Source: Escherichia phage chee24. Taken from it: DNA of 64,000 nucleotides. The DNA lies in sequence record NC_047885.1; one strand, written 5' to 3'. A model generated the notes under the pieces. That model saw only the letters and a list, made by a program, of their open reading frames with translations, did not search any database and was not told the DNA's origin. Shown here in pieces: positions 1 through 64,000 of the stretch (the first letter of the stretch is position 1; every line of letters begins with the position of its first letter). A program made the position numbers and the translations under genes.

Positions 1-222
1 GTAAAACATCTTAAATATCGCTTAATCTATAACGGACGTATGGAAACTGAAGAGCTAGCTCAATTAGCTATTAACTCTAATGAGGTTATGGTGCGTGCGC
101 TGGCAATTGAAAAGTTGCGGGCTTCTTATGAAAGCCGTATTATGCGGCTGGAGGAAACCCTTTATGGACTTCTTGAATCAGAAGCTAAAAGCAACCCAGA
201 GGACAGGCCTACTAAGCAATAG
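1..222 (+). CDS. hypothetical protein, probably 3' end of a gene truncated by the window start (alternative ATG start at 40)
   Basis: Reading frame is open from position 1 with no stop before 222; no convincing RBS before the ATG at 40. Confidence 0.3.
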   Translation, partial: VKHLKYRLIYNGRMETEELAQLAINSNEVMVRALAIEKLRASYESRIMRLEETLYGLLESEAKSNPEDRPTKQ

Positions 223-276
223 AAGGTATGCATATAGGGAATAATTTTACTCCCAAAACATTATCGAAGGATTTAA

Positions 277-1116
277 GTGAGGAATTGTACAGTGCGTAGA
301 TTAATTATTATCAGTGGTGCAGGTTTGAGTGTTGAAAGTGGTGTACGAGCCTTCCGTACTGATACTGCTAGTGGTAAAGCATTGTGGGATGATTATGACT
401 TAGAAGAGGTATGTAATATTCATGCCTTTCGTGGTAACTTTTATCATAAAACCCATATGTTTTACAACAAGCGACGTGAAGAGCTAGAAACTGTTGAACC
501 TAACCTTGCGCATCTTCGTATTGGTGAGTGGTATAAGAAATATCCGGGTCAAGTAGTAAATTTGACTACTAACGTTGATGACCTTATTGAGCGTGCTGGT
601 GTTCCCCATAATGATATTCTCCACATTCATGGATACTTAAAGGAGGTTGTTGTAGCTGATAGCTATAATAGTAGCAATAAACGAGTTATTGATGTTGGGT
701 ATAGCTCTATTGACCCAGATGATTATAAATGGGTTAAACCTAATGTAATCTTCTTTGGTGAGCATGCTCCAGCGTACGCAGAAATGTACAATATTTTTGA
801 TGGTATTACTAGTCAAGATATGATCGTTGTAGTTGGTTGCTCTAACCAAGTAATTAATTTCTACTGGGAATTATTTCCTATTCTTAACCGTACTGCTGCG
901 AAACTTATGGTGGTTAACTACTACGATAGTGCCCTAGCGGCAGAACCAGGCTATCAAGGTATGACTCGTAGTGATATGTACCAGTTGGAAGATCGTGGTA
1001 TTCCTTACTGGAGTAAAGGTGCGGTAGATGCTTTCAGTGATCCTGGTTTTATTGCTCGTGTAGAAGCTCATCTAGAGGGTAGACCTTATATGCCGGGAAA
1101 ACAAATATGTCCATAG
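277..1116 (+). CDS. Sir2 (sirtuin)-family NAD-binding protein
   Basis: 279 aa with GTG start 5 nt after AAGGA. Rossmann motif GAGLSVESGVRAFR, TTNVDDL (sirtuin TQNID-like) and catalytic-type HG in LHIHGYL. No CxxC zinc-ribbon pairs, so deacetylase versus NADase cannot be decided. Confidence 0.7.
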   Translation: MRNCTVRRLIIISGAGLSVESGVRAFRTDTASGKALWDDYDLEEVCNIHAFRGNFYHKTHMFYNKRREELETVEPNLAHLRIGEWYKKYPGQVVNLTTNVDDLIERAGVPHNDILHIHGYLKEVVVADSYNSSNKRVIDVGYSSIDPDDYKWVKPNVIFFGEHAPAYAEMYNIFDGITSQDMIVVVGCSNQVINFYWELFPILNRTAAKLMVVNYYDSALAAEPGYQGMTRSDMYQLEDRGIPYWSKGAVDAFSDPGFIARVEAHLEGRPYMPGKQICP

Positions 1117-1289
1117 TTAAATCTGTATATACACATCCCGATGATATATTTGTATGGGCGGATGGTAGTTGGTGCTATCGATGTGAGCTATGGGAAATGG
1201 ACTATAAATCCGATGACTATGGTGTCATATATGTTGATACGGTTGAGTATGATACGTTCTTAGAAAGGGACAAAAATGGAAATAAGTAA
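1107..1289 (+). CDS. hypothetical small protein (60 aa)
   Basis: ATG ORF overlapping the end of the Sir2-like gene and the start of the next gene; compact phage-style packing; no recognisable motifs. Confidence 0.3.
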   Translation: MSIVKSVYTHPDDIFVWADGSWCYRCELWEMDYKSDDYGVIYVDTVEYDTFLERDKNGNK

Positions 1290-1782
1290 TACTCCAATTA
1301 TTTTTCTAGATATTGATGGGGTGCTCAACTCTAGCATCTCCCATCACCATGCACCTGATGATGAGAAGATTTTCTTCGGAAGTGACTGGGTTTTTAAGCC
1401 GCTTCTCAAGGCTTTTCAGGACTTTATTCGTCCTTCTCCAATAATGATTGTTGGGGTATCTTCATGGTTCTCTGTCAGGAATGAGATGGAGAACGTTCAG
1501 ATTATGACCGGATTAGATCTTATCGATCGTTTTCTTGGTACAACGGATTTTACTGGTGGTGGGCTATCTAGGGGTAATTCTGTTCTTCGCTTCGTTGAAA
1601 AGCATAAGCTCAAACATTGGTGTGTGCTGGATGACGCTGGTGCTATGATGTATCAGTATCCAACGGTTATAGTCAACGGTAGAACTGGAATAAATCTTCA
1701 AGATTTAAGAGCTGTTAGCTATATGTTAGAATTTAGTCCAGATCTTGAAATGTGTAAAGCCCTACAACAATTTAAGGTGTAA
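1276..1782 (+). CDS. HAD-superfamily phosphatase-like protein
   Basis: 168 aa; N-terminal FLDIDGVLN (HAD motif I, DxDGx) and C-terminal VLDDAG (motif IV-like); RBS AAGGGA upstream. Confidence 0.55.
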   Translation: MEISNTPIIFLDIDGVLNSSISHHHAPDDEKIFFGSDWVFKPLLKAFQDFIRPSPIMIVGVSSWFSVRNEMENVQIMTGLDLIDRFLGTTDFTGGGLSRGNSVLRFVEKHKLKHWCVLDDAGAMMYQYPTVIVNGRTGINLQDLRAVSYMLEFSPDLEMCKALQQFKV

Positions 1783-1784
1783 AT

Positions 1785-2213
1785 ATGTTCAATAATGTAT
1801 TTTCTAAAGAAGCTAACCCAATATTGGTTAATTTTTGGCGTACTCTTCCAGCCAATCTGTACAATGAGGCTATTAACTCCTTGAAAATATGGTGTGAGAA
1901 TAACGAAATCTCCTTTGCTTTTAAAGATGATATTGATGAGGCTCCCTGTATTGGTTTAATTGTTCAGGTAGAGGAGGGTCTTGAAGAAATTGTCGGTTGG
2001 AAAGAGTTAGATGAAATGGGCTTAGTTTTTGCGTTAAACTATAAGCTGTTTATGCCTGCTAAGCATCGCCTCGTTGTTAACTATAAAACTAGTGAATCTC
2101 CTGGTTTTCAGGTTAATGAACGTTATGGTTGGTCTTACTCACCGGAAGAAGTAAATGAGGGGATTCAGAAACTTCGACATTTCGGGTATATGATCCCAGG
2201 TTTAACTGCTTAA
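1785..2213 (+). CDS. hypothetical protein, member of a tandem paralog pair
   Basis: 142 aa; shares blocks with the next ORF (APCIG / DPCIG, MGLVFALN / MGLIVALN, GYMIPGL / GIYVPGL). Confidence 0.5.
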   Translation: MFNNVFSKEANPILVNFWRTLPANLYNEAINSLKIWCENNEISFAFKDDIDEAPCIGLIVQVEEGLEEIVGWKELDEMGLVFALNYKLFMPAKHRLVVNYKTSESPGFQVNERYGWSYSPEEVNEGIQKLRHFGYMIPGLTA

Positions 2214-2222
2214 GGAGGCAGA

Positions 2223-2615
2223 ATGGAACAAGTATATTGGCGTCAGATTGACCCTAGTTTGGTGAAACGTGCGGAGAAGCTGCTACAACGTTGGTTGGGG
2301 GTAAGACAAGTCTCCTTCACTTTTCCGGAGCAGCAAACGGATGATCCATGCATTGGCGTTTTCCTGTCTGGATATGCCGGGGAATGGGAATTGGATTGGA
2401 ATGAATTGTCTGCTATGGGCTTGATTGTTGCCCTAAACTTCTCTTTGTTCCATCCACGTGGTTTGGCCATATGTCGTGTGCCTGATGATGGTTGTTCGCC
2501 CCATCTTTTACAGGTGGAAGATGATATTTGGGAGTACACTCCAGATATTCTCACAGAAGCTAAAGAACAATTAAATCGTGTTGGGATTTATGTTCCGGGC
2601 TTAAATGATGAATGA
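2223..2615 (+). CDS. hypothetical protein, member of a tandem paralog pair
   Basis: 130 aa; strong RBS TAAGGAGG 6 nt before the ATG; paralogous to 1785..2213; followed by a terminator hairpin. Confidence 0.55.
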   Translation: MEQVYWRQIDPSLVKRAEKLLQRWLGVRQVSFTFPEQQTDDPCIGVFLSGYAGEWELDWNELSAMGLIVALNFSLFHPRGLAICRVPDDGCSPHLLQVEDDIWEYTPDILTEAKEQLNRVGIYVPGLNDE

Positions 2616-2639
2616 TTTTTATTAGCTGAACTCTGATTA

Positions 2640-2663
2640 CCGAGTCATTTTGGCTCGGTTTTA
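2640..2663 (+). terminator. rho-independent terminator
   Basis: Hairpin CCGAGTC-ATTTT-GGCTCGG followed by TTTTA, 25 nt after the stop of 2223..2615. Confidence 0.6.
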
Positions 2664-2706
2664 TCCGTACTCAAGACCAATGATAGCACCATCCGGAAAA
2701 TTTTAC

Positions 2707-2735
2707 TTGCATGATGCCCAAAATCTTGATATAAT
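2707..2735 (+). promoter_or_regulatory. sigma70-type promoter (TTGCAT-17-TATAAT, TG-extended -10)
   Basis: -35 TTGCAT about 2707-2712 and -10 TATAAT about 2730-2735 with TG two nt upstream; same downstream box (ATTTATATTGAATTGAGAG) as the other promoters here. Confidence 0.55.
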
Positions 2736-3234
2736 ATTTATATTGAATTGAGAGACATTAGTAAAAATTGATTTTGCTAATTTTTCTTGTTTACAATCCG
2801 CGATACGGAACAGTTAGGCTGCCCCATTAAGGGTTGTTTTAACTGTTACGTGTTAGTTTTTAAACAAATAGTTAATAGAATACTTAGCGATCTGCGTCCC
2901 GTAGGAACCCTGGTAAGGCCTCGAAGCAACCTAGATAGAGGTGGTTGTGAAGTGAGACGGGAGGAGTGAAAAACTCCGAGACGTGATTCTGTAAGTTATA
3001 TTGCATCTAGTATGAGCTAGTATATGAAGCATTAGGTGAGCAAATCTGGCTTAGCGGCCATCCTCAAGGATTTGTGCGGTATAGCAAAGCAGCAGCGCAG
3101 CGTGAAAGTGGAAGTTGCCACCCCACTTCAGTATTTGCGATTAATTTGTTGAGAAATTGACAGTAACAGTTGTTCTATTCTTTCTGAATAGTCCTAAAGA
3201 AAACTTATTTCATTTCCAACACAGGAGTATTGTT

Positions 3235-6024
3235 GTGTTTTCAATCCTACAAGGTCATGCAGGATTTCATCGCGATTTAGCCACAGGCAATTGGCGAGAA
3301 GTTAAAGCAGAAGATTATCTTTTTGCTAAAAGATTTTCCTCAAAGCATCCTGAAGGTAAACCAGCTTCAATGCCCTTCAAGTTTGATGTAATTGACGAAG
3401 TTGATCCTCAAACCCTAGTAGAAATGCTTCCTCTTATGAGACGTTTAACGTCTGACCCTCATATCGTTGCGGTACGAGGTCGATGTCTTGCACCTAAAAA
3501 TAATGTGCGACGTAAGAAGGGCAACTTTAATGTATCTAATCCAAGTCATATAATCGCAATGGATGTGGATGGTATTGTAGATACAGGAGGTTGTAACAAG
3601 TTTGATCTTGTTGGCATGGCGCGTCATATTATTAGGATGTTGAATAGTATTAGTGAGGATATGTTTCCTCTTGATGCAGGGTTTATTGCTCATGCATCAT
3701 CTTCGGCTGGACTAAAACCAGGTATCCGAATGCACTTAATACTAGAATCTAATGTTAAAGTTACACAGGGCCAGATCAAGTTCTTATTTACATCTATCAA
3801 CGAAAGTAGTAGACAAAAGTATGGTTTTGATATTGCCGACTTAGCTTATTACTCTTCCGTACAGCTCCACTATTTTGCAGATCCTTTATTTACTGATGGT
3901 ATAGTTGATCCGTTTAAAGCGGAGAGTGCTTCACGTCTGGTATTTGTTAAAGGCTCAAAAGTAAATTTACCTAATAATCTAGTTGACTATGAAACAACTA
4001 GAGGAGAGTTTAAAGAGGAATTCTACTCTTTACTCGATCAAATTAAAGGTAAAAAAGCTGCCTCTGATAAAGTAGAGGAAACTATCAGTGAGCTAGAAGA
4101 GGCTGATGATGGGGTATACTTACGTATTATTCCAAAGCTATATCACCGAGCGTTAGAGGATGGGGTAGATTTTGGTTGGCTAGAGAAAGAAATCCGCCCA
4201 GCTTTATCAGAATATATTGCAACTAAAGATAATAGCCGTAATATTCAGGATTATTTCAATAACGGACGGAAGCAGGCATTAAAAGCCTTTGTGAATAACT
4301 CTAAGCGTGAGATCCCTGAAGTATTAAAAGGTATCCCCCTTAAAAAGCTAGAAACTAACTCACTAGAGACCGACAACTTCTTGAAATTAAATACTGTACC
4401 ACCAGAAGGCTATATGACTTTTGTAAAAGCAAGTCTAGGTACAGGTAAAACCACGGCTGTTGTTCGTTGGCTGGATTCAGGGGTTATTAAAGGTAATTTC
4501 TTAGCAATTACCAATACTAGGGCACTAGTGTCTTCAAATGCTAAGAAATTTAGCGCAGGTCAATATGATAAATCTGTAGATATGCTCAACTTTAAACGTG
4601 GGGCTATTGATCGTATGTCCACAACCATTCACTCTTTGCATAAGTTTAAGAGTTTTATTGGTCAAATTGATGCAATCTTTATAGATGAATGTGATGCAGT
4701 AATGAATGACCTATTATTCGCCCCGGTTGTTAAGCAACGTCGCGAGTGTATTCAGGTTCTTCGAGATATTCTTGCAACTGCAAAAATAATTATATTATCT
4801 GATGGAGATATTAGTGCAGAAACAATTGAAGCATATGGTTCTTTGATTGAGTTTGATAAACCAGTTGCATTTTACAATCACCACCGTAAAATGTTATCAA
4901 AGGCTCATGCTTATGAGTTTCCTGATGAATCCAGTATTTGGGTTGCACTTCAAACATCACTAGAGATGGGTGAGAAATCTATTCTAGTATCTGATTGTGG
5001 CCCTGATGAGCTGAATGAGAAGGGTATGGCACTACGTCGTAATACTGGTGCGTTAGTTAAGGAAATCCATTCAAACTCTACCTCAGATGTGGATATTCGA
5101 CGTATTCTGGATTATACAACTAATGAGCTAATTGATCAACAAATTGATTGCTTATTATGTAGTCCATCCGTAACGAGTGGTGTTGACTTCAACTATTTTG
5201 ATAACGTATTCGTTATTACTAGAACCAGTAATCAAGCGCCAAACATGCGTTTTCAAGCAATCAGGCGCGACCGTGGTGCTCAGAACATCTATTATTTTAT
5301 TGATAAATCCACTAGTGGATTCTCCGCAGGTTCTGAACAATATAATATTGATGAAGGTTGGCTGGAGTTAGCACAGCAATTATACGCACGTCGCAGGGAG
5401 CTGGAATCTAGAAACTATACTAGTACCTTACGTTATTACTTGCTTGATCAGGGTGCAACTATTGATATTTTCAGCGAAAGCTGGGGAACTATTGAAGGTG
5501 CTGGTAAAGAGTACACAGAAGAGCGAATCAAAGCTATTCTACATTCAACCCCGGATTATTGTGCTCCACGTCATGCGGATGCGTATGAAGCTAAACTACT
5601 TCTTGTTCGCTATTATCATCTTGAGTCTATTAAAGATGTAACAGTTGAGCATGTTGAACAATATATCAAAGATAAACCGAATGATCGAGCTGCATTCTTC
5701 CATAAGATGCACGAGATGTTCTGGGAAGATATTAAGAAGTGTTCAAATATAACCATTAAACCATTCATAGAAGCTCTAAAAGGTAAGAAAAAGGACTTCT
5801 TCCTTAAAACAGGTCAGAGTGCTAACCCAAAATATGCTAGAATGTATCTTGGTATGATGGGTATCGGTAAGGATATGAACACTGAAAATATCGTAGACTG
5901 GTATAGAACCTACTGCAAAATCGAGTGTATGCCAATTCCTTATAAGTTCATGACTGATGAGGAAAAACATATGCACGATGAAGCAATGTCAGAACTAGGT
6001 GCTAGAAATGACAGTGAAGAATAA
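3235..6024 (+). CDS. replication protein: AEP primase-polymerase-like N-terminal domain fused to a P-loop helicase/ATPase (origin-binding-protein-like)
   Basis: Longest ORF begins at TTG 3157; the likelier start is GTG 3235 (AGGAG 7 nt upstream). N-terminal HIIAMDVDG (AEP DxD-like) and AHASSSAGLKPGIRMH; Walker A SLGTGKTT and Walker B IFIDECDAV mid-protein. Confidence 0.6.
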   Translation: MFSILQGHAGFHRDLATGNWREVKAEDYLFAKRFSSKHPEGKPASMPFKFDVIDEVDPQTLVEMLPLMRRLTSDPHIVAVRGRCLAPKNNVRRKKGNFNVSNPSHIIAMDVDGIVDTGGCNKFDLVGMARHIIRMLNSISEDMFPLDAGFIAHASSSAGLKPGIRMHLILESNVKVTQGQIKFLFTSINESSRQKYGFDIADLAYYSSVQLHYFADPLFTDGIVDPFKAESASRLVFVKGSKVNLPNNLVDYETTRGEFKEEFYSLLDQIKGKKAASDKVEETISELEEADDGVYLRIIPKLYHRALEDGVDFGWLEKEIRPALSEYIATKDNSRNIQDYFNNGRKQALKAFVNNSKREIPEVLKGIPLKKLETNSLETDNFLKLNTVPPEGYMTFVKASLGTGKTTAVVRWLDSGVIKGNFLAITNTRALVSSNAKKFSAGQYDKSVDMLNFKRGAIDRMSTTIHSLHKFKSFIGQIDAIFIDECDAVMNDLLFAPVVKQRRECIQVLRDILATAKIIILSDGDISAETIEAYGSLIEFDKPVAFYNHHRKMLSKAHAYEFPDESSIWVALQTSLEMGEKSILVSDCGPDELNEKGMALRRNTGALVKEIHSNSTSDVDIRRILDYTTNELIDQQIDCLLCSPSVTSGVDFNYFDNVFVITRTSNQAPNMRFQAIRRDRGAQNIYYFIDKSTSGFSAGSEQYNIDEGWLELAQQLYARRRELESRNYTSTLRYYLLDQGATIDIFSESWGTIEGAGKEYTEERIKAILHSTPDYCAPRHADAYEAKLLLVRYYHLESIKDVTVEHVEQYIKDKPNDRAAFFHKMHEMFWEDIKKCSNITIKPFIEALKGKKKDFFLKTGQSANPKYARMYLGMMGIGKDMNTENIVDWYRTYCKIECMPIPYKFMTDEEKHMHDEAMSELGARNDSEE

Positions 6025-6241
6025 AAAATGGGAAACAAGGAAGTTTCCAGTGAAAGAGCGTAAAGTTCCTGTTTATGATACTTCGGAAAAGCTATGTAGG
6101 GTGGTACCACATAGATTAGCTGGTATCCCTAACATATCCGAGTGGTTACTTAAACAACGGAGGACTAACGTATCTCTTCGCATAGGGTTTGAGTTAGATA
6201 AAGTATATGCTGAACTTTCTTCTTTGCTCAAGGAATCGTAA
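6008..6241 (+). CDS. hypothetical small basic protein
   Basis: ATG at 6008 preceded by AGGTG; overlaps the 3' end of the upstream gene; lysine/arginine-rich; ends just before the PN25-like promoter. Confidence 0.3.
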   Translation: MTVKNKKWETRKFPVKERKVPVYDTSEKLCRVVPHRLAGIPNISEWLLKQRRTNVSLRIGFELDKVYAELSSLLKES

Positions 6242-6249
6242 AAATTTAT

Positions 6250-6278
6250 TTGCTTTCAGGAAAATTTTTCTGTATAAT
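6250..6278 (+). promoter_or_regulatory. strong early promoter, T5 PN25-like
   Basis: AAAATTTATTTGCTTTCAGGAAAATTTTTCTGTATAATAGATTCATAAATTTGAGAGAGGAG: AT-rich UP, -35 TTGCTT, 17-nt spacer, TG + TATAAT; matches the PN25 promoter as I recall it. Confidence 0.75.
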
Positions 6279-6309
6279 AGATTCATAAATTTGAGAGAGG
6301 AGTTTAAAT

Positions 6310-7014
6310 ATGGCTGGTTCTCGCAGAAAGAAACATATCCATGAAATCCCTGATGAAGTCTTTAAAAAAGTTATAGAGCATCTGGAGAACGGTGGTACCA
6401 AGAAAGCAGCTTGTGAAATGCTCGGCGTATCATCCAATCCAACTATGGAAAGGATGATTGAAGAATGGCAAGATCGCCAAATTCAAGTTGCCGAGATGAA
6501 GAAAAAGAAACGTGGTACACTCATTGAAGGTATTGAGTTGGCCAACGTTATTGAACAGTATCTATCTGGCGATTCTTTTGAAGAGATTGCCGATCGTAAT
6601 TACCGCTCTGTAGCAATGGTTAAATCTGTTCTGGAACGATATGGTGCTCTACTTCGTTTGAACGATATTGTAGACCCATTGAATCCTCCAATTATCCCTG
6701 ACGATGCTGTAGCAGAAGAATTTGAAGTTGGAGAACTAGTTTGGGTTCCTGGATACCAGTGTATCGGTGAAATCAAAAAAGCAATGGATAATCCTGTTGG
6801 TTGTTATCGAGTCTGGTTACTATCGGAAGGAAAACAACAGAACGTTCATTATATGAATTACGAGCTGGCTTCTGTTAAACATCTGGAAAAGTTAGGGGTT
6901 GACGTAAAATCTCTGGGGTACAAGTGGACTCGTGAAGAAGTTATTACGTTGATTAATGAAGCTGTTAAGGCTGCCTTGAAACTTGATAAAGAAAAAGGAA
7001 AACGCCGTGAGTAG
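6310..7014 (+). CDS. putative DNA-binding early protein (HTH-like N-terminus)
   Basis: 234 aa directly downstream of the PN25-like promoter with RBS GAGGAG; N-terminal segment GGTKKAACEMLGVSSNPTMERMIEEW resembles a helix-turn-helix. Confidence 0.5.
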   Translation: MAGSRRKKHIHEIPDEVFKKVIEHLENGGTKKAACEMLGVSSNPTMERMIEEWQDRQIQVAEMKKKKRGTLIEGIELANVIEQYLSGDSFEEIADRNYRSVAMVKSVLERYGALLRLNDIVDPLNPPIIPDDAVAEEFEVGELVWVPGYQCIGEIKKAMDNPVGCYRVWLLSEGKQQNVHYMNYELASVKHLEKLGVDVKSLGYKWTREEVITLINEAVKAALKLDKEKGKRRE

Positions 7015-7258
7015 ACTAACTGATTTACTTAAAGATGGAGAAGTAAAAACTCTGTATCGTAGAAGCTGGGATAATGATAATAATGGCTTAGTGTTACTAA
7101 CTTTAGATGCTGACTCGGATGTAGCTACTCAGCATACCTGGGTAGCCGGTAACTATCCATATAGCGAGGTTGTTTCATTAACAGTATGCGAAGCTATTGC
7201 AGACGATTGGGAGGTTGCCAGCATCGAGGATATGCTCGCTGTTGGCCTGGTGGAGTAA
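7007..7258 (+). CDS. hypothetical protein
   Basis: GTG start overlapping the stop codon of 6310..7014 (translational coupling); acidic 83-aa product. Confidence 0.4.
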   Translation: MSRLTDLLKDGEVKTLYRRSWDNDNNGLVLLTLDADSDVATQHTWVAGNYPYSEVVSLTVCEAIADDWEVASIEDMLAVGLVE

Positions 7259-7275
7259 CTACTTAAAAATTTCAG

Positions 7276-7304
7276 TTGCTTAATCCTATAATTCTTGATA
7301 TAAT
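7276..7304 (+). promoter_or_regulatory. sigma70-type promoter (TTGCTT-17-TATAAT)
   Basis: TTGCTT AATCCTATAATTCTTGA TATAAT with TG-extended -10; about 55 nt upstream of the 7362 gene. Confidence 0.6.
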
Positions 7305-7361
7305 ATTCTCATAGTTTGAAAGAACTATTCTGTTTAATTCTTAATTAAGGAAATATAAAAT

Positions 7362-7772
7362 ATGACTACTCCAACTCAGTGGACTGATGAACTGTTCGAA
7401 AAAATGTCTTCCGAATACGTTGCTCGTATGGAGCAATTCCCAGAGGATGAACGTCCGGGTGTTAGCATGGAAATTGTTAGCGAAATTGCCCAGGAAAACG
7501 GTGTAACTCCGAACGGTTTTCGTATGAAGCTAACTAAAGCAGGTATGTATATCAAGAAAGCTGCTGGCTCCGCTTCTAAATCTAGCGCATCTGCTGGAGA
7601 AAAAGCTTCTGGTGGTTCTCGTACTTCCAAAGCCCAAGCTCATGCCGATCTTCGTTCAGCATTCTCTGATGCTGGCCTAGCACCAGATTTTCTGGATGAT
7701 GCAATTATCGACAAACTGACCGGTAAAGCGGCTGCCCATCTTGCAGAAGCAATCCGAGCTATCACTAAGTAA
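7362..7772 (+). CDS. hypothetical early protein, probably abundant
   Basis: 136 aa; promoter at 7276-7304 and RBS AAGGA; codon usage enriched for host-preferred codons (CTG, CGT, GCT, GGT) against an AT-rich background; Ala/Ser/Gly-rich linker. Confidence 0.55.
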   Translation: MTTPTQWTDELFEKMSSEYVARMEQFPEDERPGVSMEIVSEIAQENGVTPNGFRMKLTKAGMYIKKAAGSASKSSASAGEKASGGSRTSKAQAHADLRSAFSDAGLAPDFLDDAIIDKLTGKAAAHLAEAIRAITK

Positions 7773-7808
7773 TTTTTAGATAAATCCACCAACAAAAGGA
7801 ACACAGTT

Positions 7809-8105
7809 ATGACCAAAGCTGAAATTATCGCACAATGTGAAAAATTTGGTGAGTTTTATCTTCATTACGAGAAACTTCGTCAGAAAGGAACCACGTACCT
7901 TCAGGGTACGATGGAATTTGATCCAGCCCAAGATAAATATCTGGCTGAGCGTATTAAACGTGAACGTATTCGTAAAGCGAAAGATGATGAAATCCTTGTC
8001 TTCTCTCGTACTAATGATAGTTTCCGTTTTATTCCTGTCGAGAAAGTCCGTCGTGTGACTAGCCTCCAATCAGAGTTAGATCGTGCTTCTCCAGTAGGCC
8101 GATAA
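7809..8105 (+). CDS. hypothetical protein
   Basis: 98 aa; RBS AAGGA; followed by a rho-independent terminator at 8116-8137. Confidence 0.5.
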   Translation: MTKAEIIAQCEKFGEFYLHYEKLRQKGTTYLQGTMEFDPAQDKYLAERIKRERIRKAKDDEILVFSRTNDSFRFIPVEKVRRVTSLQSELDRASPVGR

Positions 8106-8115
8106 GAAACCAATT

Positions 8116-8137
8116 AGCCCCTATATGGGGCTTTTTG
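8116..8137 (+). terminator. rho-independent terminator
   Basis: AGCCCC-TATAT-GGGGCT followed by TTTTT, just after the stop of 7809..8105. Confidence 0.55.
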
Positions 8138-8155
8138 TGTATTTGGGATATGTAA

Positions 8156-8464
8156 ATGAGCGAACAGGTAAATCAAAACTATGAAGGACACGTTGATGAC
8201 CAGTCCATCATACTTTGGGAGAAGGAGGGAGAACAAGTAAGATTAACAGTATCTGAATTTCGTGGGAATCTATACATGGGTATTCGTTACTGGCTTCTTG
8301 ATATTAATGATGAATGGTTTCCAACGAAATCTGGCTTCTCTTTTCCTTACACCCTAGAAACAACATCACAGCTTTTCTATGCGTTTACACAGATTCTTAG
8401 CGAATCTGAGGTTTTACATGAAGTACAGAAACGAGCTGAAGAACTCAAAGCCAAGAATGCCTAG
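8156..8464 (+). CDS. hypothetical protein
   Basis: 102 aa; stop codon lies inside the terminator hairpin at 8450-8477. Confidence 0.5.
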   Translation: MSEQVNQNYEGHVDDQSIILWEKEGEQVRLTVSEFRGNLYMGIRYWLLDINDEWFPTKSGFSFPYTLETTSQLFYAFTQILSESEVLHEVQKRAEELKAKNA

Positions 8465-8477
8465 TTCTTGGCTTTTT
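8450..8477 (+). terminator. rho-independent terminator
   Basis: GCCAAGAA-TGCCTAG-TTCTTGGC followed by TTTTTCTTT; the stop codon of 8156..8464 is in the loop. Confidence 0.6.
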
Positions 8478-8491
8478 CTTTATAAATGTAT

Positions 8492-8520
8492 TTGCTTTCA
8501 ACTCAGTTTTGTTATATAAT
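8492..8520 (+). promoter_or_regulatory. sigma70-type promoter (TTGCTT-17-TATAAT)
   Basis: TTGCTT TCAACTCAGTTTTGTTA TATAAT then ATTTATATAAATTAATGAGAGG downstream box. Confidence 0.65.
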
Positions 8521-8549
8521 ATTTATATAAATTAATGAGAGGATCAATC

Positions 8550-8750
8550 ATGGCAATGACAATAACACTTCCCAAGATTCAAGCAAAACTTAATCTACTT
8601 TCCACAGCACGCATTAATTATCAAGATAGCATAGGCACAGTAAATCAAAAGGTGTACAAAGATGCGTTCCTGAAAGAATCTGCTGATTTGATGGATATGG
8701 TTACACAATATAATAAAGAACTCAAGATGGAAATCGCCGATGATGAATAA
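8550..8750 (+). CDS. hypothetical small protein
   Basis: ATG at 8550 with RBS GAGAGGA (the track ORF starts at 8535, inside the RBS); downstream of the promoter at 8492-8520; overlaps the ligase start. Confidence 0.4.
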   Translation: MAMTITLPKIQAKLNLLSTARINYQDSIGTVNQKVYKDAFLKESADLMDMVTQYNKELKMEIADDE

Positions 8751-9714
8751 TGTAAAAGGCTTTATTAAGCGTTGTCAAGAAGCATATTATCAGGGTATGT
8801 CTTTAATCTCTGATGAGGAGTATGATTGCCTGGTAAAACGCTTCCCGTTAGAAGAAGAGATCGGGCCTAAGGGTGATATTCCACATCTGTATCGTATGTA
8901 TTCTTTACAGAAAGTTTATTATAATCGTGGAGATAAACCCCCGTTTAACCCGTTAGGTCAAGTAGAAACTGATAAGTTAGATGGTTGTGCAATTTCTCTG
9001 CTATATATTAATGGCGAATTTGTTCAAGCACTAACTCGTGGTAACGGTATTCTGGGAAATGATGTCACAAGCAACGTAAGATTGCTGAACATCCCTAAAA
9101 AGATTTCCCAAAAAGTACCTACTCAAATCACTGGTGAAGTTCTAATTACAAAAGAAGTAGAAAATAAACGTAATTTTGCCTCTGGCGCTATTAACCTCAA
9201 AGATAGTGATGATTTCGTACAACGCATTGGAGAAGGCGGTTTAATCTTTGTTGCTTACGGTATCCAATGTTCTGCTGAATCTGTAGGTATTACAGAAGCA
9301 TATTTAAAAGATATGCTTTGGCTAGAGAATGAGAACTTCTTAACAGTTGTTAATGTGCGTTCCTTTTTTAAATGGATTCCGACGGACGGTAAAGTTGTTC
9401 GTATTAATGACAACAACAAATTCTTCCGTGAAGGCTGGACTAATAAATTCCCTCGTGGAGCATTCGCCATTAAAGAGGATGAAGAAGGCGAGATTACAAC
9501 TCTTACTAAAGTTGAATGGCAGGTAGGGGCTTCTGGTAAAGTAACTCCAGTCGGTTATTTTGAACCAGTAATTATTGATGATGCTACAATTGTTAAAGCG
9601 ACTCTTAATAACGTTGATTATATTAACTCTCTTGATCTAGAGATCGGTTGCCAGATTCGAGTGATTCGTGCTGGTGGTGTAATCCCGTGCATAGTAGAGC
9701 GAGTATACGATTAA
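8740..9714 (+). CDS. NAD-dependent DNA ligase, N-terminal subunit (adenylation and OB domains)
   Basis: Block KLDGCAISLLYINGEFVQALTRGNGILGNDVTSNVR aligns with the bacterial LigA KxDG adenylation motif region; OB-fold-like C-terminus (IRVIRAGGVIPCIVE). Confidence 0.85.
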   Translation: MMNNVKGFIKRCQEAYYQGMSLISDEEYDCLVKRFPLEEEIGPKGDIPHLYRMYSLQKVYYNRGDKPPFNPLGQVETDKLDGCAISLLYINGEFVQALTRGNGILGNDVTSNVRLLNIPKKISQKVPTQITGEVLITKEVENKRNFASGAINLKDSDDFVQRIGEGGLIFVAYGIQCSAESVGITEAYLKDMLWLENENFLTVVNVRSFFKWIPTDGKVVRINDNNKFFREGWTNKFPRGAFAIKEDEEGEITTLTKVEWQVGASGKVTPVGYFEPVIIDDATIVKATLNNVDYINSLDLEIGCQIRVIRAGGVIPCIVERVYD

Positions 9715-9764
9715 TACATAACCCTTTGCTACCCATCTACCATATCGGAATTATAAAGTGGTTA

Positions 9765-9793
9765 TTGACATTTCCGCCGCTTAGGTATATACT
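9765..9793 (+). promoter_or_regulatory. consensus-like sigma70 promoter (TTGACA-17-TATACT) inside the ligase inter-subunit spacer
   Basis: TTGACA TTTCCGCCGCTTAGGTA TATACT; no substantial ORF follows before the next promoter. Confidence 0.55.
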
Positions 9794-9857
9794 ATTATCA
9801 TTCAGTTGAGGGATAGAAAGTTATGGCGAGGGTAAGCAAAGTTAGTTAAAATTGTAG

Positions 9858-9886
9858 TTGCTAAATGCTTAAATACTTGCTATAAT
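9858..9886 (+). promoter_or_regulatory. sigma70-type promoter (TTGCTA-17-TATAAT) for the ligase C-terminal subunit
   Basis: TTGCTA AATGCTTAAATACTTGC TATAAT then ATTTATATAAATTGATAAGGAAG. Confidence 0.6.
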
Positions 9887-9916
9887 ATTTATATAAATTG
9901 ATAAGGAAGAAATTTG

Positions 9917-10696
9917 ATGAAAATCGAAATTCCAACACAATGTCCCTCTTGTGGTTCTAAGCTAGATCTTGTCAACGGACAATTATTCTGTCGTAATAAG
10001 TCCAACTGTCCAGCGCAATCAAGTAAGTTAATTGAGAACTTCTGTACAAAAATGAAGTTAAAGGGCTTTGGCCCAAAAACTATTGAGAAGCTGGAGCTGA
10101 CGAAGATTTCAGAACTATTTTACCTAACCGAAGAAGATTTGGTTAGAGCCGTGGGTAGCAAGGTTGCCGCTAAGTTAATTAGCGAATTAAATAATAAAGT
10201 TCGCGGAGACATTGACTTTGGTTCAGTTCTCGGTTCTTTAGGAATCCCTCTAATCGGAGAGGTTGCAGCAAAGAAATTGTCCCAAAATTGCACCAGTTTT
10301 CAAGATGTGAGAGCTGATGGCAGAGCTGGAGAAAATTATAAAGCCTGGCTAAATTCCCCACAAGGCAAGGATGTTATCGAATTACCGTGGAAATTCACAA
10401 CTGGTATTAAAGGTGCTAAAGCTGAGGTCATCATCACTGATGGTCTAGTAGCCCAACCAAACGGAATAACGGTATGTATTACCGGATCTTTGCAAGATTT
10501 TGCAAATAGAACGGATGCAACAAACTATTTAGAAGGTCTAGGATATACGGTTAAGAAATCCGTTACCAAAGACGTCAAATACCTAATCTGTGAGGATGAA
10601 TCGAAGCGTTCTTCCTCATCTTATAAGAAAGCCGAAACGAATGGGATAGAAATCCTGTCGATTAAAGAACTATTGGAGAAAAATAATAATGTCTAA
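9917..10696 (+). CDS. NAD-dependent DNA ligase, C-terminal subunit (Zn finger, HhH, BRCT)
   Basis: CPSCGSKLDLVNGQLFCRNKSNCPAQ matches the LigA Cys4 zinc finger; GFGPKTIEKL helix-hairpin-helix; BRCT-like C-terminus (ITGSL...ILSIKELLE). ATG at 9917 with RBS AAGGAAG. Confidence 0.8.
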   Translation: MKIEIPTQCPSCGSKLDLVNGQLFCRNKSNCPAQSSKLIENFCTKMKLKGFGPKTIEKLELTKISELFYLTEEDLVRAVGSKVAAKLISELNNKVRGDIDFGSVLGSLGIPLIGEVAAKKLSQNCTSFQDVRADGRAGENYKAWLNSPQGKDVIELPWKFTTGIKGAKAEVIITDGLVAQPNGITVCITGSLQDFANRTDATNYLEGLGYTVKKSVTKDVKYLICEDESKRSSSSYKKAETNGIEILSIKELLEKNNNV

Positions 10697-11456
10697 ACTG
10701 AACTGGAACGTAGAAGGTGTAACCGAGTCTCTGAAAGCAAAAGCCACTGCTCTGGGTGTTGCTGTAATCTCTCAAGAACAAGTAGCTGCTATCGCTGCTG
10801 AACTGGCTGCTGAAACTGGCAAAGACGTTACCGCTCGCTCTGTTGGCTCTAAGCTGCGTAAAGAAGGTTTCGAAGTACAGAAAGCTAACGAAGTACAGAA
10901 ATCCCCATGGACTCCTGAGCAGGAAGCTGAACTGGTTGATTTCCTGAACGCTCATGCTGGTCAGTATACTTATGCTGAAATCGCTGCTGCTGTAGCTGGT
11001 GGTCAGTTCGGTGCTAAGCAGGTACAGGGTAAAATCTTGAGTCTGGAAATGACCGCATCTGTTAAGCCGACCGAAAAAGCTGCTGCTGTTCGTTCCTTCA
11101 CTCCGGATGAAGAAACTGACTTTGTTAATCAGGTTGTTGCTGGAGCTACTATTGAAGCTATCGCTGCTCACTTCGGTCGTAATATCAAGCAGATCCGTGG
11201 TAAAGCTCTGAGTCTGCTTCGTGAAGGTCGTATCGCTGCTATGCCGGTACAGGAAACTTCAAGTGCTAAAACTCGTGAAGATCTGTTAGAAGGTCTGGAT
11301 CTGGCTAACATGACTGTTGCTGAGATCGCTGAGAAAACTGGTAAGTCTGAGCGCGGTGTTAAATCTATGCTGTCTCGTCGTGGTCTGGTTGCTAAGGACT
11401 ATGATGGTGCCGCTAAGCGTGCTAAACTGGATGCAAAAGCTGCGGCTGCTGAATAA
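10689..11456 (+). CDS. hypothetical early protein with four internal HTH-like repeats
   Basis: 255 aa; repeats of about 55 aa (AAIAAELAAETGKDVTARSVGSKLRKEG / YAEIAAAVAGGQFGAKQVQGKILSL / TIEAIAAHFGRNIKQIRGKALSLLREG / TVAEIAEKTGKSERGVKSMLSRRG); host-optimised codon usage. Confidence 0.5.
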   Translation: MSKLNWNVEGVTESLKAKATALGVAVISQEQVAAIAAELAAETGKDVTARSVGSKLRKEGFEVQKANEVQKSPWTPEQEAELVDFLNAHAGQYTYAEIAAAVAGGQFGAKQVQGKILSLEMTASVKPTEKAAAVRSFTPDEETDFVNQVVAGATIEAIAAHFGRNIKQIRGKALSLLREGRIAAMPVQETSSAKTREDLLEGLDLANMTVAEIAEKTGKSERGVKSMLSRRGLVAKDYDGAAKRAKLDAKAAAAE

Positions 11457-11475
11457 TCTGGTAAATTAAACCTAA

Positions 11476-11505
11476 GGGGAGGGGGCTATGCTCCTTCCCC
11501 TTTTT
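11476..11505 (+). terminator. rho-independent terminator
   Basis: G-rich stem GGGGAGGGGG / CTCCTTCCCC (with G-U pairs) followed by TTTTT, after the stop of 10689..11456. Confidence 0.6.
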
Positions 11506-11538
11506 GCATTTAGAAGGCACGAAAGCGTGCAAAGGAGA

Positions 11539-13011
11539 ATGACCTTGTTTAACGTGCAAGCTGTAGTGTTGAAGATGCTTCTAGCTTCCGAACAGAAGCA
11601 AATAGCATTGGAAACATTCTCAAAACTGCATAAAGATCATTTTAATGACGCTTTCTCCTCAATTTACCAAGCCGTCCAGAATTATTATAAAAAATATAAC
11701 ACAATGCCGTCCATTGACGCACTGATGCTTGAGGCTAATAGGAACGCCCGCCTTTCTCAAGCTCTAGTCGTTTTAGCTAACACTCAAATTCCAGAAGTTA
11801 GCATGGAACAGGCACTTGAAGTCCTAGAAGCCGAGTATACACAGGATTTATTCCTGAAGCTTCTAGAAACAGACGTGCTTCAAGATTTAACAATGCTGGA
11901 TCAGGGAGAAATTCTTAACCGAGTTGCCTCCCTTCACTTAAAATTAGAAGAGAAAGTAACGAATACTGGAAAAGTATTCAACGCAGATAACATGCGTATT
12001 TTCCAGAGAGAAGAAGATACCAAACTGAACTTAATCGCTCTTGGTATTTGTAATGAGTTCGACGCTCAAATTGGTTTAGCTCGCACAGAAACGTTACTGC
12101 TTGGTGGTTGGCGTGGTACTGGTAAATCCATTATCTGTTCAAACATACAGGTTCAGCAATATTTGAATGGAGATATTGCTCCATACTTCTCAATTGAGAT
12201 GAAAGAACATGAAGTATTTAGACGTAATCTAGCTATGTTAGCTGGTGTATCAGCACTAGCAATGCGTAATAATACTCTAGAAGGTGCAGCTCTGTTGAGA
12301 TTAGCCAGAACTAGAGCTAGGATGTTTAACGGTGGTGAAGAGCTTTTCGATAACTTCGTTAAACAGTACACAATGGCTAAGATGAGTGATTTCTACGATA
12401 TGGAAAGTAAGCTAATAGAAGGGTATGAATTACATACTCCTATGATTATTGTTTATGATCCTGAGCTGTCTATTACAACAGTTGACGTAGAATTAAATAA
12501 ATTAGTTGCTAGATATGGGGATAAAGTTACAGTAGCTTTACTGGACTATATTAACCAAACCCGACTTCCAGATTCTAAAACCATTGATATGTATGACTGG
12601 AAAGAACAGATGGTTGTTAGCTCGTCTTTCAAATCTATCTGCCAGAAACATAACGTGGCTGGTGTAGCTCCTTACCAGATTGATCAAGATGGTAGAACAC
12701 GTATGTCAAAGGGGATTCTTGATTCCGCAGACATGGCTGCTAATCTTAATGCTGCAAAAGCGGATAATGGTCAAGGTGCTATTATGTTTGACTTCGTTAA
12801 GACTCGTTCTTCTGATAGCGTGAAGTTTATGCCTAAAATGAACTGGGAAACCCTGCGGATGGATAACACTACCAACCTAGCAATGGAAGATATATCTCAA
12901 ATGGAAGCTGAGTTCGTTATCCCTATTGAGAAGGATAAGCCGGCTCAATCTAAACGTGCTAAGAAAGACAAAGCTGAAAATTCAACAGGTGAACAGGCCA
13001 GCGATATATGA
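11539..13011 (+). CDS. putative replicative DNA helicase (RecA-fold ATPase)
   Basis: Start moved to ATG 11539 (RBS AAAGGAG); the track start at 11488 lies inside the upstream terminator loop. P-loop GGWRGTGKS; position immediately before the primase. Confidence 0.55.
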   Translation: MTLFNVQAVVLKMLLASEQKQIALETFSKLHKDHFNDAFSSIYQAVQNYYKKYNTMPSIDALMLEANRNARLSQALVVLANTQIPEVSMEQALEVLEAEYTQDLFLKLLETDVLQDLTMLDQGEILNRVASLHLKLEEKVTNTGKVFNADNMRIFQREEDTKLNLIALGICNEFDAQIGLARTETLLLGGWRGTGKSIICSNIQVQQYLNGDIAPYFSIEMKEHEVFRRNLAMLAGVSALAMRNNTLEGAALLRLARTRARMFNGGEELFDNFVKQYTMAKMSDFYDMESKLIEGYELHTPMIIVYDPELSITTVDVELNKLVARYGDKVTVALLDYINQTRLPDSKTIDMYDWKEQMVVSSSFKSICQKHNVAGVAPYQIDQDGRTRMSKGILDSADMAANLNAAKADNGQGAIMFDFVKTRSSDSVKFMPKMNWETLRMDNTTNLAMEDISQMEAEFVIPIEKDKPAQSKRAKKDKAENSTGEQASDI

Positions 13012-13898
13012 GTAGAATAACAGAACTACTTGATCTGAAAGGCATTGAATATAAAGACACAGGTGGGGACATCCTCATCTGTTGTCTCAATCCAGATCAT
13101 GATGATAAACACCCAAGTTTGCGTATTGACCCTGAAACAGGTATTATGCACTGCTTGAGTTGTGGCTTCGGTAAAGGTATACCGAGCATTTACCATTATT
13201 TTAATGAGACTCAGTACCGACAGTCCCCAAGGCTATCGCAAGTACGTAAAAAGATTTCAGAGATTAGGAATGGATCAACGAATCTTGCAATTCCTGAATC
13301 TGCTTGCCTTTTCGAAGGTGATTTCCGAGGTATAAGTTCTAAGACCTTGAAGAAATATTTTGCTTTCCAACACCAAGCAGACTGGGAAGGCAGAATTGTA
13401 TTCCCAATCACAGATGCTGTTGGACGCAATATCCTATTTTTGGGTCGTTCTATAAACAGTTCTGCCCCTCCTAAATACTTAGTAAAACCAAAACAAGTTT
13501 CACCACCAATTTTTCCTGTACGATATAATACTCCAGTTCTTATTCTAGTTGAAGGCATCTTTGATATGCTGAACCTAGAGGATAATGGTATAGACTATAC
13601 TTCTTGCTGCTTTGGTACACATCAGTTTACTTCGGATAACATTGCAGATAAGTTCAGTCCTTATATTATTGCCGGTGTAAAAGTTGTTGTTATCTTACTA
13701 GATAATGATGCTTCTGGTAGTAAAGCTGCACAAGCATTGGCCAAGCTAATTCGTACAAAAACGCGTTTAACACCTGTAGTTGCTAACTTTCTTCTGCCTG
13801 AAGGTAAAGACCCTGGTGACTTAAATAAAGAAGAGATTGATATGTTAGCAAAACGTATTGAAATTTTAGTTGCTGAATCGCTTAAAGATTTGGTATAA
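13008..13898 (+). CDS. DnaG-type DNA primase (zinc ribbon and TOPRIM)
   Basis: CCLNPDHDDKHPSLRIDPETGIMHCLSCG zinc-binding motif; TOPRIM-like LILVEGIFDMLNL and VVILLDNDASG; ATGA overlap with the helicase stop. Confidence 0.8.
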   Translation: MSRITELLDLKGIEYKDTGGDILICCLNPDHDDKHPSLRIDPETGIMHCLSCGFGKGIPSIYHYFNETQYRQSPRLSQVRKKISEIRNGSTNLAIPESACLFEGDFRGISSKTLKKYFAFQHQADWEGRIVFPITDAVGRNILFLGRSINSSAPPKYLVKPKQVSPPIFPVRYNTPVLILVEGIFDMLNLEDNGIDYTSCCFGTHQFTSDNIADKFSPYIIAGVKVVVILLDNDASGSKAAQALAKLIRTKTRLTPVVANFLLPEGKDPGDLNKEEIDMLAKRIEILVAESLKDLV

Positions 13899-13899
13899 T
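13870..13899 (+). promoter_or_regulatory. sigma70-type promoter (TTGCTG-18-TATAAT, TG-extended) for the polymerase gene
   Basis: Located inside the 3' end of the primase gene; TGGTATAAT extended -10. Confidence 0.5.
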
Positions 13900-13960
13900 A
13901 TATTGGTAAGTTAGAGAAGAAACACTGAAGTTATACTTGCTTACCAAGAGGAGATTAAAT

Positions 13961-16528
13961 TTGAAAATCGCAGTAGTTGATAAAGCTCTAAATAATACTC
14001 GTTATGATAAACATTTCCAGCTATACGGCGAGGAAGTTGATGTATTCCATATGTGTAACGAGAAGTTATCCGGTCGTTTGCTCAAAAAGCATATTACTAT
14101 CGGGACTCCGGAAAACCCATTTGACCCGAATGATTATGATTTTGTTATACTGGTAGGTGCCGAACCTTTTCTGTACTTTGCAGGTAAGAAAGGTATTGGT
14201 GATTATACCGGTAAACGTGTAGAGTATAATGGATATGCTAACTGGATTGCGAGTATCAGCCCAGCCCAGCTACACTTTAAACCTGAAATGAAACCAGTTT
14301 TTGATGCAACAGTAGAGAATATCCACGATATTATTAATGGTCGTGAGAAGATTGCAAAAGCTGGTGATTACCGTCCTATTACTGACCCTGATGAGGCAGA
14401 AGAATATATCAAGATGGTGTATAATATGGTTATCGGACCTGTCGCATTCGACTCCGAAACCTCAGCACTATACTGTCGAGATGGTTATCTGCTTGGTGTT
14501 TCTATTTCTCACCAAGAGTATCAGGGTGTATATATCGATTCTGATTGTCTCACAGAGGTTGCAGTATACTATCTCCAGAAAATTCTGGATAGTGAAAACC
14601 ATACTATTGTTTTTCACAACTTGAAGTTTGATATGCACTTTTATAAGTACCATCTGGGACTTACTTTTGATAAAGCGCATAAAGAACGCAGGCTCCATGA
14701 TACCATGTTGCAGCACTATGTTCTAGATGAACGTCGGGGTACTCATGGCTTGAAATCTCTAGCAATGAAGTATACCGATATGGGTGACTATGACTTCGAA
14801 CTAGATAAGTTCAAAGATGATTACTGCAAAGCACATAAAATCAAGAAAGAAGATTTCACCTATGATTTAATTCCGTTTGATATTATGTGGCCTTATGCTG
14901 CGAAAGATACAGATGCTACCATACGTTTGCACAACTTCTTCTTACCAAAAATTGAGAAGAATGAAAAACTTTGCAGTCTGTACTACGATGTTTTGATGCC
15001 TGGTTGCGTATTCTTGCAACGTGTTGAGGATCGTGGAGTACCTATCTCTATTGATCGTTTGAAAGAAGCTCAGTATCAACTGACTCATAATTTGAATAAA
15101 GCCCGTGAGAAACTGTACACTTATCCAGAAGTTAAACAGCTAGAACAAGATCAGAATGAAGCATTTAACCCGAACTCTGTTAAACAACTTCGTGTTCTTC
15201 TGTTCGATTATGTTGGTTTGACTCCAACTGGTAAGTTAACAGATACTGGTGCAGATTCTACAAACGCAGAAGCTCTGAATGAACTGGCTACGCAGCATCC
15301 AATTGCTAAAACTCTACTAGAGATTCGTAAGCTTACTAAGCTAATCTCTACTTATGTTGAGAAGATTCTTCTGAGTATTGATGCAGATGGTTGCATTCGT
15401 ACTGGTTTCCATGAACATATGACTACTTCTGGTCGTCTGAGTTCTTCTGGTAAGCTGAACTTACAACAGCTACCCCGTGATGAATCTATCATTAAGGGTT
15501 GTGTAGTTGCACCACCTGGATACCGTGTAATCGCATGGGACTTAACAACTGCGGAAGTTTATTATGCTGCTGTTCTATCTGGTGATAGAAATATGCAACA
15601 AGTATTTATCAACATGAGAAATGAACCTGATAAATACCCTGACTTCCACTCTAACATCGCCCACATGGTATTTAAATTGCAATGTGAACCTCGTGATGTT
15701 AAGAAGCTGTTCCCAGCTCTACGTCAGGCAGCTAAGGCAATTACCTTTGGTATTTTGTACGGTTCTGGCCCGGCTAAAGTAGCACATTCTGTTAACGAAG
15801 CATTGCTAGAACAAGCAGCCAAAACTGGTGAACCGTTTGTTGAATGTACTGTTGCAGATGCTAAAGAGTACATTGAGACTTACTTTAGTCAATTCCCACA
15901 GCTTAAGCGTTGGATTGATAAGTGCCACGATCAGATCAAGAATCATGGGTTTATCTATAGTCACTTTGGTCGTAAACGTCGTCTGCATAATATCCATTCC
16001 GAAGACCGTGGCGTTCAGGGTGAAGAAATTCGTTCTGGATTTAACGCAATCATTCAGTCTGCTTCTTCTGATAGTCTCCTTTTAGGTGCTGTAGATGCAG
16101 ATAATGAAATCATTTCTCTTGGTTTAGCACAAGAGATGAAGATTGTTATGCTGGTTCATGACTCCGTAGTTGCTATTGTTCGTGAGGATTTGATCGACCA
16201 ATACAATGAAATTCTGATTCGTAATATTCAGAAAGACCGGGGTATCAGTATTCCTGGCTGTCCGATTGGTATTGATTCAGATTCTGAAGCTGGAGGTTCT
16301 CGTGACTATTCTTGTGGTAAGATGAAGAAACAGCACCCATCAATCGCTTGTATTGATGATGATGAATATACTCGTTACGTTAAAGAAATGCTTCTTGATT
16401 CTGAATTCGAGTATAAGAAGTTAGCAGCAATGGATAAAGAGCATCCAGACCACAGCAAGTACAAGGATGATAAGTTTATTGCTGTATGCAAAGATCTGGA
16501 TAACGTGAAAAGGATTCTCGGTGCTTAA
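13961..16528 (+). CDS. family-A DNA polymerase with 3'-5' proofreading exonuclease
   Basis: TTG start at 13961 (RBS AAGAGGAG) gives 855 aa. Exo motif FDSETSAL; pol motif B LRQAAKAITFGILYGSG; motif C LVHDS. Confidence 0.9.
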   Translation: MKIAVVDKALNNTRYDKHFQLYGEEVDVFHMCNEKLSGRLLKKHITIGTPENPFDPNDYDFVILVGAEPFLYFAGKKGIGDYTGKRVEYNGYANWIASISPAQLHFKPEMKPVFDATVENIHDIINGREKIAKAGDYRPITDPDEAEEYIKMVYNMVIGPVAFDSETSALYCRDGYLLGVSISHQEYQGVYIDSDCLTEVAVYYLQKILDSENHTIVFHNLKFDMHFYKYHLGLTFDKAHKERRLHDTMLQHYVLDERRGTHGLKSLAMKYTDMGDYDFELDKFKDDYCKAHKIKKEDFTYDLIPFDIMWPYAAKDTDATIRLHNFFLPKIEKNEKLCSLYYDVLMPGCVFLQRVEDRGVPISIDRLKEAQYQLTHNLNKAREKLYTYPEVKQLEQDQNEAFNPNSVKQLRVLLFDYVGLTPTGKLTDTGADSTNAEALNELATQHPIAKTLLEIRKLTKLISTYVEKILLSIDADGCIRTGFHEHMTTSGRLSSSGKLNLQQLPRDESIIKGCVVAPPGYRVIAWDLTTAEVYYAAVLSGDRNMQQVFINMRNEPDKYPDFHSNIAHMVFKLQCEPRDVKKLFPALRQAAKAITFGILYGSGPAKVAHSVNEALLEQAAKTGEPFVECTVADAKEYIETYFSQFPQLKRWIDKCHDQIKNHGFIYSHFGRKRRLHNIHSEDRGVQGEEIRSGFNAIIQSASSDSLLLGAVDADNEIISLGLAQEMKIVMLVHDSVVAIVREDLIDQYNEILIRNIQKDRGISIPGCPIGIDSDSEAGGSRDYSCGKMKKQHPSIACIDDDEYTRYVKEMLLDSEFEYKKLAAMDKEHPDHSKYKDDKFIAVCKDLDNVKRILGA

Positions 16529-16730
16529 TTTCAAATTGCCCGTCTATGCGTTACGGGCGTTTGTATCAATTGAGCAAGAAGGTGATTATTCCGTAATTAC
16601 AACAAGATATAATAAATATGTGCTAGATAACAGGAAGTTGCCTGGCACGTTTTCTCAGCGTAGGCTTATTCTATTTGAGAAACGGAAAGAATTACCATAC
16701 AAGCTCTATCCTATTAGGGGTAGAATATCA

Positions 16731-17018
16731 ATGTTGTCTCAATTAGTTGGGTCAAAGCGTAACCAATTTATAGATTCTGATGGAAATCTTATTAATTGGA
16801 AGAAAACTACGTTCTATGATGTTGTCACCTCTAAAGTTTTGCATTCAGCTAGAATTTATAATGGAAAATACCAATGCTATGTGGCTAAAGTTCCTTATCC
16901 ATTTGTATTATCCTATGTTCCAGCTTATATAAGCTATATTCTGGTAAATAATAGCCCTGTTATTTATCAAGTCCATCAAGAGGAGCCTGAAATTCCTAGA
17001 CTTAGAATAAAATTATGA
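16731..17018 (+). CDS. hypothetical protein
   Basis: ATG at 16731 with AGGGG upstream (the track ORF begins at 16521 right after the polymerase stop); ATGA overlap with the next gene. Confidence 0.3.
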   Translation: MLSQLVGSKRNQFIDSDGNLINWKKTTFYDVVTSKVLHSARIYNGKYQCYVAKVPYPFVLSYVPAYISYILVNNSPVIYQVHQEEPEIPRLRIKL

Positions 17019-18367
17019 AGGTTGTTATATCTAATAAAGCCTATTTCAAGCCCGATGATGAACTTTGGGATTATTGTAGTAAGCAAACCACTTATCACAT
17101 AGAGACAATGACTAGTAAATACCCTATTATGTATAAGAATAGTGGTGTTGTTGCCAAAGAGATTAAGTGGATTCCTATTACGCGTCTGGACTTACTAGAT
17201 GCTAAAGGAGTAAAATACGAATTAGTCGATAAACGCACATTAGCTCCGGTAGATATACCAAAACCTAAGTTCAAGCTGCGTGAAGAAGATCAGCTTCCAA
17301 TATATGAAGAATGCGATGATACCTGTATTATTAATGGTAAGCCTGGGTTTGGTAAAACTATCCTAGCTCTTGCACTTGCATATAAATTTGGCCAGAAAAC
17401 TTTGGTAATCTGTACGAATACATCCATTCGTGAAATGTGGGCGGCAGAAGTTCGTAAATGGTTTGGGTTTGAACCAGGCATCATAGGTTCTGGGAAATAC
17501 AATATTGATCCACCAATTGTAGTCAGTAATATTCAAACAGTGAATAAACATGCGAATAATCTTTCTAAAGTATTCGGTACTGTTATAGTTGATGAAGTTC
17601 ACCATTGTGTGGCTACAACTTTCACTAATTTCCTAGAAATATCATGTGCTCGCTATAAAATTGGACTATCCGGTACACTAAAACGAAAAGATGGTTTACA
17701 AGTTATGTTCAAAGATTTCTTTGGATATAAGATATTTAGCCCGCCGGTTAATAATACTGTTGCACCTACAATCCATAGGTACTCAGTGCCTGTTGAACTA
17801 TCGGGAAACCAAAACGTACCGTGGGCATTACGTGCTAACGATGTGTATAATCATCCTGAATATCGAGAGACTATTGTAAACCTAGCACATTTATATGTGA
17901 ATATGGGACATAAAGTACTCATTGTAAGTGATAGAACAGAGTTAATCCAAACAGTACTAGAAGCACTATCTCAGCGAGGCGTCACAACCTATGAGATTAT
18001 TGGCGCAACCCCACTTGATGATCGATTAAAAATTCAGGAAGATATAGCAAAAGGTGGGCCTTGCGTACTTGCAGCCGCTCAAAGTATCTTCTCTGAAGGT
18101 ATTTCCCTTAATGAGCTGTCTTGTTTAATAATGGGAAGTCTTATTAATAATGAATCTCTCATTGAACAGCTTGCAGGTCGTGTTCAACGTATTGTCGATG
18201 GTAAACTCGACCCTATTGTTGTAGATCTAATTATGAAAGGTGGTACTGGGCTAAGACAGGCTTCTGGACGTATGGCAGTATATCGTAACAACGGGTGGAA
18301 AACTATTACTATGACTCCGGAAAAAGCAGTTCAGTTAGCTAAAATTGCATTTGGCAACAGCTCATAA
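17015..18367 (+). CDS. SF2 (DEAD/DEAH-like) ATP-dependent helicase
   Basis: Walker A GKPGFGKT; Walker B/DExH VIVDEVHH; motif III SGT; C-terminal helicase-domain arginine finger (QLAGRVQR). Confidence 0.7.
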   Translation: MKVVISNKAYFKPDDELWDYCSKQTTYHIETMTSKYPIMYKNSGVVAKEIKWIPITRLDLLDAKGVKYELVDKRTLAPVDIPKPKFKLREEDQLPIYEECDDTCIINGKPGFGKTILALALAYKFGQKTLVICTNTSIREMWAAEVRKWFGFEPGIIGSGKYNIDPPIVVSNIQTVNKHANNLSKVFGTVIVDEVHHCVATTFTNFLEISCARYKIGLSGTLKRKDGLQVMFKDFFGYKIFSPPVNNTVAPTIHRYSVPVELSGNQNVPWALRANDVYNHPEYRETIVNLAHLYVNMGHKVLIVSDRTELIQTVLEALSQRGVTTYEIIGATPLDDRLKIQEDIAKGGPCVLAAAQSIFSEGISLNELSCLIMGSLINNESLIEQLAGRVQRIVDGKLDPIVVDLIMKGGTGLRQASGRMAVYRNNGWKTITMTPEKAVQLAKIAFGNSS

Positions 18368-18379
18368 ATGATGTATAAT
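18351..18379 (+). promoter_or_regulatory. sigma70-type promoter (TTGGCA-17-TATAAT)
   Basis: Overlaps the stop of the SF2 helicase gene; downstream box ATATACATAAATTTGAGAGAG. Confidence 0.5.
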
Positions 18380-18450
18380 ATATACATAAATTTGAGAGAG
18401 AAAGTTTAGGATTGATAAGAAAGTCCGAAGCAGAAAAATAAAAATTTTAG

Positions 18451-18480
18451 TTGCTAAATTCTCTCGAAATCTAGTATAAT
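18451..18480 (+). promoter_or_regulatory. sigma70-type promoter (TTGCTA-18-TATAAT)
   Basis: Second of two tandem promoters about 100 bp apart; downstream box ATATACATAAATTCGAGGAG. Confidence 0.6.
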
Positions 18481-18587
18481 ATATACATAAATTCGAGGAG
18501 AAAACAAAAATTAAATTCTTCGATTATGAAAAGCTATACTTACTAGCTAGAGGAAATTCCGACTTAATTATTAAGCTATTCAAAAGA

Positions 18588-18872
18588 ATGCTTACAGAGC
18601 CTGATGCTCACCAATTACTGGTCGGTTCCTCATTCATTTTGAATGAATCAACAATAGTTGATAATCCAAATAAATTGTCTAATAGACAACTGGCAGAATA
18701 TCTAGGAATTTTAAGTCTACGAAATTATGCCGAATACAAGTTTACAAACGATCCTAGTTTGGACATACAATATGTTCCAGTATGGATACCACGTTTAGTA
18801 ATCGACACTAACCCACTAATCGCAATTAACAAATCGAAATTAATCTTTAAAGAGGAAATAAAATATGGCTAA
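18588..18872 (+). CDS. hypothetical protein
   Basis: 94-aa ORF downstream of tandem promoters; weak RBS; overlaps the start of the next gene. Confidence 0.3.
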   Translation: MLTEPDAHQLLVGSSFILNESTIVDNPNKLSNRQLAEYLGILSLRNYAEYKFTNDPSLDIQYVPVWIPRLVIDTNPLIAINKSKLIFKEEIKYG

Positions 18873-19638
18873 GTCTTGGGGCGAAACTACTGGCGGTTCT
18901 AACGATAAAATCGAATTCCTGAAGTTCAACAACGGTATCACTCGTGTTCGTATCGTTTCTGGTGTTCTTCCACGTTATGTCTACTGGCTGACTAATAAAG
19001 AGGGTAGCGTAGCTCCTTTCGAATGTCTCCGTTTTAACCGCGACAAAGAGAGCTTTGTTCGTGGTAAAGCTGATCCGGTTCATGAGATGGGCTTCTTTGA
19101 GAAAGAGCTGGATAAAGATGGTAATCGCGTTCCGCTGAAACCGAAGAAAAACTATATCGCTTTTGTTATCGACCGTTCTGATAACAAACTGAAAGTAATG
19201 GAAGTCAAAGCTACTATTCTGAAAGGCATCCAGTCTATCATGAAGCAGTTGAATCTGGCAACTCCGTTTGATATTGATATTTCTATTGAGAAAAAAGGCA
19301 AAGGTTTCGATACTGAGTATGATGTACAGCAGATTGCTGCTATGCAGTTCCAGATTAAGCTGCAAGATCCTAACAGTGCAGAATCTAAGCAATATGCTGC
19401 GGATGTAGATCTGATTGGTGAAGCTATGTGTGACGAAGATGGCGACATCATTAAGTTCGAAAAAGTTCCTTCTCTGGAACAAACCTATCCGGTTCCTACC
19501 TATGAAGAGCAGAAAGAAGCAATTCAAGCCTTCATGGAAGGTCGTGAGAATAAAGATGATGATGCCAAATCTGGTAACAGCAATGCTGGTTCCCAGAAAG
19601 GTATTGACCAAGAAGCTGCAAGCGATCTGGACGATTAA
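18865..19638 (+). CDS. putative single-stranded DNA-binding protein
   Basis: 257 aa; strong RBS AAGAGGA; host-optimised codons; acidic C-terminal tail (DQEAASDLDD) typical of SSBs; sits between helicase and SbcCD-like genes. Function inferred, not proven. Confidence 0.4.
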   Translation: MAKSWGETTGGSNDKIEFLKFNNGITRVRIVSGVLPRYVYWLTNKEGSVAPFECLRFNRDKESFVRGKADPVHEMGFFEKELDKDGNRVPLKPKKNYIAFVIDRSDNKLKVMEVKATILKGIQSIMKQLNLATPFDIDISIEKKGKGFDTEYDVQQIAAMQFQIKLQDPNSAESKQYAADVDLIGEAMCDEDGDIIKFEKVPSLEQTYPVPTYEEQKEAIQAFMEGRENKDDDAKSGNSNAGSQKGIDQEAASDLDD

Positions 19639-19644
19639 TAAATA

Positions 19645-19669
19645 GAGGGGCCGAAGCCCCTTTCTTTTT
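19645..19669 (+). terminator. rho-independent terminator
   Basis: GAGGGGC-CGAA-GCCCCT followed by TTCTTTTT, right after the SSB-like gene. Confidence 0.65.
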
Positions 19670-19674
19670 AACCA

Positions 19675-20652
19675 ATGAGAATATTATTTAGTGCTGATCA
19701 TCATATCAAACTAGGACAAGATAAAGTTCCAAAGGAATGGCAGAAGCGTCGCTTCCTGATGCTAGGAGAACGGTTAAATGATATATTCCATAATCATAAC
19801 TGTGATCTTCATATTGCTGGTGGTGATATACTTGATGTTGCCGACCCGTCGTCAGAAGAAATAGAACTGCTTGAACAGTTCATGTCAAGACTTGACCATC
19901 CAGGCAAAATCTTTACTGGAAATCATGAAATGTTAACTAAAACCATTTCATGTCTGTACCATTATGCGGGAGTTATTAATAAAGTAACTAGTGGGAAGTG
20001 GGAAGTAATTACCAAACCATATCGTTCCCCTGAATTTGATATTGTTCCGTATGATGAGATTCATAAACCCAAGTGGAAACCTGCTGAATCAAAACTATGT
20101 TTCACGCATGTTCGTGGTGAAATCCCTCCACATGTAAAACCAGAAATTGATCTAACTAAGTACAACTGTTATGATACTGTAATTGCTGGTGATTTACATT
20201 CTTATACTAATAGCCAGACTATCGGGTCTACTAGACTCCTCTACCCAGGGTCTCCATTAACTACATCGTTCCATAGAGAACGTACAAAAGGTACAAATGG
20301 TTGTTTCATTGTTGATACCGATACATTAAAAGTAGAATGGATTGAACTTGGCGATCTACCTCAGTTGATTCGTAAGACAATCGAGGTTGGAGAAGAAATG
20401 GAACCGAGTGATTATGATCGTGTAGTCTACGAAGTTACTGGTGACGTTGTTCAATTAAAGTCTATCAAAGACTCTGATTTATTAGACAAGAAGATTAACC
20501 ATCGAGTTACTAAAGATGCTAAGTTAAATCTTGTTGATCTTGATATGTTGGGCGAACTTGAACTTTACTTCCATGAAGTCGAGAAGCTATCTCAAGGCGA
20601 CATTGATAGAATCTTGGCTAGAGCTGCGAAATATGTCAAAGATTATAATTAA
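19675..20652 (+). CDS. SbcD/Mre11-like nuclease (calcineurin-like metallophosphatase)
   Basis: Motifs ADHH (I), GDILD (II) and GNHE (III); paired with the downstream SbcC-like ATPase. Confidence 0.8.
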   Translation: MRILFSADHHIKLGQDKVPKEWQKRRFLMLGERLNDIFHNHNCDLHIAGGDILDVADPSSEEIELLEQFMSRLDHPGKIFTGNHEMLTKTISCLYHYAGVINKVTSGKWEVITKPYRSPEFDIVPYDEIHKPKWKPAESKLCFTHVRGEIPPHVKPEIDLTKYNCYDTVIAGDLHSYTNSQTIGSTRLLYPGSPLTTSFHRERTKGTNGCFIVDTDTLKVEWIELGDLPQLIRKTIEVGEEMEPSDYDRVVYEVTGDVVQLKSIKDSDLLDKKINHRVTKDAKLNLVDLDMLGELELYFHEVEKLSQGDIDRILARAAKYVKDYN

Positions 20653-22471
20653 GACACTAAAATTTAGTAACGTTATGTCTTACGGTAAGGACATCGTAAT
20701 TCATTTCGATAAGAATCCAGTTACTCAACTAATTGGGGGCAATGGGCTAGGGAAATCCACCATCGCTACGGTTATCGAGGAATTGTTTTATAACAAGAAC
20801 TCTCGAGGTATCAAGAAGGATGCATTATTCTCTTGGAATGCCCCTAAGAAAGAATACGATATGCACGCTTACTTTTCAAAAGATGATGATGAGTATGAGC
20901 TGCATAAAGTTGTCAAGTCAACTGCTAAAGTAACGTTGATTAAGAACGGGGAAGATATTAGCGGGCATACTGCAACCCAAACATACAAGATGATTGAAGA
21001 GATTATGGGTGGTGACTTTCAAACATTCACCAAACTGATTTATCAATCAGTGGGTTCCAACCTAGACTTTCTAAAAGCAACGGATGCAACACGTAAAGCG
21101 TTTCTTGTTAACCTGTTTAACCAGGAACAGTACAAAGAAATGTCTGAGACTATCAAAGCTGATCGTAAAGAAGTGGCAGCCACATTAAGTAATCTGCAGG
21201 GCCAAATGGCTGTAATTACGAAAATCCTTAATGGAAAGAATAATCTGGGAACTTTGCAGGAACCTGTAGAAGTACCGGAGTTTGATGAAGAGCCATTAGC
21301 ACAAGAACTTACTGAATCGAAAATTAAGGCGGCATTAGCCAAGTCTCAAGAGGCTAATATTACTAAATTGCGTAATTTGGACAAAGCTGTACAAGTTGCC
21401 GAACAATCTTTCGAGCCTTTCAAAAATTTGCCCGCGCCCACTGACCAAAACGAAGAGATCTCAAGTGTTACGCGTGACCTAACGATTGTGACCTCACGTG
21501 CGGGCGAAGTTAAGAAACGTTATCAGAAGTTCAAGCAAGAGGCTTCAAATACTGAATGCCCTACTTGTGGTACTCATCTGGATACAACTGCTGCTCAAAA
21601 AGCAATGGATATGGCTAGAATAGAATATGATCCTCTGTTCAAAGAGAAGCAATCTCTTGAAGCTAAGCTAGAACAGTTGAAGAAAGAACAACTTGAGTAC
21701 GTTGCGTATACTAGAGCAAAGGATGCTTTGGATAAAGCGGTGGTAGCTAGAGACGAGTTCAAAAATTCAATGAGTGATGCTTCTTTTGAAGAACTCAATG
21801 TGCAAATCCTACAGGTGCAAATCCGACAATTAGAACAGGCAATCGCTGATGGACGTTCTAAGGTTGCAATTGCCAAAGAGCATAATGCAAATGTCGAATT
21901 AGCTAATGCAAAATATAAAGCGAAACTAGAACAGATTGAGAAAGCTGAAGCAGAAATGTCTGAGATTACTTCCAAACTGAATGGAGTATCAGAAGCTGTA
22001 GCTGATCTTGATATTCTAATTGCTGCTTTGAAAAATCTGGTGGGATATAAATTAGAGCATAGTGTGAAAGTATTTGAAGAACTAATTAATAAATACCTTT
22101 CCATTATGACTGGAGGTAAATTCGCACTTGGATTTGAACTTGATGAAACAAAATTACAAGTAGTAATCTTCAATGATGGAAACCGTACCAGTATGGAGAA
22201 CTGCTCTACTGGTCAGCAAAGTCGAATTAATTTAGCAACATTGTTAGCGATTCGTATGCTGTTAACATCTATTAGTAAAGTTAATATTAATCTTCTATTC
22301 CTTGATGAAGTAATTAGCTTTATTGATACGAAAGGACTTGATACTCTCGTTGAACTATTAAATGAGGAAGAAAGTCTAAATTCTATCATTGTTTCTCATG
22401 GGCATACGCATCCATTAGCTCATAAGATTACTGTCAAAAAAGATGCAGAAGGATTTTCCTACTTAGAATAA
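20633..22471 (+). CDS. SbcC/Rad50-like ATPase
   Basis: ATG at 20633 overlapping the SbcD-like 3' end; Walker A GGNGLGKST; long coiled-coil middle with CPTCG zinc hook; C-terminal LLFLDEV Walker B/D-loop. Confidence 0.8.
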   Translation: MSKIIIKTLKFSNVMSYGKDIVIHFDKNPVTQLIGGNGLGKSTIATVIEELFYNKNSRGIKKDALFSWNAPKKEYDMHAYFSKDDDEYELHKVVKSTAKVTLIKNGEDISGHTATQTYKMIEEIMGGDFQTFTKLIYQSVGSNLDFLKATDATRKAFLVNLFNQEQYKEMSETIKADRKEVAATLSNLQGQMAVITKILNGKNNLGTLQEPVEVPEFDEEPLAQELTESKIKAALAKSQEANITKLRNLDKAVQVAEQSFEPFKNLPAPTDQNEEISSVTRDLTIVTSRAGEVKKRYQKFKQEASNTECPTCGTHLDTTAAQKAMDMARIEYDPLFKEKQSLEAKLEQLKKEQLEYVAYTRAKDALDKAVVARDEFKNSMSDASFEELNVQILQVQIRQLEQAIADGRSKVAIAKEHNANVELANAKYKAKLEQIEKAEAEMSEITSKLNGVSEAVADLDILIAALKNLVGYKLEHSVKVFEELINKYLSIMTGGKFALGFELDETKLQVVIFNDGNRTSMENCSTGQQSRINLATLLAIRMLLTSISKVNINLLFLDEVISFIDTKGLDTLVELLNEEESLNSIIVSHGHTHPLAHKITVKKDAEGFSYLE

Positions 22472-22474
22472 AAC

Positions 22475-22957
22475 ATGGCTGTAGATAGTAGAGAGAAAGG
22501 TAAACGTGGTGAATATCAGGTAAGAGATATTCTACGTGAGCGTACAGGTCTTGAGTGGGAACGTGTTCCTGGCTCTGGTGCTTTTGGCCAGAGCCACGGA
22601 CTGAAGGGTGACATCTACCTTCCACCACAAAGCGGACACATTAGTAAATACTGCTTCGAGGTTAAGTGGTATAAAGATGATAATATATCAAGTAATTTAT
22701 TTAATGTTGGTGAATCCACTCTAGAGAAGTGGTGGCAGCAGTGCTCACGTGAAGGCGAGCAGATGAACTCCAAGCCTGCATTAATATTCAAAAAAGACAG
22801 AGGACAGTGGTTAATAGCTTTAGATAGCTCAGACCCGATGGTTGACAACTTAATGAGTCGTACCCATATGGTGTTAAATAAGAAAGGCATGGAAATCGTA
22901 ATCGGTTTATTTGAGCCGTGGCTACATAATGCATCTGTTGAGGACTTAATTAAATAA
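22475..22957 (+). CDS. putative Hjc-like Holliday junction resolvase / PD-(D/E)xK-fold nuclease
   Basis: 160 aa; pattern KGKRGE...RVPGSG...GDIYL...FEVKW resembles the archaeal Hjc catalytic arrangement (E, D, E-x-K); located in the recombination cluster. Confidence 0.4.
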   Translation: MAVDSREKGKRGEYQVRDILRERTGLEWERVPGSGAFGQSHGLKGDIYLPPQSGHISKYCFEVKWYKDDNISSNLFNVGESTLEKWWQQCSREGEQMNSKPALIFKKDRGQWLIALDSSDPMVDNLMSRTHMVLNKKGMEIVIGLFEPWLHNASVEDLIK

Positions 22958-23832
22958 TGAGCAAATCCTGGGGAAAATTTATTGAAGAAGAGGAAGCTGA
23001 AATGGCTTCCCGTCGTAACCTAATGATTGTCGATGGAACTAACTTAGGCTTTCGCTTCAAACATAACAACAGTAAAAAACCATTTGCCTCAAGTTATGTT
23101 TCAACTATTCAATCTTTAGCAAAATCCTACTCCGCAAGAACTACGATTGTTCTAGGTGATAAGGGGAAATCTGTATTTCGTCTAGAACATCTACCAGAGT
23201 ATAAAGGTAATCGTGATGAAAAGTATGCACAACGTACAGAAGAAGAGAAAGCACTGGACGAACAGTTCTTTGAGTATTTGAAAGATGCTTTCGAGTTGTG
23301 TGAAACTACATTCCCAACTTTTACCATTCGTGGTGTAGAAGCAGATGATATGGCAGCTTATATTGTTAAGCTCATCGGGCATCTTTATGATCACGTTTGG
23401 TTGATTTCTACCGATGGTGACTGGGATACGTTATTAACGGATAAAGTTTCTCGTTTTTCTTTCACAACACGTCGTGAATACCATCTTCGTGATATGTATG
23501 AGCATCATAATGTGGATGATGTTGAGCAGTTTATCTCTCTGAAAGCAATTATGGGAGATCTAGGGGATAATATTCGTGGCGTTGAAGGTATTGGGGCAAA
23601 ACGCGGATATAATATTATTCGTGAGTTTGGTAACGTACTAGATATTATTGATCAGCTTCCCCTGCCTGGAAAACAGAAATATATACAGAATCTGAATGCA
23701 TCGGAAGAACTACTTTTCCGAAACTTGATTCTGGTTGATTTACCGACGTATTGTGTAGATGCTATTGCTGCCGCAGGGCAAGATGTATTAGATAAATTTA
23801 CAAAAGATATTTTGGAGATTGCAGGACAATGA
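22957..23832 (+). CDS. 5'-3' exonuclease / flap endonuclease
   Basis: 291 aa; N-terminal NLMIVDGTNLGFRF and acidic-residue clusters typical of FEN/5'-nuclease domains; H3TH-like GIGAKRG. Confidence 0.85.
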   Translation: MSKSWGKFIEEEEAEMASRRNLMIVDGTNLGFRFKHNNSKKPFASSYVSTIQSLAKSYSARTTIVLGDKGKSVFRLEHLPEYKGNRDEKYAQRTEEEKALDEQFFEYLKDAFELCETTFPTFTIRGVEADDMAAYIVKLIGHLYDHVWLISTDGDWDTLLTDKVSRFSFTTRREYHLRDMYEHHNVDDVEQFISLKAIMGDLGDNIRGVEGIGAKRGYNIIREFGNVLDIIDQLPLPGKQKYIQNLNASEELLFRNLILVDLPTYCVDAIAAAGQDVLDKFTKDILEIAGQ

Positions 23833-24275
23833 TTAAAATTAAATTAACTCACCCAGATTGTATGCCTAAGATTGGCTCTGAAGATGCCGCAGGTATGGAT
23901 CTGCGAGCATTCTTTGGTACTAACCCTGCCGCAGATTTACGTGCTATTGCACCAGGCAAATCCTTAATGATTGACACCGGTGTCGCGGTGGAAATTCCGC
24001 GAGGTTGGTTCGGTTTGGTAGTTCCGCGTAGTTCTTTAGGAAAGCGCCATTTGATGATTGCAAACACCGCAGGTGTGATCGACTCAGATTATCGTGGGAC
24101 TATTAAGATGAACCTGTTTAACTACGGTTCTGAAATTCAAACATTAGAAAATTTCGAGAGACTTTGTCAGCTAGTGGTACTACCACACTATTCAACTCAT
24201 CATTTTGAAATCGTTGACGAACTAGAGGAGACTGTACGTGGAGAAGGTGGATTTGGAAGCTCAGGAAGTAAATAA
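23829..24275 (+). CDS. dut: dUTP diphosphatase (dUTPase)
   Basis: All five dUTPase motifs present: AGMDLRA, GLVVPRSSLG, GVIDSDYRG, and C-terminal RGEGGFGSSG. Confidence 0.85.
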   Translation: MIKIKLTHPDCMPKIGSEDAAGMDLRAFFGTNPAADLRAIAPGKSLMIDTGVAVEIPRGWFGLVVPRSSLGKRHLMIANTAGVIDSDYRGTIKMNLFNYGSEIQTLENFERLCQLVVLPHYSTHHFEIVDELEETVRGEGGFGSSGSK

Positions 24276-24507
24276 GCATGATTATTCAGATCCTAAAATG
24301 ATAGGTAACTTTGAACATTCAAAAAACTACCACATTGCGGTTGCTGAACCTAACCTAAATAATGTAGTTCTGAAAGTAGATAATGAAGGCAATGTAATCC
24401 ATTGGAATGAAGAAGCTTTTGTTGAGCTATGTAGCAAGTCTCAAGATCCTACGCTTAGAGCTATGTTAGCAGTATTTAACTTAGGTATTATTGCTGGAAA
24501 CAGATAA
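24238..24507 (+). CDS. hypothetical protein
   Basis: 89-aa ORF overlapping the dUTPase 3' end (GTG start; internal ATG at 24298 possible); last + strand ORF before the bidirectional terminator. Confidence 0.3.
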   Translation: MEKVDLEAQEVNKHDYSDPKMIGNFEHSKNYHIAVAEPNLNNVVLKVDNEGNVIHWNEEAFVELCSKSQDPTLRAMLAVFNLGIIAGNR

Positions 24508-24514
24508 TAGTAAA

Positions 24515-24544
24515 CCCCAGTGGATTGCCCACTGGGGTTTTCTT
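24515..24544. terminator. bidirectional terminator between convergent early (+) and late (-) units
   Basis: 9-bp stem CCCCAGTGG / CCACTGGGG flanked by an A-run on one side and a T-run on the other; + genes end at 24507 and - genes end at 24545. Confidence 0.65.
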
Positions 24545-26632
24545 TTATTTATCAAGTAACTGTTTTACCAGTTTCTTAAGCTCATCAATCTCTTGTTGCT
24601 GCTTTTCAACAACTTCATTAAGCTCGTTAAAAGCATTAACTAGAAGAGCATTGACACCTGCATGGGAGACACCAAGCATACTGTCTTCTTTTTGTGGCTC
24701 AATCTTGTACACTGCTTCTGGGAGGACAGATTGCACATCTTGAGCGATAACACCAGCCTCAGTACTGTAAACAGTATCTTTTTCCTCTTTAAGAGTATTT
24801 CTCTTATAATATGTATAGCCTACTAGAGATTTAACCTTATCACGAGCATTCTCAATTTCCTTAAGATCGGCTTTCATGCGAATATCAGAACTGCTTACCC
24901 AGTTACCACCAACAGCATTACCAGCGCTATCAAAACGAAACTCAGCCCCCCTGCAATACATGTTTAACTGTGCACCGCCGGCACTCCAGCCTACTACATC
25001 CATACCGGCTAACCAGTCTACACCCCACATTACGCTTTTAAATACAGAAGATGCAGCATCCAATCCAGTATGTTCTACTAGCATTCCTGTAGGTCTTGAT
25101 CTCCAATCAGTAAATGAACCACCACTAATAGCACCGCTTATTAGTGACCCAGATTCCCCACTTGCAGCCCCCTGTACTCTAATGGCACCTCGATTAGATA
25201 TTGCATTAACTAATTGCCCCAAAGCTCCATGAGCTTGCTGCCATACACCCCAAGTACCACCCTCCATAATGCGTACGCTTACTGAACCTTTCCAAGTTCC
25301 TGTAAACATGGTGGCTCTTTGCATTCTATAGTTAGGATCTGGGTGTACTAGAGTCTCTAGGAAAAACCAAGCGTCTTCCAACCCGTTTATTTGTTGGTAT
25401 GGTCGGGTACCAACAATATTTCCTCCAGTAGGTGGAACAGTAAACCTACAAGTTACAGCAAGAGTATCAAAGTTAAATCCATTTGGGTACTTACCATCCA
25501 TAGAGGACAAGAGGTCCCACTCTGTTAATTCTAGATTTTTTCTAGCTTGGCCAGCAGAATTAGCCCCCGTACCCCCAGCTGCAATAGCCAAAGGAACCCA
25601 AGTATCAGTATCCTCTTTCCAGCTACCCCATTCCCCATTAGGCCTAGCAGTGATTCTGAATCCAGACCCTGGAGCATACATCATAGTCTCAGTAGCACTT
25701 TGTTTGAATCTGTCAATATCTAGGTTAGTTCTGGCACCATCCTTAGAATTTGCCCCCGTACCACCGTTAGAGAATTGAACAGTAGTTTGATCATTGAACT
25801 GCTCCTGCCAGCCCCTCCAGTTGCCTGTACCGTCAAGAACGTTAACCCAAGAACTACCAGACGAGCCAACCGCATGTAGTACCCCGTATTGGGCAGCACC
25901 ATTTATATCTATACCGTGGCAGTGAAAATTATATGTCCACCAACCTTCTTGCTTAGAAGGCCCGTTAACTATTAATCCACCAGATGAATAATACCCGCTT
26001 TGACCTGCAACTGCAACATGGTTTAGAACATCTTCTCCATCAGCTATTTTTTCAGCTAAGGCACCAACCGGAACATTAAGATTTTTTCTTGCTACTTTTG
26101 GAGTAGTTCCTCCAGTACCACCAAATGCAACTTTTAGTGATTGTACTACTGTCGTAGAACTGTCAATTAGACCAAAATCCCCATTATCATATATAAATAA
26201 AGAATACTTACCATTTGGAGAAGTAACAAAAGTTCCACTATCTTGCTGCCGTAGGCGTTCAACTTGTAAGGCTTTCTTAGCACCCTCTAACGTAGTAGCA
26301 CCAGTACCACCCTGAGCAATAGTAATAGCTTTAGTCAGTGCATTTAATTCTGTAATATCGTTATTAGCACCTTTAGCAGCTTTAGTACCTAAAGTAGTAT
26401 TAATACCACCTAATGCAGTATTAATATTACCAATTGATTCATTAATACTATTAATAGATGCATCAGTAGCAGCTTTATCAGTAGTATATTTAGAAATTTG
26501 TAGATATTTGGAAGTTAGTACAACAGCACCAGCCTCTCCATCGACAGAGAAAACACCAGCAACTGCAGCGTCTCTGTTAACTACTACGTAAGGCGCCATT
26601 GCGCCAGATTTAGGCATTAAATTACGTGACAT
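24545..26632 (-). CDS. tail fibre protein (LtfB-like) with C-terminal intramolecular chaperone (S74-type) domain
   Basis: 695 aa, G/S/T/N-rich; C-terminal SDIRMKADLKEIENA...GVIAQDVQ...coiled-coil tail matches auto-cleaving intramolecular chaperone domains of phage fibres. Confidence 0.75.
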   Translation of the reverse strand: MSRNLMPKSGAMAPYVVVNRDAAVAGVFSVDGEAGAVVLTSKYLQISKYTTDKAATDASINSINESIGNINTALGGINTTLGTKAAKGANNDITELNALTKAITIAQGGTGATTLEGAKKALQVERLRQQDSGTFVTSPNGKYSLFIYDNGDFGLIDSSTTVVQSLKVAFGGTGGTTPKVARKNLNVPVGALAEKIADGEDVLNHVAVAGQSGYYSSGGLIVNGPSKQEGWWTYNFHCHGIDINGAAQYGVLHAVGSSGSSWVNVLDGTGNWRGWQEQFNDQTTVQFSNGGTGANSKDGARTNLDIDRFKQSATETMMYAPGSGFRITARPNGEWGSWKEDTDTWVPLAIAAGGTGANSAGQARKNLELTEWDLLSSMDGKYPNGFNFDTLAVTCRFTVPPTGGNIVGTRPYQQINGLEDAWFFLETLVHPDPNYRMQRATMFTGTWKGSVSVRIMEGGTWGVWQQAHGALGQLVNAISNRGAIRVQGAASGESGSLISGAISGGSFTDWRSRPTGMLVEHTGLDAASSVFKSVMWGVDWLAGMDVVGWSAGGAQLNMYCRGAEFRFDSAGNAVGGNWVSSSDIRMKADLKEIENARDKVKSLVGYTYYKRNTLKEEKDTVYSTEAGVIAQDVQSVLPEAVYKIEPQKEDSMLGVSHAGVNALLVNAFNELNEVVEKQQQEIDELKKLVKQLLDK

Positions 26633-26675
26633 AGTATTTCCTTAGTAAATAGGGGAGAATTACTCCCCTATACTC

Positions 26676-29600
26676 TTACTTATTTACCAGAGTAGCCACT
26701 AGAGCTTTTAACTCTGCCAGCTCTGCCTTAACGGATTTCAGTTCTTCCTGGGACTCTTCGAACTTTAGAGATAAGTAACGAACTGCTAAAGCTGTATCAA
26801 TAGCAATTGGGTTGATATCTAAGGCTAGAGTATCATCATTGTAATCAATGATCTTACCTTCTACGTTCTCAGTTTCTTCGTCACAGCAATGATGTTCTGA
26901 AGTTTCTATGATAGGAGAACCAGGAACCAGTTTTACGTACTCAGGGTCAATTTTATAAAGATCTTGAGCAATAACACCACGGCGTACACGATTATACTTA
27001 TCTAGTTTATAGATAAATGTGGTAGGTTTAAATTGCTTTATATTCTCATAGGAGGCTAACCCATCATCATAATTAATATCTCTTTTGATATCTCTATCTG
27101 AAGAAGGGTTCATAGCAATGTCATAGTTACCTCCCCAAGGATCATTACCCCAAGTATATATGCTACCATTTGTTCTAAAGGTGAATGAACGGTGGAACTG
27201 GCCATCCCCATTTAACTTAAGAGCAGCATCAGGCCATGCAGCGTTACCATTAGAAATACATCCAAGCCCAACACGTAGTGAGTAGCCTCCTGTAGATACA
27301 GTACCACCAGAAACAAATGGAGACCAACCACCATCATTATTTATTACAGACTCTGCATGAAATGGGGCACCCATGTAATTCCACTCTAAGCCCCAAGATC
27401 CTTGGATACACTGACCACGAAAACCTCTTTGAGCAGTTATGTGCCCACCGAAAGAGTTATAGAAGTTAAACTCTTTCCAATCTGTACCACTATTATTAAC
27501 TCCAATACGGAGGCAGTCTAAGTCCGGTCCACTACCACGGATACCACCTACTTGCCAGTAACCGTTATACCAGTTACCCTGTAGTAAGTTAACCCAAGAA
27601 CCAGCACCAGGGTCATTATTAGGAGTAGGTACAACCATACTAATTTCCCTGTTGCCCCCACCTGTTTGCTGTATATAGATTTTTTCCCCGCCTTTGATCC
27701 ATCCCTGGGCTGTAACATAACCACTTGCAAGGTAGTTAACTGCATGTACATTCTGTAGCCCAGTTAAATCACCATTTTCTACAAACTGTATATAACGGTT
27801 TGCACCATTTAAAGTATTGTTAATATGAAGGGTAATTTTAGCCAAGCCTGATTGCATCTCATGATAGATTCTACCCTGAGTAATAACATTTTGATCAGAT
27901 TCCTTTAGCCTATTTAGGTTAAGGATACCACTATAGGGTATACTTTCGGGGTTAGATAGATCTACCCCAGTAAATCTAGTAGTATTATGATACCCCAATC
28001 CAAAGTTATCACGTGCAGCAACTTTATCAGTAGCTCCCGTACCTCCAGAGCCTATAGGCAACGCAGCTACCGTTTCTTCACCCCTCTTCCAGACACCCCA
28101 TGTTCCATCATTAGTTATTCTAAACTCATGAATACCAGCAGGGCTCTGGAGGGAATTGAAAGCAGCATCAGCGGGACTATCATTACAGAAAACTCCACCA
28201 ACTTCTAAAGCTTTCTTAGCGGCACCAACTGTGGTAGCTCCAGTACCGCCTTTAGCTAGACTTAAGACACCTTGAGTATCCCCATTTAAATCCGGCTTAT
28301 TAACAGTACCATAAAGAATATTAGTATGAACAGTAGGGTTTTCACCATCTAAACCACCATCATTGATTGCGGCTACAAATACTGAGGCACTACCATACGC
28401 TGGACAGATAAATGAGTTAGTATCTGCTACTCTGGAATAGAAACCTGCAGCATATGCAGGCAAGCCGTCAAATCCAGTGTCATTGCGATAATACCCAGAA
28501 CCAAAGGCTCTCATAGCCTTGAAAAATGATACTATATCAGGTTCATTTAATGCAATACCAGTACCACCTAAACCAAAAGCACCTCTTAATAAAACCTCGC
28601 CATCAGTACCATTCCAAACGTTTTTAGTTACTACATTACCTAGTGCAAGATTTCCATTCTCATCAGGTATAATAGCACCATTAACCATCGCTACGTAAGG
28701 AAGTTTAATAGCACCAGTATCATCAGCAGGACCAACCCCATTCACAGTAGTAATATAAGGGATTTGTTCTTTGATAGCACCAGCATCTTCTTCACCTTTA
28801 GTTGGTGCACGGAATGCCTGTCCTTGCATCATATCTGGTAGACGGAAGGTTGTGGAACCATCACCGGTGGAGAAGTAGAGTGTTGCACCAGCCTGCCATT
28901 GTTCTTCCGTAACAGAGGGGATTAAGCCAGCCTCAATAGCTTCCCAAGTATCTGGATAGTCTACACGAAGAACTTCACGGCCATCAGCAGGTAGAACACC
29001 AGGGTAACCAACACCTGAATCCTTGTTATAAGGGAACCAAGTAACTTCACCTAGCCATAGAGATGGGTTACCACCAGGAAGGGTGATCTGTACGTTACCT
29101 GCATCGTCTGCATGAACGTTGTTAATAGAAACTAGCTTTTGCTCTATTTCTACTAACTCTAGAACAGGAGCTTCAGCAGTACCAGCAACTTTATACCAAC
29201 CGTACTTTGAATCAGTTTGATTCCAGACTAGAACCTTTTCGTCTAGCACACGGTTTACAACATCAGCATCAGCTTCTGCTTTAGTCTTATAAACTTTGAT
29301 AAAACCAGAAATATCTACTTTATCAAGTTTACTATCAACAATCTGAGTTGCACGATCTGCCTCAGCTTTAGCACGATCTGCCTCAGTAGTAGCATCGATA
29401 GCTTTATCACCGGCTTCAGTAGCAGAACCAGCAGCATTAGTTTCAGAAATCTTAGCGTTTAGTTCTGATTGCTTTGCAGCAGCAGCATGTTCGCCAGCAG
29501 TGGTAGCAGCAGCATCAGCTCCATCTTTAGCTGTTTCAGCACCAGTCTTAGCAGCTTCTGCAGCTGTTTGAGCTTGTTGCGCAGCTGTTTTAGCTTGTTC

Positions 29601-30026
29601 TGCAAGTCTACGACTAGTTTCAGCATTTTGAGCCGCTAATTCAGCAGAATCTCTAAATCCTTTAGACTCTTCCGCCGATGTAGCAGATGCTTCAGCACTC
29701 TTTTGAGATAAACCAGCTTGTTTTTTAGCTTCGGCCGCAGATGCCGCTGATTGGGTTGCAGATGTTTCAGAAGAAGTAGCATAGATACTAGCCATGTTTT
29801 CTGAATCTTTTGCCTTATTCTCAGAATCTTTAGCAGCAATTTCAGAACCTTTTGCTGCTGCCGCAGAAGCAGCGGTGGCTTCTACAGCAGCAGTTAATTC
29901 ACCAGCAGTAATAGAACTAATAGAACTTCCTAAAACTACTGTATATTTAGGATACTTACTAGCAGTAGTTGTAGTGTCATCTATGTTCAGGATCTGCTGT
30001 ACAATAATTTTAGTTTTAAGTGCCAT
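26676..30026 (-). CDS. L-shaped tail fibre protein (LtfA-like) with C-terminal intramolecular chaperone domain
   Basis: 1116 aa; N-terminal Ala-rich coiled coil; C-terminal SDRDIKRDINY...GVIAQDLYK...coiled-coil tail. Confidence 0.75.
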   Translation of the reverse strand: MALKTKIIVQQILNIDDTTTTASKYPKYTVVLGSSISSITAGELTAAVEATAASAAAAKGSEIAAKDSENKAKDSENMASIYATSSETSATQSAASAAEAKKQAGLSQKSAEASATSAEESKGFRDSAELAAQNAETSRRLAEQAKTAAQQAQTAAEAAKTGAETAKDGADAAATTAGEHAAAAKQSELNAKISETNAAGSATEAGDKAIDATTEADRAKAEADRATQIVDSKLDKVDISGFIKVYKTKAEADADVVNRVLDEKVLVWNQTDSKYGWYKVAGTAEAPVLELVEIEQKLVSINNVHADDAGNVQITLPGGNPSLWLGEVTWFPYNKDSGVGYPGVLPADGREVLRVDYPDTWEAIEAGLIPSVTEEQWQAGATLYFSTGDGSTTFRLPDMMQGQAFRAPTKGEEDAGAIKEQIPYITTVNGVGPADDTGAIKLPYVAMVNGAIIPDENGNLALGNVVTKNVWNGTDGEVLLRGAFGLGGTGIALNEPDIVSFFKAMRAFGSGYYRNDTGFDGLPAYAAGFYSRVADTNSFICPAYGSASVFVAAINDGGLDGENPTVHTNILYGTVNKPDLNGDTQGVLSLAKGGTGATTVGAAKKALEVGGVFCNDSPADAAFNSLQSPAGIHEFRITNDGTWGVWKRGEETVAALPIGSGGTGATDKVAARDNFGLGYHNTTRFTGVDLSNPESIPYSGILNLNRLKESDQNVITQGRIYHEMQSGLAKITLHINNTLNGANRYIQFVENGDLTGLQNVHAVNYLASGYVTAQGWIKGGEKIYIQQTGGGNREISMVVPTPNNDPGAGSWVNLLQGNWYNGYWQVGGIRGSGPDLDCLRIGVNNSGTDWKEFNFYNSFGGHITAQRGFRGQCIQGSWGLEWNYMGAPFHAESVINNDGGWSPFVSGGTVSTGGYSLRVGLGCISNGNAAWPDAALKLNGDGQFHRSFTFRTNGSIYTWGNDPWGGNYDIAMNPSSDRDIKRDINYDDGLASYENIKQFKPTTFIYKLDKYNRVRRGVIAQDLYKIDPEYVKLVPGSPIIETSEHHCCDEETENVEGKIIDYNDDTLALDINPIAIDTALAVRYLSLKFEESQEELKSVKAELAELKALVATLVNK

Positions 30027-30448
30027 TATTGAGTTACCCCGTCACTTACATAAACCTTTCCTTCCATAATACGGAAAGAACTGACTTCTGAACCAATAAC
30101 ATCGCGAGTCATTAGAATATCGTAATAACCTGCGAAACGTTGTCTTGGGTTATATTTATCACGCTCTTTGGATGCCTTAATACCGATATTATTAACATCT
30201 CCAACACTAAGGCTAATAGCAGCAGCTCCTTGAGCCGCATCGATTATACGAGTTTTAAAAGTAGCTAAAGTTTCCGCATCCTCGTCAAGACTTGCTTTAA
30301 TCGTTCCACGGAGTGAATAACCTGTTAGATTAACAGGTATTTCAGAGGGAGGGTATACACTATCATCAACATCCATAAACTGCATGATAAGACCATAAGG
30401 CACTTTCTCATCAACAACAATATCAATTACTCTATTTTCTGTACTCAT
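30026..30448 (-). CDS. tail collar protein (T5 p132-like)
   Basis: 140 aa, located between the fibre and tail-tip genes; assigned by size and synteny with T5 p132. Confidence 0.45.
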
Positions 30449-30454
30449 TATTTA

Positions 30455-32527
30455 TTACCTTATATGGATATACCCACTATTTAGGTCTATCTTCATCTTG
30501 TAGTATGCCTCAGGATTCCCGGATAGCGCAGCATTTCTATCATAAATGATATTAACACCAATTTGAGACAAGAAAGCATTTCCGGCTACAATTTTATCCG
30601 CCGTCACCGTCCCATTAACAATCATGTTCCCATGAAGAACCATTGCAGGGTTAACCCACCCAGATCCATTCCATTGTCTGGTAAATGCTGATTGTGGAGA
30701 ATTACTATTAAATTCGGTTAATACATCATATCTAACAGGAGGACTACCAAAGTTATTCTGGAAGAAGGCATTAGCCTGCCCATCATCCCAGCCTCCAAGA
30801 CCAGGAATACCTAAGGAGTACATTCCAGGACCACGTTGTCCATCATGTCCTATAGTACCTTCAGTACCACTCCACTGAACTACATCAGACCAGCTAGTAC
30901 CTTCAAGAAGTTTGTTAGTAACGGGATCAAGTGTACCCGTAGTCGCATAGATATTTTGAGTCATATCTGTACGATTAGGTGGAGTTTTCGACCAACCAGG
31001 AGGCGGATAATCTTGCTCTAGTGGTTTTGCTGGAAGTGAGGTTGCTAACTTATAAACAAATACTGTCTGTTTACCTTGTAATCCAGTTCCAATATCTACG
31101 TCACCATTTGGTGTTCCAATGACTACACCACTAGAGATACGCAAAGTAGTACCATCATAACGTATCCATTGTGTAGCGTTACCAATGTCTAATTTAGCTT
31201 TGGCAGAGGTATTATCCATACCCATCCAAATACCAGAGTTATTATCCCCCCAAGATTTACCTTGAGTATAAATTGCTGGATTATCCTTACCAGATAAATT
31301 AGTCATGATAAAGTTCGCAGCATTAATATCTCTAGTAATTACTTTACCGTCAACGTTAACAACACGGTTTATAGGGTCAAAAGAAATAGGTGCTTTTCCT
31401 TCTTCATCTAGCAGACCAATGTTAATAGCACCAGTAGCTGCGTCGATTAAGAATGTCTGTCTCCAGATTTCTCCATCTTTCATACTGCCCTTAATAAAGG
31501 CGTAATTAACATCAATACCCGTCTCATTGACAAAGCTGTTGTCTAGAGGAGTATCTTCATTCAATATAAATGTTACAGGAGCTGATTCTGTTATATCTTG
31601 CTTATTTGGTCCCCAGGCAATTGATGATACCTTAAAAGTATGCTCAACTTTCCATGGGAATGATATAATTGTTGCAGCTCTAGCCGCCCCAACGTTTATC
31701 TTTTGAGCTTTAGCCCAACCAGTCTTAGCGTATTCTTCAGAGTTTATATAAGTAACCAGAAATTCACGGACATTAGCACCAGCACCACGTTCCCAGTCCC
31801 ATTCTATTCTAACATCATATCGTTCCTTACCGTCTGCGATTCGTGCAGCTTTAAAGGCAATGTTAGTAGGTGCAGTAGGCGGTACGAAATTATAAGCTAC
31901 AGTGAAAACGCTAGGATATTCATAATATCCAGATGAGTCAACTGTAACACCATCTGGCATCGTAACTTGACCAGATATTCTGATCTTATAGTCTCCAACA
32001 GGAACACCACCAAATTTGATAGTAGGTCCCAGCGCACCTATATAATACTTAACCCATTCACTTTCTTCTGATGCAGTACTTTTTAATTCAATAGTGCAGT
32101 AACTAGCTTCACCAGCAGTCTCTACAACAACTATTGGAGCACCAACACCAACATCAACGGGTTCTGATTCAGATCTTGCTGCAGTAATTATTGGCTTTTC
32201 CTTTGTTCTAAAATTAGTTTCATTAGAGAGGTTGATACCAATTTTTGCATTTAAAAGCTCTGAGTCAATAATTGAGTCATAGAAAGCCCCCTGAATCTCA
32301 TAGGAGGTAGAGGGGGTTAGATTATTAATCATTACGAAGAAAGTATCTATACCGGTGTAATCACGTCTATCTATACTTTCTCCTATTTTTAACCAAAAAG
32401 ATCTACCAATAACATCATAATCAGTATAAATGGAGTGCTGGACATAAGCCAAAGTATATCCAGTCATTATACTATTTAAGACCATTTTGGCTGGTGCATT
32501 ATTTGAAATCATTAAATGGATGCCCAC
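30455..32527 (-). CDS. tail-tip central fibre / baseplate protein (T5 pb4-like)
   Basis: 690 aa; synteny and size match T5 pb4 (about 688 aa); beta-rich G/T/N composition. Confidence 0.55.
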   Translation of the reverse strand: MGIHLMISNNAPAKMVLNSIMTGYTLAYVQHSIYTDYDVIGRSFWLKIGESIDRRDYTGIDTFFVMINNLTPSTSYEIQGAFYDSIIDSELLNAKIGINLSNETNFRTKEKPIITAARSESEPVDVGVGAPIVVVETAGEASYCTIELKSTASEESEWVKYYIGALGPTIKFGGVPVGDYKIRISGQVTMPDGVTVDSSGYYEYPSVFTVAYNFVPPTAPTNIAFKAARIADGKERYDVRIEWDWERGAGANVREFLVTYINSEEYAKTGWAKAQKINVGAARAATIISFPWKVEHTFKVSSIAWGPNKQDITESAPVTFILNEDTPLDNSFVNETGIDVNYAFIKGSMKDGEIWRQTFLIDAATGAINIGLLDEEGKAPISFDPINRVVNVDGKVITRDINAANFIMTNLSGKDNPAIYTQGKSWGDNNSGIWMGMDNTSAKAKLDIGNATQWIRYDGTTLRISSGVVIGTPNGDVDIGTGLQGKQTVFVYKLATSLPAKPLEQDYPPPGWSKTPPNRTDMTQNIYATTGTLDPVTNKLLEGTSWSDVVQWSGTEGTIGHDGQRGPGMYSLGIPGLGGWDDGQANAFFQNNFGSPPVRYDVLTEFNSNSPQSAFTRQWNGSGWVNPAMVLHGNMIVNGTVTADKIVAGNAFLSQIGVNIIYDRNAALSGNPEAYYKMKIDLNSGYIHIR

Positions 32528-35361
32528 TCCACAGACTGTTCTCCATCATCTCCTTCAGCCCTAATACGAAAATACAATTTTCTATTTATACCTAGAGCAC
32601 CACTGTTGTGGAGAGCAAAATCTGCCTTATTATATGTTAGTAAATAGTCATAAGTATACTGATTTTCAATACGTACACTTCTTAACATCCTATTTTGTGA
32701 ATCGTGTATTTCAAGGGTATAAAATATACTCTCTATTATATCTTCTTCCGGTATCCTATCCCAAGCTAGTTTTACATCTGGGCCGACAAACTCAGTTACA
32801 TCCCCAGAGGCCGTATTAGTTACTCTAAAATTAGATACTACGCTTAGGTTTTTAGCAGAGTTAAGCTCTATAGATAATGTTACTGGAGAACTTCTTCTAC
32901 CATTAATATCTACTGCCCTTATCTCAAATATAGCCAGACCTGCTGGTTCCCCAATTATTTCTTGGATCATACGTTCGTTAGGATTGGTCTCTAACTGTTG
33001 TATTATGTAAGGTTCGGCATGGCCTGAGTGCACAATAGAGTAGTAAACTACATTATTGGTTAGACTCGGAAGCCAGGATAACTCACCATTTTTACCTATA
33101 GAACCAACTAAGCCGCCGGGTGTAGGAGTATACTTAAAATCTCTAGGAGGAAGAACATTGTTACTAATATCTGGTATATCATTACCGCTATTATCAACCT
33201 GCTCAGAGTTGATGAATACATCTTCTCCATACTCCTGTAGAGTAACATTAATCTTACCCTCTCTAGAGTTTTCAACCTCATCAACTAGGAAATACTTTTT
33301 GTCCCATCCATAACGATCATATGTGAATGCAATAGCATCATTAGGCTCAATACCAATGAATTGATATGGCAATGAGAAAGAAAGTGTTCTTGAGTATCTG
33401 GATTTCTTAAGTTCTCTATCCGCAAAACTTCTTGCAGTATAGTAATTAGTAATATTAGCAAAAGATAGTTGTAATTTTTTATCCAGGTTCTTGTCCTGTT
33501 CCTTATACCTGGAGTTATAGAATGTAATGGAATTAGTTTTCCAGCTAAGGGCTGGATCTACGATAGATGCTTGAACTGAGTTGAATTTATTTCTACCAGT
33601 AGTATCAGATAGCTCCAAATCACCGTAAGTATCTAGAAAATTAATCTCTAATGGAGTATTAGAGTATTTTTCTACAGTAACCCTGTACTGGCCAGATAAG
33701 TTGTTAATAGCCCCACCGTAGGACTCTAATAAACCTTGCACATTTTTAAATACTGATTCAGATGTATCCAGAATAGTATTCATTTGTACTATTTGTCTAT
33801 TTTCTGCTAGTGGATCAGTCCACCCAACGTATCTCCAATATGGCTGCCAAGATACCTGATAGGATTCATCTATAATATCTAAAATAGCTGCTTCCTGTAT
33901 TAATTGCTGAAGGGGGAACTGATCAATGGTAATACTAGCGCCATATCTATCAGAGGTTAAGTAATCAAGTGTTTGCCAAATACCATTTAAACTAGTACTA
34001 TTAGCAGTTACTCTACCATCAGAATGATAGACTTTTACTTTTTTACCTTGAATTTCAGCACTAACTTCAGGAATCTCAGTCCTATTTTCATTAATAGTGA
34101 AGCGCACCACTGCGTATGCAGTATCTAGTAGTTTATACCTAGCATCCCAGTACTCCGGTCCATTGCCATTCATATTCTGAAGGTAGAACCCACGTTCTTT
34201 AGCTATATCTACTAGTACTTCAGAAGCCGTTTGGTCAGGTTTTCCATGATACGTCCAAATTCTTATATCACCATTACCATCATTATATTTATATTCCTGG
34301 CCATGCACAGAAGGACTACTAGAAGATATTCCTGATGCTATTCTTTGCATGGTGTCTCCGGCTACTTTTTTAACACCGAAACAGGTTCTAGCAGAGCTAT
34401 CATTAGAGTCCATACAAATCATAGGGTTATCCCCAAAGGAAAAGTCAAGAAAACCGTCTATCTCTCCTTCAGCAAAAGCATATACTACGTAAACTATATT
34501 AGGATTGTGTAATTCCGTATCCGCAAAAATAGGTATTCCCGGTACTTTCTGTACACCATAAACTACTGGTAGATACTTAGCAGCAAGGTTAAAATCTATA
34601 TCTACTTCTTTAGTAACAGTCTCATAATACTTTTTAAGACTATAACTTCTAGATAGTCCAAATAGCTTTTTCTTAGACTTTAGCTTGTATCTTTCTTCCT
34701 GTACCTGATACTTTGCTAGAATAGAGATACTTTTATTGGCATGAAAGAAACCGTAGTCTTCTTGGTACTCAAGTCTTTTAGCCCCGTTAGATGGAAGTAA
34801 TTGTCCTGCTACAACTTCAAGCCCTCTATGAGAAGCATCATCAGTAAATCTACCATTAACCCTATCAAAATCATAGAATTGGTTAGAACAATTCCAAGTA
34901 ATTGTGGAGGTTCCAACTCCCGAAGTGCTAATATTATCCTTAATACCTCCACCAGTAATTCTACCTCTAAAGTATAATAAAGGCCCATTTGTGTCTGGGT
35001 CTACAGGTAAAATAGAACCATCTTCTGTAATAATTGCTTGGTGAATTGATACTAATCTATCTAAAAAAGACACACCATTCTGCACTAATTTCAGTACTTC
35101 ATCCTGCGCTGTACCTGTAATAGTAAAAGATAGGCTGCCAATAGATAAATCTCTATTTTGTTTATGTGTGCTAATAGACTTAACTTTACCGGCCTGGTAC
35201 AAAATACCATTATATAGTACATCTCTAAAATAGTCAGTTAAGTAAATAAAAGCAGTACTAGTACCAGTAGAGCCGGGTAATTCTAGAGAAATTAGACTAG
35301 CAGTTTTTATTCTGCTATTATTTTTTAAGTAGTTTCTAGCACTATCTAATATTTTTTTCAT
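32512..35361 (-). CDS. baseplate hub protein (T5 pb3-like)
   Basis: 949 aa, same length as T5 pb3; lies between the Dit-like and pb4-like genes. Confidence 0.55.
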   Translation of the reverse strand: MKKILDSARNYLKNNSRIKTASLISLELPGSTGTSTAFIYLTDYFRDVLYNGILYQAGKVKSISTHKQNRDLSIGSLSFTITGTAQDEVLKLVQNGVSFLDRLVSIHQAIITEDGSILPVDPDTNGPLLYFRGRITGGGIKDNISTSGVGTSTITWNCSNQFYDFDRVNGRFTDDASHRGLEVVAGQLLPSNGAKRLEYQEDYGFFHANKSISILAKYQVQEERYKLKSKKKLFGLSRSYSLKKYYETVTKEVDIDFNLAAKYLPVVYGVQKVPGIPIFADTELHNPNIVYVVYAFAEGEIDGFLDFSFGDNPMICMDSNDSSARTCFGVKKVAGDTMQRIASGISSSSPSVHGQEYKYNDGNGDIRIWTYHGKPDQTASEVLVDIAKERGFYLQNMNGNGPEYWDARYKLLDTAYAVVRFTINENRTEIPEVSAEIQGKKVKVYHSDGRVTANSTSLNGIWQTLDYLTSDRYGASITIDQFPLQQLIQEAAILDIIDESYQVSWQPYWRYVGWTDPLAENRQIVQMNTILDTSESVFKNVQGLLESYGGAINNLSGQYRVTVEKYSNTPLEINFLDTYGDLELSDTTGRNKFNSVQASIVDPALSWKTNSITFYNSRYKEQDKNLDKKLQLSFANITNYYTARSFADRELKKSRYSRTLSFSLPYQFIGIEPNDAIAFTYDRYGWDKKYFLVDEVENSREGKINVTLQEYGEDVFINSEQVDNSGNDIPDISNNVLPPRDFKYTPTPGGLVGSIGKNGELSWLPSLTNNVVYYSIVHSGHAEPYIIQQLETNPNERMIQEIIGEPAGLAIFEIRAVDINGRRSSPVTLSIELNSAKNLSVVSNFRVTNTASGDVTEFVGPDVKLAWDRIPEEDIIESIFYTLEIHDSQNRMLRSVRIENQYTYDYLLTYNKADFALHNSGALGINRKLYFRIRAEGDDGEQSVEWASI

Positions 35362-35972
35362 AGACTTTCCCGTAAATTTAATGAGATGTTGGAATATGTT
35401 CCGTTATTATTTAGTGTAGATCCAAAAGCATCACCATTCATGAGTTTTGTTCTAAATAGTATTCCATTAAATACTGGCTTCTCCGCTCCAGTAGTAGTTA
35501 TAAATAAATCAGGATATAAGTTTATAGACCATGTATTACCTGATTTGTTAAATGATGTTATTTTATATACTTTTGGGTGGTTAGACAGCTTAAATAGATC
35601 CCCCGGTTTTGGAGTACCTGTAAGAAGTCCTTTTGTATCCATAGTTATATTAGAACCCTTCTGTCCAGCAGGTATATTTACTAGACTAGTATTACCTCTA
35701 ACTCTAAAAGCTTCGTATTGGGGTAATATAACATCTATATAACCACCAGTCCTTTTGTATTCTAGAATAAAAGCATCTAGAACACTATATTCATCTGGAA
35801 ATAATTCTGGATAAGAAATATTTATACCCCAGTATTGAGCAGATACCTTAACTTCGTTAACTTTACCATTTGGTAACTCATCACGAATTACTGGGTCATT
35901 ATCAATCAGGTTAACACTTTCGAATCCTAAGCCTGAAAGTTCTGGATTCGTGTATGGGTCTGGTAATCTCAT
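35358..35972 (-). CDS. distal tail protein (Dit; T5 pb9-like)
   Basis: 204 aa, immediately downstream (- strand) of the tape measure gene; RBS AAAGAGGAG. Confidence 0.5.
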   Translation of the reverse strand: MRLPDPYTNPELSGLGFESVNLIDNDPVIRDELPNGKVNEVKVSAQYWGINISYPELFPDEYSVLDAFILEYKRTGGYIDVILPQYEAFRVRGNTSLVNIPAGQKGSNITMDTKGLLTGTPKPGDLFKLSNHPKVYKITSFNKSGNTWSINLYPDLFITTTGAEKPVFNGILFRTKLMNGDAFGSTLNNNGTYSNISLNLRESL

Positions 35973-36043
35973 AGTTAATTTCTCCTCTTTAATAACAATA
36001 TTATAATAGTATTAGAAAATTTTATCAAGAAATTTTTATTTTT

Positions 36044-36074
36044 CCATAAAGAAAAGGAGGACTCAAAGTCCTCC
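36044..36074 (-). terminator. rho-independent terminator after the tape measure gene
   Basis: - strand hairpin GGAGGAC-UUUGA-GUCCUCC followed by UUUUCUUU; the RBS AAAGAGGAG and start of the Dit-like gene follow. Confidence 0.55.
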
Positions 36075-36081
36075 TCCAGTT

Positions 36082-39000
36082 TTAAGAATTTCCTAATGTT
36101 TTCAGACTAGCACCGTTCTCATTCAGAGCTAATTCTACTGCGTCTCTTAGAGCACCACTATTACTAGAAGCAAACTCTCTAAAACTTGCAGCATCCATAG
36201 CACTAATATTCAAGATGATAGGTCTTCCTGAAGTTGAGTTAGATGAGGTTTTTAGCTCATCATTAGGTGTAGCTTTCATAGGAACCATAGGGGTAACTAC
36301 TTCTGTACCATGCTCACCCATTTGATAGCTAACCCCAGGGTACATATTACCACCCTCAGCACGAGGAACGAAAGAGTTAGCACCGCCTATGCCTTTATCA
36401 CCACGGATATAAGATAATTCACCAGCATTAGCAGACATAGACACATCTATATTCTTCTGACGCTCTCCTAAGGTTAGGTAACTAGTTGTATCCGCTCCAG
36501 AATCAGCAATACTTGACATACCAGATGCAGAAGATGCTTGTGCTAATGCCAATGCACCCGCTAAACCTGCCGCAACCATTAGTGGAATAGAGAACGGATA
36601 TGGAACAGCGGTGGCTGCCTGCATTACAGCTACTGCAGTTTGGATGATAATCTGCTTCTTAGCTGCGTCTTGTTGAATCTTCAGCTTTTCAGCTTCCAAC
36701 TTCTTCAACTTAGCTTTAGATGCTTCTGATTTACCATCACGCTTCTGTTCAGCTGCAATAGCCTGATCAATTGCACTAACCTGCTGACTAGCACTATACT
36801 GAATCACAGAAGATACAGCTTGCATACCTGCTGCGATCGTGGAAGTAGTATCTAGTGATTTCATTGAGAACTGAATCATAGCATTAGTTAAATTACCCAT
36901 GCTTTGAGCCACAGCAGTTGCTTCGGAGTTTAGCTCAGATAACTTAGAGATTGCCTGATCATAAGAAGCCATTCTATTTCCCATATCAGCAAAATCTTTA
37001 TCTTCTCCAGATAGTCCAGTTGTAGGAGTGTACACAGCACCTAAAGAAGATCCAACAGAAGCTTGCATCTCCGCATTTCTCTGTGCCCTTAAACCTGCTA
37101 GTTGTGCCCTAGTTTCAGCTATCTTTTTATTATATTCTGCTTGTGCCGCAGCATTACCTAATGTTTTCTGCTTTAAGTCTTCATATAATTTTAGCTGTTC
37201 CTGTAAGCGCTCCGCATTTCCCATTAATGGTTTAGTAGTAAATTGTCTTTGCTGTTCTTCCTCTCTACCAGCAGCCATTGAAGCAATCTGATCTTGGCGG
37301 AATTTCCAGATTTCACGTTCAATTTGGGCTTGAGCACGTCTAGACTGTTCCGCCTCCTTCTGTTTATCAGCTTGTTTTGTATACCATTCGTACTTCTCTT
37401 TTTCAATGGTCAATTCAAGATTTAACTGTGCTAGACGATACTGAGTATCTGTCATAGTACGGTTATTTAAGAGAGCTATCTCACGATCTACACCCAGGAT
37501 TTTATCTGTATAATCCTTAACCTTCTTCTGGGCCTCCATACCCTGATTGGTAAGTTTAAGTTTCTCCAGCTGAATTTTTTCAATTTCTTTCTCAACAGCT
37601 TTATTTCCCTGGTTTGTTTGAAGAACACGGCGTAAAGCAGCTTCTTGCTCTTCTAACTGTTGGAGTTCTAAACGCCTACCGGCTTCCTGTGCTTTTTCTT
37701 TATCCTTAGTTTGGTTATATACATCAGCTATCTTCTGTTGAACTGCTAACTGGTTCTTAGTCTCATTACCGGTTAGTTTAACGTACTCAGATAAGGCCTG
37801 AGACGCAGTTTTCATTTCGGACAGAGTATTGTAGCCTAGGTTAAGATTTTTAACGTATTCATCAGCACTCTTACCAGTACCTAGAGATAGAGATTCTATA
37901 TTTTTTATAGCATCTGCTAAAGTAGCACTAGTTTTAGCAGCAGTATCTGTATTCTGAGCAACGTTCTGTATGTCATTAGCTAAGTCACTAGCCGTTTTCT
38001 TAGTCTGATTGTACGCTTTCTGCTGCTCAGTTAGTCCTTTTAATACAGTAGAGTTAAAATCGTATACAGCATCAGGATCAGTAGTATCTCTCTGTAGATT
38101 AATTTGCTTCTGAAACTCTGGACTAGCCTTTGCAGCAGCGGCACCAGCAGCTTGATACGCTGATTTCCAAGCATTGAGATTCTCTGTAGAATCCTCTACT
38201 TCCTTACCAAGTCTAGTTACTTGTAGACCCATAGCTGCAGTTTCTGCTACAAATTGCTTATTGGCCTCCGAAGCACCTGCTGCTGCAAGACCAACAGGAA
38301 TACCTTCACCAACTTGACGTATAGCTAATTTTGTATAGAAATCTGCTTGTTCCATTCGTTTATCAAACTCAGATTTTAGCTTATTACGCTTATCAAGAGA
38401 TTCCTTATACATATCTAGAGCTTTATTATAGCCTTCTTCAGAAGCAGCTAAACTTAAAGCAACAGCACCAACGTTGGTAGGGTCTATCTGTCTATTAGTT
38501 TTTTCTTGAGCTCTAGCTGCTTCGGCAGATATAGAAGCCTGAGATGTATAAAATACTGTGTTGATAGCGTCAATTACTGGCCCTAAATACTTAGCAGCAG
38601 CTTGTTGTATTTTTCTTAGTGCAGCATCTGCATTAGCAGCAAATTGCTCCCATGGAGTTGCACGTAGTACTTCGTCTAGGTAGCCAAACCGCTTAGTAGA
38701 TTCAGCAATTACCGCGTTAGCGTATGCTTGTTGTTTCTGGAAAGTGGTAAGACTATTAACATTATATGTTATACCTGTGTTTGCAGCATTTAACTGTTTA
38801 ACATAATCAGCGTATGCGTCATTAAGACGGATGGTGACACCAAGTTCATCCAGAAGTTCGATTTCTTGTTTAGATACACCCTTAATTACACGGTTAAGTG
38901 CATCAGTCATATCAACGCCAAGAACAGCAGCAGCACGACGAGCTACTAAACCAAATTTATTAAGTTGTTCGGCATCAAATCCATAAGCAGATGCTGAAGA

Positions 39001-39762
39001 TGCCTGTCTCATTGCTTCCTCAAAAGAAATAGCATATCCAGCAGCTTCTTGTAGTGATCTAGCAAGGGTCTGAACAGGAGTACCTGTCTGAGTACCTACT
39101 ATAACACCAAATTTTTCTAGACGATTTAGCTGATCACCTAGTTTAAGTTGTTCAAATGCTGATTGCAAAACGAAGATGTTGGAAGCAAGAGCTGCGTACA
39201 TAATAGGTAGACTACCACCGATCTTAGCCATTGCCGCAAAATCACGAGTTGCACCACGTGCTGAACCAGAAGTATTACCAATAGCTCTAGAAGCTCTACC
39301 AGCGGCACCAGCAGTATCATTAAAACCTCTAGCTGTACCGCCTAAAACTCTATTGGTGTCATACAATCTATCTTGAACTTTTTCTGTTGCAGCTGCAACA
39401 TCATTACCCATTGCTTTAACAGATCTAGAAACTCCATCGAATCCAATCTCTAGTTTATCTGTTACTTCAATAAGCTGGATAGCCAGGTAGTCTAGCTTAT
39501 CACCAATACCATCAATGGATTTAGTGATACCAGTCATACCCCTACTAGCTTGCATTTTAGTAAGACTTTTCGCTGCTCTGTCTGCTGCCCTCTCAATGGA
39601 ATAAAGAGTTCTGGGCATTTTACCTAACTGCTCATTTGTCAGTTCGGAAGCAGCAGCAGCATTTTCCAACGCATCAGATACGTTTTCAATAGACTTTGCA
39701 GTACGAGTTGCCCCCTTCTGTTTAACGTCTATTAGTAATTCTCGTATTAGCTTATCAGTCAT
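36082..39762 (-). CDS. tail tape measure protein (T5 pb2-like)
   Basis: 1226 aa; long Ala/Gln/Lys-rich coiled-coil regions; hydrophobic stretch (PFSIPLMVAAGLAGALALA) followed by a C-terminal globular domain. Confidence 0.8.
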   Translation of the reverse strand: MTDKLIRELLIDVKQKGATRTAKSIENVSDALENAAAASELTNEQLGKMPRTLYSIERAADRAAKSLTKMQASRGMTGITKSIDGIGDKLDYLAIQLIEVTDKLEIGFDGVSRSVKAMGNDVAAATEKVQDRLYDTNRVLGGTARGFNDTAGAAGRASRAIGNTSGSARGATRDFAAMAKIGGSLPIMYAALASNIFVLQSAFEQLKLGDQLNRLEKFGVIVGTQTGTPVQTLARSLQEAAGYAISFEEAMRQASSASAYGFDAEQLNKFGLVARRAAAVLGVDMTDALNRVIKGVSKQEIELLDELGVTIRLNDAYADYVKQLNAANTGITYNVNSLTTFQKQQAYANAVIAESTKRFGYLDEVLRATPWEQFAANADAALRKIQQAAAKYLGPVIDAINTVFYTSQASISAEAARAQEKTNRQIDPTNVGAVALSLAASEEGYNKALDMYKESLDKRNKLKSEFDKRMEQADFYTKLAIRQVGEGIPVGLAAAGASEANKQFVAETAAMGLQVTRLGKEVEDSTENLNAWKSAYQAAGAAAAKASPEFQKQINLQRDTTDPDAVYDFNSTVLKGLTEQQKAYNQTKKTASDLANDIQNVAQNTDTAAKTSATLADAIKNIESLSLGTGKSADEYVKNLNLGYNTLSEMKTASQALSEYVKLTGNETKNQLAVQQKIADVYNQTKDKEKAQEAGRRLELQQLEEQEAALRRVLQTNQGNKAVEKEIEKIQLEKLKLTNQGMEAQKKVKDYTDKILGVDREIALLNNRTMTDTQYRLAQLNLELTIEKEKYEWYTKQADKQKEAEQSRRAQAQIEREIWKFRQDQIASMAAGREEEQQRQFTTKPLMGNAERLQEQLKLYEDLKQKTLGNAAAQAEYNKKIAETRAQLAGLRAQRNAEMQASVGSSLGAVYTPTTGLSGEDKDFADMGNRMASYDQAISKLSELNSEATAVAQSMGNLTNAMIQFSMKSLDTTSTIAAGMQAVSSVIQYSASQQVSAIDQAIAAEQKRDGKSEASKAKLKKLEAEKLKIQQDAAKKQIIIQTAVAVMQAATAVPYPFSIPLMVAAGLAGALALAQASSASGMSSIADSGADTTSYLTLGERQKNIDVSMSANAGELSYIRGDKGIGGANSFVPRAEGGNMYPGVSYQMGEHGTEVVTPMVPMKATPNDELKTSSNSTSGRPIILNISAMDAASFREFASSNSGALRDAVELALNENGASLKTLGNS

Positions 39763-39779
39763 GTTTTATTTTTCCCAAT

Positions 39780-39810
39780 AAAAAAGGCTCTGGGCAAATC
39801 ACCCAGAGCC
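39780..39810 (-). terminator. rho-independent terminator fused to the tape measure gene start
   Basis: - strand GGCUCUGGG-loop-CCCAGAGCC followed by UUUUUUAUUGGGAAAAAUAAAAC and then the ATG of the tape measure gene. Confidence 0.6.
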
Positions 39811-39845
39811 AAGCCTCATCGTGGAACGCCCATTGGAGGAAACTT

Positions 39846-40214
39846 TTACCGTGCACGAGATCTAGCATGTGGCTTAACGTTAGGAATCCTTCCGTTTTGC
39901 GGTTTATGCTTCTCAGCACGTTTACGTGCAGCATCTACAGCTTTAGCATCAAATATATTGATAATGTGTAGAACAAATTCTTTCTCTATAGGATCAGTAA
40001 TCCCATAAATATCAAATAAAACACCTAGAGCAGCCTTATCTTTACCTATAAAGATAGGAAAGTCACCTGGTATGAAGCAGTCAATTAGACTGTTATAAAT
40101 ATTCATACTAGTAGCTACAATAGGTGGAAAGTCTTCAAGTTCAACAGGCATGGCCTTAGGATCAGGCTCTATACCCATTGATTCACAAAGTATTAAATAT
40201 TGTTGTTTAGTCAT
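39846..40214 (-). CDS. putative tail assembly chaperone
   Basis: 122 aa; located between tail tube/p140-like genes and the tape measure gene, the usual chaperone position; no motif evidence. Confidence 0.35.
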   Translation of the reverse strand: MTKQQYLILCESMGIEPDPKAMPVELEDFPPIVATSMNIYNSLIDCFIPGDFPIFIGKDKAALGVLFDIYGITDPIEKEFVLHIINIFDAKAVDAARKRAEKHKPQNGRIPNVKPHARSRAR

Positions 40215-40275
40215 TTTAGATGCTGAGCTTTTAATACACTTATCTGCAAAATCAGCAACAGCATCTAGGAGTTCT

Positions 40276-40695
40276 TTACGCTTTTGGGCTACGAAAAGTG
40301 TCTAAATGGAACACTGTTTGGTTGATCCAAGAATCAAACGCAGCAGAGTTCTGCATAAGCATTACAGCATTGTCACGACTAAATGGAACTTCAGTATCAG
40401 GATCCGCATCTGTTTCAATCAGCATCAGTTTCTCAACATCACCAACTGTTAGACCAGTCCAACCTTTAATAGCTGCATCAACAAATGCTTCAATGAACTT
40501 GTCATCATCCTGTACTTGAATTAGAGTACCATTAACCCATTCATCACGTTTAGCAGAAGAAATAACACGTTTAGAAGTAGCGCGAGACATATAATTGAGT
40601 TCTAATTTAAAGTTCGGCATACCTGGGTAGGAAAGAGTAATAGTACGGGTATCAAGAGTAATATCTTTTAAGTTAATCATTTTTAATTTCTCCAA
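40276..40695 (-). CDS. putative tail assembly protein
   Basis: 139 aa; synteny only. Confidence 0.35.
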   Translation of the reverse strand: MEKLKMINLKDITLDTRTITLSYPGMPNFKLELNYMSRATSKRVISSAKRDEWVNGTLIQVQDDDKFIEAFVDAAIKGWTGLTVGDVEKLMLIETDADPDTEVPFSRDNAVMLMQNSAAFDSWINQTVFHLDTFRSPKA

Positions 40696-41575
40696 AGAAA
40701 TCTATTCTCACTGGGTCTGAAGAAGCAGTAGGTATAATATCCCACTCAACTCTATACACATCTGAGAAATCTAGGCGTTTTGTAATACGTGCTAAAGGAA
40801 AATCTATAGAAATATTATTATTTCTTATATTTAAAGGTACATCGGTTTCTGGTTCGATATTGTAAACCATATCTCCAGCAAAACGTTTTAAGTAGTATAG
40901 AGAAATGGTTGCCGAAGCATTCATTTCATTTACATAAGCTCTTTTATTATTATAAATTTTATTTATATCAAAAACACTCTTATCTTCTCTCCAAGAGCAC
41001 TGCTGCTGGAAGGATAAAGAGGCAGAAATAAGACCAGGTAAGATACTACCATTAGTAGAAGCTATTACTGGGCTATAAGACATAACTTCACCCTGTATAA
41101 TAGAAGCTGCTTCTCTATATGTAGATACTTCGGAGAATTTCCCTGACTCAATACCAACGTTAAGAATTGGTATATTCTTATCTAAAGAAAAATCTACTGT
41201 AGATACATAACAGTTTTCAAAATATACACAGTTGTTATCTTTATTTACTATATAGATATTAAACATAATAGGTTCAATATTGTTACTATATAGTGGTAGT
41301 AAGAAAGTATTACCTTTTCTGTCAAAACCTAGCCATTCAAAAAAGTTAGCTTCAGTAAGTGTATTACTAAAATTTATTGCTAATGATATAGAAGAAGGGG
41401 TTTGAGCATTTATAATAGAGTCTGCATAGTTAGTTCTACGATGAATAGTCCTACGAAGGGTCTTAAATTCTTCGTAGGAGGTTTGTACATCATAGTTTGA
41501 TAGGGCATCAAAATGAAATGCCCTACCATCATACTCAACTATAACTTTTGACTCTCGCATTAGAGAGTAGTACAT
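40673..41575 (-). CDS. minor tail protein (T5 p140-like)
   Basis: 300 aa; directly downstream (- strand) of the tail tube gene; synteny and size. Confidence 0.4.
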   Translation of the reverse strand: MYYSLMRESKVIVEYDGRAFHFDALSNYDVQTSYEEFKTLRRTIHRRTNYADSIINAQTPSSISLAINFSNTLTEANFFEWLGFDRKGNTFLLPLYSNNIEPIMFNIYIVNKDNNCVYFENCYVSTVDFSLDKNIPILNVGIESGKFSEVSTYREAASIIQGEVMSYSPVIASTNGSILPGLISASLSFQQQCSWREDKSVFDINKIYNNKRAYVNEMNASATISLYYLKRFAGDMVYNIEPETDVPLNIRNNNISIDFPLARITKRLDFSDVYRVEWDIIPTASSDPVRIDFFGEIKND

Positions 41576-41579
41576 TTAT

Positions 41580-42986
41580 TTAACCACCAGCACTAACTGT
41601 GATAGTTTTAGTACCTTCTACACCAGAACCGTCTTTAGCTACAGCCTTCACAGTAACTGCACCAGTTTTAGAAGCATCAGCTGTTAATAACCCAGATTCT
41701 GCATCAATCGTAGCTGCGTTACCACTAGAAATAGACCAAGTTACAGCCTTATTAGTAGCTTCTGGAGGTGTTACCTCAACAGACATCTGTAAAGTATTAC
41801 TATTTGTTACAGAAACAGCCTCACCTGCCGATTTAACTGTAATGGATTTAACGGGAACTGGAGGAGTTTTAGCACCATCTCCGGTAGCAATTAGATTCGC
41901 TATTGTAGTTTTGGTATACTTGTTAGAGAAGCCTAAGTATCCTTCGTCACCAGTATCCAAATCAGTAGGAATAGCTTTAAACTCTACTGAAGTACCAAGT
42001 ACATCATCAGTCTCAATAGTAGGGATGTTAACGTGCGCCTGTTTAGCAACTAGCACAGCTGCCGGTCGCTCATCATCGTATTCACCACCCAAAATAAGTG
42101 CAATTTCAAAACGGTTAACTACCTTAAGGGTTTTGACAAGATCTTTGTATAGTTCCATAGAACCAAGAGCTTTATCGTTAAGGTATGCTGTTAGAGAACC
42201 AGTTAATTCAAATGCACCTGTAAATGAGCCGATTGGAATATTTACACGTGACATAATATTCGGGGTTAGGTACGTGATGTTGTTATTAATGGTAAAAGTA
42301 CCGCCAGTAATAGGAATATCATATGCCTTATCAGAATCCATATCCTTAATTTTTAGGATAGTTAACTTGTTCTTTATATAAGAACTCTGAATAGTCATAT
42401 AGGTTTCATCATCAATACCTAATGCATCTGGATCAAATGGTTGGCTATCTAACGGGATGAGCTGATTACCATTACCAGACCAAGTTACACGACCAATATC
42501 CTCAATATCAACGTTAACTTCTGCCTGGTTGATCTGGCAAGAGTCAATATAGCTCCATGCTTTGTCAGTAAGAATGTAGATGTGCAGCATAGCCAACTCA
42601 TGATAAGAGTTATCTTTAAAGTTAACCATGAAGTTAGCTTCATTATTATGCGCACCTGTGTCTCCCTCAAGGTTTAATGCTTTACCACTAGAAAGAGCAT
42701 GCCATAACATGTAGTCGGGAACAATCTGTTTATTAGAGGTTTTATCCTTGTATGGCAGGATATAGGTGGAGAAGCTCCACTCAGCCGCGTTTAAGGAATC
42801 GTTAAAACGTTTAGAACCACGAGTAGGACGCGGACCAGCTTCGTTAACAGTAATATCTGTTGAGTTACTGTCCTGACCCCAAGAAATATCATCCTGAACT
42901 AGAATCTCTTGCGTGTTGGTCTTATTGTGACCAGTCTTAACCGTAGACACGAAGATTCGAGTATTACGTAATAGTTGTAAAGACAT
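41580..42986 (-). CDS. tail tube protein (T5 pb6-like) with C-terminal Ig-like domain
   Basis: 468 aa; C-terminal about 90 aa resemble a bacterial Ig-like (Big_2) domain (VTVKSAGEAVSV...VTWSISSGNAATIDAESGLLTA...). Confidence 0.65.
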   Translation of the reverse strand: MSLQLLRNTRIFVSTVKTGHNKTNTQEILVQDDISWGQDSNSTDITVNEAGPRPTRGSKRFNDSLNAAEWSFSTYILPYKDKTSNKQIVPDYMLWHALSSGKALNLEGDTGAHNNEANFMVNFKDNSYHELAMLHIYILTDKAWSYIDSCQINQAEVNVDIEDIGRVTWSGNGNQLIPLDSQPFDPDALGIDDETYMTIQSSYIKNKLTILKIKDMDSDKAYDIPITGGTFTINNNITYLTPNIMSRVNIPIGSFTGAFELTGSLTAYLNDKALGSMELYKDLVKTLKVVNRFEIALILGGEYDDERPAAVLVAKQAHVNIPTIETDDVLGTSVEFKAIPTDLDTGDEGYLGFSNKYTKTTIANLIATGDGAKTPPVPVKSITVKSAGEAVSVTNSNTLQMSVEVTPPEATNKAVTWSISSGNAATIDAESGLLTADASKTGAVTVKAVAKDGSGVEGTKTITVSAGG

Positions 42987-43012
42987 TTAATTATTTTCTC
43001 CTAATCTGTAAC

Positions 43013-43498
43013 TTATCTGCGAAGTGACCTACGTGGAGGCTGATACCTCACTGTTACATTTATTTCTGCTAAACCATATGGGGCCAGTAGACCCTCATCT
43101 GTACTAACTGATGTAATGCTCATATCAGTCGCCTCACATGGGAAGGTCGATCCATTAGGTTTACTAACAGTATATTCTAAATTTCCACCTGTGTCAATAA
43201 CGGTTTTTATATCCGCTACGAGTTTTTCAAGTTGCTCTTGAATGTCTGTTTTCTCTTTATCATACACCAGGATTGGAAGTTCTAAAAACATCCACTGTTG
43301 GCCTGAAGGAAGATACTGCCCAGTTTCAGTTCCGATATGAACTGCAACATAAGGAAACTCTCGTATCTCCTCAAACTTATAAGTTTGACGTGAGACGTTT
43401 CCATACAAGTTATTAAAATATTCATCTGGTTGAGAGCCATCCATTTGTTTGGCTATTCGGTCAACCAGAGCTTGTGCTATACTTGTTCTGTGATCCAT
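43013..43498 (-). CDS. putative tail completion protein (T5 p142-like)
   Basis: 161 aa; synteny and size. Confidence 0.4.
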   Translation of the reverse strand: MDHRTSIAQALVDRIAKQMDGSQPDEYFNNLYGNVSRQTYKFEEIREFPYVAVHIGTETGQYLPSGQQWMFLELPILVYDKEKTDIQEQLEKLVADIKTVIDTGGNLEYTVSKPNGSTFPCEATDMSITSVSTDEGLLAPYGLAEINVTVRYQPPRRSLRR

Positions 43499-43501
43499 TT
43501 A

Positions 43502-44269
43502 TTAGGTTCCTTGATTAACCTTAATTTTGTATCTGGAGTGAATTAAGTCTCTTGCAGCTTTAGCTATCGCCTCTCCAATTAGTCTTTGAGGGTTTCTAGC
43601 ACCTGGGTAGGGTCGTAAGGACAATCTTCGATATGTAGATACTGCAGGATTAAATACTGAATATGGACGTACCATATAATTATATGTAACATTTAATTCA
43701 GGAGCACCTTTGCTAGTTCCAGCATCTCTAAGCATAACATCTTTAACTTTTAGAGAATTTGCAAAACGACCTGTTCTAAATTTAAGTGGAGCTCCTGCTT
43801 TTTTCATATCCTTTATTAAGTATTCTTTAGCAACCAACTCCAGAATAACCTTCATATTACTATTTGATACAAAACGACCAGAAGCACCTGTTACTGCACC
43901 AGAATATCCATCTTCTACGTCTCTAGGATCCCCAAAGTTTACTTGAACTCTCCCAGTAGAACGTTTTTTACCTACAGAGGATTTTTTACCGGCAGTTGCC
44001 TGTATGAGACTTTCTAAAGCCCCTAAATCTCCAGAAAGATCCAAGCTAGAGGATACAGCTTTTAGTATAGAAGCTGTTCTAACATTAAGGAGATCTTGGG
44101 ATACAGGTTTTGAGAACTTAAAAGATACCTGAGCAACAGTACCATCCCTAGTAGGATCTTTTAGTCCTGTTTCAACAGAATATACAACGGTATTCTTATT
44201 GTTCTCGGAACGCCCAACATTATCTAGCTGCTCCTTAATAATTTGTGTAGCTAAATCAGAAAGAGACAT
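43502..44269 (-). CDS. putative neck / tail terminator protein
   Basis: 255 aa between head and tail gene blocks; synteny only. Confidence 0.35.
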   Translation of the reverse strand: MSLSDLATQIIKEQLDNVGRSENNKNTVVYSVETGLKDPTRDGTVAQVSFKFSKPVSQDLLNVRTASILKAVSSSLDLSGDLGALESLIQATAGKKSSVGKKRSTGRVQVNFGDPRDVEDGYSGAVTGASGRFVSNSNMKVILELVAKEYLIKDMKKAGAPLKFRTGRFANSLKVKDVMLRDAGTSKGAPELNVTYNYMVRPYSVFNPAVSTYRRLSLRPYPGARNPQRLIGEAIAKAARDLIHSRYKIKVNQGT

Positions 44270-44781
44270 TATACTCTCCTGTAAACTTCAATAATAGTAC
44301 GAATATGCTCTGGAATACCAGATTTAGTATTATTAAAGGTAACTGTTTCACCACCAATTGTTTTAGCTTGGCGATAATCCTGTTTATGCCAATGATCTAC
44401 TAGCATACATGCTGCAAGTTTGAGATCTTCAGGAATTGGATTAAATCCACCTTGTGTGTATTCTACATCCATATAACCTTCTGGAGGATTAAATTTAAGA
44501 AGTATAACCCCATCAGAATACAACTTATACTGTTCGGGATCTATCTCCTTATCATTAATAGTCATTTTGGTTACTGAAGTAGCTGAGGGAGAACTTAAAA
44601 AGTATTTTTTACGAGTAGGTTTTGTATTGATTAACTGGTCTACCGCATCAGCATCATCCATACCTAAAAGGCTAGTAATCAGCGCATTGGCAGCAGTAAT
44701 CATCATCTCTACTCCAGATTCTAGTTCCGGTCGTTTTAACCCGCCGTATAATCTATAGTCTTCAGCTGTGATTATTTGCAT
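44269..44781 (-). CDS. putative head completion / head-tail adaptor protein
   Basis: 170 aa; ATG start immediately after the capsid-gene terminator; synteny only. Confidence 0.35.
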   Translation of the reverse strand: MQIITAEDYRLYGGLKRPELESGVEMMITAANALITSLLGMDDADAVDQLINTKPTRKKYFLSSPSATSVTKMTINDKEIDPEQYKLYSDGVILLKFNPPEGYMDVEYTQGGFNPIPEDLKLAACMLVDHWHKQDYRQAKTIGGETVTFNNTKSGIPEHIRTIIEVYRRV

Positions 44782-44794
44782 TTATTTTTCCCAA

Positions 44795-44826
44795 TAAAAA
44801 AAAAAAAAGGAGAGCCGAAGCTCTCC
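44795..44826 (-). terminator. strong rho-independent terminator after the major capsid gene
   Basis: - strand GGAGAGC-UUCG-GCUCUCC followed by a 14-nt U-run; same UUUUUUAUUGGGAAAAAUAAA module precedes the next ATG. Confidence 0.7.
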
Positions 44827-44847
44827 TTATCGGCTGAAAAGCCTGTA

Positions 44848-46224
44848 TTAAGATGCAGCGTAAGCACCAGATACAACGCCATTTGCAAAGTAACGTTGCA
44901 GGTTAACACGCTGAGTAACGTAGTATGCGTCACGCTGTTTACCAGCTTGGCGCTCACGTTCAACAGTAACAGCACGCTGGCGTGGCATTACGAAGTTATC
45001 TTTATAAACAATAACTGCGAACTCTGCAGAAGTAGCTTTAGCTGGGAAGTACTCAGAAACTACAACCGGCAGACCATAAATACGACCAACCTGACCCTGC
45101 AGTTTAACAGCATCATTACCAACCTGGGCAACATCCTGCCATTCTTCATCTTCCAGCAGATCGTAGTAAGCATCCATAGATACGATCAGTACCAGTTTGC
45201 TCAGCTTCAGACCATGACGACCTAGTTTACGACGCAGTTTAGAGATAGTTTTAGCAGTTACCAGTACGGAACCATCAGCTTTAGCTTCAGTAATAACTTT
45301 AGCACTATCTTCACTAGCAAGAGTCAGCAGACCTTTCGGCTTACCGGAACCATCACCAGTCATGAAGGCTTCTTCAATAGAAACAGCGTGTGCCTCAATC
45401 AGACGCTTACGAAGTAGTGGCAGCAGAGAGAAGATTGCATCTTCTTCGGTTTCATCAGTAATGAAGGACTTAGCAGCCAGTTTATAAGTACTGAAGTGGA
45501 TTTCTTTAAGAGCGCCTTTAACTTCATCACCAGTAGTTGTATCAGTACCATAAGTAGAAGCAGCAACCCAAGTAGCTTTACCGGCATCCGGTTCAACCAG
45601 CATAGTAAGAATCTTACTGGACATCGGCAGTTCTTCGAACAATGCGCCAACTACCAGCTCTTTCTGCAGGTCACGGATAATACGCTGAGAGAAAATAGTT
45701 TCATAGCTTTCACTAGAAACTTCTACAGAAGAAGACTGATTCACTGCTTTCAGGTGTCTCTGACCATGCTCGGTCTCGAATACGCCTTTTTCCATTACAT
45801 AAGATAACAGAACCAGTTTTTCAACTTCATCTTCAAAGTTTTCCTGAGTACCGTACAGTGCTTTAGCAACACTATCACCAACGAAGGAACGCCCTTCACG
45901 AGCTGTTAGCAGAGATTTGATCTCATCCTGAAGACCAACAATAGTTTCCTGTTGTTTTTCTACAGTTTGTGCAAATAGTTCTGCGCTCTTCTTAGATTTC
46001 TCATCCAGGGACTTAACCAGATCCAGAGCCTCTTCCAGACGCTTACGGTCTTCACCAACAGCTTTAGAAACCAGGTCATTCATACGAGCCAGTTCTTTTT
46101 CTTCCTGCTCTTTACGCATACGTTCAGCTTCCTGAGCTTTCTGAGCAGCGGTCAGACCTTCCAGAGATTTAGCCAGATCACCCAGACCAAGTTCTTCTTT
46201 CAGCTTATTAATATCAATAGTCAT
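44848..46224 (-). CDS. major capsid protein precursor (T5 pb8-like)
   Basis: 458 aa; N-terminal coiled-coil delta-like region; host-optimised codon usage; strong UUCG-loop terminator immediately downstream; follows the prohead protease gene. Confidence 0.75.
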   Translation of the reverse strand: MTIDINKLKEELGLGDLAKSLEGLTAAQKAQEAERMRKEQEEKELARMNDLVSKAVGEDRKRLEEALDLVKSLDEKSKKSAELFAQTVEKQQETIVGLQDEIKSLLTAREGRSFVGDSVAKALYGTQENFEDEVEKLVLLSYVMEKGVFETEHGQRHLKAVNQSSSVEVSSESYETIFSQRIIRDLQKELVVGALFEELPMSSKILTMLVEPDAGKATWVAASTYGTDTTTGDEVKGALKEIHFSTYKLAAKSFITDETEEDAIFSLLPLLRKRLIEAHAVSIEEAFMTGDGSGKPKGLLTLASEDSAKVITEAKADGSVLVTAKTISKLRRKLGRHGLKLSKLVLIVSMDAYYDLLEDEEWQDVAQVGNDAVKLQGQVGRIYGLPVVVSEYFPAKATSAEFAVIVYKDNFVMPRQRAVTVERERQAGKQRDAYYVTQRVNLQRYFANGVVSGAYAAS

Positions 46225-46241
46225 TTTTAAATAATTCTCCG

Positions 46242-46874
46242 TTATTCTTTAACGTAGCCTAAAGCTATCGCAAGTTTTTCTAGTTCAGAAAGATTACGTT
46301 CTTGAGCTGGGACAGCTTTAGAACTTATTGCAGTAAAAGATTTACGCCATTCAGTATAATCATGACCATTCATGCTCTTAGCGAGATTGAATGTTGAGTC
46401 CTGATTACAAGGTACAGAAACTACCGAGACTTCGTATAGTTCTAAATCTTTAATAATAAATATATCAGTAGCTTCATCCCACTCTGCATCTAGGCAGCGG
46501 AATCCGATACTAAAAGTTTTCAGTACACCGTTTTTAATTAGTGAAAAGATAGCCGGGTCAGAACTTTCATAGATCTCGCATTCGATTTCGAGACCCATTT
46601 CAGTAGGGTTAAGATCAATACACTTACCGATTGGACGACGATGATCGTGTCCGAAAAGAATAATCGGGTTTTTCATATAGTTAGTAAGTGCATTAGATGT
46701 TTTCCACGCAGAAGCAGGAATTACATCACCAGCGCGATCTTTACTAATTGTATTAGCGAATCCACGGATTTTTACAACGCCCTCTTTGGATTCACTATCA
46801 ATAGATTTAATATAAGCATCTAAATGAACGGGTGCTGATTTTAACTTGTTATAGTCAATAGCAGCTTGTGTCAT
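46242..46874 (-). CDS. prohead maturation protease
   Basis: 210 aa between decoration/portal and capsid genes; contains His and Ser candidates (GHDHRRP, SIGF) as in HK97-type proteases. Confidence 0.55.
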   Translation of the reverse strand: MTQAAIDYNKLKSAPVHLDAYIKSIDSESKEGVVKIRGFANTISKDRAGDVIPASAWKTSNALTNYMKNPIILFGHDHRRPIGKCIDLNPTEMGLEIECEIYESSDPAIFSLIKNGVLKTFSIGFRCLDAEWDEATDIFIIKDLELYEVSVVSVPCNQDSTFNLAKSMNGHDYTEWRKSFTAISSKAVPAQERNLSELEKLAIALGYVKE

Positions 46875-46877
46875 TTA

Positions 46878-47372
46878 TTAGCCTCCAGGAACAGTAGGAT
46901 TAACTGTCACAGCACATGCAGTAGAATCCTTACTTACTTGCTTACTATCTGTTACAGTTACTTTATAAGAACCGGCATCCTCAGCTGCTGCTGTAGGCTT
47001 AGTATAGGTAGCTCCTGAAGCATCCGGAATAGGAGAACCATCTTTAGTCCACGCATAAGTATATGGACCAGTACCACCAGCTGCAGTAACAGAAAGTGTT
47101 AATGCTGCTCCCTCTTCAACCGACATGCTAGCAGTTAAATCTTTAGAAAGAGTTAACGGTGGGGCCGGTGGAGCAGGAGGAACTGCTTTACCATAAGCCT
47201 CTACAAATTTCTTCCATACTTTACGGTTAGTATGCGCAGATGAAAGTCCTAGTTCTCTACGCAGAAAAGCATAGCTAGGAACATATTTATGTGCAGCAAC
47301 CGTAGCAAAGAAGATATGAGATTCTGGCAGTTTTTCACCAAAAATGGTCTTTAGACCATTATAATCAATCAT
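46878..47372 (-). CDS. capsid decoration protein with Ig-like domain (T5 pb10-like)
   Basis: 164 aa; proline-rich linker (PPAPPAPP) followed by an Ig-like beta domain (LTLSVTAAGGTGPYTYAWTKDGS). Confidence 0.5.
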   Translation of the reverse strand: MIDYNGLKTIFGEKLPESHIFFATVAAHKYVPSYAFLRRELGLSSAHTNRKVWKKFVEAYGKAVPPAPPAPPLTLSKDLTASMSVEEGAALTLSVTAAGGTGPYTYAWTKDGSPIPDASGATYTKPTAAAEDAGSYKVTVTDSKQVSKDSTACAVTVNPTVPGG

Positions 47373-48586
47373 TCTTTATCTCCCTCGGTGGAACCTTGAG
47401 GTCTACCACCTTCTTGACCAGATACACCTGTTGCAGAACCAGCAACGTTAGCAGGAATACGAATCCTATCCATCTGCTCATCATCTAAAGGTTCAAGGTT
47501 CAGCTCTAAACGAGCTTCGTTACCAGTCATAATACCATTATTAACCAATGAGGTTAAATGTTTAGCCTCAGCTTCTTTATCTGGTGTTAATGCAGCTACC
47601 TCCTTAGTATTAGGGGTAATCTTATAACCAAAAAAGAAAGTAAGAGAACTAGTCAGTTTGTTCAGCATAGGAATGATAGTCATATAATAGAACAATTCGA
47701 TGTTTGGTCGAATATTCGCATTATTACCACCATCAAGCAGTACTTGCGGAACTCCAAAGGCTAGACAAATAGATTTATTAAATCCTTCGATGTCTTCCTT
47801 AAAGTCTAGATCTTTAAAAGAGGATATTTGGGAGTACGGTTTAGCTTTCATACCACCATCTAGAATCAGGACAGAAGACTGACCAGTACTAGGATTATAA
47901 TCGAGTTGTAATTCTTCTTGTTTACGCTCACGCAATTTCTTGTTCAGGATTTCATCCGTCTCAAGAATAAGACCAATCACGGTTCCGTTATCGAGGAATT
48001 TCTCTTTAAAGTTAAGCATCTTAGAACGCTTCTCGAGGGAATCAATAACAGTAGCAACACGAGATTGTCCAGAAATTTGAGAATTTGTGCCACACACGTA
48101 ACTGTTATCCTTTATAAAGATAATCTCATCTACGCGATAGTCTATCTGATTATTAAATATAAATTTTTTGATAAACTTATTGGCATCTGCCTCGACCTGC
48201 ATAAGAGCAGCCGGGACATGGTAAAGCGATGTGCCATCCCAATAGATGTATGCACAACCTTCAAAAAGTAGGTCAGTGACTACAAGTCTACGGAATGTGC
48301 TTATATCCATGAATGGATTAGGTCGTACATTTAAGAGAGTGTCTAGAGTCTTTGTTTTGACGCCATTAGCGTACGTAACAATATTATATTTATCTCCGAC
48401 AGTATAAGAACACTCCGCCGCACTATCTATAACCATATTGGCAGTTCTATTGAGAATCTCAATTTTACTGTAGGCTTGTCCAGTGGTAAAAGGCTTACGG
48501 TTAGTGCGATGACTAACTGGTTCCATGTCTCTTATAATACGTTGACCCGGATTTAGCTTTTCAGTAATCCAGCTTTTAAAACCCAT
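47369..48586 (-). CDS. portal protein
   Basis: 405 aa, downstream (- strand) of terminase/HNH genes; size matches T5 portal (about 403 aa). Confidence 0.7.
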   Translation of the reverse strand: MGFKSWITEKLNPGQRIIRDMEPVSHRTNRKPFTTGQAYSKIEILNRTANMVIDSAAECSYTVGDKYNIVTYANGVKTKTLDTLLNVRPNPFMDISTFRRLVVTDLLFEGCAYIYWDGTSLYHVPAALMQVEADANKFIKKFIFNNQIDYRVDEIIFIKDNSYVCGTNSQISGQSRVATVIDSLEKRSKMLNFKEKFLDNGTVIGLILETDEILNKKLRERKQEELQLDYNPSTGQSSVLILDGGMKAKPYSQISSFKDLDFKEDIEGFNKSICLAFGVPQVLLDGGNNANIRPNIELFYYMTIIPMLNKLTSSLTFFFGYKITPNTKEVAALTPDKEAEAKHLTSLVNNGIMTGNEARLELNLEPLDDEQMDRIRIPANVAGSATGVSGQEGGRPQGSTEGDKE

Positions 48587-49023
48587 TATAAGAACCTTGC
48601 GAATCCTGATTTTGTTTCAGTCTTGACTTGTGTCTTTTCTTGAGGATTCTGTAATTTGTCTTTCTGCTTTTGAACCCATGCTTTCTGTTTATTAGCAGAA
48701 AATAAAGGAGGTTCTTTCGTGTAAACCTTATGTAATAGTTGGTGATGGTGTACACAAAGGGTAACAGTGTCTTCTACTAGCTCATGCCTATATCGATCAT
48801 AGAATGCCGTCCTATTTGAAAGGACTGTTTCTTCGTCAGTGAAATCCAATTGGAGTTCTTTAGCAAATTTTTTAACTAGTAGAGACACCGTATGGTAATG
48901 ATGAAGCTCTAATTCTTCAGCACAACCGCAGATAGCACATTGAGAGTCTTTTTTATATTGACTTTTTATTCCGTCTCTCATAAGGGATATAGCATCGCGT
49001 TTATATTTTATATTGCTTGCCAT
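48586..49023 (-). CDS. HNH endonuclease
   Basis: Start at ATG 49023 (RBS GAGGAG); the track ORF extends to 49110. HNH-type motifs CAICGC...ELELHHYH...CVHHHQLLH; adjacent to the terminase. Confidence 0.7.
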   Translation of the reverse strand: MASNIKYKRDAISLMRDGIKSQYKKDSQCAICGCAEELELHHYHTVSLLVKKFAKELQLDFTDEETVLSNRTAFYDRYRHELVEDTVTLCVHHHQLLHKVYTKEPPLFSANKQKAWVQKQKDKLQNPQEKTQVKTETKSGFARFL

Positions 49024-49137
49024 AGTGTTCTCCTCAACTGTATGAATATAGTATACATAATCGTATCGAATTTGTAAAGGGGATTTTAAAATACAGGAAT
49101 GGGATACCAACTGAGTAGTATCCCATCCTATACTTAT

Positions 49138-50454
49138 TTATTTACCACGGGAAATAGAGTAAATTCCATAGCGGAGCGCATCACAAAGGTGAGAATTAGC
49201 ATCATGACGTGGTTTTTCACGTGATAATTTCTCTTCACCTTCTTGGAAATCCCACTTATAGTTCTGCAATGCATGGATTAATGAGGAACATGAAGCATCT
49301 ACAATAATCTTGCCCTGCTGGAATAGCGCTTGCAGACATGCTAGGCCATCTAGGACAGATTTTTTAGCTGGAGCTGATGCAATTTCATGCTCGTAGGCTA
49401 AATCCTGGCGGAACTGAGCGGCGGCAGAGTCAACAAAAATACGATCAACTTTGTAACGATCTATACAATGCTGAATATAAGCAGCATGCTGGGCTGTAGT
49501 TTTTTCCGCCTGCTGGTACTCTTCTAATACATAGTAAGTATCCGTATCATAGTGATATTTAATAGTAAGAACTGCTGTAGGATCACGATAACCAACGTCA
49601 ATACCAAGCAACGTTTCGAATGCTTCATCATCTTTAAAGAAGTGACGCATACCTTTGAGGTCTTTAACATGATCTATAGCATTGAAGGTATCAAATATCT
49701 GTCCTTCAAATACAGAGAAGTCAGCCTCGTATTCTTGGCGGAAGTAGTTTTTACTAACTGTACGACGTGCTTCCTCAATATCATTCAAGTCGGCACGTGG
49801 GTTATCACGATATGTACCATGAATAGATACCCAGTTAGGCAACGTATCATCAAATCCGTAGGCGTAAAACTCTTTAAACCAGTTACCTCCACGAGGGGTA
49901 GAAATAAATAGAGCCTTAGAATTAGGTTTATCTAGAGTAGGACGCAGCTGAACCCTGAAGGCATCACCACCCACATCAGAAATTGCCGCCTCGTCAAAAA
50001 TGATAAAGTCATATGAACGTCCAACCGCGGAGTCAGCCTGAGCCGCGGAAGCTAGTTTAAATAGAGAACCATTAGCTAACTCAATCTCTTTATCTTTAGC
50101 GTTTTCACGTTCGGTTTGTAGGCCGTACTTCTTAATAAGACCACGAATCTGAGACCATCCGATATTGGCCAGTGAGTAGTTAGGGGCAACTACTAGTACC
50201 TTCACATTAGGTTCCAGCAATTTTAGGAACCCAAGTGTATACGCTATAAAAGATTTACCTACACGGCGTGATACACACGCCGTTACAAAACGATGTCTAG
50301 GGTCTTCTAGGGCATTGATAATTGCTATTTGAGGGCCATTAGGCGTGATACCCTCTTGTGCTAGTATTCCGGAAACAGGTAGACGAAAGAAACGTTTGTC
50401 TATTCCGAAATCAATAACATCTACTGTGTTAACATAGGGTCTTGACACTTCCAT
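49138..50454 (-). CDS. terminase large subunit
   Basis: 438 aa; N-terminal ATPase P-loop-like VSRRVGKSF and Walker B-like FIIFDEAA; C-terminal nuclease-like acidic residues. Confidence 0.8.
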   Translation of the reverse strand: MEVSRPYVNTVDVIDFGIDKRFFRLPVSGILAQEGITPNGPQIAIINALEDPRHRFVTACVSRRVGKSFIAYTLGFLKLLEPNVKVLVVAPNYSLANIGWSQIRGLIKKYGLQTERENAKDKEIELANGSLFKLASAAQADSAVGRSYDFIIFDEAAISDVGGDAFRVQLRPTLDKPNSKALFISTPRGGNWFKEFYAYGFDDTLPNWVSIHGTYRDNPRADLNDIEEARRTVSKNYFRQEYEADFSVFEGQIFDTFNAIDHVKDLKGMRHFFKDDEAFETLLGIDVGYRDPTAVLTIKYHYDTDTYYVLEEYQQAEKTTAQHAAYIQHCIDRYKVDRIFVDSAAAQFRQDLAYEHEIASAPAKKSVLDGLACLQALFQQGKIIVDASCSSLIHALQNYKWDFQEGEEKLSREKPRHDANSHLCDALRYGIYSISRGK

Positions 50455-50936
50455 TACTTCTTACCTCCAGTAGCTAGGGAAGTAATTAAGTCCATGTAGT
50501 TTTGATCCCCAGCTCCAGCAATAATGTTATTCTGGATATTGGTCTGATTAGCAGGAGCACGGACAGCAGCTTTAGCTTTCTCTAACTCTACCATCATCTT
50601 CATTTCTTCCATCTTCATTTTGTGAGCCTTCCAGAGAATATCCATAATATCCTGGTCAGAACCCATGCCAGTTTCTTCTAGCTCCTCTAGCTTACGCTTA
50701 ATAACTTCATCCAGAACACCAAATAAACGATCTCTATTACGGAACCCACTCTCCATAAAAATATCATTTAAGTAGTTCTTAACTTCACTACGATTCATAA
50801 TATCTCGGAAAGCAATTTCAGACATTCCAAGACTACGTGCTGCGGCAGGCACATCGCTGCCACACTGTAAATAAGCTTCAATCACATCCATCCCTTCAGG
50901 GGACATAAGATCTGGTACTAATACATCATTTGCCAT
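50454..50936 (-). CDS. terminase small subunit (putative)
   Basis: 160 aa immediately upstream of the large terminase with overlapping stop/start; HTH-like [17 protein letters not shown]. Confidence 0.5.
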
Positions 50937-50946
50937 ATTTCCTCCT

Positions 50947-52704
50947 TTAGGTAAGGCGTTGAACTGTTACTCTTAATCTAGGTAGGAAAACTGCGCTACC
51001 CAAACTCACGTGCATAACTACTCCTAACTCCACATTTCCATTTCCTAAATTTTTAATAGTGTATATAAAACTGTTTCTACTTAGAGCATTGTTAGGTGTA
51101 TATCTAAAAGCAGATGTAGTATGAAAAGGTACTAGATAGCCCACAGGTAGCGTTAAAATCTGGTGGAATATTGCATCCCCGCCGCTATAGCTATATGCTC
51201 TTCTTCCTTGCACTTGAAACACACCATTATTCCATGTATTAGCTGGAACACCCGCACAATTAAGATTACCTGATATAACTTCAGTAGTAAGAATTACTGT
51301 AGCATTTCCGCCTGGTATACCTAGCCCAATAGTTGATAAACCAACGTATCTATCACCCGTTCCTGGGTAGCTGGGAGTAATATCATCTCCCATATAAGAA
51401 CTACCTACATTTCCACCAAAAAGTCGCAGTGGAACTGCTGAGGGTCCCCAAACAACTCCATGCTCATTACCAATAGTATTATCGTTAGAGTTTACATACC
51501 ACTGTTTACCTACTCCGAATCTATAAATACTAATTTGAGATTTAGCTCCTCCATAATCTACAGGAGACCACAACCCTCCATTACTAGACCCTACAAGTTC
51601 ACATCTTGCCGTGGTATCACCAAAAACCCCGGTATACGCTGCGTTATTTCCTATATACTCCATATCAGGACGGTAACCTAGGTTACCAAAAGCATTCTGA
51701 TTTATAAATTTATATCCGGTATTAGGGAGACTCACCCCTTTAATTATGAAGTTAGAAGGCGATATAAGAATATCAGAACCAGTAAAGGGGTTGCCTGAAA
51801 TACTCATTCCACCATTAGAGTACCTTAAATTAAGAACATACCAAATAACCTTAGTAGGAGTTATATTATACCAGTCCTGTATTACCGTAGGATTGCCAGA
51901 CTGGTTGGCCAGATTAGTAGTAGATCCCCTACAAACAAATCTGTTCCCACCGTCGTGGTACATAGTATTTACATTACCTGGGAGCCCTTGCCTAACCCCA
52001 CCATATCCACGTATATTAGAATTGCAGACATAAAACCAATCATGCCCTCTATGCGCTGCTCCTAGAGGTGACATCCATCCAGGATCCCAATAGTACGGGT
52101 TATTGCCATCTATAGGTACTGTGCTACTATTAGTAGGAAAACCTAATTGTGCAAAAGCTTCTGCAACAGTAATACCTACAGGAGCTCCCGCACCGGGCCT
52201 AACTATCCCATGGTAGGTACTATGTAACGTAGTACCCCCTGTACCACTCCTAGAGATAGATTCTTCGTGCCCTAGAGAGGGATTATAATTATAAGTGCCG
52301 GATGCTAGACTATTACCAAAGGCAAATCCACTGGTTTGAGAAACACTAGCAAAAGATCTAAAGGGATCTGCTTGAGTGGCAACTATAGTTTGACCAACCT
52401 TACTCTGAGTACCATTAAGAAAAGCTCTGTGAGTGCCGTTAATTTCAATAGCAGTTAGTATAACTCTACCAGGATCATTAGATTTAATATTTACTATATC
52501 AGGAGGCATCTGACATACGAAAAACCCATTTCCGGCATCACCTAATCCTACCTCATAAGTACCATCAACTAGAACAAATGGCATATCACTATGAAAAATA
52601 CTATTGGCATTTGGACTATAGTGACGATTAATGTCACCACCAGATTCAGTATTTAAAGATAGTACGGTCTTACCATCGCTATATTTTCCAGCGAAAAAAC
52701 CCAT
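50947..52704 (-). CDS. receptor-binding tail protein (T5 pb5-like)
   Basis: 585 aa, Gly/Asn/Ser/Thr-rich beta protein; divergently adjacent to the llp-like lipoprotein gene, the conserved RBP/llp arrangement of T5-like phages. Confidence 0.55.
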
Positions 52705-52729
52705 ATAATCTCCTATTATAAAAATGTAT

Positions 52730-52758
52730 TTGCTTTCATCTCTCTATTTTGCTATAAT
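52730..52758 (+). promoter_or_regulatory. sigma70-type promoter for the llp-like gene
   Basis: TTGCTT TCATCTCTCTATTTTGC TATAAT then AGATTCATAAATTAGAAATGGAGAG; near-duplicate of the PN25-like promoter. Confidence 0.7.
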
Positions 52759-52789
52759 AGATTCATAAATTAGAAATGGAGAGATAAAT

Positions 52790-53056
52790 ATGAAAAAGTT
52801 TGTGATTGCACTAGTTGCCACAGTTATGTTATCTGGTTGTGCACCTGCCCCCAAACCATTTTGTATGGGATTTGTAAAATCTTTTGGTGGTGCGGGAGAG
52901 GAACATTACGGCCTCAAGGTTCAAAAAGTTCGTATTAAGGGAGATCGCTTTCCAGTAGTACAGCTCCGTACTAAGTTTGGGTGGTGGGATCTCAGTCAGT
53001 TTGACCTTAAATATGGTGATTGTAAATTTAAACTAGAGCAATCTAATTACCTGTAA
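52790..53056 (+). CDS. llp: Llp-like lipoprotein (candidate receptor-blocking superinfection-exclusion protein)
   Basis: 88 aa; signal peptide with lipobox MKKFVIALVATVMLSGC; strong T5-type promoter and RBS GGAGAG; adjacent to the RBP gene. Confidence 0.7.
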   Translation: MKKFVIALVATVMLSGCAPAPKPFCMGFVKSFGGAGEEHYGLKVQKVRIKGDRFPVVQLRTKFGWWDLSQFDLKYGDCKFKLEQSNYL

Positions 53057-53232
53057 TTAGTATAAAACAAAAAGACATCCAAGTAAACTAAATTTTTTAT
53101 TTCTTGGACGGTATACTGGCAGAAAACACTATATAAGAAAAGTAGAAGTCCTTCTAGGAGTTCATAGGCACGGTTGGTTGTGCACAAGTTATAGGATATT
53201 TCAAATACCACACTTATAGGAGCATGAAAGAT

Positions 53233-53361
53233 ATGTCAAACAAAAGAAAGAGCAGACGCGGAGAGGTGTACGATAGCTGGATTAATAGTTTTGGACTTGG
53301 GACTATCCTATTCTTTATTTTCGTAGGTTTTTGGTTAGCAGCTATGGCGGGGTGGATTTAA
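53233..53361 (+). CDS. small single-pass membrane protein (42 aa)
   Basis: Not in the >=60-aa ORF track. ATG at 53233 (alternative in-frame ATG at 53224) after TAGGAG; basic N-terminus then a hydrophobic helix (ILFFIFVGFWLAAMAGWI); stop overlaps the next start (TAATG). Confidence 0.4.
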   Translation: MSNKRKSRRGEVYDSWINSFGLGTILFFIFVGFWLAAMAGWI

Positions 53362-53468
53362 TGGAATGGGTAATTATTGCATTACTAGGGGTTGTGATTA
53401 TTGGGCAATGTATTTTAGATAATCACTTAGCTAGAATTGAAACTTTATTAACGGAGAAACGTAAATGA
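53361..53468 (+). CDS. small single-pass membrane protein (35 aa)
   Basis: Not in the ORF track. N-terminal hydrophobic helix MEWVIIALLGVVIIG; translationally coupled to flanking ORFs. Confidence 0.4.
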   Translation: MEWVIIALLGVVIIGQCILDNHLARIETLLTEKRK

Positions 53469-53659
53469 TGGAAGTAGTAGCTACACTAATAGTAATACTA
53501 GTCTGGGCAACTTTCATTGTTTCTTATAACGCGTATGTTCGCCTAAAAACCCTAGAGGCTCAGGTAAAACAGCAACAATTTGCTATAGAAAAAGTAGTAG
53601 AACTGCAACGTTGTGATAGTATCCGTATTCTGCAAATTGAGAGGGAGTTAGATGTTTAG
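53465..53659 (+). CDS. small membrane protein (64 aa)
   Basis: N-terminal TM helix (VVATLIVILVWATFIV) then a coiled-coil-like tail; ATGA overlap with the upstream stop. Confidence 0.45.
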   Translation: MMEVVATLIVILVWATFIVSYNAYVRLKTLEAQVKQQQFAIEKVVELQRCDSIRILQIERELDV

Positions 53660-53897
53660 TATTGTAATTGCTTTTATTATCGGGGTAATCGCGGGAGTTT
53701 TCGGGACGACTGCGGCAATCAATAAGCATCGTAAATATATTGCGGAAGTATCGCGGGAGATTGCGGAAAGGGAGCGGAAGTTTGACGAGAAACGTGAGAA
53801 GTTTGAGCGGGAGTGGTCGGATGGATCTCGGGCGTCGCGGAAGAGATTCCGTGAGTTCAGACCAGAACACAGGTTTGATGACCCTTCTATGCGCTAA
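53652..53897 (+). CDS. small membrane protein (81 aa) with charged C-terminal tail
   Basis: N-terminal TM helix (MFSIVIAFIIGVIAGVFG) then an Arg/Glu/Lys-rich segment; GC-rich codon usage unlike the early/late regions. Confidence 0.45.
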   Translation: MFSIVIAFIIGVIAGVFGTTAAINKHRKYIAEVSREIAERERKFDEKREKFEREWSDGSRASRKRFREFRPEHRFDDPSMR

Positions 53898-53954
53898 TTT
53901 GACTTTTGCCAAATTTCATAAGATTACACATGGAGGTGTGTCCAGTGGCCCTCC

Positions 53955-54000
53955 AGATGAGAATGAGTCTCATTACCGCCCGGTACTTAGCAGGCTAATA
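53955..54000. repeat. about 45-bp element (ATGAGAATGAGTCTCAT palindrome + TTAGCAGGCTAA), homologous to 63183..63235
   Basis: About 80 percent identical by eye to the element at 63183-63235, same orientation, about 9.2 kb away. Confidence 0.45.
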
Positions 54001-54048
54001 GTCACGGCATGTTATCATTACACACCGTGACTATTTCAACTTTAATTA

Positions 54049-54783
54049 TTACGCAACTTTTAATTTCTCAATATATTGTTGCGGGCTGCAACTATATTCT
54101 GCGCGTTCTTCTTCGGTCATACCTTCCCAACATAATTGCAGGCGGTCGGCTAGGAACTGATAATCATTATCATCCTCAAGAGATTCATCAATAAAGGTTT
54201 CACCTATCAATGTCACGCCGATTGATAGAATATCGTTAACGGCTTGTGCGTCCAGCGTTTTAAATCCGTATGACGCTGCCGCTGATAGCACGCCTTTATG
54301 ATCATCAATCATTGTAAAATCAGCGTTCGGATATAATTGTTTGAATAGCCCAAAATAGTAACTTTTATAAACTGCGTCTTTGCTGTGGTATATCTCGCTA
54401 ACTTTATCAGCCTCAAAATATTTGTGTAGTGTATCGCGGGAAAATACACGGATATTACTATCACCACGACCGCGCAAGCCTTGTTTGCGCAAATAATAAT
54501 AGTCCGACTTGCTCATCAGTCGAGCGGTGCAAATAATGTTTAATGTATTTGCGTCATTCATGCACTGGCGCATATATGTAACAAGGGGCAATAAAGTATC
54601 TTGCATTATTAAATCATGTTTGCAGGCTTCATTTTTATACTTATTTAAATCTAAATTGCCCTCGCTATCAAAGCAAGGCGCTACACGATGGAAAGAATTA
54701 ATGATAGTGCCGTCCAGATCCCAAATCATGACGCGGGAAATATGCGGGAAATTACGGGTAATATTCATTTTAACTTGATTCAT
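54049..54783 (-). CDS. HAD-superfamily phosphatase, candidate 5'-deoxyribonucleotidase (T5 Dmp-like)
   Basis: 244 aa; HAD motif I IWDLDGTIINS; pre-early position next to the A1-like gene. Specific substrate is inferred from T5 knowledge. Confidence 0.5.
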   Translation of the reverse strand: MNQVKMNITRNFPHISRVMIWDLDGTIINSFHRVAPCFDSEGNLDLNKYKNEACKHDLIMQDTLLPLVTYMRQCMNDANTLNIICTARLMSKSDYYYLRKQGLRGRGDSNIRVFSRDTLHKYFEADKVSEIYHSKDAVYKSYYFGLFKQLYPNADFTMIDDHKGVLSAAASYGFKTLDAQAVNDILSIGVTLIGETFIDESLEDDNDYQFLADRLQLCWEGMTEEERAEYSCSPQQYIEKLKVA

Positions 54784-54863
54784 TTTGTTACGTTCTCCAT
54801 TAAAGGGATTAGATTAATTCAGCATTACCCGCTATTTATAAGCGGGTAATAATAAATTAACTA

Positions 54864-55256
54864 TTAAAGACCATACGCCAACGCATCAGCAATAAAACTA
54901 ATATCTTCACCAGATACACCGGAACGAATCCCCGCACAAGTATATACCTTTGCGCTGGTCAATTGATCATCGAGGCAAGCGGGGCAAGGTGCGACTACTG
55001 CGAAAGCTAAACCAGATTTTACCGCGTCAATAATGATGGTTTCTTGTTTCACCGTATCAACATAAACGCCTGCGGCCTTAATGTAACTACTTGCGCGGCC
55101 TTGCGTATAGGCAAAGGTAGTAACCTGCAAAGCGTCATTGAAATCTAATAGGTCATCAATAACGTGCCCCGCCTCGACGTGGTAACGTTCGCCATTAGAA
55201 TAAACCAGAACAATTGAGGATTGAGCGCGATCGAATGGAATATTTTGCTTTTTCAT
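54864..55256 (-). CDS. hypothetical protein with a possible zinc-deaminase-like signature
   Basis: 130 aa; contains HVEAGH and APCPAC, reminiscent of the H-x-E ... PCxxC zinc ligands of cytidine/dCMP deaminases, but with atypical spacing. Confidence 0.4.
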   Translation of the reverse strand: MKKQNIPFDRAQSSIVLVYSNGERYHVEAGHVIDDLLDFNDALQVTTFAYTQGRASSYIKAAGVYVDTVKQETIIIDAVKSGLAFAVVAPCPACLDDQLTSAKVYTCAGIRSGVSGEDISFIADALAYGL

Positions 55257-55294
55257 ATTTATAAAACTCCAATTAGTTTAATAAGGGGTTTAAT

Positions 55295-55585
55295 TTACTT
55301 GATAATAATTTGCATTTGATACGGCGTTAATTCACCGTTTACGGGTAAATTATTATCGCTTAGCCACTCATAAAAAGCACCATCATCATCAAAAGGGACA
55401 ATATCGTTATCACGGGAATCGACGGAAATAATACCATCCGTATTAGTTTTGGCGGCTAGGATAGGCCCGAAGCTGTAAACTTTATCAGATTCCATTTCAT
55501 CCGGTGAAATGAATACTTTTTCGTCCAATGTTTTGGGTAATGTAACTTTCATTTTTTGACTCCTATAATAGCGGCTATATTTCAA
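55295..55585 (-). CDS. hypothetical protein
   Basis: 96-aa ORF between the A1-like gene and 54864..55256; no motifs recognised. Confidence 0.45.
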   Translation of the reverse strand: MKYSRYYRSQKMKVTLPKTLDEKVFISPDEMESDKVYSFGPILAAKTNTDGIISVDSRDNDIVPFDDDGAFYEWLSDNNLPVNGELTPYQMQIIIK

Positions 55586-55605
55586 GCCGCTAGGGTATTA
55601 ATTAT

Positions 55606-57270
55606 TTACGCGAAAAATTTACCGTTTTTAAAGTCGATCAAAGTGCGCTGACCGTTTGCATAGGTAATAACATGCGTTTGCGTCCAGCTTGACGCGCCAA
55701 CGTTGTAACCCATGTCCAGACTACCAGACACGCCAGCGGTGTATACGCCGCCGTAAATGCTGGCGGTATGAGTGTGCCCCGTGTTTAATTTGCCCAATTT
55801 CTTAAACTGTTTCGGATTGCCACGGCTCCCGTTTATGCCATTGTGACCGTGTACGCCGCATTCAATACCTGCAATCTTGAAAGATTGATCAGTGGTCAGA
55901 AAAATGGCGTTAAATTCACAACCTGCAACCTTGCGCAGCGCATAATCTAGCACGTTGAAAGTATCGTCATGATCACCGATTGCCGCGTAAATTGCAGCAT
56001 TTAGGCGGTGATATAGTTCCGCGTTTGCTGGATCGTCTTTAATGTTAGCATTACGATCATCTAACCAGCGGGATAGCGCCAGATCATGATTAGACTCAAC
56101 AATGATTGTTTGCGAAAAATCGCGCTCCATTGACTCCAGCACGCGACCGGTATCGATAAGATCATCCAGAACTTTATCACGTCCGGCGGCATACTGTTTT
56201 GCTAGGAATACACCCGAAGCGCGGTTGTGATGGTTGCGTGATGTAAAGTCGTGAACGTCATGGATAAACTGATATTTTGGTTTAAGAATATCAAGCAAGC
56301 TATTTTCGCCAGCCCATGACGCAACGGCGCAAGCGTCATCCAATTTTTCGGCGTGTACGTCGCCATATTGTAAACCTAAAACGTGCCCCGTTGTTTCATA
56401 ACATCCGGCGGGAGTGGCGCAAACATTCAGATCATAAAACACCCCGCTTTCGTCCATTGTTTCAAGCTGGCGCACAAAAAACTCACCGTCTTCGTCGAAC
56501 TCAACAATCAGCGCCCCGAAATTATGCAGTGCTTCCGCTTTCTGTCCTGCTTTCTGCTGAATGTAGTTTTTAAGCGTTGCCGTTCCGGTTGAATACATAC
56601 GGCGCACAATTTCACCTTTTAAAGCTGGAACGCTTTCGGCGGTAATTTTTGCCGCTCCAATTGCCAGACCTTCGATATTTAAAGCCGTTGCAGTTTCTGC
56701 AAATCCAGAAAGCGGATAATCTGCGGTTGGCAAAACATTAATTTCAGCCATGAAAGCAAAGCGGCGGTTATTTAAAAACACGTTTTTGCTGCAAATATAT
56801 TTATCGAACGCGGAATCATATTTGATTCCGTCGGCGCCCTCGCCATTTTGAAAACCGTTTTTATTATAAATATACTTGCTAACTAGCAAATCAGCACCAA
56901 TAAATTGGGCGTATTGTTCAAGCGAGGCTAAAAAGTTTTTATGAGGGAACGTATTATTCTGAATCGATGTAATAATAAAGCGTTTACCCTGCTTTACTTC
57001 CCATTGTTCAACCGTGCTAGAAACAATCCCCGCCGCTTCTGGGCGCTCATCGTTTTTAATGGCTTTTGCTACTTTCGCCGCTTTCGGTTTCGCTGGTTTA
57101 TTTGCTTCCAGCCAATCGCAAATTGCGGTGGAGTGTTTTGTTGTATCATAAACCGCTTTAGAAATATCGTCGCACACTTCCAGCTTAGTAGCGCGCAGGC
57201 GTTTACCGTAGAAATTGAAATCAGCGGCCATTTTCAGGATAACGGTTTGTTTTTCTGCGGAAATAACCAT
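55606..57270 (-). CDS. A1-like pre-early protein with calcineurin-like metallophosphatase motifs
   Basis: 554 aa; metallophosphoesterase motifs LQYGDVHAE, IVESNHD and GHTHTASIYGG; size and context match T5 A1 as I remember it. Confidence 0.65.
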   Translation of the reverse strand: MVISAEKQTVILKMAADFNFYGKRLRATKLEVCDDISKAVYDTTKHSTAICDWLEANKPAKPKAAKVAKAIKNDERPEAAGIVSSTVEQWEVKQGKRFIITSIQNNTFPHKNFLASLEQYAQFIGADLLVSKYIYNKNGFQNGEGADGIKYDSAFDKYICSKNVFLNNRRFAFMAEINVLPTADYPLSGFAETATALNIEGLAIGAAKITAESVPALKGEIVRRMYSTGTATLKNYIQQKAGQKAEALHNFGALIVEFDEDGEFFVRQLETMDESGVFYDLNVCATPAGCYETTGHVLGLQYGDVHAEKLDDACAVASWAGENSLLDILKPKYQFIHDVHDFTSRNHHNRASGVFLAKQYAAGRDKVLDDLIDTGRVLESMERDFSQTIIVESNHDLALSRWLDDRNANIKDDPANAELYHRLNAAIYAAIGDHDDTFNVLDYALRKVAGCEFNAIFLTTDQSFKIAGIECGVHGHNGINGSRGNPKQFKKLGKLNTGHTHTASIYGGVYTAGVSGSLDMGYNVGASSWTQTHVITYANGQRTLIDFKNGKFFA

Positions 57271-57368
57271 AATAATAAAACTCCATTAAAGGGATTAAAA
57301 AACGTTTGTTATTGGCAAATATTGCCAAATATAACGCCGCTCATTTACAGCGTTATAATTTGCAACAT

Positions 57369-57566
57369 TTAACTAATTGGCACTAGGCTAGAACTAACAC
57401 CACAAACAACGGCAGCAATAAAACAAAGTAAGCCCAAACGCTTTGCTAATTTAGATTTACGTTTAAAATAATACGAATCTAAATCATTTTGAAAATAAGC
57501 GAACAATAGGGAGGCCGCTACAATAAATAAGCCTAAAATTAGCGATTCAGTGGGAAAGAAAACCAT
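57369..57566 (-). CDS. small membrane protein (two predicted TM helices)
   Basis: Start moved to the ATG at 57566 (RBS GGAG); the track ORF extends to 57614. Hydrophobic segments LILGLFIVAASLLFAYF and LGLLCFIAAVVCGVSSSL. Confidence 0.4.
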   Translation of the reverse strand: MVFFPTESLILGLFIVAASLLFAYFQNDLDSYYFKRKSKLAKRLGLLCFIAAVVCGVSSSLVPIS

Positions 57567-57623
57567 TTTAATAACTCCAGTCAAAGGGAAATTATAGTGG
57601 GGAATATTCCCCACTAATTAAAT

Positions 57624-58031
57624 TTATTCGCCTGCGGCTTGTTTTACTTCATCGGCAACGCCTAACAGTTGCGCCACGGCGTCCAGCGTTTCTAATTTTG
57701 CGCTTTCCAGCGATGCCAGATCGTCGGCGTCTTTGATAATGCCGGAATCAATAGCATGTTTAGCGATAACGCGCACATAGTGAGCCTTACGAATTGAACT
57801 GCCGCCGCCAACTTTGCGCGGCTTATCGCTTTTCTGGTACGCTTTTGCGCTGGTCAATTTTGAGCGAACAGACACGGGAGAAGCCGCACCAACTGTTTTT
57901 GCGATCTCTTTCAGGCCGTCGCTGTTGGCGAACTCCAAGCCGTTTTCATTGATCAACTGTTGATACATGGTAACAGCCTGCTGGGTGTTTTCTTCATTCC
58001 AAGAGAATTTTGCGGTTTTAGCGTTAGTCAT
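57624..58031 (-). CDS. hypothetical pre-early protein (A2 position in T5-like phages)
   Basis: 135 aa immediately upstream (- strand) of the A1-like gene; GC-rich codon usage; identification as A2 is by synteny only. Confidence 0.45.
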   Translation of the reverse strand: MTNAKTAKFSWNEENTQQAVTMYQQLINENGLEFANSDGLKEIAKTVGAASPVSVRSKLTSAKAYQKSDKPRKVGGGSSIRKAHYVRVIAKHAIDSGIIKDADDLASLESAKLETLDAVAQLLGVADEVKQAAGE

Positions 58032-58129
58032 GATTATAACTCCTATTGATTTAATTTAAGGGATAAGATTAACATAATGTTAATCGTTATATACCCCGAA
58101 CTACTGGGGTATATAAAGTTAACACTAAA

Positions 58130-58381
58130 TTATAAAACAGCTTCCCATTTTTCGTTGCGCTGGGCAACCTTTACAACGTCGCCGGATTTAACCCGAACGC
58201 TATAAATAGTTTTCCCGTTGTTACTCCGTTCCGTTTCAGCGTATACCGCATCAATTACATCAAACGGCATAAGCGCCGCGCCTTTAATGCGTTCGGCCTT
58301 TCCGGTTAATTCGTCCGTTTTAGTAACGAAAGGAATAAAAACGGATTGACCAATTTTTGGCGCATTAGTAACGTTTTTCAT
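58130..58381 (-). CDS. hypothetical protein
   Basis: 83 aa; RBS GGAG; preceded by a 52-bp composite palindrome and followed by a GC-clamped hairpin. Confidence 0.45.
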   Translation of the reverse strand: MKNVTNAPKIGQSVFIPFVTKTDELTGKAERIKGAALMPFDVIDAVYAETERSNNGKTIYSVRVKSGDVVKVAQRNEKWEAVL

Positions 58382-58405
58382 GGTATAAACTCCAGTTTAT
58401 TCAGT

Positions 58406-58457
58406 GGATTGTTCCGCATTACCTGCTAGAAAGTAGCAGGTAATAAGCAACAATCCG
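58406..58457. promoter_or_regulatory. 52-bp composite palindrome (operator-like or 5'-UTR structure)
   Basis: GGATTGTT-CCGC-ATTACCTGCTA-GAAAG-TAGCAGGTAAT-AAGC-AACAATCC: perfect 11-bp inner arms and 8-bp outer arms, about 25 bp upstream of the start of 58130..58381. Confidence 0.55.
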
Positions 58458-58609
58458 CTCGCCATTATAATCAATTTAAAGAACTCCACTCAGGCCGCTA
58501 TATCCCAGTTAGGGGGCGGGACACATTATGGTAAGTGCCGACCGTCAAATTTTATCAAGTTATCGCTCTCATCGAACTGGGTACATCTTAAAGCCTATCG
58601 GCTAGGGTG

Positions 58610-58813
58610 TCAAACAGTTTTTTGCAGTTTTTTATGATTTTCTTTCAGGTCAATCATAATATTGCGCCAGATCATTTCCAAACCTTGCTGGCGGCCTTTC
58701 TTGTACTGCATGAATCTGAATTTTACGGATTGTTGAGCTATTGTCAACAGCTTTCTAGTATTGCCATCCAATTTTTTGGCGGGTTTACCAGTGATTAATA
58801 AAGTTTGTTTCAT
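58610..58813 (-). CDS. hypothetical small basic protein
   Basis: 67 aa, Lys-rich; start overlaps the stop of an upstream 52-codon ORF (ATGA). Confidence 0.35.
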   Translation of the reverse strand: MKQTLLITGKPAKKLDGNTRKLLTIAQQSVKFRFMQYKKGRQQGLEMIWRNIMIDLKENHKKLQKTV

Positions 58814-58968
58814 TCCACGCCCTCCAGTGCATACAGACCTTTACCATCATTACAGAATACAACCGCTTCTGAATGGTTGGCGTGATATTCGTTTGCCGCT
58901 TTTACCCATTGCTCGATCTTTTCGATCGTGTCATGGGTTGCTGGATGATCGTTATATATTGTTTGCAT
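58810..58968 (-). CDS. hypothetical small protein (52 aa)
   Basis: Not in the ORF track. ATG with AAGGA 9 nt upstream; translation MQTIYNDHPATHDTIEKIEQWVKAANEYHANHSEAVVFCNDGKGLYALEGVE; coupled to 58610..58813. Confidence 0.3.
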   Translation of the reverse strand: MQTIYNDHPATHDTIEKIEQWVKAANEYHANHSEAVVFCNDGKGLYALEGVE

Positions 58969-59763
58969 ATCTGCGATTCCTTATAATGAATAAGTTTACC
59001 GCCGATAGACTTTAAGATATACCCAATTTTTAAAGAGCGCGGCGGTAAACTTCCCGCCGTGTAGTTCGTCATTGCCGCCCTACGTGATAAATAATAGGGT
59101 ATTCCCGAAAATGGCGCAACCTTATTTTTGTAAAGAAACGTAAAGAAAGCAACACGTTCGGCGCTCACCTAAGTTTAAAGGAAACGGGCGCGCGAATACC
59201 ATAAAACCAAGCAGATAGGCAAGTAATTTTTTCATTTATATTTGCCTTGCCCTACTTGACAAAATCTAAAAAGCTCGTGGTAGCGATAAACGGCTTATCC
59301 CCTTATGATGGGATGGCTAAAAACTTCATCGCGTTCTAGGACGTTTTAGGCGCATTCTAGCCTTGTTGATAACTTATCCCCAAAAGCAAAAATGAAATTT
59401 TCCTAGTTATCCACTTGACTTTTATTTTCCAGTGGATAACTACTTATTTTATAAAATTAATTAATTGACTTTTATTTGTTAGTGTGTATCGGAAAGATAG
59501 CAGACTAATAATTGTTAGGATTATAATCATGCTGGTGGATTGTAACAGCCTGAACTATTAGCAGACTATTAATCTCGGAAAATCTCATTAGCCAACTAAC
59601 TATTTCATATTATATAATATACATATAAATTAATGAGAAATAATAATTATAAGAAATCGTAACCGATAGAAATAATAACTACAAAAATAATCACCGTTAT
59701 AATAATAACGATAAGAAACTATCGGCCTAAGTGAGAACCACTATCATTTAAGTTATTCACAAA

Positions 59764-59833
59764 GTTATCCACAGCACAAAATGATTTGACACGATAGGCG
59801 GCGATATAAGGACTTATCCACAGACTTATCCAC
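59764..59833 (+). promoter_or_regulatory. cluster of three consensus DnaA boxes (TTATCCACA)
   Basis: Perfect 9-mers at about 59764, 59813 and 59825; further near-matches TTATCCACT / AGTGGATAA as an inverted pair at about 59407 and 59431. Confidence 0.5.
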
Positions 59834-59841
59834 ATGTTATC

Positions 59842-59861
59842 CTACTGTATATTTATACAGG
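59842..59861. promoter_or_regulatory. LexA (SOS) box-like palindrome
   Basis: TACTGTATATTTATACAGGG fits CTGT-N8-ACAG with AT-rich spacer; immediately downstream of the DnaA boxes. Confidence 0.45.
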
Positions 59862-60126
59862 GTAAAAAGGTAGTGTTAACAACTGCAATCAATTTTAAGC
59901 GGCCTAAAACGCTTTCTAACGAGCAAAACGCTATAGGGTAATATTAAAGTAAAGCCTCAACGCGTCGCCCTGGTGACTTCGCCGTGTTTTGCTCTTTACT
60001 ATACCGCTGCGCGTTTAACATAAAAATAAGCGTTAGGCAAGGAAAATAAAAAGGTAAAATAATATTTGCCCCTAGAAAGAAAATACCTTTATCATTCACT
60101 CACCGATTAACGAGGGAGGCCAACAA

Positions 60127-61119
60127 ATGCGGCTATATAAACCAGATAACGCAACCGTCTTAAAAGGTGCGTTGCGTAACCTGCTGGATGGTAGCAGAAC
60201 AACCAGCATTAAACATTTTGTTTTCAATATTGAAACACTTCATCGTAATTTTCTTGATGATTACGATGCTTATAATATGAATAGTTTTCTACCGTTATAT
60301 AATCAAGGGGCAACGCTTGTTTTATATAATCAGGAATCTCACTTGCTTACTAGTCGAGGGCCAGATACTGATTTTATTATAGTGAAAGGCAGTACAGTAA
60401 AAGCCTATGATGCGGGGGCGGGCTTAGAAGTTTTCACGATAGAAAATTATGAGCCTTATGATAAGGATCTTTATGACGTAGAAAATTTTCTCGATTCATT
60501 TTGGCGTTATTTATCAATTGGGTGGAATCGATCAGATTATCACGGGTATCGTTTTGCGGCTATAATGGCTTTTGATGATAACGGTAATTTTTTGCTACCG
60601 TCGGAATTATACCCGTATGTATATAATGATTTAATAGAGGAGGCTGGTTTTACTTTCTGGAAAGATGAAGATCAGCCTATTGACAACACGGAAAAACATG
60701 CTGTAAATTCTAACACTCAAAGCGTTAACACTCAAATTACTGAAAACAAAGGAAAAAATACCATGACCAAGATCGCTAATATCGTTGCCGCCAATAAGTC
60801 TGCTGTTGTAAATGCTGCAAAACTGGAAGCGGGTAAAATTGCATTAACTCAAATCACGAAAGTAGCGGCTAAAAAAGCGCCGTTTATGATTAAAGGTTAT
60901 ATTGATACGCCGATTGGTCGGGTAGTTATTGCCAACCTGCTGAGCGTAGCGGTTGACCAGTACGCCCCAGCTAACCAGAAAGCGAAAGCGGTAGCAGGTG
61001 CAGCTATGGAAGCGGCTATGTTAGAAATGGTGCAAAGTTTTAACATCGCTGAAATGATCGATGAAATGGTGAAAGGTATTGATATTTCTACTTTTACCAC
61101 TAGCACCGAAAGCGAGTAA
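60127..61119 (+). CDS. hypothetical protein (330 aa)
   Basis: Strong RBS GAGGGAGG before the ATG; first gene of the + strand operon leaving the DnaA/LexA-box control region; Ala/Lys-rich helical C-terminal third; no motifs recognised. Confidence 0.6.
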   Translation: MRLYKPDNATVLKGALRNLLDGSRTTSIKHFVFNIETLHRNFLDDYDAYNMNSFLPLYNQGATLVLYNQESHLLTSRGPDTDFIIVKGSTVKAYDAGAGLEVFTIENYEPYDKDLYDVENFLDSFWRYLSIGWNRSDYHGYRFAAIMAFDDNGNFLLPSELYPYVYNDLIEEAGFTFWKDEDQPIDNTEKHAVNSNTQSVNTQITENKGKNTMTKIANIVAANKSAVVNAAKLEAGKIALTQITKVAAKKAPFMIKGYIDTPIGRVVIANLLSVAVDQYAPANQKAKAVAGAAMEAAMLEMVQSFNIAEMIDEMVKGIDISTFTTSTESE

Positions 61120-61128
61120 TAATATTAA

Positions 61129-61150
61129 GCGGGGATTGTTACCCCGCTTT
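61129..61150 (+). terminator. putative terminator
   Basis: GCGGGG-ATTGTTA-CCCCGC followed by TTT ACTATT; weak U-tract. Confidence 0.45.
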
Positions 61151-61183
61151 ACTATTCCCTTGTTAATTAATAGGAGGCTAATT

Positions 61184-61678
61184 ATGCCAGAAGAAAAATA
61201 TGGCTTCTCACTGGGAGAAGTGAGTACGGCTAAACATGATATGATTGTTTTAGTCGATTGCCATACCGGTTATTGCGGGGAAGGGAATACTGAGGAATAT
61301 TTTGTTCCTGCTGGTACGGATCTCGACGCTTTCGCCCATGAAATGGCTGTTGATAATGCTTCTCGTTTTGGTAGCGATGGTTACGAAGACGAAGAAACGG
61401 GCGATTGGTATGAGAATGATAATGTATATGCAAGCCTTTATCATTATCAATTAAGTAAATCCGGCACATATGTAAACGGCGGTGATCCTATTAATTCCGT
61501 CATGAAATTAATTATTAAATATGGCGGCGTCGAGATAGTCGATAACAAAGCGGTAATATATGCAAACCGATTAAAACAGCTTGTTTATATCCCTGATAGT
61601 ACCCGATGGGAGGAATATGCTGTTTTGCATGATGAATTAAAACGATGTTTCAATATTGAAACCTTACAAGTAGTTTAA
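61184..61678 (+). CDS. hypothetical acidic protein (164 aa)
   Basis: ATG at 61184 with RBS TAGGAGG (track ORF starts at 61079); followed by a rho-independent terminator. Confidence 0.55.
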   Translation: MPEEKYGFSLGEVSTAKHDMIVLVDCHTGYCGEGNTEEYFVPAGTDLDAFAHEMAVDNASRFGSDGYEDEETGDWYENDNVYASLYHYQLSKSGTYVNGGDPINSVMKLIIKYGGVEIVDNKAVIYANRLKQLVYIPDSTRWEEYAVLHDELKRCFNIETLQVV

Positions 61679-61693
61679 TGTAAAGTTTTGTAA

Positions 61694-61722
61694 AGGCCGC
61701 CTCTTATGGTGGCCTTTTTTGT
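61694..61722 (+). terminator. rho-independent terminator
   Basis: AGGCCGCC-TCTTAT-GGTGGCCT followed by TTTTTTTG. Confidence 0.6.
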
Positions 61723-61786
61723 TATAATGCCTTTACACCGTTTAAGGACGGTTGAAAATTTTCCCAAAAAATTTTGGAGGCTTATA

Positions 61787-62017
61787 ATGGTTGCTTATTC
61801 TTCTTCTGACGCTCTTTTCACTGGAAAAGGCTGGGTATCAAATCGCTGGATCATTCAAGAAATGGTGCAAGAATATGGCATTGCTAAAACTTACACTACC
61901 ATTCAGGCGCTTTATGATAATGATCAAATTGATCAGCAAACGGCGGGCTTTTTGCTGGATACCCTAAAAGCGGAACACTGCACCAAAAAACAAGCTGCAA
62001 AAATTGTTTTAATGTAA
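61787..62017 (+). CDS. hypothetical protein (76 aa)
   Basis: ATG at 61787 with RBS GGAGG (track ORF starts at 61706, inside the terminator). Confidence 0.45.
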   Translation: MVAYSSSDALFTGKGWVSNRWIIQEMVQEYGIAKTYTTIQALYDNDQIDQQTAGFLLDTLKAEHCTKKQAAKIVLM

Positions 62018-62064
62018 TTAATAAAGGGGGATACTATATCCCCCACTAACTAGAGAGAATAAAA

Positions 62065-62211
62065 ATGGTTATTTTTCGAGCTATTCTAGCAGGTATCTTG
62101 GGCGCTATTTTATCACTTTTTGCAATAGCTTTCGGCGTTCACGCGGTTATTATTGGCGCGGGGATTGCCGTTTTTTCTTATCTGCTGGGCTGCATGAATA
62201 AAGGAGAATAA
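62065..62211 (+). CDS. small membrane protein (48 aa, two hydrophobic segments)
   Basis: Not in the ORF track. Translation MVIFRAILAGILGAILSLFAIAFGVHAVIIGAGIAVFSYLLGCMNKGE; stop closely followed by the RBS of the next gene. Confidence 0.35.
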   Translation: MVIFRAILAGILGAILSLFAIAFGVHAVIIGAGIAVFSYLLGCMNKGE

Positions 62212-62213
62212 AA

Positions 62214-62426
62214 ATGATCCGCAACGTTTCCCTTGCCCGCTCCAAAGGCTTTAAGCTGGTGGACGTTAACACGTTTGAGCGGGAGGATTGTAAAATCGAA
62301 TATGTAGCACGCAACAAAAATGCCTTTCGTGTTACAGAAAAGAAATTTGACAAGCGCGGCAACGTGATCGCTGAAACGGTTAAACACTTTGCCACCTTTT
62401 ACGCTGCGTTTCGTGGGGTGTTATAA
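62214..62426 (+). CDS. hypothetical protein (70 aa)
   Basis: RBS AAAGGAG 8 nt before the ATG. Confidence 0.45.
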   Translation: MIRNVSLARSKGFKLVDVNTFEREDCKIEYVARNKNAFRVTEKKFDKRGNVIAETVKHFATFYAAFRGVL

Positions 62427-62427
62427 A

Positions 62428-62772
62428 ATGGTTATTTATGAGGGCAATCGTTTTGTTGCTAATTGCCGTCCGGCATTACTAGCAAACTATTTAAATCAGG
62501 TTTCACCTGAATATAAAGGCGTCATTAATATTTACGAGGGTAAGGCGCACTATAAAATTAATGCGGTCGTTGCCCGTGAATTAGCATTTCAATTTTTGAC
62601 CTTTGCATCTTGTGACGTTCAGGTTATGGGTGAAGCATTAATTGCAGAAAATGAAGATGATTTTATTAATATTTTCCGCAAGATATGCACCGAGCGCCTG
62701 ATCATGAAAGGCGCATATATTCAATCCACTGCGGATAGCATTGAAACAGCGTTTCGAAAGGTGGCGCAATGA
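62428..62772 (+). CDS. hypothetical protein (114 aa)
   Basis: ATG at 62428 directly after the stop of the previous gene (track ORF starts at 62389). Confidence 0.5.
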   Translation: MVIYEGNRFVANCRPALLANYLNQVSPEYKGVINIYEGKAHYKINAVVARELAFQFLTFASCDVQVMGEALIAENEDDFINIFRKICTERLIMKGAYIQSTADSIETAFRKVAQ

Positions 62773-62927
62773 AAAAGTTTTTAATAGCTGGTATGTTTCC
62801 TTTGTTGCCTTATGTAATTTGCTGGGCTTTATACGCTCATGGTGCTAGTGTTCCCGGTGTGGCCTCGTTTGGTGTATCGGCTGGTTTTCTAACCGGACTA
62901 TTGGCAAGCGTATATCTGCGCAAATAA
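62769..62927 (+). CDS. small membrane protein (52 aa)
   Basis: Not in the ORF track. ATGA overlap with the upstream stop; translation MKKFLIAGMFPLLPYVICWALYAHGASVPGVASFGVSAGFLTGLLASVYLRK. Confidence 0.35.
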   Translation: MKKFLIAGMFPLLPYVICWALYAHGASVPGVASFGVSAGFLTGLLASVYLRK

Positions 62928-62945
62928 TTAATAACGGGAGTTATT

Positions 62946-63140
62946 ATGAGCAATAAAATTGTTGTAACCAAAATCAGTACAATGGTTGACGTTTTTTATG
63001 TGCCCGATACGCCGGAAAACCGGCAAGCGGTCGAGCGTGGCGAGTATGATAAAGTGATTTATGATCACGATGGTTACTATCAACATTTGGTGGATTCCTA
63101 CGGGGAGGGGGAAAAAATCACGCATCGACTACCAGACTAG
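62946..63140 (+). CDS. hypothetical protein (64 aa)
   Basis: RBS GGGAG; last ORF before the repeat-rich non-coding region. Confidence 0.45.
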   Translation: MSNKIVVTKISTMVDVFYVPDTPENRQAVERGEYDKVIYDHDGYYQHLVDSYGEGEKITHRLPD

Positions 63141-63180
63141 TAATCACGGGGGCGCAACTACCAGGGAGTGCCCCCAATTC

Positions 63181-63205
63181 TCAAATGAGAATGATTCTCA
63201 TTTGA
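63181..63205. repeat. 25-bp near-perfect palindrome TCAAATGAGAATGATTCTCATTTGA
   Basis: 12-bp arms around one central base; arm sequence AATGAGAAT recurs in the tandem repeats at 63520-63715 and in the element at 53955-54000. Confidence 0.6.
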
Positions 63206-63397
63206 CCGCGCCCGCGATGGTTAGCCTGCTAATGATTAGGGTGTTACGTGTCGCCTTGTGTGATCGTTAGCAGGCTAACTAATTTTTAAGCCTCCTCCAA
63301 TTTTGCCCTTGTTTTAGTATCCCCATCAAAATTAAACGCGTTAGAATGCGATTCAGGACGTTTTAGGCCTATATTAGAATTATTCACTACATAGGAG

Positions 63398-63417
63398 TAC
63401 TGTATATTTATACAGTA
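63398..63417. promoter_or_regulatory. LexA (SOS) box-like palindrome
   Basis: TACTGTATATTTATACAGTA: one mismatch to the E. coli LexA consensus TACTGTATATATATACAGTA as I recall it. Confidence 0.45.
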
Positions 63418-63425
63418 GAATAACC

Positions 63426-63508
63426 TGGGGATAAGTCTGTGGATAACGCCTCAAAATGGCTAGGATTCTGTCAAGTCAAATCGTGCTGTTGATAAGTCTG
63501 TGGATAAC
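63426..63508 (-). promoter_or_regulatory. DnaA boxes in inverted orientation
   Basis: Two copies of GATAAGTCTGTGGATAAC (reverse complement contains TTATCCACA) at about 63429 and 63491; the 18-mer TTATCCACAGACTTATCC is shared with 59813-59830 in opposite orientation. Confidence 0.45.
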
Positions 63509-63519
63509 TTAAATAACAG

Positions 63520-63715
63520 TGTTTCTCACTTCCATTTTTAAATGCGAATCATTATCATTTGCATTTCACTGTCTAACTGATAATCATTTCACTTTTTAAA
63601 TGAGAATCATTTCACTTTTTGAATAGTTCTCATTCCGCTTTTTAAATGAGAATAATTATCATTCGCATTTCACTTTTTAAATGAGATTGATTCTCATTAT
63701 CATTCGCATTTAGGC
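63520..63715. repeat. tandem direct repeats (core CTTTTTAAATGAGAAT) interleaved with ATTATCATTCGCATTTCACT units
   Basis: Five core copies at about 63535, 63593, 63616 (diverged), 63639 and 63673; three copies of the second unit. Confidence 0.6.
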
Positions 63716-63740
63716 GAGCAGGGCAATTGCCCTGCGCTTT

Positions 63741-63964
63741 TGTGCAAATCCGACATTGCTCCACGGGTGTTACGTGCGGGCGTGTATGTGCGAATCCGAC
63801 AATTTTTGGTAGTGTGCGAATCCGACCCGAAAAATTTTTATAGTGTGCAAATCCGACAATGAATTTTCCCAAAAACTCCAGCAATCTCGAACTGCGTTCG
63901 AATCCTGTGGAATTAGCTAGAATATGTGCAAATCCGACATGTGTTGAGATGTGCGAATCCGACA
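63741..63964 (+). repeat. iteron-like array: six direct copies of TGTGCRAATCCGACA
   Basis: Copies at about 63741, 63787, 63813, 63844, 63925 and 63950, all in the same orientation with irregular spacing; array reaches the window end. Confidence 0.65.
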
Positions 63965-64000
63965 AGATTTTTGTGACTTCGATTGGAGGGTGTGTGATTG

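Follow-up and report, generated by a model that had tools for sequence, protein, structure and literature searches.

LexA-like palindromes within the DnaA-box inverted repeats of the first-step-transfer DNA of T5-like phages

Two mirror-image arms, each combining DnaA boxes with a LexA-like palindrome, enclose a block of small rightward genes near the genome end of Escherichia phage chee24. Comparison with T5 identified these arms as the long-known IRC-spacer-IRD and IRD'-spacer-IRC' of the first-step-transfer (FST) DNA of T5-like phages; the repeats, together with the DnaA boxes in them, have been annotated and published before. What remains new here is, apparently, the match of the T5 "palindrome D" and of its partner to the LexA operator, together with the retention of this match throughout the family; the binding of DnaA and LexA to the arms is a prediction, which we infer from sequence. 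We propose, as an evenly balanced judgement, that the arms may be landing pads for host factors, linked with the first step of DNA transfer.

Inverted repeats around the pre-early gene block

The window, that is, the whole stretch of 64,000 nucleotides that was analysed (record NC_047885.1), runs from record position 56623 to the end of the genome. Over its positions 59000-64000 it shows 100% identity to T5-like phages such as MF431732 ("pork29", Tequintavirus), in which this DNA belongs to the long terminal repeat. By sequence, the repeats under study are the right terminal-repeat copy, and an identical copy lies at the left genome end. The annotated neighbours of the gene block are A2, A1, dmp, and hypothetical proteins (Table 1). 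The block had been taken, in a preliminary description of this DNA, for an eight-gene operon. Its eight ORFs are indeed real, as judged from their PHROG matches, but they probably form two transcription units, because the block contains internal terminator-like and promoter-like sites, which are matched by an annotated terminator and promoter in the T5 record. The family of the fifth ORF (62214-62426) is that of the T5 endonuclease nicking the abasic sites left by host Ung, while the other seven fall into PHROG families without an assigned function. The hairpin behind the block is likely its terminator, and the right arm would therefore lie outside the block transcript. No Rfam family scored above threshold in 58900-64000.

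The two arms align without gaps over 132 nt with 78% identity, and with small indels the repeat reaches about 193 nt (59729-59921 against the reverse complement of 63339-63531). The local alignment score of the arms was 81, as compared with 12.7 +/- 1.8 and a maximum of 22 in 300 dinucleotide shuffles. Thus, inverted copies of a composite element do flank the block, as the preliminary description had stated, but the element is larger than the roughly 50 bp given there, and the alignment also disposes of the concern that only the DnaA and LexA cores might be shared. The individual landmarks on which that description was built were all recovered: the 18-mer TTATCCACAGACTTATCC at 59814-59831 with its reverse complement at 63429-63446, a second inverted DnaA-box copy at about 63490-63507 with a 17/18 match to the 18-mer, and the motif AGGACGTTTTAGGC on both sides of the block, to which we add a third, inverted copy of its core, GCCTAAAACG. 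All three perfect copies of this core fall in the region. The outer flanks of the arms, ...TCGGCCT before the left arm and CCATTTTTA after the right arm, are not duplicated.

Table 1. Features of the arms, the enclosed block, and their surroundings (window positions)
Feature	Position	Strand	Remarks
A1	55606-57270	minus	essential pre-early gene, left of the arms
A2	57624-58031	minus	essential pre-early gene, left of the arms
AGGACGTTTTAGGC	59338-59351	+	equivalent of T5 "inverted repeat B"; partner of the copy at 59902
Left arm	59729-59860	+	T5 "inverted repeat C - spacer - inverted repeat D"; repeat scan, alignments, all 29 relatives
Outer DnaA-box pair, left arm	TTATTCACA 59753-59761; TTATCCACA 59765-59773	+	head to tail, 3-bp gap
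TTGACA hexamer in spacer	59786-59791	+	invariant in 58/58 arms examined
Inner DnaA-box array, left arm	TTATCCACA 59814; TTATCCACA 59826; TTATCCTAC 59838, ending at 59846	+	last box degenerate
Left LexA-like box TACTGTATATTTATACAGGG	59843-59862		17/20 to consensus, perfect CTGT-N8-ACAG
GCCTAAAACG	59902-59911	+	inverted core copy, belonging to T5 "inverted repeat B'"; left-arm extension (gapped)
Rightward pre-early accessory block	60127-63140	+	eight small ORFs; ORF list, PHROG matches 8/8
Terminator-like site inside block	61692-61717
Promoter-like site inside block	61761-61788
Long hairpin, then T run	63220-63290	+	17-nt arms; inverted-repeat scan; T5 terminator (palindrome C) at the equivalent place
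AGGACGTTTTAGGC	63355-63368	+	right-arm inner extension (gapped)
Right LexA-like box TACTGTATATTTATACAGTA	63398-63417		19/20 to consensus; T5 "palindrome D"
Right arm	63400-63531	-	T5 "inverted repeat D' - spacer - inverted repeat C'"; better conserved copy
Inner DnaA-box array, right arm	TTATTCTAC 63415-63423; TTATCCCCA 63426-63434; TTATCCACA 63438-63446	-
Outer DnaA-box pair, right arm	TTATCAACA 63487-63495; TTATCCACA 63499-63507	-
Injection-stop region: direct repeats and palindromes	63532-63715	+	adjoin the right arm; repeat families starting at 63527

In the T5 record AY587007, inverted repeats C (6022-6060), D (6112-6152), D' (9332-9372), and C' (9424-9462) are annotated, as well as B, B', and the 20-nt "palindrome D" (9330-9349), at homologous positions. 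Davison (2020, bioRxiv 10.1101/866236) described, for 25 T5-like phages, IRC-spacer-IRD and IRD'-spacer-IRC' as repeats of 131 bp, with eight DnaA or DnaA-like boxes set in pairs 3 bp apart and separated by a constant spacer, and credited the first observation of the DnaA boxes to a 1987 paper. According to the same text, the distance and the genes between the repeats vary, and the left arm is absent altogether in some phages. The arms of the present phage agree with the T5 repeats (6022-6152 and 9332-9462) in their size of 131-132 bp, in their homologous terminal-repeat position flanking rightward pre-early genes, in having eight boxes, two at each arm end in pairs 3 bp apart, and in the right arm adjoining the DRC/DRE/DRD repeats and the 7.9% point; the nominal 7.9% point of first-step transfer falls, by arithmetic, at about 63561, which is 30 bp beyond the outer end of the right arm. 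The differences are only allelic, with five perfect boxes in this phage and fewer in T5.

LexA-like palindromes and DnaA boxes of the arms

The LexA operator of Gammaproteobacteria has the consensus TACTGTATATATATACAGTA, with the core CTGT-N8-ACAG. Each arm carries, at its block-facing end, a box with a perfect core and a spacer of A/T only. Sites with at most three mismatches from the LexA 20-mer occur twice in the window, both times in the arms, whereas 0.01 were expected, and the 110.6-kb non-redundant genome has no LexA-consensus site beyond these two. The palindrome CTGTATATTTATACAG, which had been described as reappearing in inverted orientation, is present in both arms (59845-59860 and 63400-63415), but its centre is not inverted, the plus strand reading alike in both. 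The orientation of the centre is uninformative, because its two nucleotides flip freely across relatives: they are AA or TT and never intermediate, and the two states are scattered among the 29 genomes that we compared. This pattern looks like repeated flipping of the palindrome centre and not like point mutation. The palindrome itself was retained in both arms of all 29 genomes, with at least one perfect CTGT-N8-ACAG per genome, and changes in a half-site were seen as ACAA in four left arms and as CTGG in two right arms.

The likeness to LexA operators lies in the 19/20 and 17/20 matches with a perfect core, kept across phages of Escherichia, Salmonella, Klebsiella, Pectobacterium, Proteus, and Vibrio. 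The setting differs from that of classical SOS boxes, which overlap the promoters of SOS genes, whereas the boxes here abut DnaA boxes in a virulent phage and have no promoter common to both arms. Our literature search found no paper joining T5-type phages with LexA or an SOS box, although some older T5 papers lay beyond its scope and priority is uncertain. The Davison text (bioRxiv 10.1101/866236) mentions neither LexA, SOS, nor a promoter, and treats palindrome D as a plain palindrome.

We also looked for promoters, by consensus scan and by reading of the alignments, and found none common to both arms. All that the scan returned was one weak candidate on the minus strand, whose -35 hexamer falls inside the right LexA-like box. 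No -10 partner follows the TTGACA of the spacer at a distance of 16-18 nt, and no promoter was called there. On the minus strand of many Tequintavirus left arms, a TTAACA-16 nt-TATATT element, recognised by eye, spans the LexA-like box; this candidate has no counterpart in the right arm, nor do T5 or Epseptimavirus-type arms conserve it.

These observations bear on the idea that the arms serve as boundaries or regulators of transcription, acting as LexA or DnaA operators or as orientation-dependent roadblocks, which might insulate the accessory operon from leftward A2-A1-dmp and early transcription or make some of the pre-early transcription SOS-responsive. DnaA-box complexes reportedly block transcription in an orientation-dependent manner (work ascribed to Schaefer and Messer, 1988-89). 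The arms do stand at both borders of the rightward block, outside its promoter-like sites and terminator, and as mirror images they show RNA polymerase the same face at either border, whether it leaves or enters. The element in the Tequintavirus left arms would also fit, as would a third LexA box in Vibrio phage D36, which overlaps a TTACAG-17 nt-TATATT element directed at A2. However, the LexA-like boxes are not operators of the block, being placed about 200 bp upstream from its promoter-like sites, no promoter-like element is common to both arms, and the block terminator already precedes the right arm. Moreover, LexA repression of genes expressed in the first minutes would seem counter-productive, and we regard a boundary function as rather unlikely.

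The DnaA boxes are arranged in each arm as two head-to-tail pairs about 40 bp apart plus a third, degenerate box. With a gap of 3 bp in each case, the starts of the paired boxes are 59753/59765, 59814/59826, 63426/63438, and 63487/63499, and since the arms align gap-free, the site spacing is identical in both. In the left inner array, the period is 12 bp, and the last box (TTATCCTAC) overlaps the LexA-like box. All five perfect copies of TTATCCACA in the window are inside the arms (0.63 expected; none of 100 shuffles reached five), and these are also the only perfect copies in the 110.6-kb non-redundant genome, which was scanned for TTWTNCACA as well. Many of the boxes are non-consensus, and positions 5-7, the most important ones for DnaA, differ between phages.

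With several genome-unique TTATCCACA/TTWTNCACA 9-mers placed head to tail, the arms resemble the DnaA-box clusters of oriC, datA, DARS, and P1 oriR. They differ in their 12-bp period with 3-bp gaps, as against 11 bp in oriC arrays, and in forming two mirror-image arrays 3.5 kb apart without an evident unwinding element. Fixed-spacing DnaA-box clusters are a hallmark of oriC-type and P1 oriR origins, and one might read the arms as a DnaA-dependent replication origin, or the relic of one, in the terminal repeat; Davison (10.1101/866236) likens the boxes to oriC. Nevertheless, the T5 origins have been mapped near the middle of the genome, and the replication genes are still outside the cell during first-step transfer (10.1101/866236). 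In addition, no AT-rich unwinding element with 13-mer-like repeats was evident by eye beside the boxes, and a LexA box is no part of an origin, which makes an origin here barely plausible.

Conservation of the arms and orientation of the block

For comparison, 29 distinct genomes were collected via the A2 protein, 27 of them from Tequintavirus or Epseptimavirus. A second IMG/VR scan, by alignment of the first block protein, led to the same genomes and added no diversity. Both arms were present in the same relative orientation in all 29. Among the 27, the mean pairwise identity was 0.93 for the right arm and 0.86 for the left arm, as compared with 0.87 for the A2 coding DNA and 0.88 for A1, so that the non-coding right arm is more conserved than these essential genes. 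Left and right arms, which are 74-78% alike, were no more similar within a genome (0.743) than between genomes (0.740). This ruled out concerted evolution and indicated that selection, not gene conversion, keeps each arm. The right arm had no match in 72,556 plasmids. The inter-arm gap ranged from 1590 to 4060 bp in the 29 genomes, with variable gene content and only some genes constant, and the main operon was inverted in some relatives; an invariant block, which the preliminary description had also considered, is hence not what the family shows.

The boxes of the arms could be followed further, into relatives whose A2 is 40-65% identical, namely Sugarland (Klebsiella), Eos, My1 (Pectobacterium), Proteus phage 2, Vibrio D36, and Vibrio Pontus. 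Although the surrounding non-coding DNA is hardly or not at all alignable, all of these carry canonical LexA and TTATCCACA boxes on both sides of the block beside A2. The Pontus boxes are likewise arranged as an inverted repeat, with 3.9 kb between them, and the Sugarland arms are 91% alike across 64 nt. LexA and DnaA motifs are shared throughout Gammaproteobacteria, and boxes conserved within unalignable DNA therefore fit host-protein sites better than sites of a co-evolving phage protein.

This comparison weighs against the alternative that a phage protein, for example A2 or an A1-A2 complex, recognises the palindrome and the repeats of TTATNNACAG, which would then merely resemble LexA and DnaA sites. 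A2 is a suitable candidate, being a dimeric DNA-binding protein required for second-step transfer (Davison, 10.1101/866236); the region is rich in other palindromes that are not host-factor sites, and the variation at the DnaA-critical box positions among phages would also agree with such an origin of the motifs. On the other hand, the right box agrees with a 20-nt LexA consensus at all but one position, and the LexA and DnaA consensus persists in phages with an A2 of about 40% identity, where co-drift would be expected. Furthermore, the first-step stop of T5 requires no phage protein synthesis, so that any trans-acting factor must be a host or virion protein. We consequently consider phage-protein sites quite improbable and favour host-protein sites.

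Regarding the orientation of the block, about 35 genomes out of about 530 arm-bearing phage records were inspected. The block genes were directed away from A2 in all 27 Tequintavirus and Epseptimavirus genomes. In Sugarland-type genomes, by contrast, the homologues of the first two block genes are on the opposite strand, with the transcript order unchanged, and My1 and Eos have the main operon inverted as in Sugarland. One end-point of the inversion is at an arm, since window positions 63313-63445 (inner right arm plus 87 nt of inner flank) match Sugarland 6043-5910 on the opposite strand, beside the Sugarland left arm. No reciprocal match of the flanks was detected, and two or three small rightward ORFs persist beside the right arm in the inverted lineages. 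A clean arm-to-arm flip in Sugarland, My1, and Eos is accordingly only partly supported: there was either no single clean flip, or later changes followed it. With at least 90% identity, the Sugarland-type junction was found in about 80 records of Klebsiella phages; among the matches listed, those from Escherichia and Salmonella covered only about one quarter to one half of the query. The T5-type junction had at least 80% query coverage in 287 records. The T5-type orientation is probably ancestral, because the Vibrio and Proteus relatives share it. The inversion appears to be a rare evolutionary event, having occurred at least once and become fixed in one clade, and not a switch.

The inversion raised the question of whether the arms exist as a recombination substrate, making the accessory pre-early genes an invertible or exchangeable cassette. 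A variable block between constant arms, the inverted operon of Sugarland-type, My1, and Eos genomes with one end-point at an arm, and the high similarity of the Sugarland arms to each other would all suit such a role. Like the invertible segments of Mu (G), P1 (C), and Salmonella (hin), the block is flanked by repeats and occurs in both orientations among relatives; unlike them, it has no invertase gene, its arms are long and only about 78% identical, and its orientation is fixed within clades. The presence of both orientations among close relatives, by which Gin/Cin/Hin-type systems are recognised, was not observed, since the other orientation occurred in distant clades only. In addition, the PHROG families of the eight block proteins include no annotated invertase or recombinase, the moderately similar arms give no sign of gene conversion, the right arm is far more tightly conserved than recombination homology needs, and the leftover rightward ORFs do not fit a clean flip unless other changes followed it. 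Of the recombination substrate suggested at the outset, there remains a rare evolutionary inversion, and a cassette as the reason for the arms is very improbable. A mobile element with terminal inverted repeats was rejected, as neither a transposase or recombinase family match nor a target-site duplication was found. The idea that the repeats are the footprint of a cassette insertion likewise failed, given that the arrangement is shared with a Vibrio phage whose A2 is about 40% identical.

A possible role of host proteins in first-step transfer

The preliminary description had offered symmetric operator or origin sites as one explanation. Symmetric host-factor binding sites are indeed the best-supported reading of the sequence, while the origin part is disfavoured. 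A role of DnaA in injection has been put forward before: Davison (10.1101/866236) proposed that membrane-bound DnaA holds the boxes, and that injection stops after the first 7.9% of the genome as a result. The same text cites old data on two FST fragment sizes, about 9.6 and 5.8 kb, which are close to the two arms. Later papers, including the BF23 paper, repeat the DnaA proposal as a hypothesis only.

For the landing pads that we propose, DnaA, which is partly membrane-bound, and LexA would load onto the arms on cell entry and, once bound, would assemble into a nucleoprotein complex by which the FST DNA is anchored or organised. Host proteins would be natural partners in trans for a stop or anchoring signal in cis, as the first-step stop proceeds without synthesis of phage proteins. 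The right arm, just inside the 7.9% stop point, would form part of the injection-stop signal and be the essential copy. The left arm, less constrained and situated between two divergent pre-early transcription units, may be an auxiliary copy, and the mirror symmetry could put the arms in register when the DNA folds back. Inversion of the block would then be a by-product of the inverted arrangement and not its function.

The uniqueness of the boxes in the genome, the constraint on the right arm, and its position 30 bp inside the 7.9% point support such landing pads. Because the right terminal repeat enters last, an injection-stop role is possible only for the identical left copy. Against a stop, it is unclear how proteins that bind inside the cell would act on an ejection driven by capsid pressure, and the left arm is 3.5 kb away from the stop point. 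The non-consensus boxes, the changes in some LexA half-sites, and the absence of the left arm in some phages (Davison) also speak against landing pads in general.

For LexA in particular, we put forward, tentatively and as a doubtful but real possibility, that it may be a hitherto unrecognised host factor of T5-like first-injected DNA, with its near-consensus operator, joined to a DnaA-box array, kept at both block borders across Demerecviridae, and that its occupancy may gate FST events. A1-driven breakdown of host DNA would activate RecA and lead to the loss of LexA, and LexA occupancy followed by its loss could time anchoring, second-step release, or pre-early transcription.

The halt of T5 injection after 8% of the genome and its later restart have been a question since the 1960s. 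The ingredients conserved across the family are two host-protein motifs, for DnaA and LexA, and the LexA match gives a cheap genetic handle on the two-step injection problem. Furthermore, the arms delimit a variable, once-inverted region of accessory host-takeover genes, which is useful in annotating and engineering T5-like phages.

Transcription units and small genes of the block

The eight small pre-early genes between the inverted-repeat arms had been described preliminarily as a single operon. The second and third of these genes are separated by a terminator-like hairpin and a promoter-like site, whose T5 counterparts (AY587007) are an annotated terminator and the promoter T5P5. Since both internal signals match annotated T5 elements, the "eight-gene operon" probably comprises two transcription units. 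Furthermore, the block includes three small ORFs, 48, 52, and 64 aa in length, that lack annotation in MF431732, the identical GenBank record, yet match PHROG families with E = 1e-30 to 1e-42.

Features in and around the block and at the right genome end, with their counterparts in T5
Feature	Coordinates	Context	T5 counterpart
Second DnaA-like box group	59366-59484	left of left arm	'repeat region 1'
DnaA-like box TTGATAACTTATCCCC	59366	within DnaA-like group	
Inverted DnaA-like pair AGTTATCCACT / AGTGGATAACT	59404-59442	within DnaA-like group	
TTGACTTTTATTT, two copies	59415 and 59465	within DnaA-like group	
Palindromic TTTCAATATTGAAA(CA), copy 1	60222-60237	close to start of first block gene	
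Palindromic TTTCAATATTGAAA(CA), copy 2	61646-61661	close to end of second block gene	
Terminator-like hairpin	61692-61717	between block genes 2 and 3	see text
Promoter-like site TTCCCA-16-TATAAT	61761-61788	between block genes 2 and 3	see text
ORF, 48 aa	62065-62211	hydrophobic membrane-like peptide	
ORF, 52 aa	62769-62927	hydrophobic membrane-like peptide	
ORF, 64 aa	62946-63140		
20-28-nt unit with palindrome AAATGAGAATSATTCTCATTT, several copies	63175-63203 and 63527-63712	see text	direct repeats C/E, palindromes E-I
Perfect G+C-rich hairpin GCAGGGCAATTGCCCTGC, then GCTTTTG	63718-63735		palindrome J
TGTGCRAATCCGAC, six copies	63741-63963	see text	direct repeat D

Repeats towards the genome end

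The AAATGAGAATSATTCTCATTT-containing units lie immediately beyond the right arm, with one further copy in the 3' flank of the block. These units look like binding sites of a dimeric protein, and their sequence is weakly conserved among the relatives (mean identity 0.69). The TGTGCRAATCCGAC copies lie within the final 260 bp of the terminal repeat, the end of which is the genome end, and are possible packaging or end-recognition sites; in T5, additional copies of direct repeat D are found past the repeat boundary. In T5, the major 7.9% single-strand nick is annotated at a position overlapped by palindrome J, the counterpart of the GCAGGGCAATTGCCCTGC hairpin.

Sequence variation of the arms and composite elements

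A second type of composite element was observed in Pectobacterium phage My1 (~7775-7810) and Vibrio phage Pontus (704-745), in which a TTATCCACA box is followed by an abutting LexA-like CTGTATA...ATACAT and then by a CTAAAAC motif. The latter resembles GCCTAAAACG of the window, a hint that deep conservation extends to this short motif as well.

We compared the centres of the LexA-like palindromes (59845-59860 and 63400-63415 in the window) among 29 relatives' genomes (L002-L039). The central two bases were AA or TT in all 58 arms, and an AT or TA centre occurred in none of the 58. TT was present in 4/29 left arms and 11/29 right arms, with the two states scattered across genomes and arms. This pattern looks like repeated flipping of the centre of the palindrome, with template switching as one conceivable route, rather than point mutation. 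The arms of Klebsiella phage Sugarland, from the inverted-block lineage (6203-6266 and 10160-10223), are 91% alike over 64 nt, compared with 78% in the T5-type phages. This higher likeness could have been left behind by the recombination that inverted the block.

Follow-up and report, generated by a model that had tools for sequence, protein, structure and literature searches.

The inner end of the terminal repeat of bacteriophage T5 carries a set of short direct repeats that was catalogued long ago. In the GenBank entry AY587007, six of these are annotated as 'direct repeat D copy 1-6' (DRD) at 9672-9895, copies 7-9 are placed past the end of the terminal repeat (10139), and copies 11-12 are located within exo2. 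The same entry annotates 'major single-stranded nick 1, 7.9%' at 9661-9668, just ahead of DRD copy 1. In Davison's account, 'nine DRD repeats' make up one of the three main repeat classes of Repeat Region 3 (bioRxiv 2020, 10.1101/866236), and Davison's reviews name DRD and assign no function to it (10.1101/866236). How T5 injection stops and restarts has been an open question since 1968, and the mechanism is still called poorly understood in papers to 2026. Published work locates the T5 injection stop signal (iss) in the DnaA-box inverted repeats and the DRE repeats, left of the ~7.9% shear point; the published candidate is the element IRD'-spacer-IRC' (10.1101/866236). Second-step transfer requires A2, an essential protein that binds DNA at a target yet to be defined (10.1101/866236; 10.64898/2026.04.02.716235). 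The T5 nicks follow the consensus R/GCGCRGG, a heptamer that is insufficient alone to specify them (PMC3517423). Lastly, the T5 'origin-binding protein' D2 has been characterized as a bipolar helicase (PMC3632103).

The 64-kb stretch of DNA analyzed here, referred to as the window, contains the same repeats. A motif scan of the window located six plus-strand copies of TGTGCRAATCCGAC(A/C) at 63741-63964, a density far above chance. The repeat is a 15-mer, TGTGC(A/G)AATCCGAC(A/C), and every copy lies on the same strand. At two or fewer mismatches the window contains eight matches (the six array copies plus two internal matches in exo2/D13) versus 0.20 expected, and none of 100 shuffles gave eight. 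Copy 1 (63741-63755, TGTGCAAATCCGACA) corresponds to T5 'direct repeat D copy 1' (AY587007 9672-9686). Supported likewise by the scan and the T5 annotation are copy 2 (63787-63801, TGTGCGAATCCGACA) and copy 4 (63844-63858, TGTGCAAATCCGACA). Copy 3 (63813-63827, TGTGCGAATCCGACC) has one mismatch (...GACC), and T5 copy 3 carries the identical variant. Copy 5 (63925-63939, TGTGCAAATCCGACA) lies exactly 10 bp further left in many relatives, with copies 4 and 6 fixed, and copy 6 (63950-63964, TGTGCGAATCCGACA) is the last copy of the terminal repeat. The start-to-start spacings are 46, 26, 31, 81, and 25 bp, identical to those in T5. Opposite-strand matches at three or fewer mismatches were found neither in the 120.6-kb genome nor in 40 related loci. 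The six repeats are therefore DRD copies 1-6, a feature already known and named in T5.

The first-pass annotation, made from the sequence of the window, had described six 15-bp repeats in one orientation with irregular 25-81 bp spacing that no coding feature explains, and the scan and the spacing count bear this description out. Its reading was partly right: the assignment to a T5-like terminal region, the non-coding character, and the signature of a protein-binding array all stand, while its proposals of origin iterons or an injection-stop signal are weak, and the existing T5 name was missed. A minus-strand ORF does overlie the array at 63642-63965 (P27_0168, and P27_0015 in the left repeat). 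It is annotated in pork27, absent from the AY587007 annotation of T5, and broken into other frames and lengths among close relatives, and was rejected as a gene. The ORF is spurious, a product of translated repeats with a recurring VGFAH. A structured RNA was rejected as well; Rfam returned sub-threshold noise only at the array. The two internal matches form a tandem pair on the plus strand at 21799-21828 (starts 21799 and 21814, pork27 78420 and 78435), equivalent to 'direct repeat D copies 11 and 12' of T5. This pair is probably a coincidence of coiled-coil codons: it encodes VQILQ-VQIRQ, shows no extra DNA-level constraint (170 of the 571 other 30-nt segments in the gene are at least as conserved), and has no counterpart in distant homologs, which led us to reject it as a second functional site.

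To place the array in its genome, we compared positions 63100-64000 of the window with sequenced phages. This segment is 100% identical to the T5-like phages pork27, pork29, saus47N, saus111K, and poul124, where it falls within the annotated left terminal repeat, and it matches 440 phage records in total and no plasmid. The window represents the last 64 kb of a Tequintavirus of the pork27/pork29 group and is collinear with pork27 from position 56622. Position 64000 is the final base of the deposited genome and the end of the right terminal repeat, and the two 9967-bp repeats are identical. In T5, edits introduced in the terminal repeats end up at both genome ends (PMC8108384). The window end is thus not an arbitrary cut and the six-copy cluster is complete, which corrects the earlier claim that the array is truncated there and its extent unknown; T5 and the left-repeat copy supply that extent. 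Counting onward in the left-repeat copy, as had been suggested, yields the six copies followed by two or three more ~343 bp on, in unique DNA. In pork27 these further copies start at 10260 and 10295, with a one-mismatch copy at 12131.

The deposited ends of this group deserve a comment. The right ends of eight independent two-repeat genomes fall 242-244 bp past copy 6, at the conserved sequence ...TTGACAAGTGAAAATTTCTGTGGCTC followed, across the cut, by TAAAAAC, ~85 bp before copy 7. In pork27 the T5-type right-end site is intact at 10174 (...CTGTGGCTC), 207 bp past the annotated repeat end (9967), and the left end starts ~106 bp inside that of T5; the homolog of the T5 left end is found ~130 bp ahead of the annotated right-repeat start (window 54034). 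Because of the intact right-end site and the displaced left end, the deposited termini of the pork27/pork29 group are probably imprecise. The real right repeat likely extends ~207 bp past position 64000, with no further DRD copy in that extension. Just beyond the second DRD cluster, on its right and in unique DNA, we also noted a cluster of four AACCGCC(C) motifs on one strand (positions 4288-4350 of locus L001, pork27 10353-10416). A similar cluster occurs in the Klebsiella, My1, Serratia, and Aeromonas lineages, and T5 has a copy at 36 nt from its left end. Considered as a motif common to both cut sites, AACCGCC is represented near the left end only by that one copy in T5 and one mismatched copy in pork27. 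Beyond it, on the minus strand, is a perfect sigma-70 consensus promoter (L001 4674-4703, pork27 10740-10769) with TTGACA, an 18-nt spacer, TATAAT, and an upstream TG. It points leftward from unique DNA to the DRD clusters and the repeat end and has no obvious downstream gene.

What is new here is the persistence of the array across the Demerecviridae, in phages of Klebsiella, Serratia, Pectobacterium, Vibrio, and Aeromonas, as judged by sequence comparison. The first-pass annotation had tied its reading to conservation of the repeats in close relatives, and we find them conserved family-wide. In a set of 14 close relatives, conservation of the entire 1.3-kb non-coding block far exceeds that of the genes on either side, and within it the 15-mers (0.97) are slightly more conserved than the spacers (0.86-0.89). 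At greater distance the contrast sharpens. In Pectobacterium phage My1 (L041) and in L061 the spacers cannot be aligned, yet the DRD core is kept in the same orientation, in two clusters that flank a G-rich tract. The core is likewise retained between divergent spacers in Klebsiella vB_Kpn24-P3, Serratia Kamaji, and the Vibrio phages Pontus, D260, D7, and phi3. The universal core is GTGC[AG]AA[AT]NC[GT]A; TA usually stands in front of it and an A/T tract comes after, and the 3' half of the motif is lineage-specific. Aeromonas phage AhSzq-1 has AGTA[CG]WWWTTCGA[CT]A at the same position (the Aeromonas-type variant AGTACTAATTCGACA), in which the 5' half-motif is changed.

The geometry of the array is also maintained. 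Throughout the family the array is one-stranded, and its start is usually within 10 bp of a nick-1 consensus site. The span from first to last copy is 209 bp in 19 of 30 distinct arrays, and the second cluster lies at 342-344 bp. Copy 5 is found at either +184 or +174 (spacings 81/25 or 71/35, window 63859-63949), with the distance from copy 4 to copy 6 constant at 106 bp; this 10-bp jump of one turn is a compensated shift that preserves the helical face. The order of modules is the same across the family: a CTGT-N8-ACAG palindrome with DnaA boxes, genus-specific repeats, a GC hairpin with the nick consensus, the DRD cluster, a G-rich tract with the cut site, and a second cluster. Strict orientation, a motif kept while spacers diverge, and fixed geometry are what would be expected of a protein-binding site. 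Outside the family, a search of 185,579 genomes returned 18 loci, all of which proved to be tandem or coding repeats with no relation to DRD, or contaminant contigs of T5-like DNA. Two contigs (L131, SABI01000336.1, and L146, RZZU01000077.1) are T5-like DNA of this region binned in Spirochaetia and Clostridia MAGs, that is, bin contamination.

The array has well-defined neighbors. The nick-1 (7.9%/99.5%) consensus site is located on the minus strand at 63731-63738 (A/GCGCAGG, matching R/GCGCRGG), 3 bp before DRD copy 1. The site beside the array is conserved in the T5-like, L061, Klebsiella, Serratia, Pontus, phi3, and Aeromonas lineages, and T5 nick 1 is annotated at the homologous place. A GC-rich hairpin, GCAGGGCAATTGCCCTGC, followed by GCTTTTG (63718-63735, plus strand; T5 palindrome J), abuts the array and is terminator-like for rightward pre-early transcription. 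Nick consensus sites occur at 8.0, 18.9, 33.2, 64.7, and 99.8% of the genome. The four unique major nick sites (CCYGCGCY on the plus strand; pork27 9698, 22750, 39987, and 78052, of which the first and last correspond to window 63731 and 21431; also L003-L005) all have (G/A)TTACG 26-29 nt downstream, and the element is missing at the 76% consensus site, which does not count among the classical major nicks. (G/A)TTACG may be the 'additional sequence' that the nicking system is reported to require (PMC3517423). At nick 1 the second part of such a possible bipartite signal would be GGGTGTTACGTG (63765-63776, plus strand), between DRD copies 1 and 2.

Directly upstream of the array is an AT-rich (28% GC) module of 23-nt-periodic repeats with Fur-box-like 7-1-7 palindromes, on the plus strand at 63523-63712, which corresponds to the T5 DRC/DRE repeats. 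The palindromes (TGAGAATnATTCTCA versus the consensus TGATAATnATTATCA) cluster in these repeats at 63181-63205 and 63527-63712, and a perfect TGATAATCATTATCA is found near the start of the right terminal repeat (54158-54172). At three or fewer mismatches the window contains 26 Fur-box-like matches versus 9.3 expected. The Vibrio and Aeromonas lineages have different repeats at the DRC/DRE position. Fur-regulated receptors such as FhuA are used by many T5-like phages. Further upstream, the plus-strand palindrome CTGTATATTTATACAG (63400-63415) and two consensus DnaA boxes TGTGGATAA (63438-63446 and 63499-63507, plus strand) are parts of the T5 IRD'-spacer-IRC' element (63400-63507). CTGTATATTTATACAG fits the LexA SOS-box form CTGT-N8-ACAG and occurs twice, identically, at 59845-59860 and 63400-63415, each time beside DnaA boxes, in T5 repeat regions 2 and 3. 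One or two copies are kept in the Vibrio, Aeromonas, and Serratia lineages that we examined. None of the papers searched links phage T5 with an SOS box, and LexA is unmentioned in Davison 2020.

In T5, the first DRD copy begins at 9672. Shearing is estimated to fall ~50 bp further left (~9618, ~7.9%), which puts the array on the distal side by an offset that is within the measurement error of the old shear mapping; the array as a whole covers 7.94-8.13% of the genome. The text of Davison's paper puts the shear point in 'DRD2' and a figure legend puts it in DRE2 (10.1101/866236). By coordinates the point falls in direct repeat C copy 4, and DRE2 is therefore the correct reading. The suggestion of the first-pass annotation that the array is the injection-stop or first-step-transfer signal is weak, because the DRD copies begin to the right of the shear point and the published iss lies to its left. 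Since the copies start right of the stop point, they are more likely involved after the stop.

Our current hypothesis, which we hold tentatively and which leads the alternatives in our ranking, is that the six repeats may be binding sites of one phage-encoded protein, most likely A2 with A1, and form a loading array that restarts DNA transfer. A sequence-specific phage protein would build a nucleoprotein complex of fixed geometry at the inner end of the terminal repeat, immediately past the point at which first-step transfer stops. The pre-early protein A2, made from the first 8% of the genome, would load onto the oriented array 3 bp past nick 1, and loading would either ratchet the next few hundred base pairs into the cell or position A1 at the nick. 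Either event could restart second-step transfer, and the copy of the array in the right terminal repeat, which is the one in this window, would be a passenger of terminal redundancy. Put more broadly, DRD could possibly be the missing cis element for the restart half of T5 two-step transfer, an ancient platform for A2 (with A1), common to all Demerecviridae, that would co-evolve with the putative A2 recognition helix. What the comparisons show directly is the array itself, oriented and of fixed geometry, conserved through the family, co-evolving with the phage lineage, and placed beside nick 1 and a terminator-like hairpin. We infer the identity of the binder and the mechanism from several lines of evidence. 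The array is positioned 3 bp after the nick-1 consensus and directly after the terminator-like hairpin. The reader of the repeats is probably phage-encoded and not a universal host factor, because the motif changes in one phage lineage (Aeromonas) while the host-factor boxes stay. The candidate reader, A2, is encoded on the minus strand at 57624-58031 as a pre-early DNA-binding protein (phrog_1725, 'DNA binding protein').

A structure model of A2 (pLDDT 86.5) contains two helical domains and a basic linker. Within helix 52-61, an R-x-K-L pattern is invariant in eight lineages, and the substitutions S57Q and S61Q are unique to Aeromonas; no other lineage has altered the 5' half-motif. Since residue 57 can otherwise be S, T, or G with the motif unchanged, the co-variation between A2 and the motif rests on that one lineage. 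A Foldseek search of the A2 model against the PDB was not significant, with HTH, Myb, and TetR-like folds as the best hits (E ~0.8-1), and the use of helix 52-61 as the recognition helix is for this reason an assumption. We had considered a lineage without A2 as a discriminating test; the Aeromonas phages do carry A2, merely a divergent one. Three further observations weigh against A2. A2 is reported to form a dimer, for which a palindrome would be a more natural target than the direct, asymmetric DRD repeats, and upstream there is a conserved CTGT-N8-ACAG palindrome. During the pause the array may not yet have reached the cytoplasm, provided that the shear point has been estimated accurately. 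Finally, the right-end cut site, itself conserved, has DRD repeats on both sides, and judged by position a packaging role fits this arrangement equally well.

That packaging role is the next explanation to be weighed. The two DRD clusters would flank the right-end cut site, bind the small terminase subunit (TerS), and place the large subunit for the terminal cut. The layout resembles that of P1 pac, SPP1 pacL/pacR, and lambda cosB. The conserved right end of the eight genomes lies between the two clusters, the cut-site sequence and the two-cluster layout are shared with the Klebsiella/L061 lineage, and in phi3 the annotated repeat end falls inside the DRD array. The TerS-family gene (phrog_3802; window 50454-50936, minus strand) carries the sciB label, which is that of a single-chain-interruption (nick) locus, in T5 (AY692264; M62847, assigned by map position), and nick 1 abuts copy 1. 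If the label is correct, nicking would be linked to the packaging machinery. On the other hand, TerS has a conserved core and a predicted N-terminal HTH that has diverged in each lineage, even among T5, Klebsiella, and Pontus, whose motif is the same. A2 is thus favored over TerS, circumstantially, because the A2 helix is conserved alongside the motif and the TerS HTH is not. In a whole-genome scan at three or fewer mismatches, no DRD copy was found near the left-end cut site, and all DRD copies of the Pontus deposit are inside the terminal repeat. In addition, 243 bp is a long distance between a cos or pac site and its cut, and the direction of T5 packaging is disputed, with the left end packed first according to one report (PMC3517423). 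We therefore consider TerS binding unlikely, though it ranks second.

A host protein could also read the repeats. A conserved host factor bound at DRD would be part of an injection-stop complex together with the neighboring DnaA, LexA-like, and Fur-like boxes, modules that resemble host-factor sites (10.1101/866236). The core GTGC[AG]AA is kept across phages of Enterobacterales and Vibrionales whose proteins are only ~40% identical, and TGTGCAAAT fits the relaxed DnaA-box consensus TGTGNAWAA at eight of nine positions. Against this, position 5 of the repeat (C) is invariant, although it is N in the DnaA box, and A and G alternate at a position critical for the DnaA box. Six further positions are conserved within each lineage, with a lineage-specific 3' half, and the stop point is estimated to lie left of the whole array. 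An array of DnaA boxes proper (TT(A/T)TNCACA) was rejected: every copy has one or two mismatches, 13-15 nt are conserved, and the Aeromonas repeats lack CACA. Because the Aeromonas lineage changes the 5' half-motif from GTGC to GTA[CG] and yet keeps canonical TGTGGATAA boxes and the LexA-like site, the DRD repeats are not DnaA boxes. We know of no host site that matches the DRD motif, and we regard a host-factor roadblock as somewhat less probable than terminase recognition.

Origin iterons, the other proposal of the first-pass annotation, are not supported and seem improbable in the classical form. In this view the DnaA boxes, the AT-rich DNA, and the DRD repeats would make up an origin of the plasmid type, with a phage initiator, for instance the D2 helicase, as its reader. 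The order of modules (DnaA boxes, the 28%-GC block at 63520-63715, direct repeats) resembles that of theta-type origins, and the DRD core GTGCGAA is the reverse complement of the herpes UL9 box core. T5 has no defined origin sequences, and its proposed initiator is D2, in which an HTH is predicted (PMC3632103). However, the spacings are irregular and their helical phases scattered, as opposed to ~22 bp and helically phased, and, going by annotation, the flanks contain no recognizable initiator gene, only genes for hypothetical proteins. D2 aligns with UL9 only in the helicase core (UL9 residues 81-246), and a UL9-like DNA-binding domain was undetectable in D2 even with a family profile. Electron microscopy places the T5 origins internally (10.1101/866236; PMC3632103), and a site in the terminal repeat would mean two origins per genome. 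The D2 gene itself (window ~3235-6024, plus strand) carries the annotation 'DNA primase C' in pork27, other records call it 'replication origin binding protein', and the pork27 start (821 aa) is probably too far downstream because homologs are ~929 aa. A plasmid or phage-plasmid origin, which the DnaA boxes, AT-rich block, and repeats had suggested, was rejected in view of the T5-like locus and the lack of a PLSDB match.

The weakest proposal, that the repeats direct the sci nickase to nick 1, has in its favor the nick-1 consensus 3 bp from copy 1 in most lineages examined and the insufficiency of the heptamer (PMC3517423), but is very improbable given that DRD lies near nick 1 only, that nothing DRD-like occurs within ~100 bp of the remaining three unique major nick sites (best at least 6 mismatches), that (G/A)TTACG fits all four sites as an alternative shared element, and that nick-less mutants are viable (PMC3517423).

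Taken together, these comparisons narrow the role of DRD: it is neither coding sequence nor a general nick signal, and its copies are not DnaA boxes. An A2(-A1) loading array is placed first, followed by terminase recognition, a host-factor roadblock, origin iterons, and a nick signal, with the remainder left to some other role. If A2 reads DRD, the restart step becomes mechanistically testable; if TerS does, the first packaging signal would be defined for a phage with long terminal repeats.

Comparison with better-known arrays places the locus. P1 pac hexamers, SPP1 pacL/pacR boxes, and the R sites of lambda cosB are terminase recognition arrays of short, oriented, irregularly spaced repeats with A/T tracts, on one or both sides of a specific terminase cut, as DRD is; they differ in that here motif and TerS HTH show no co-variation, 85-243 bp separate the repeats from the cut, and the left end has no equivalent. 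Theta-type iterons (P1 oriR, pSC101, R6K) are similarly one-orientation direct repeats beside DnaA boxes and an AT-rich block, whereas the DRD array lacks regular two-turn spacing and an adjacent rep gene recognizable from annotation and has no match in 72,556 plasmids. The DnaA-box arrays of oriC have a relaxed consensus that the first 9 nt of the DRD repeat fit at eight of nine positions, and the copies have the same orientation as the upstream consensus boxes, but in DRD 13-15 nt are conserved, and in Aeromonas true DnaA boxes remain beside repeats without the CACA core. The closest system is T5 DRD itself. The 15-mer, the copy-3 variant, and the spacings are the same, as are the neighbors (palindrome J, nick 1, the DRC/DRE repeats, and the DnaA-box inverted repeat), and both genomes have extra copies past the repeat end and a tandem pair within exo2. 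Here two copies past the repeat end lie within three mismatches, while T5 annotates three, and the deposited terminal repeat ends 207 bp short of the T5-type end, probably through imprecision of the deposit. Between T5 DRD and this array there is no essential difference.
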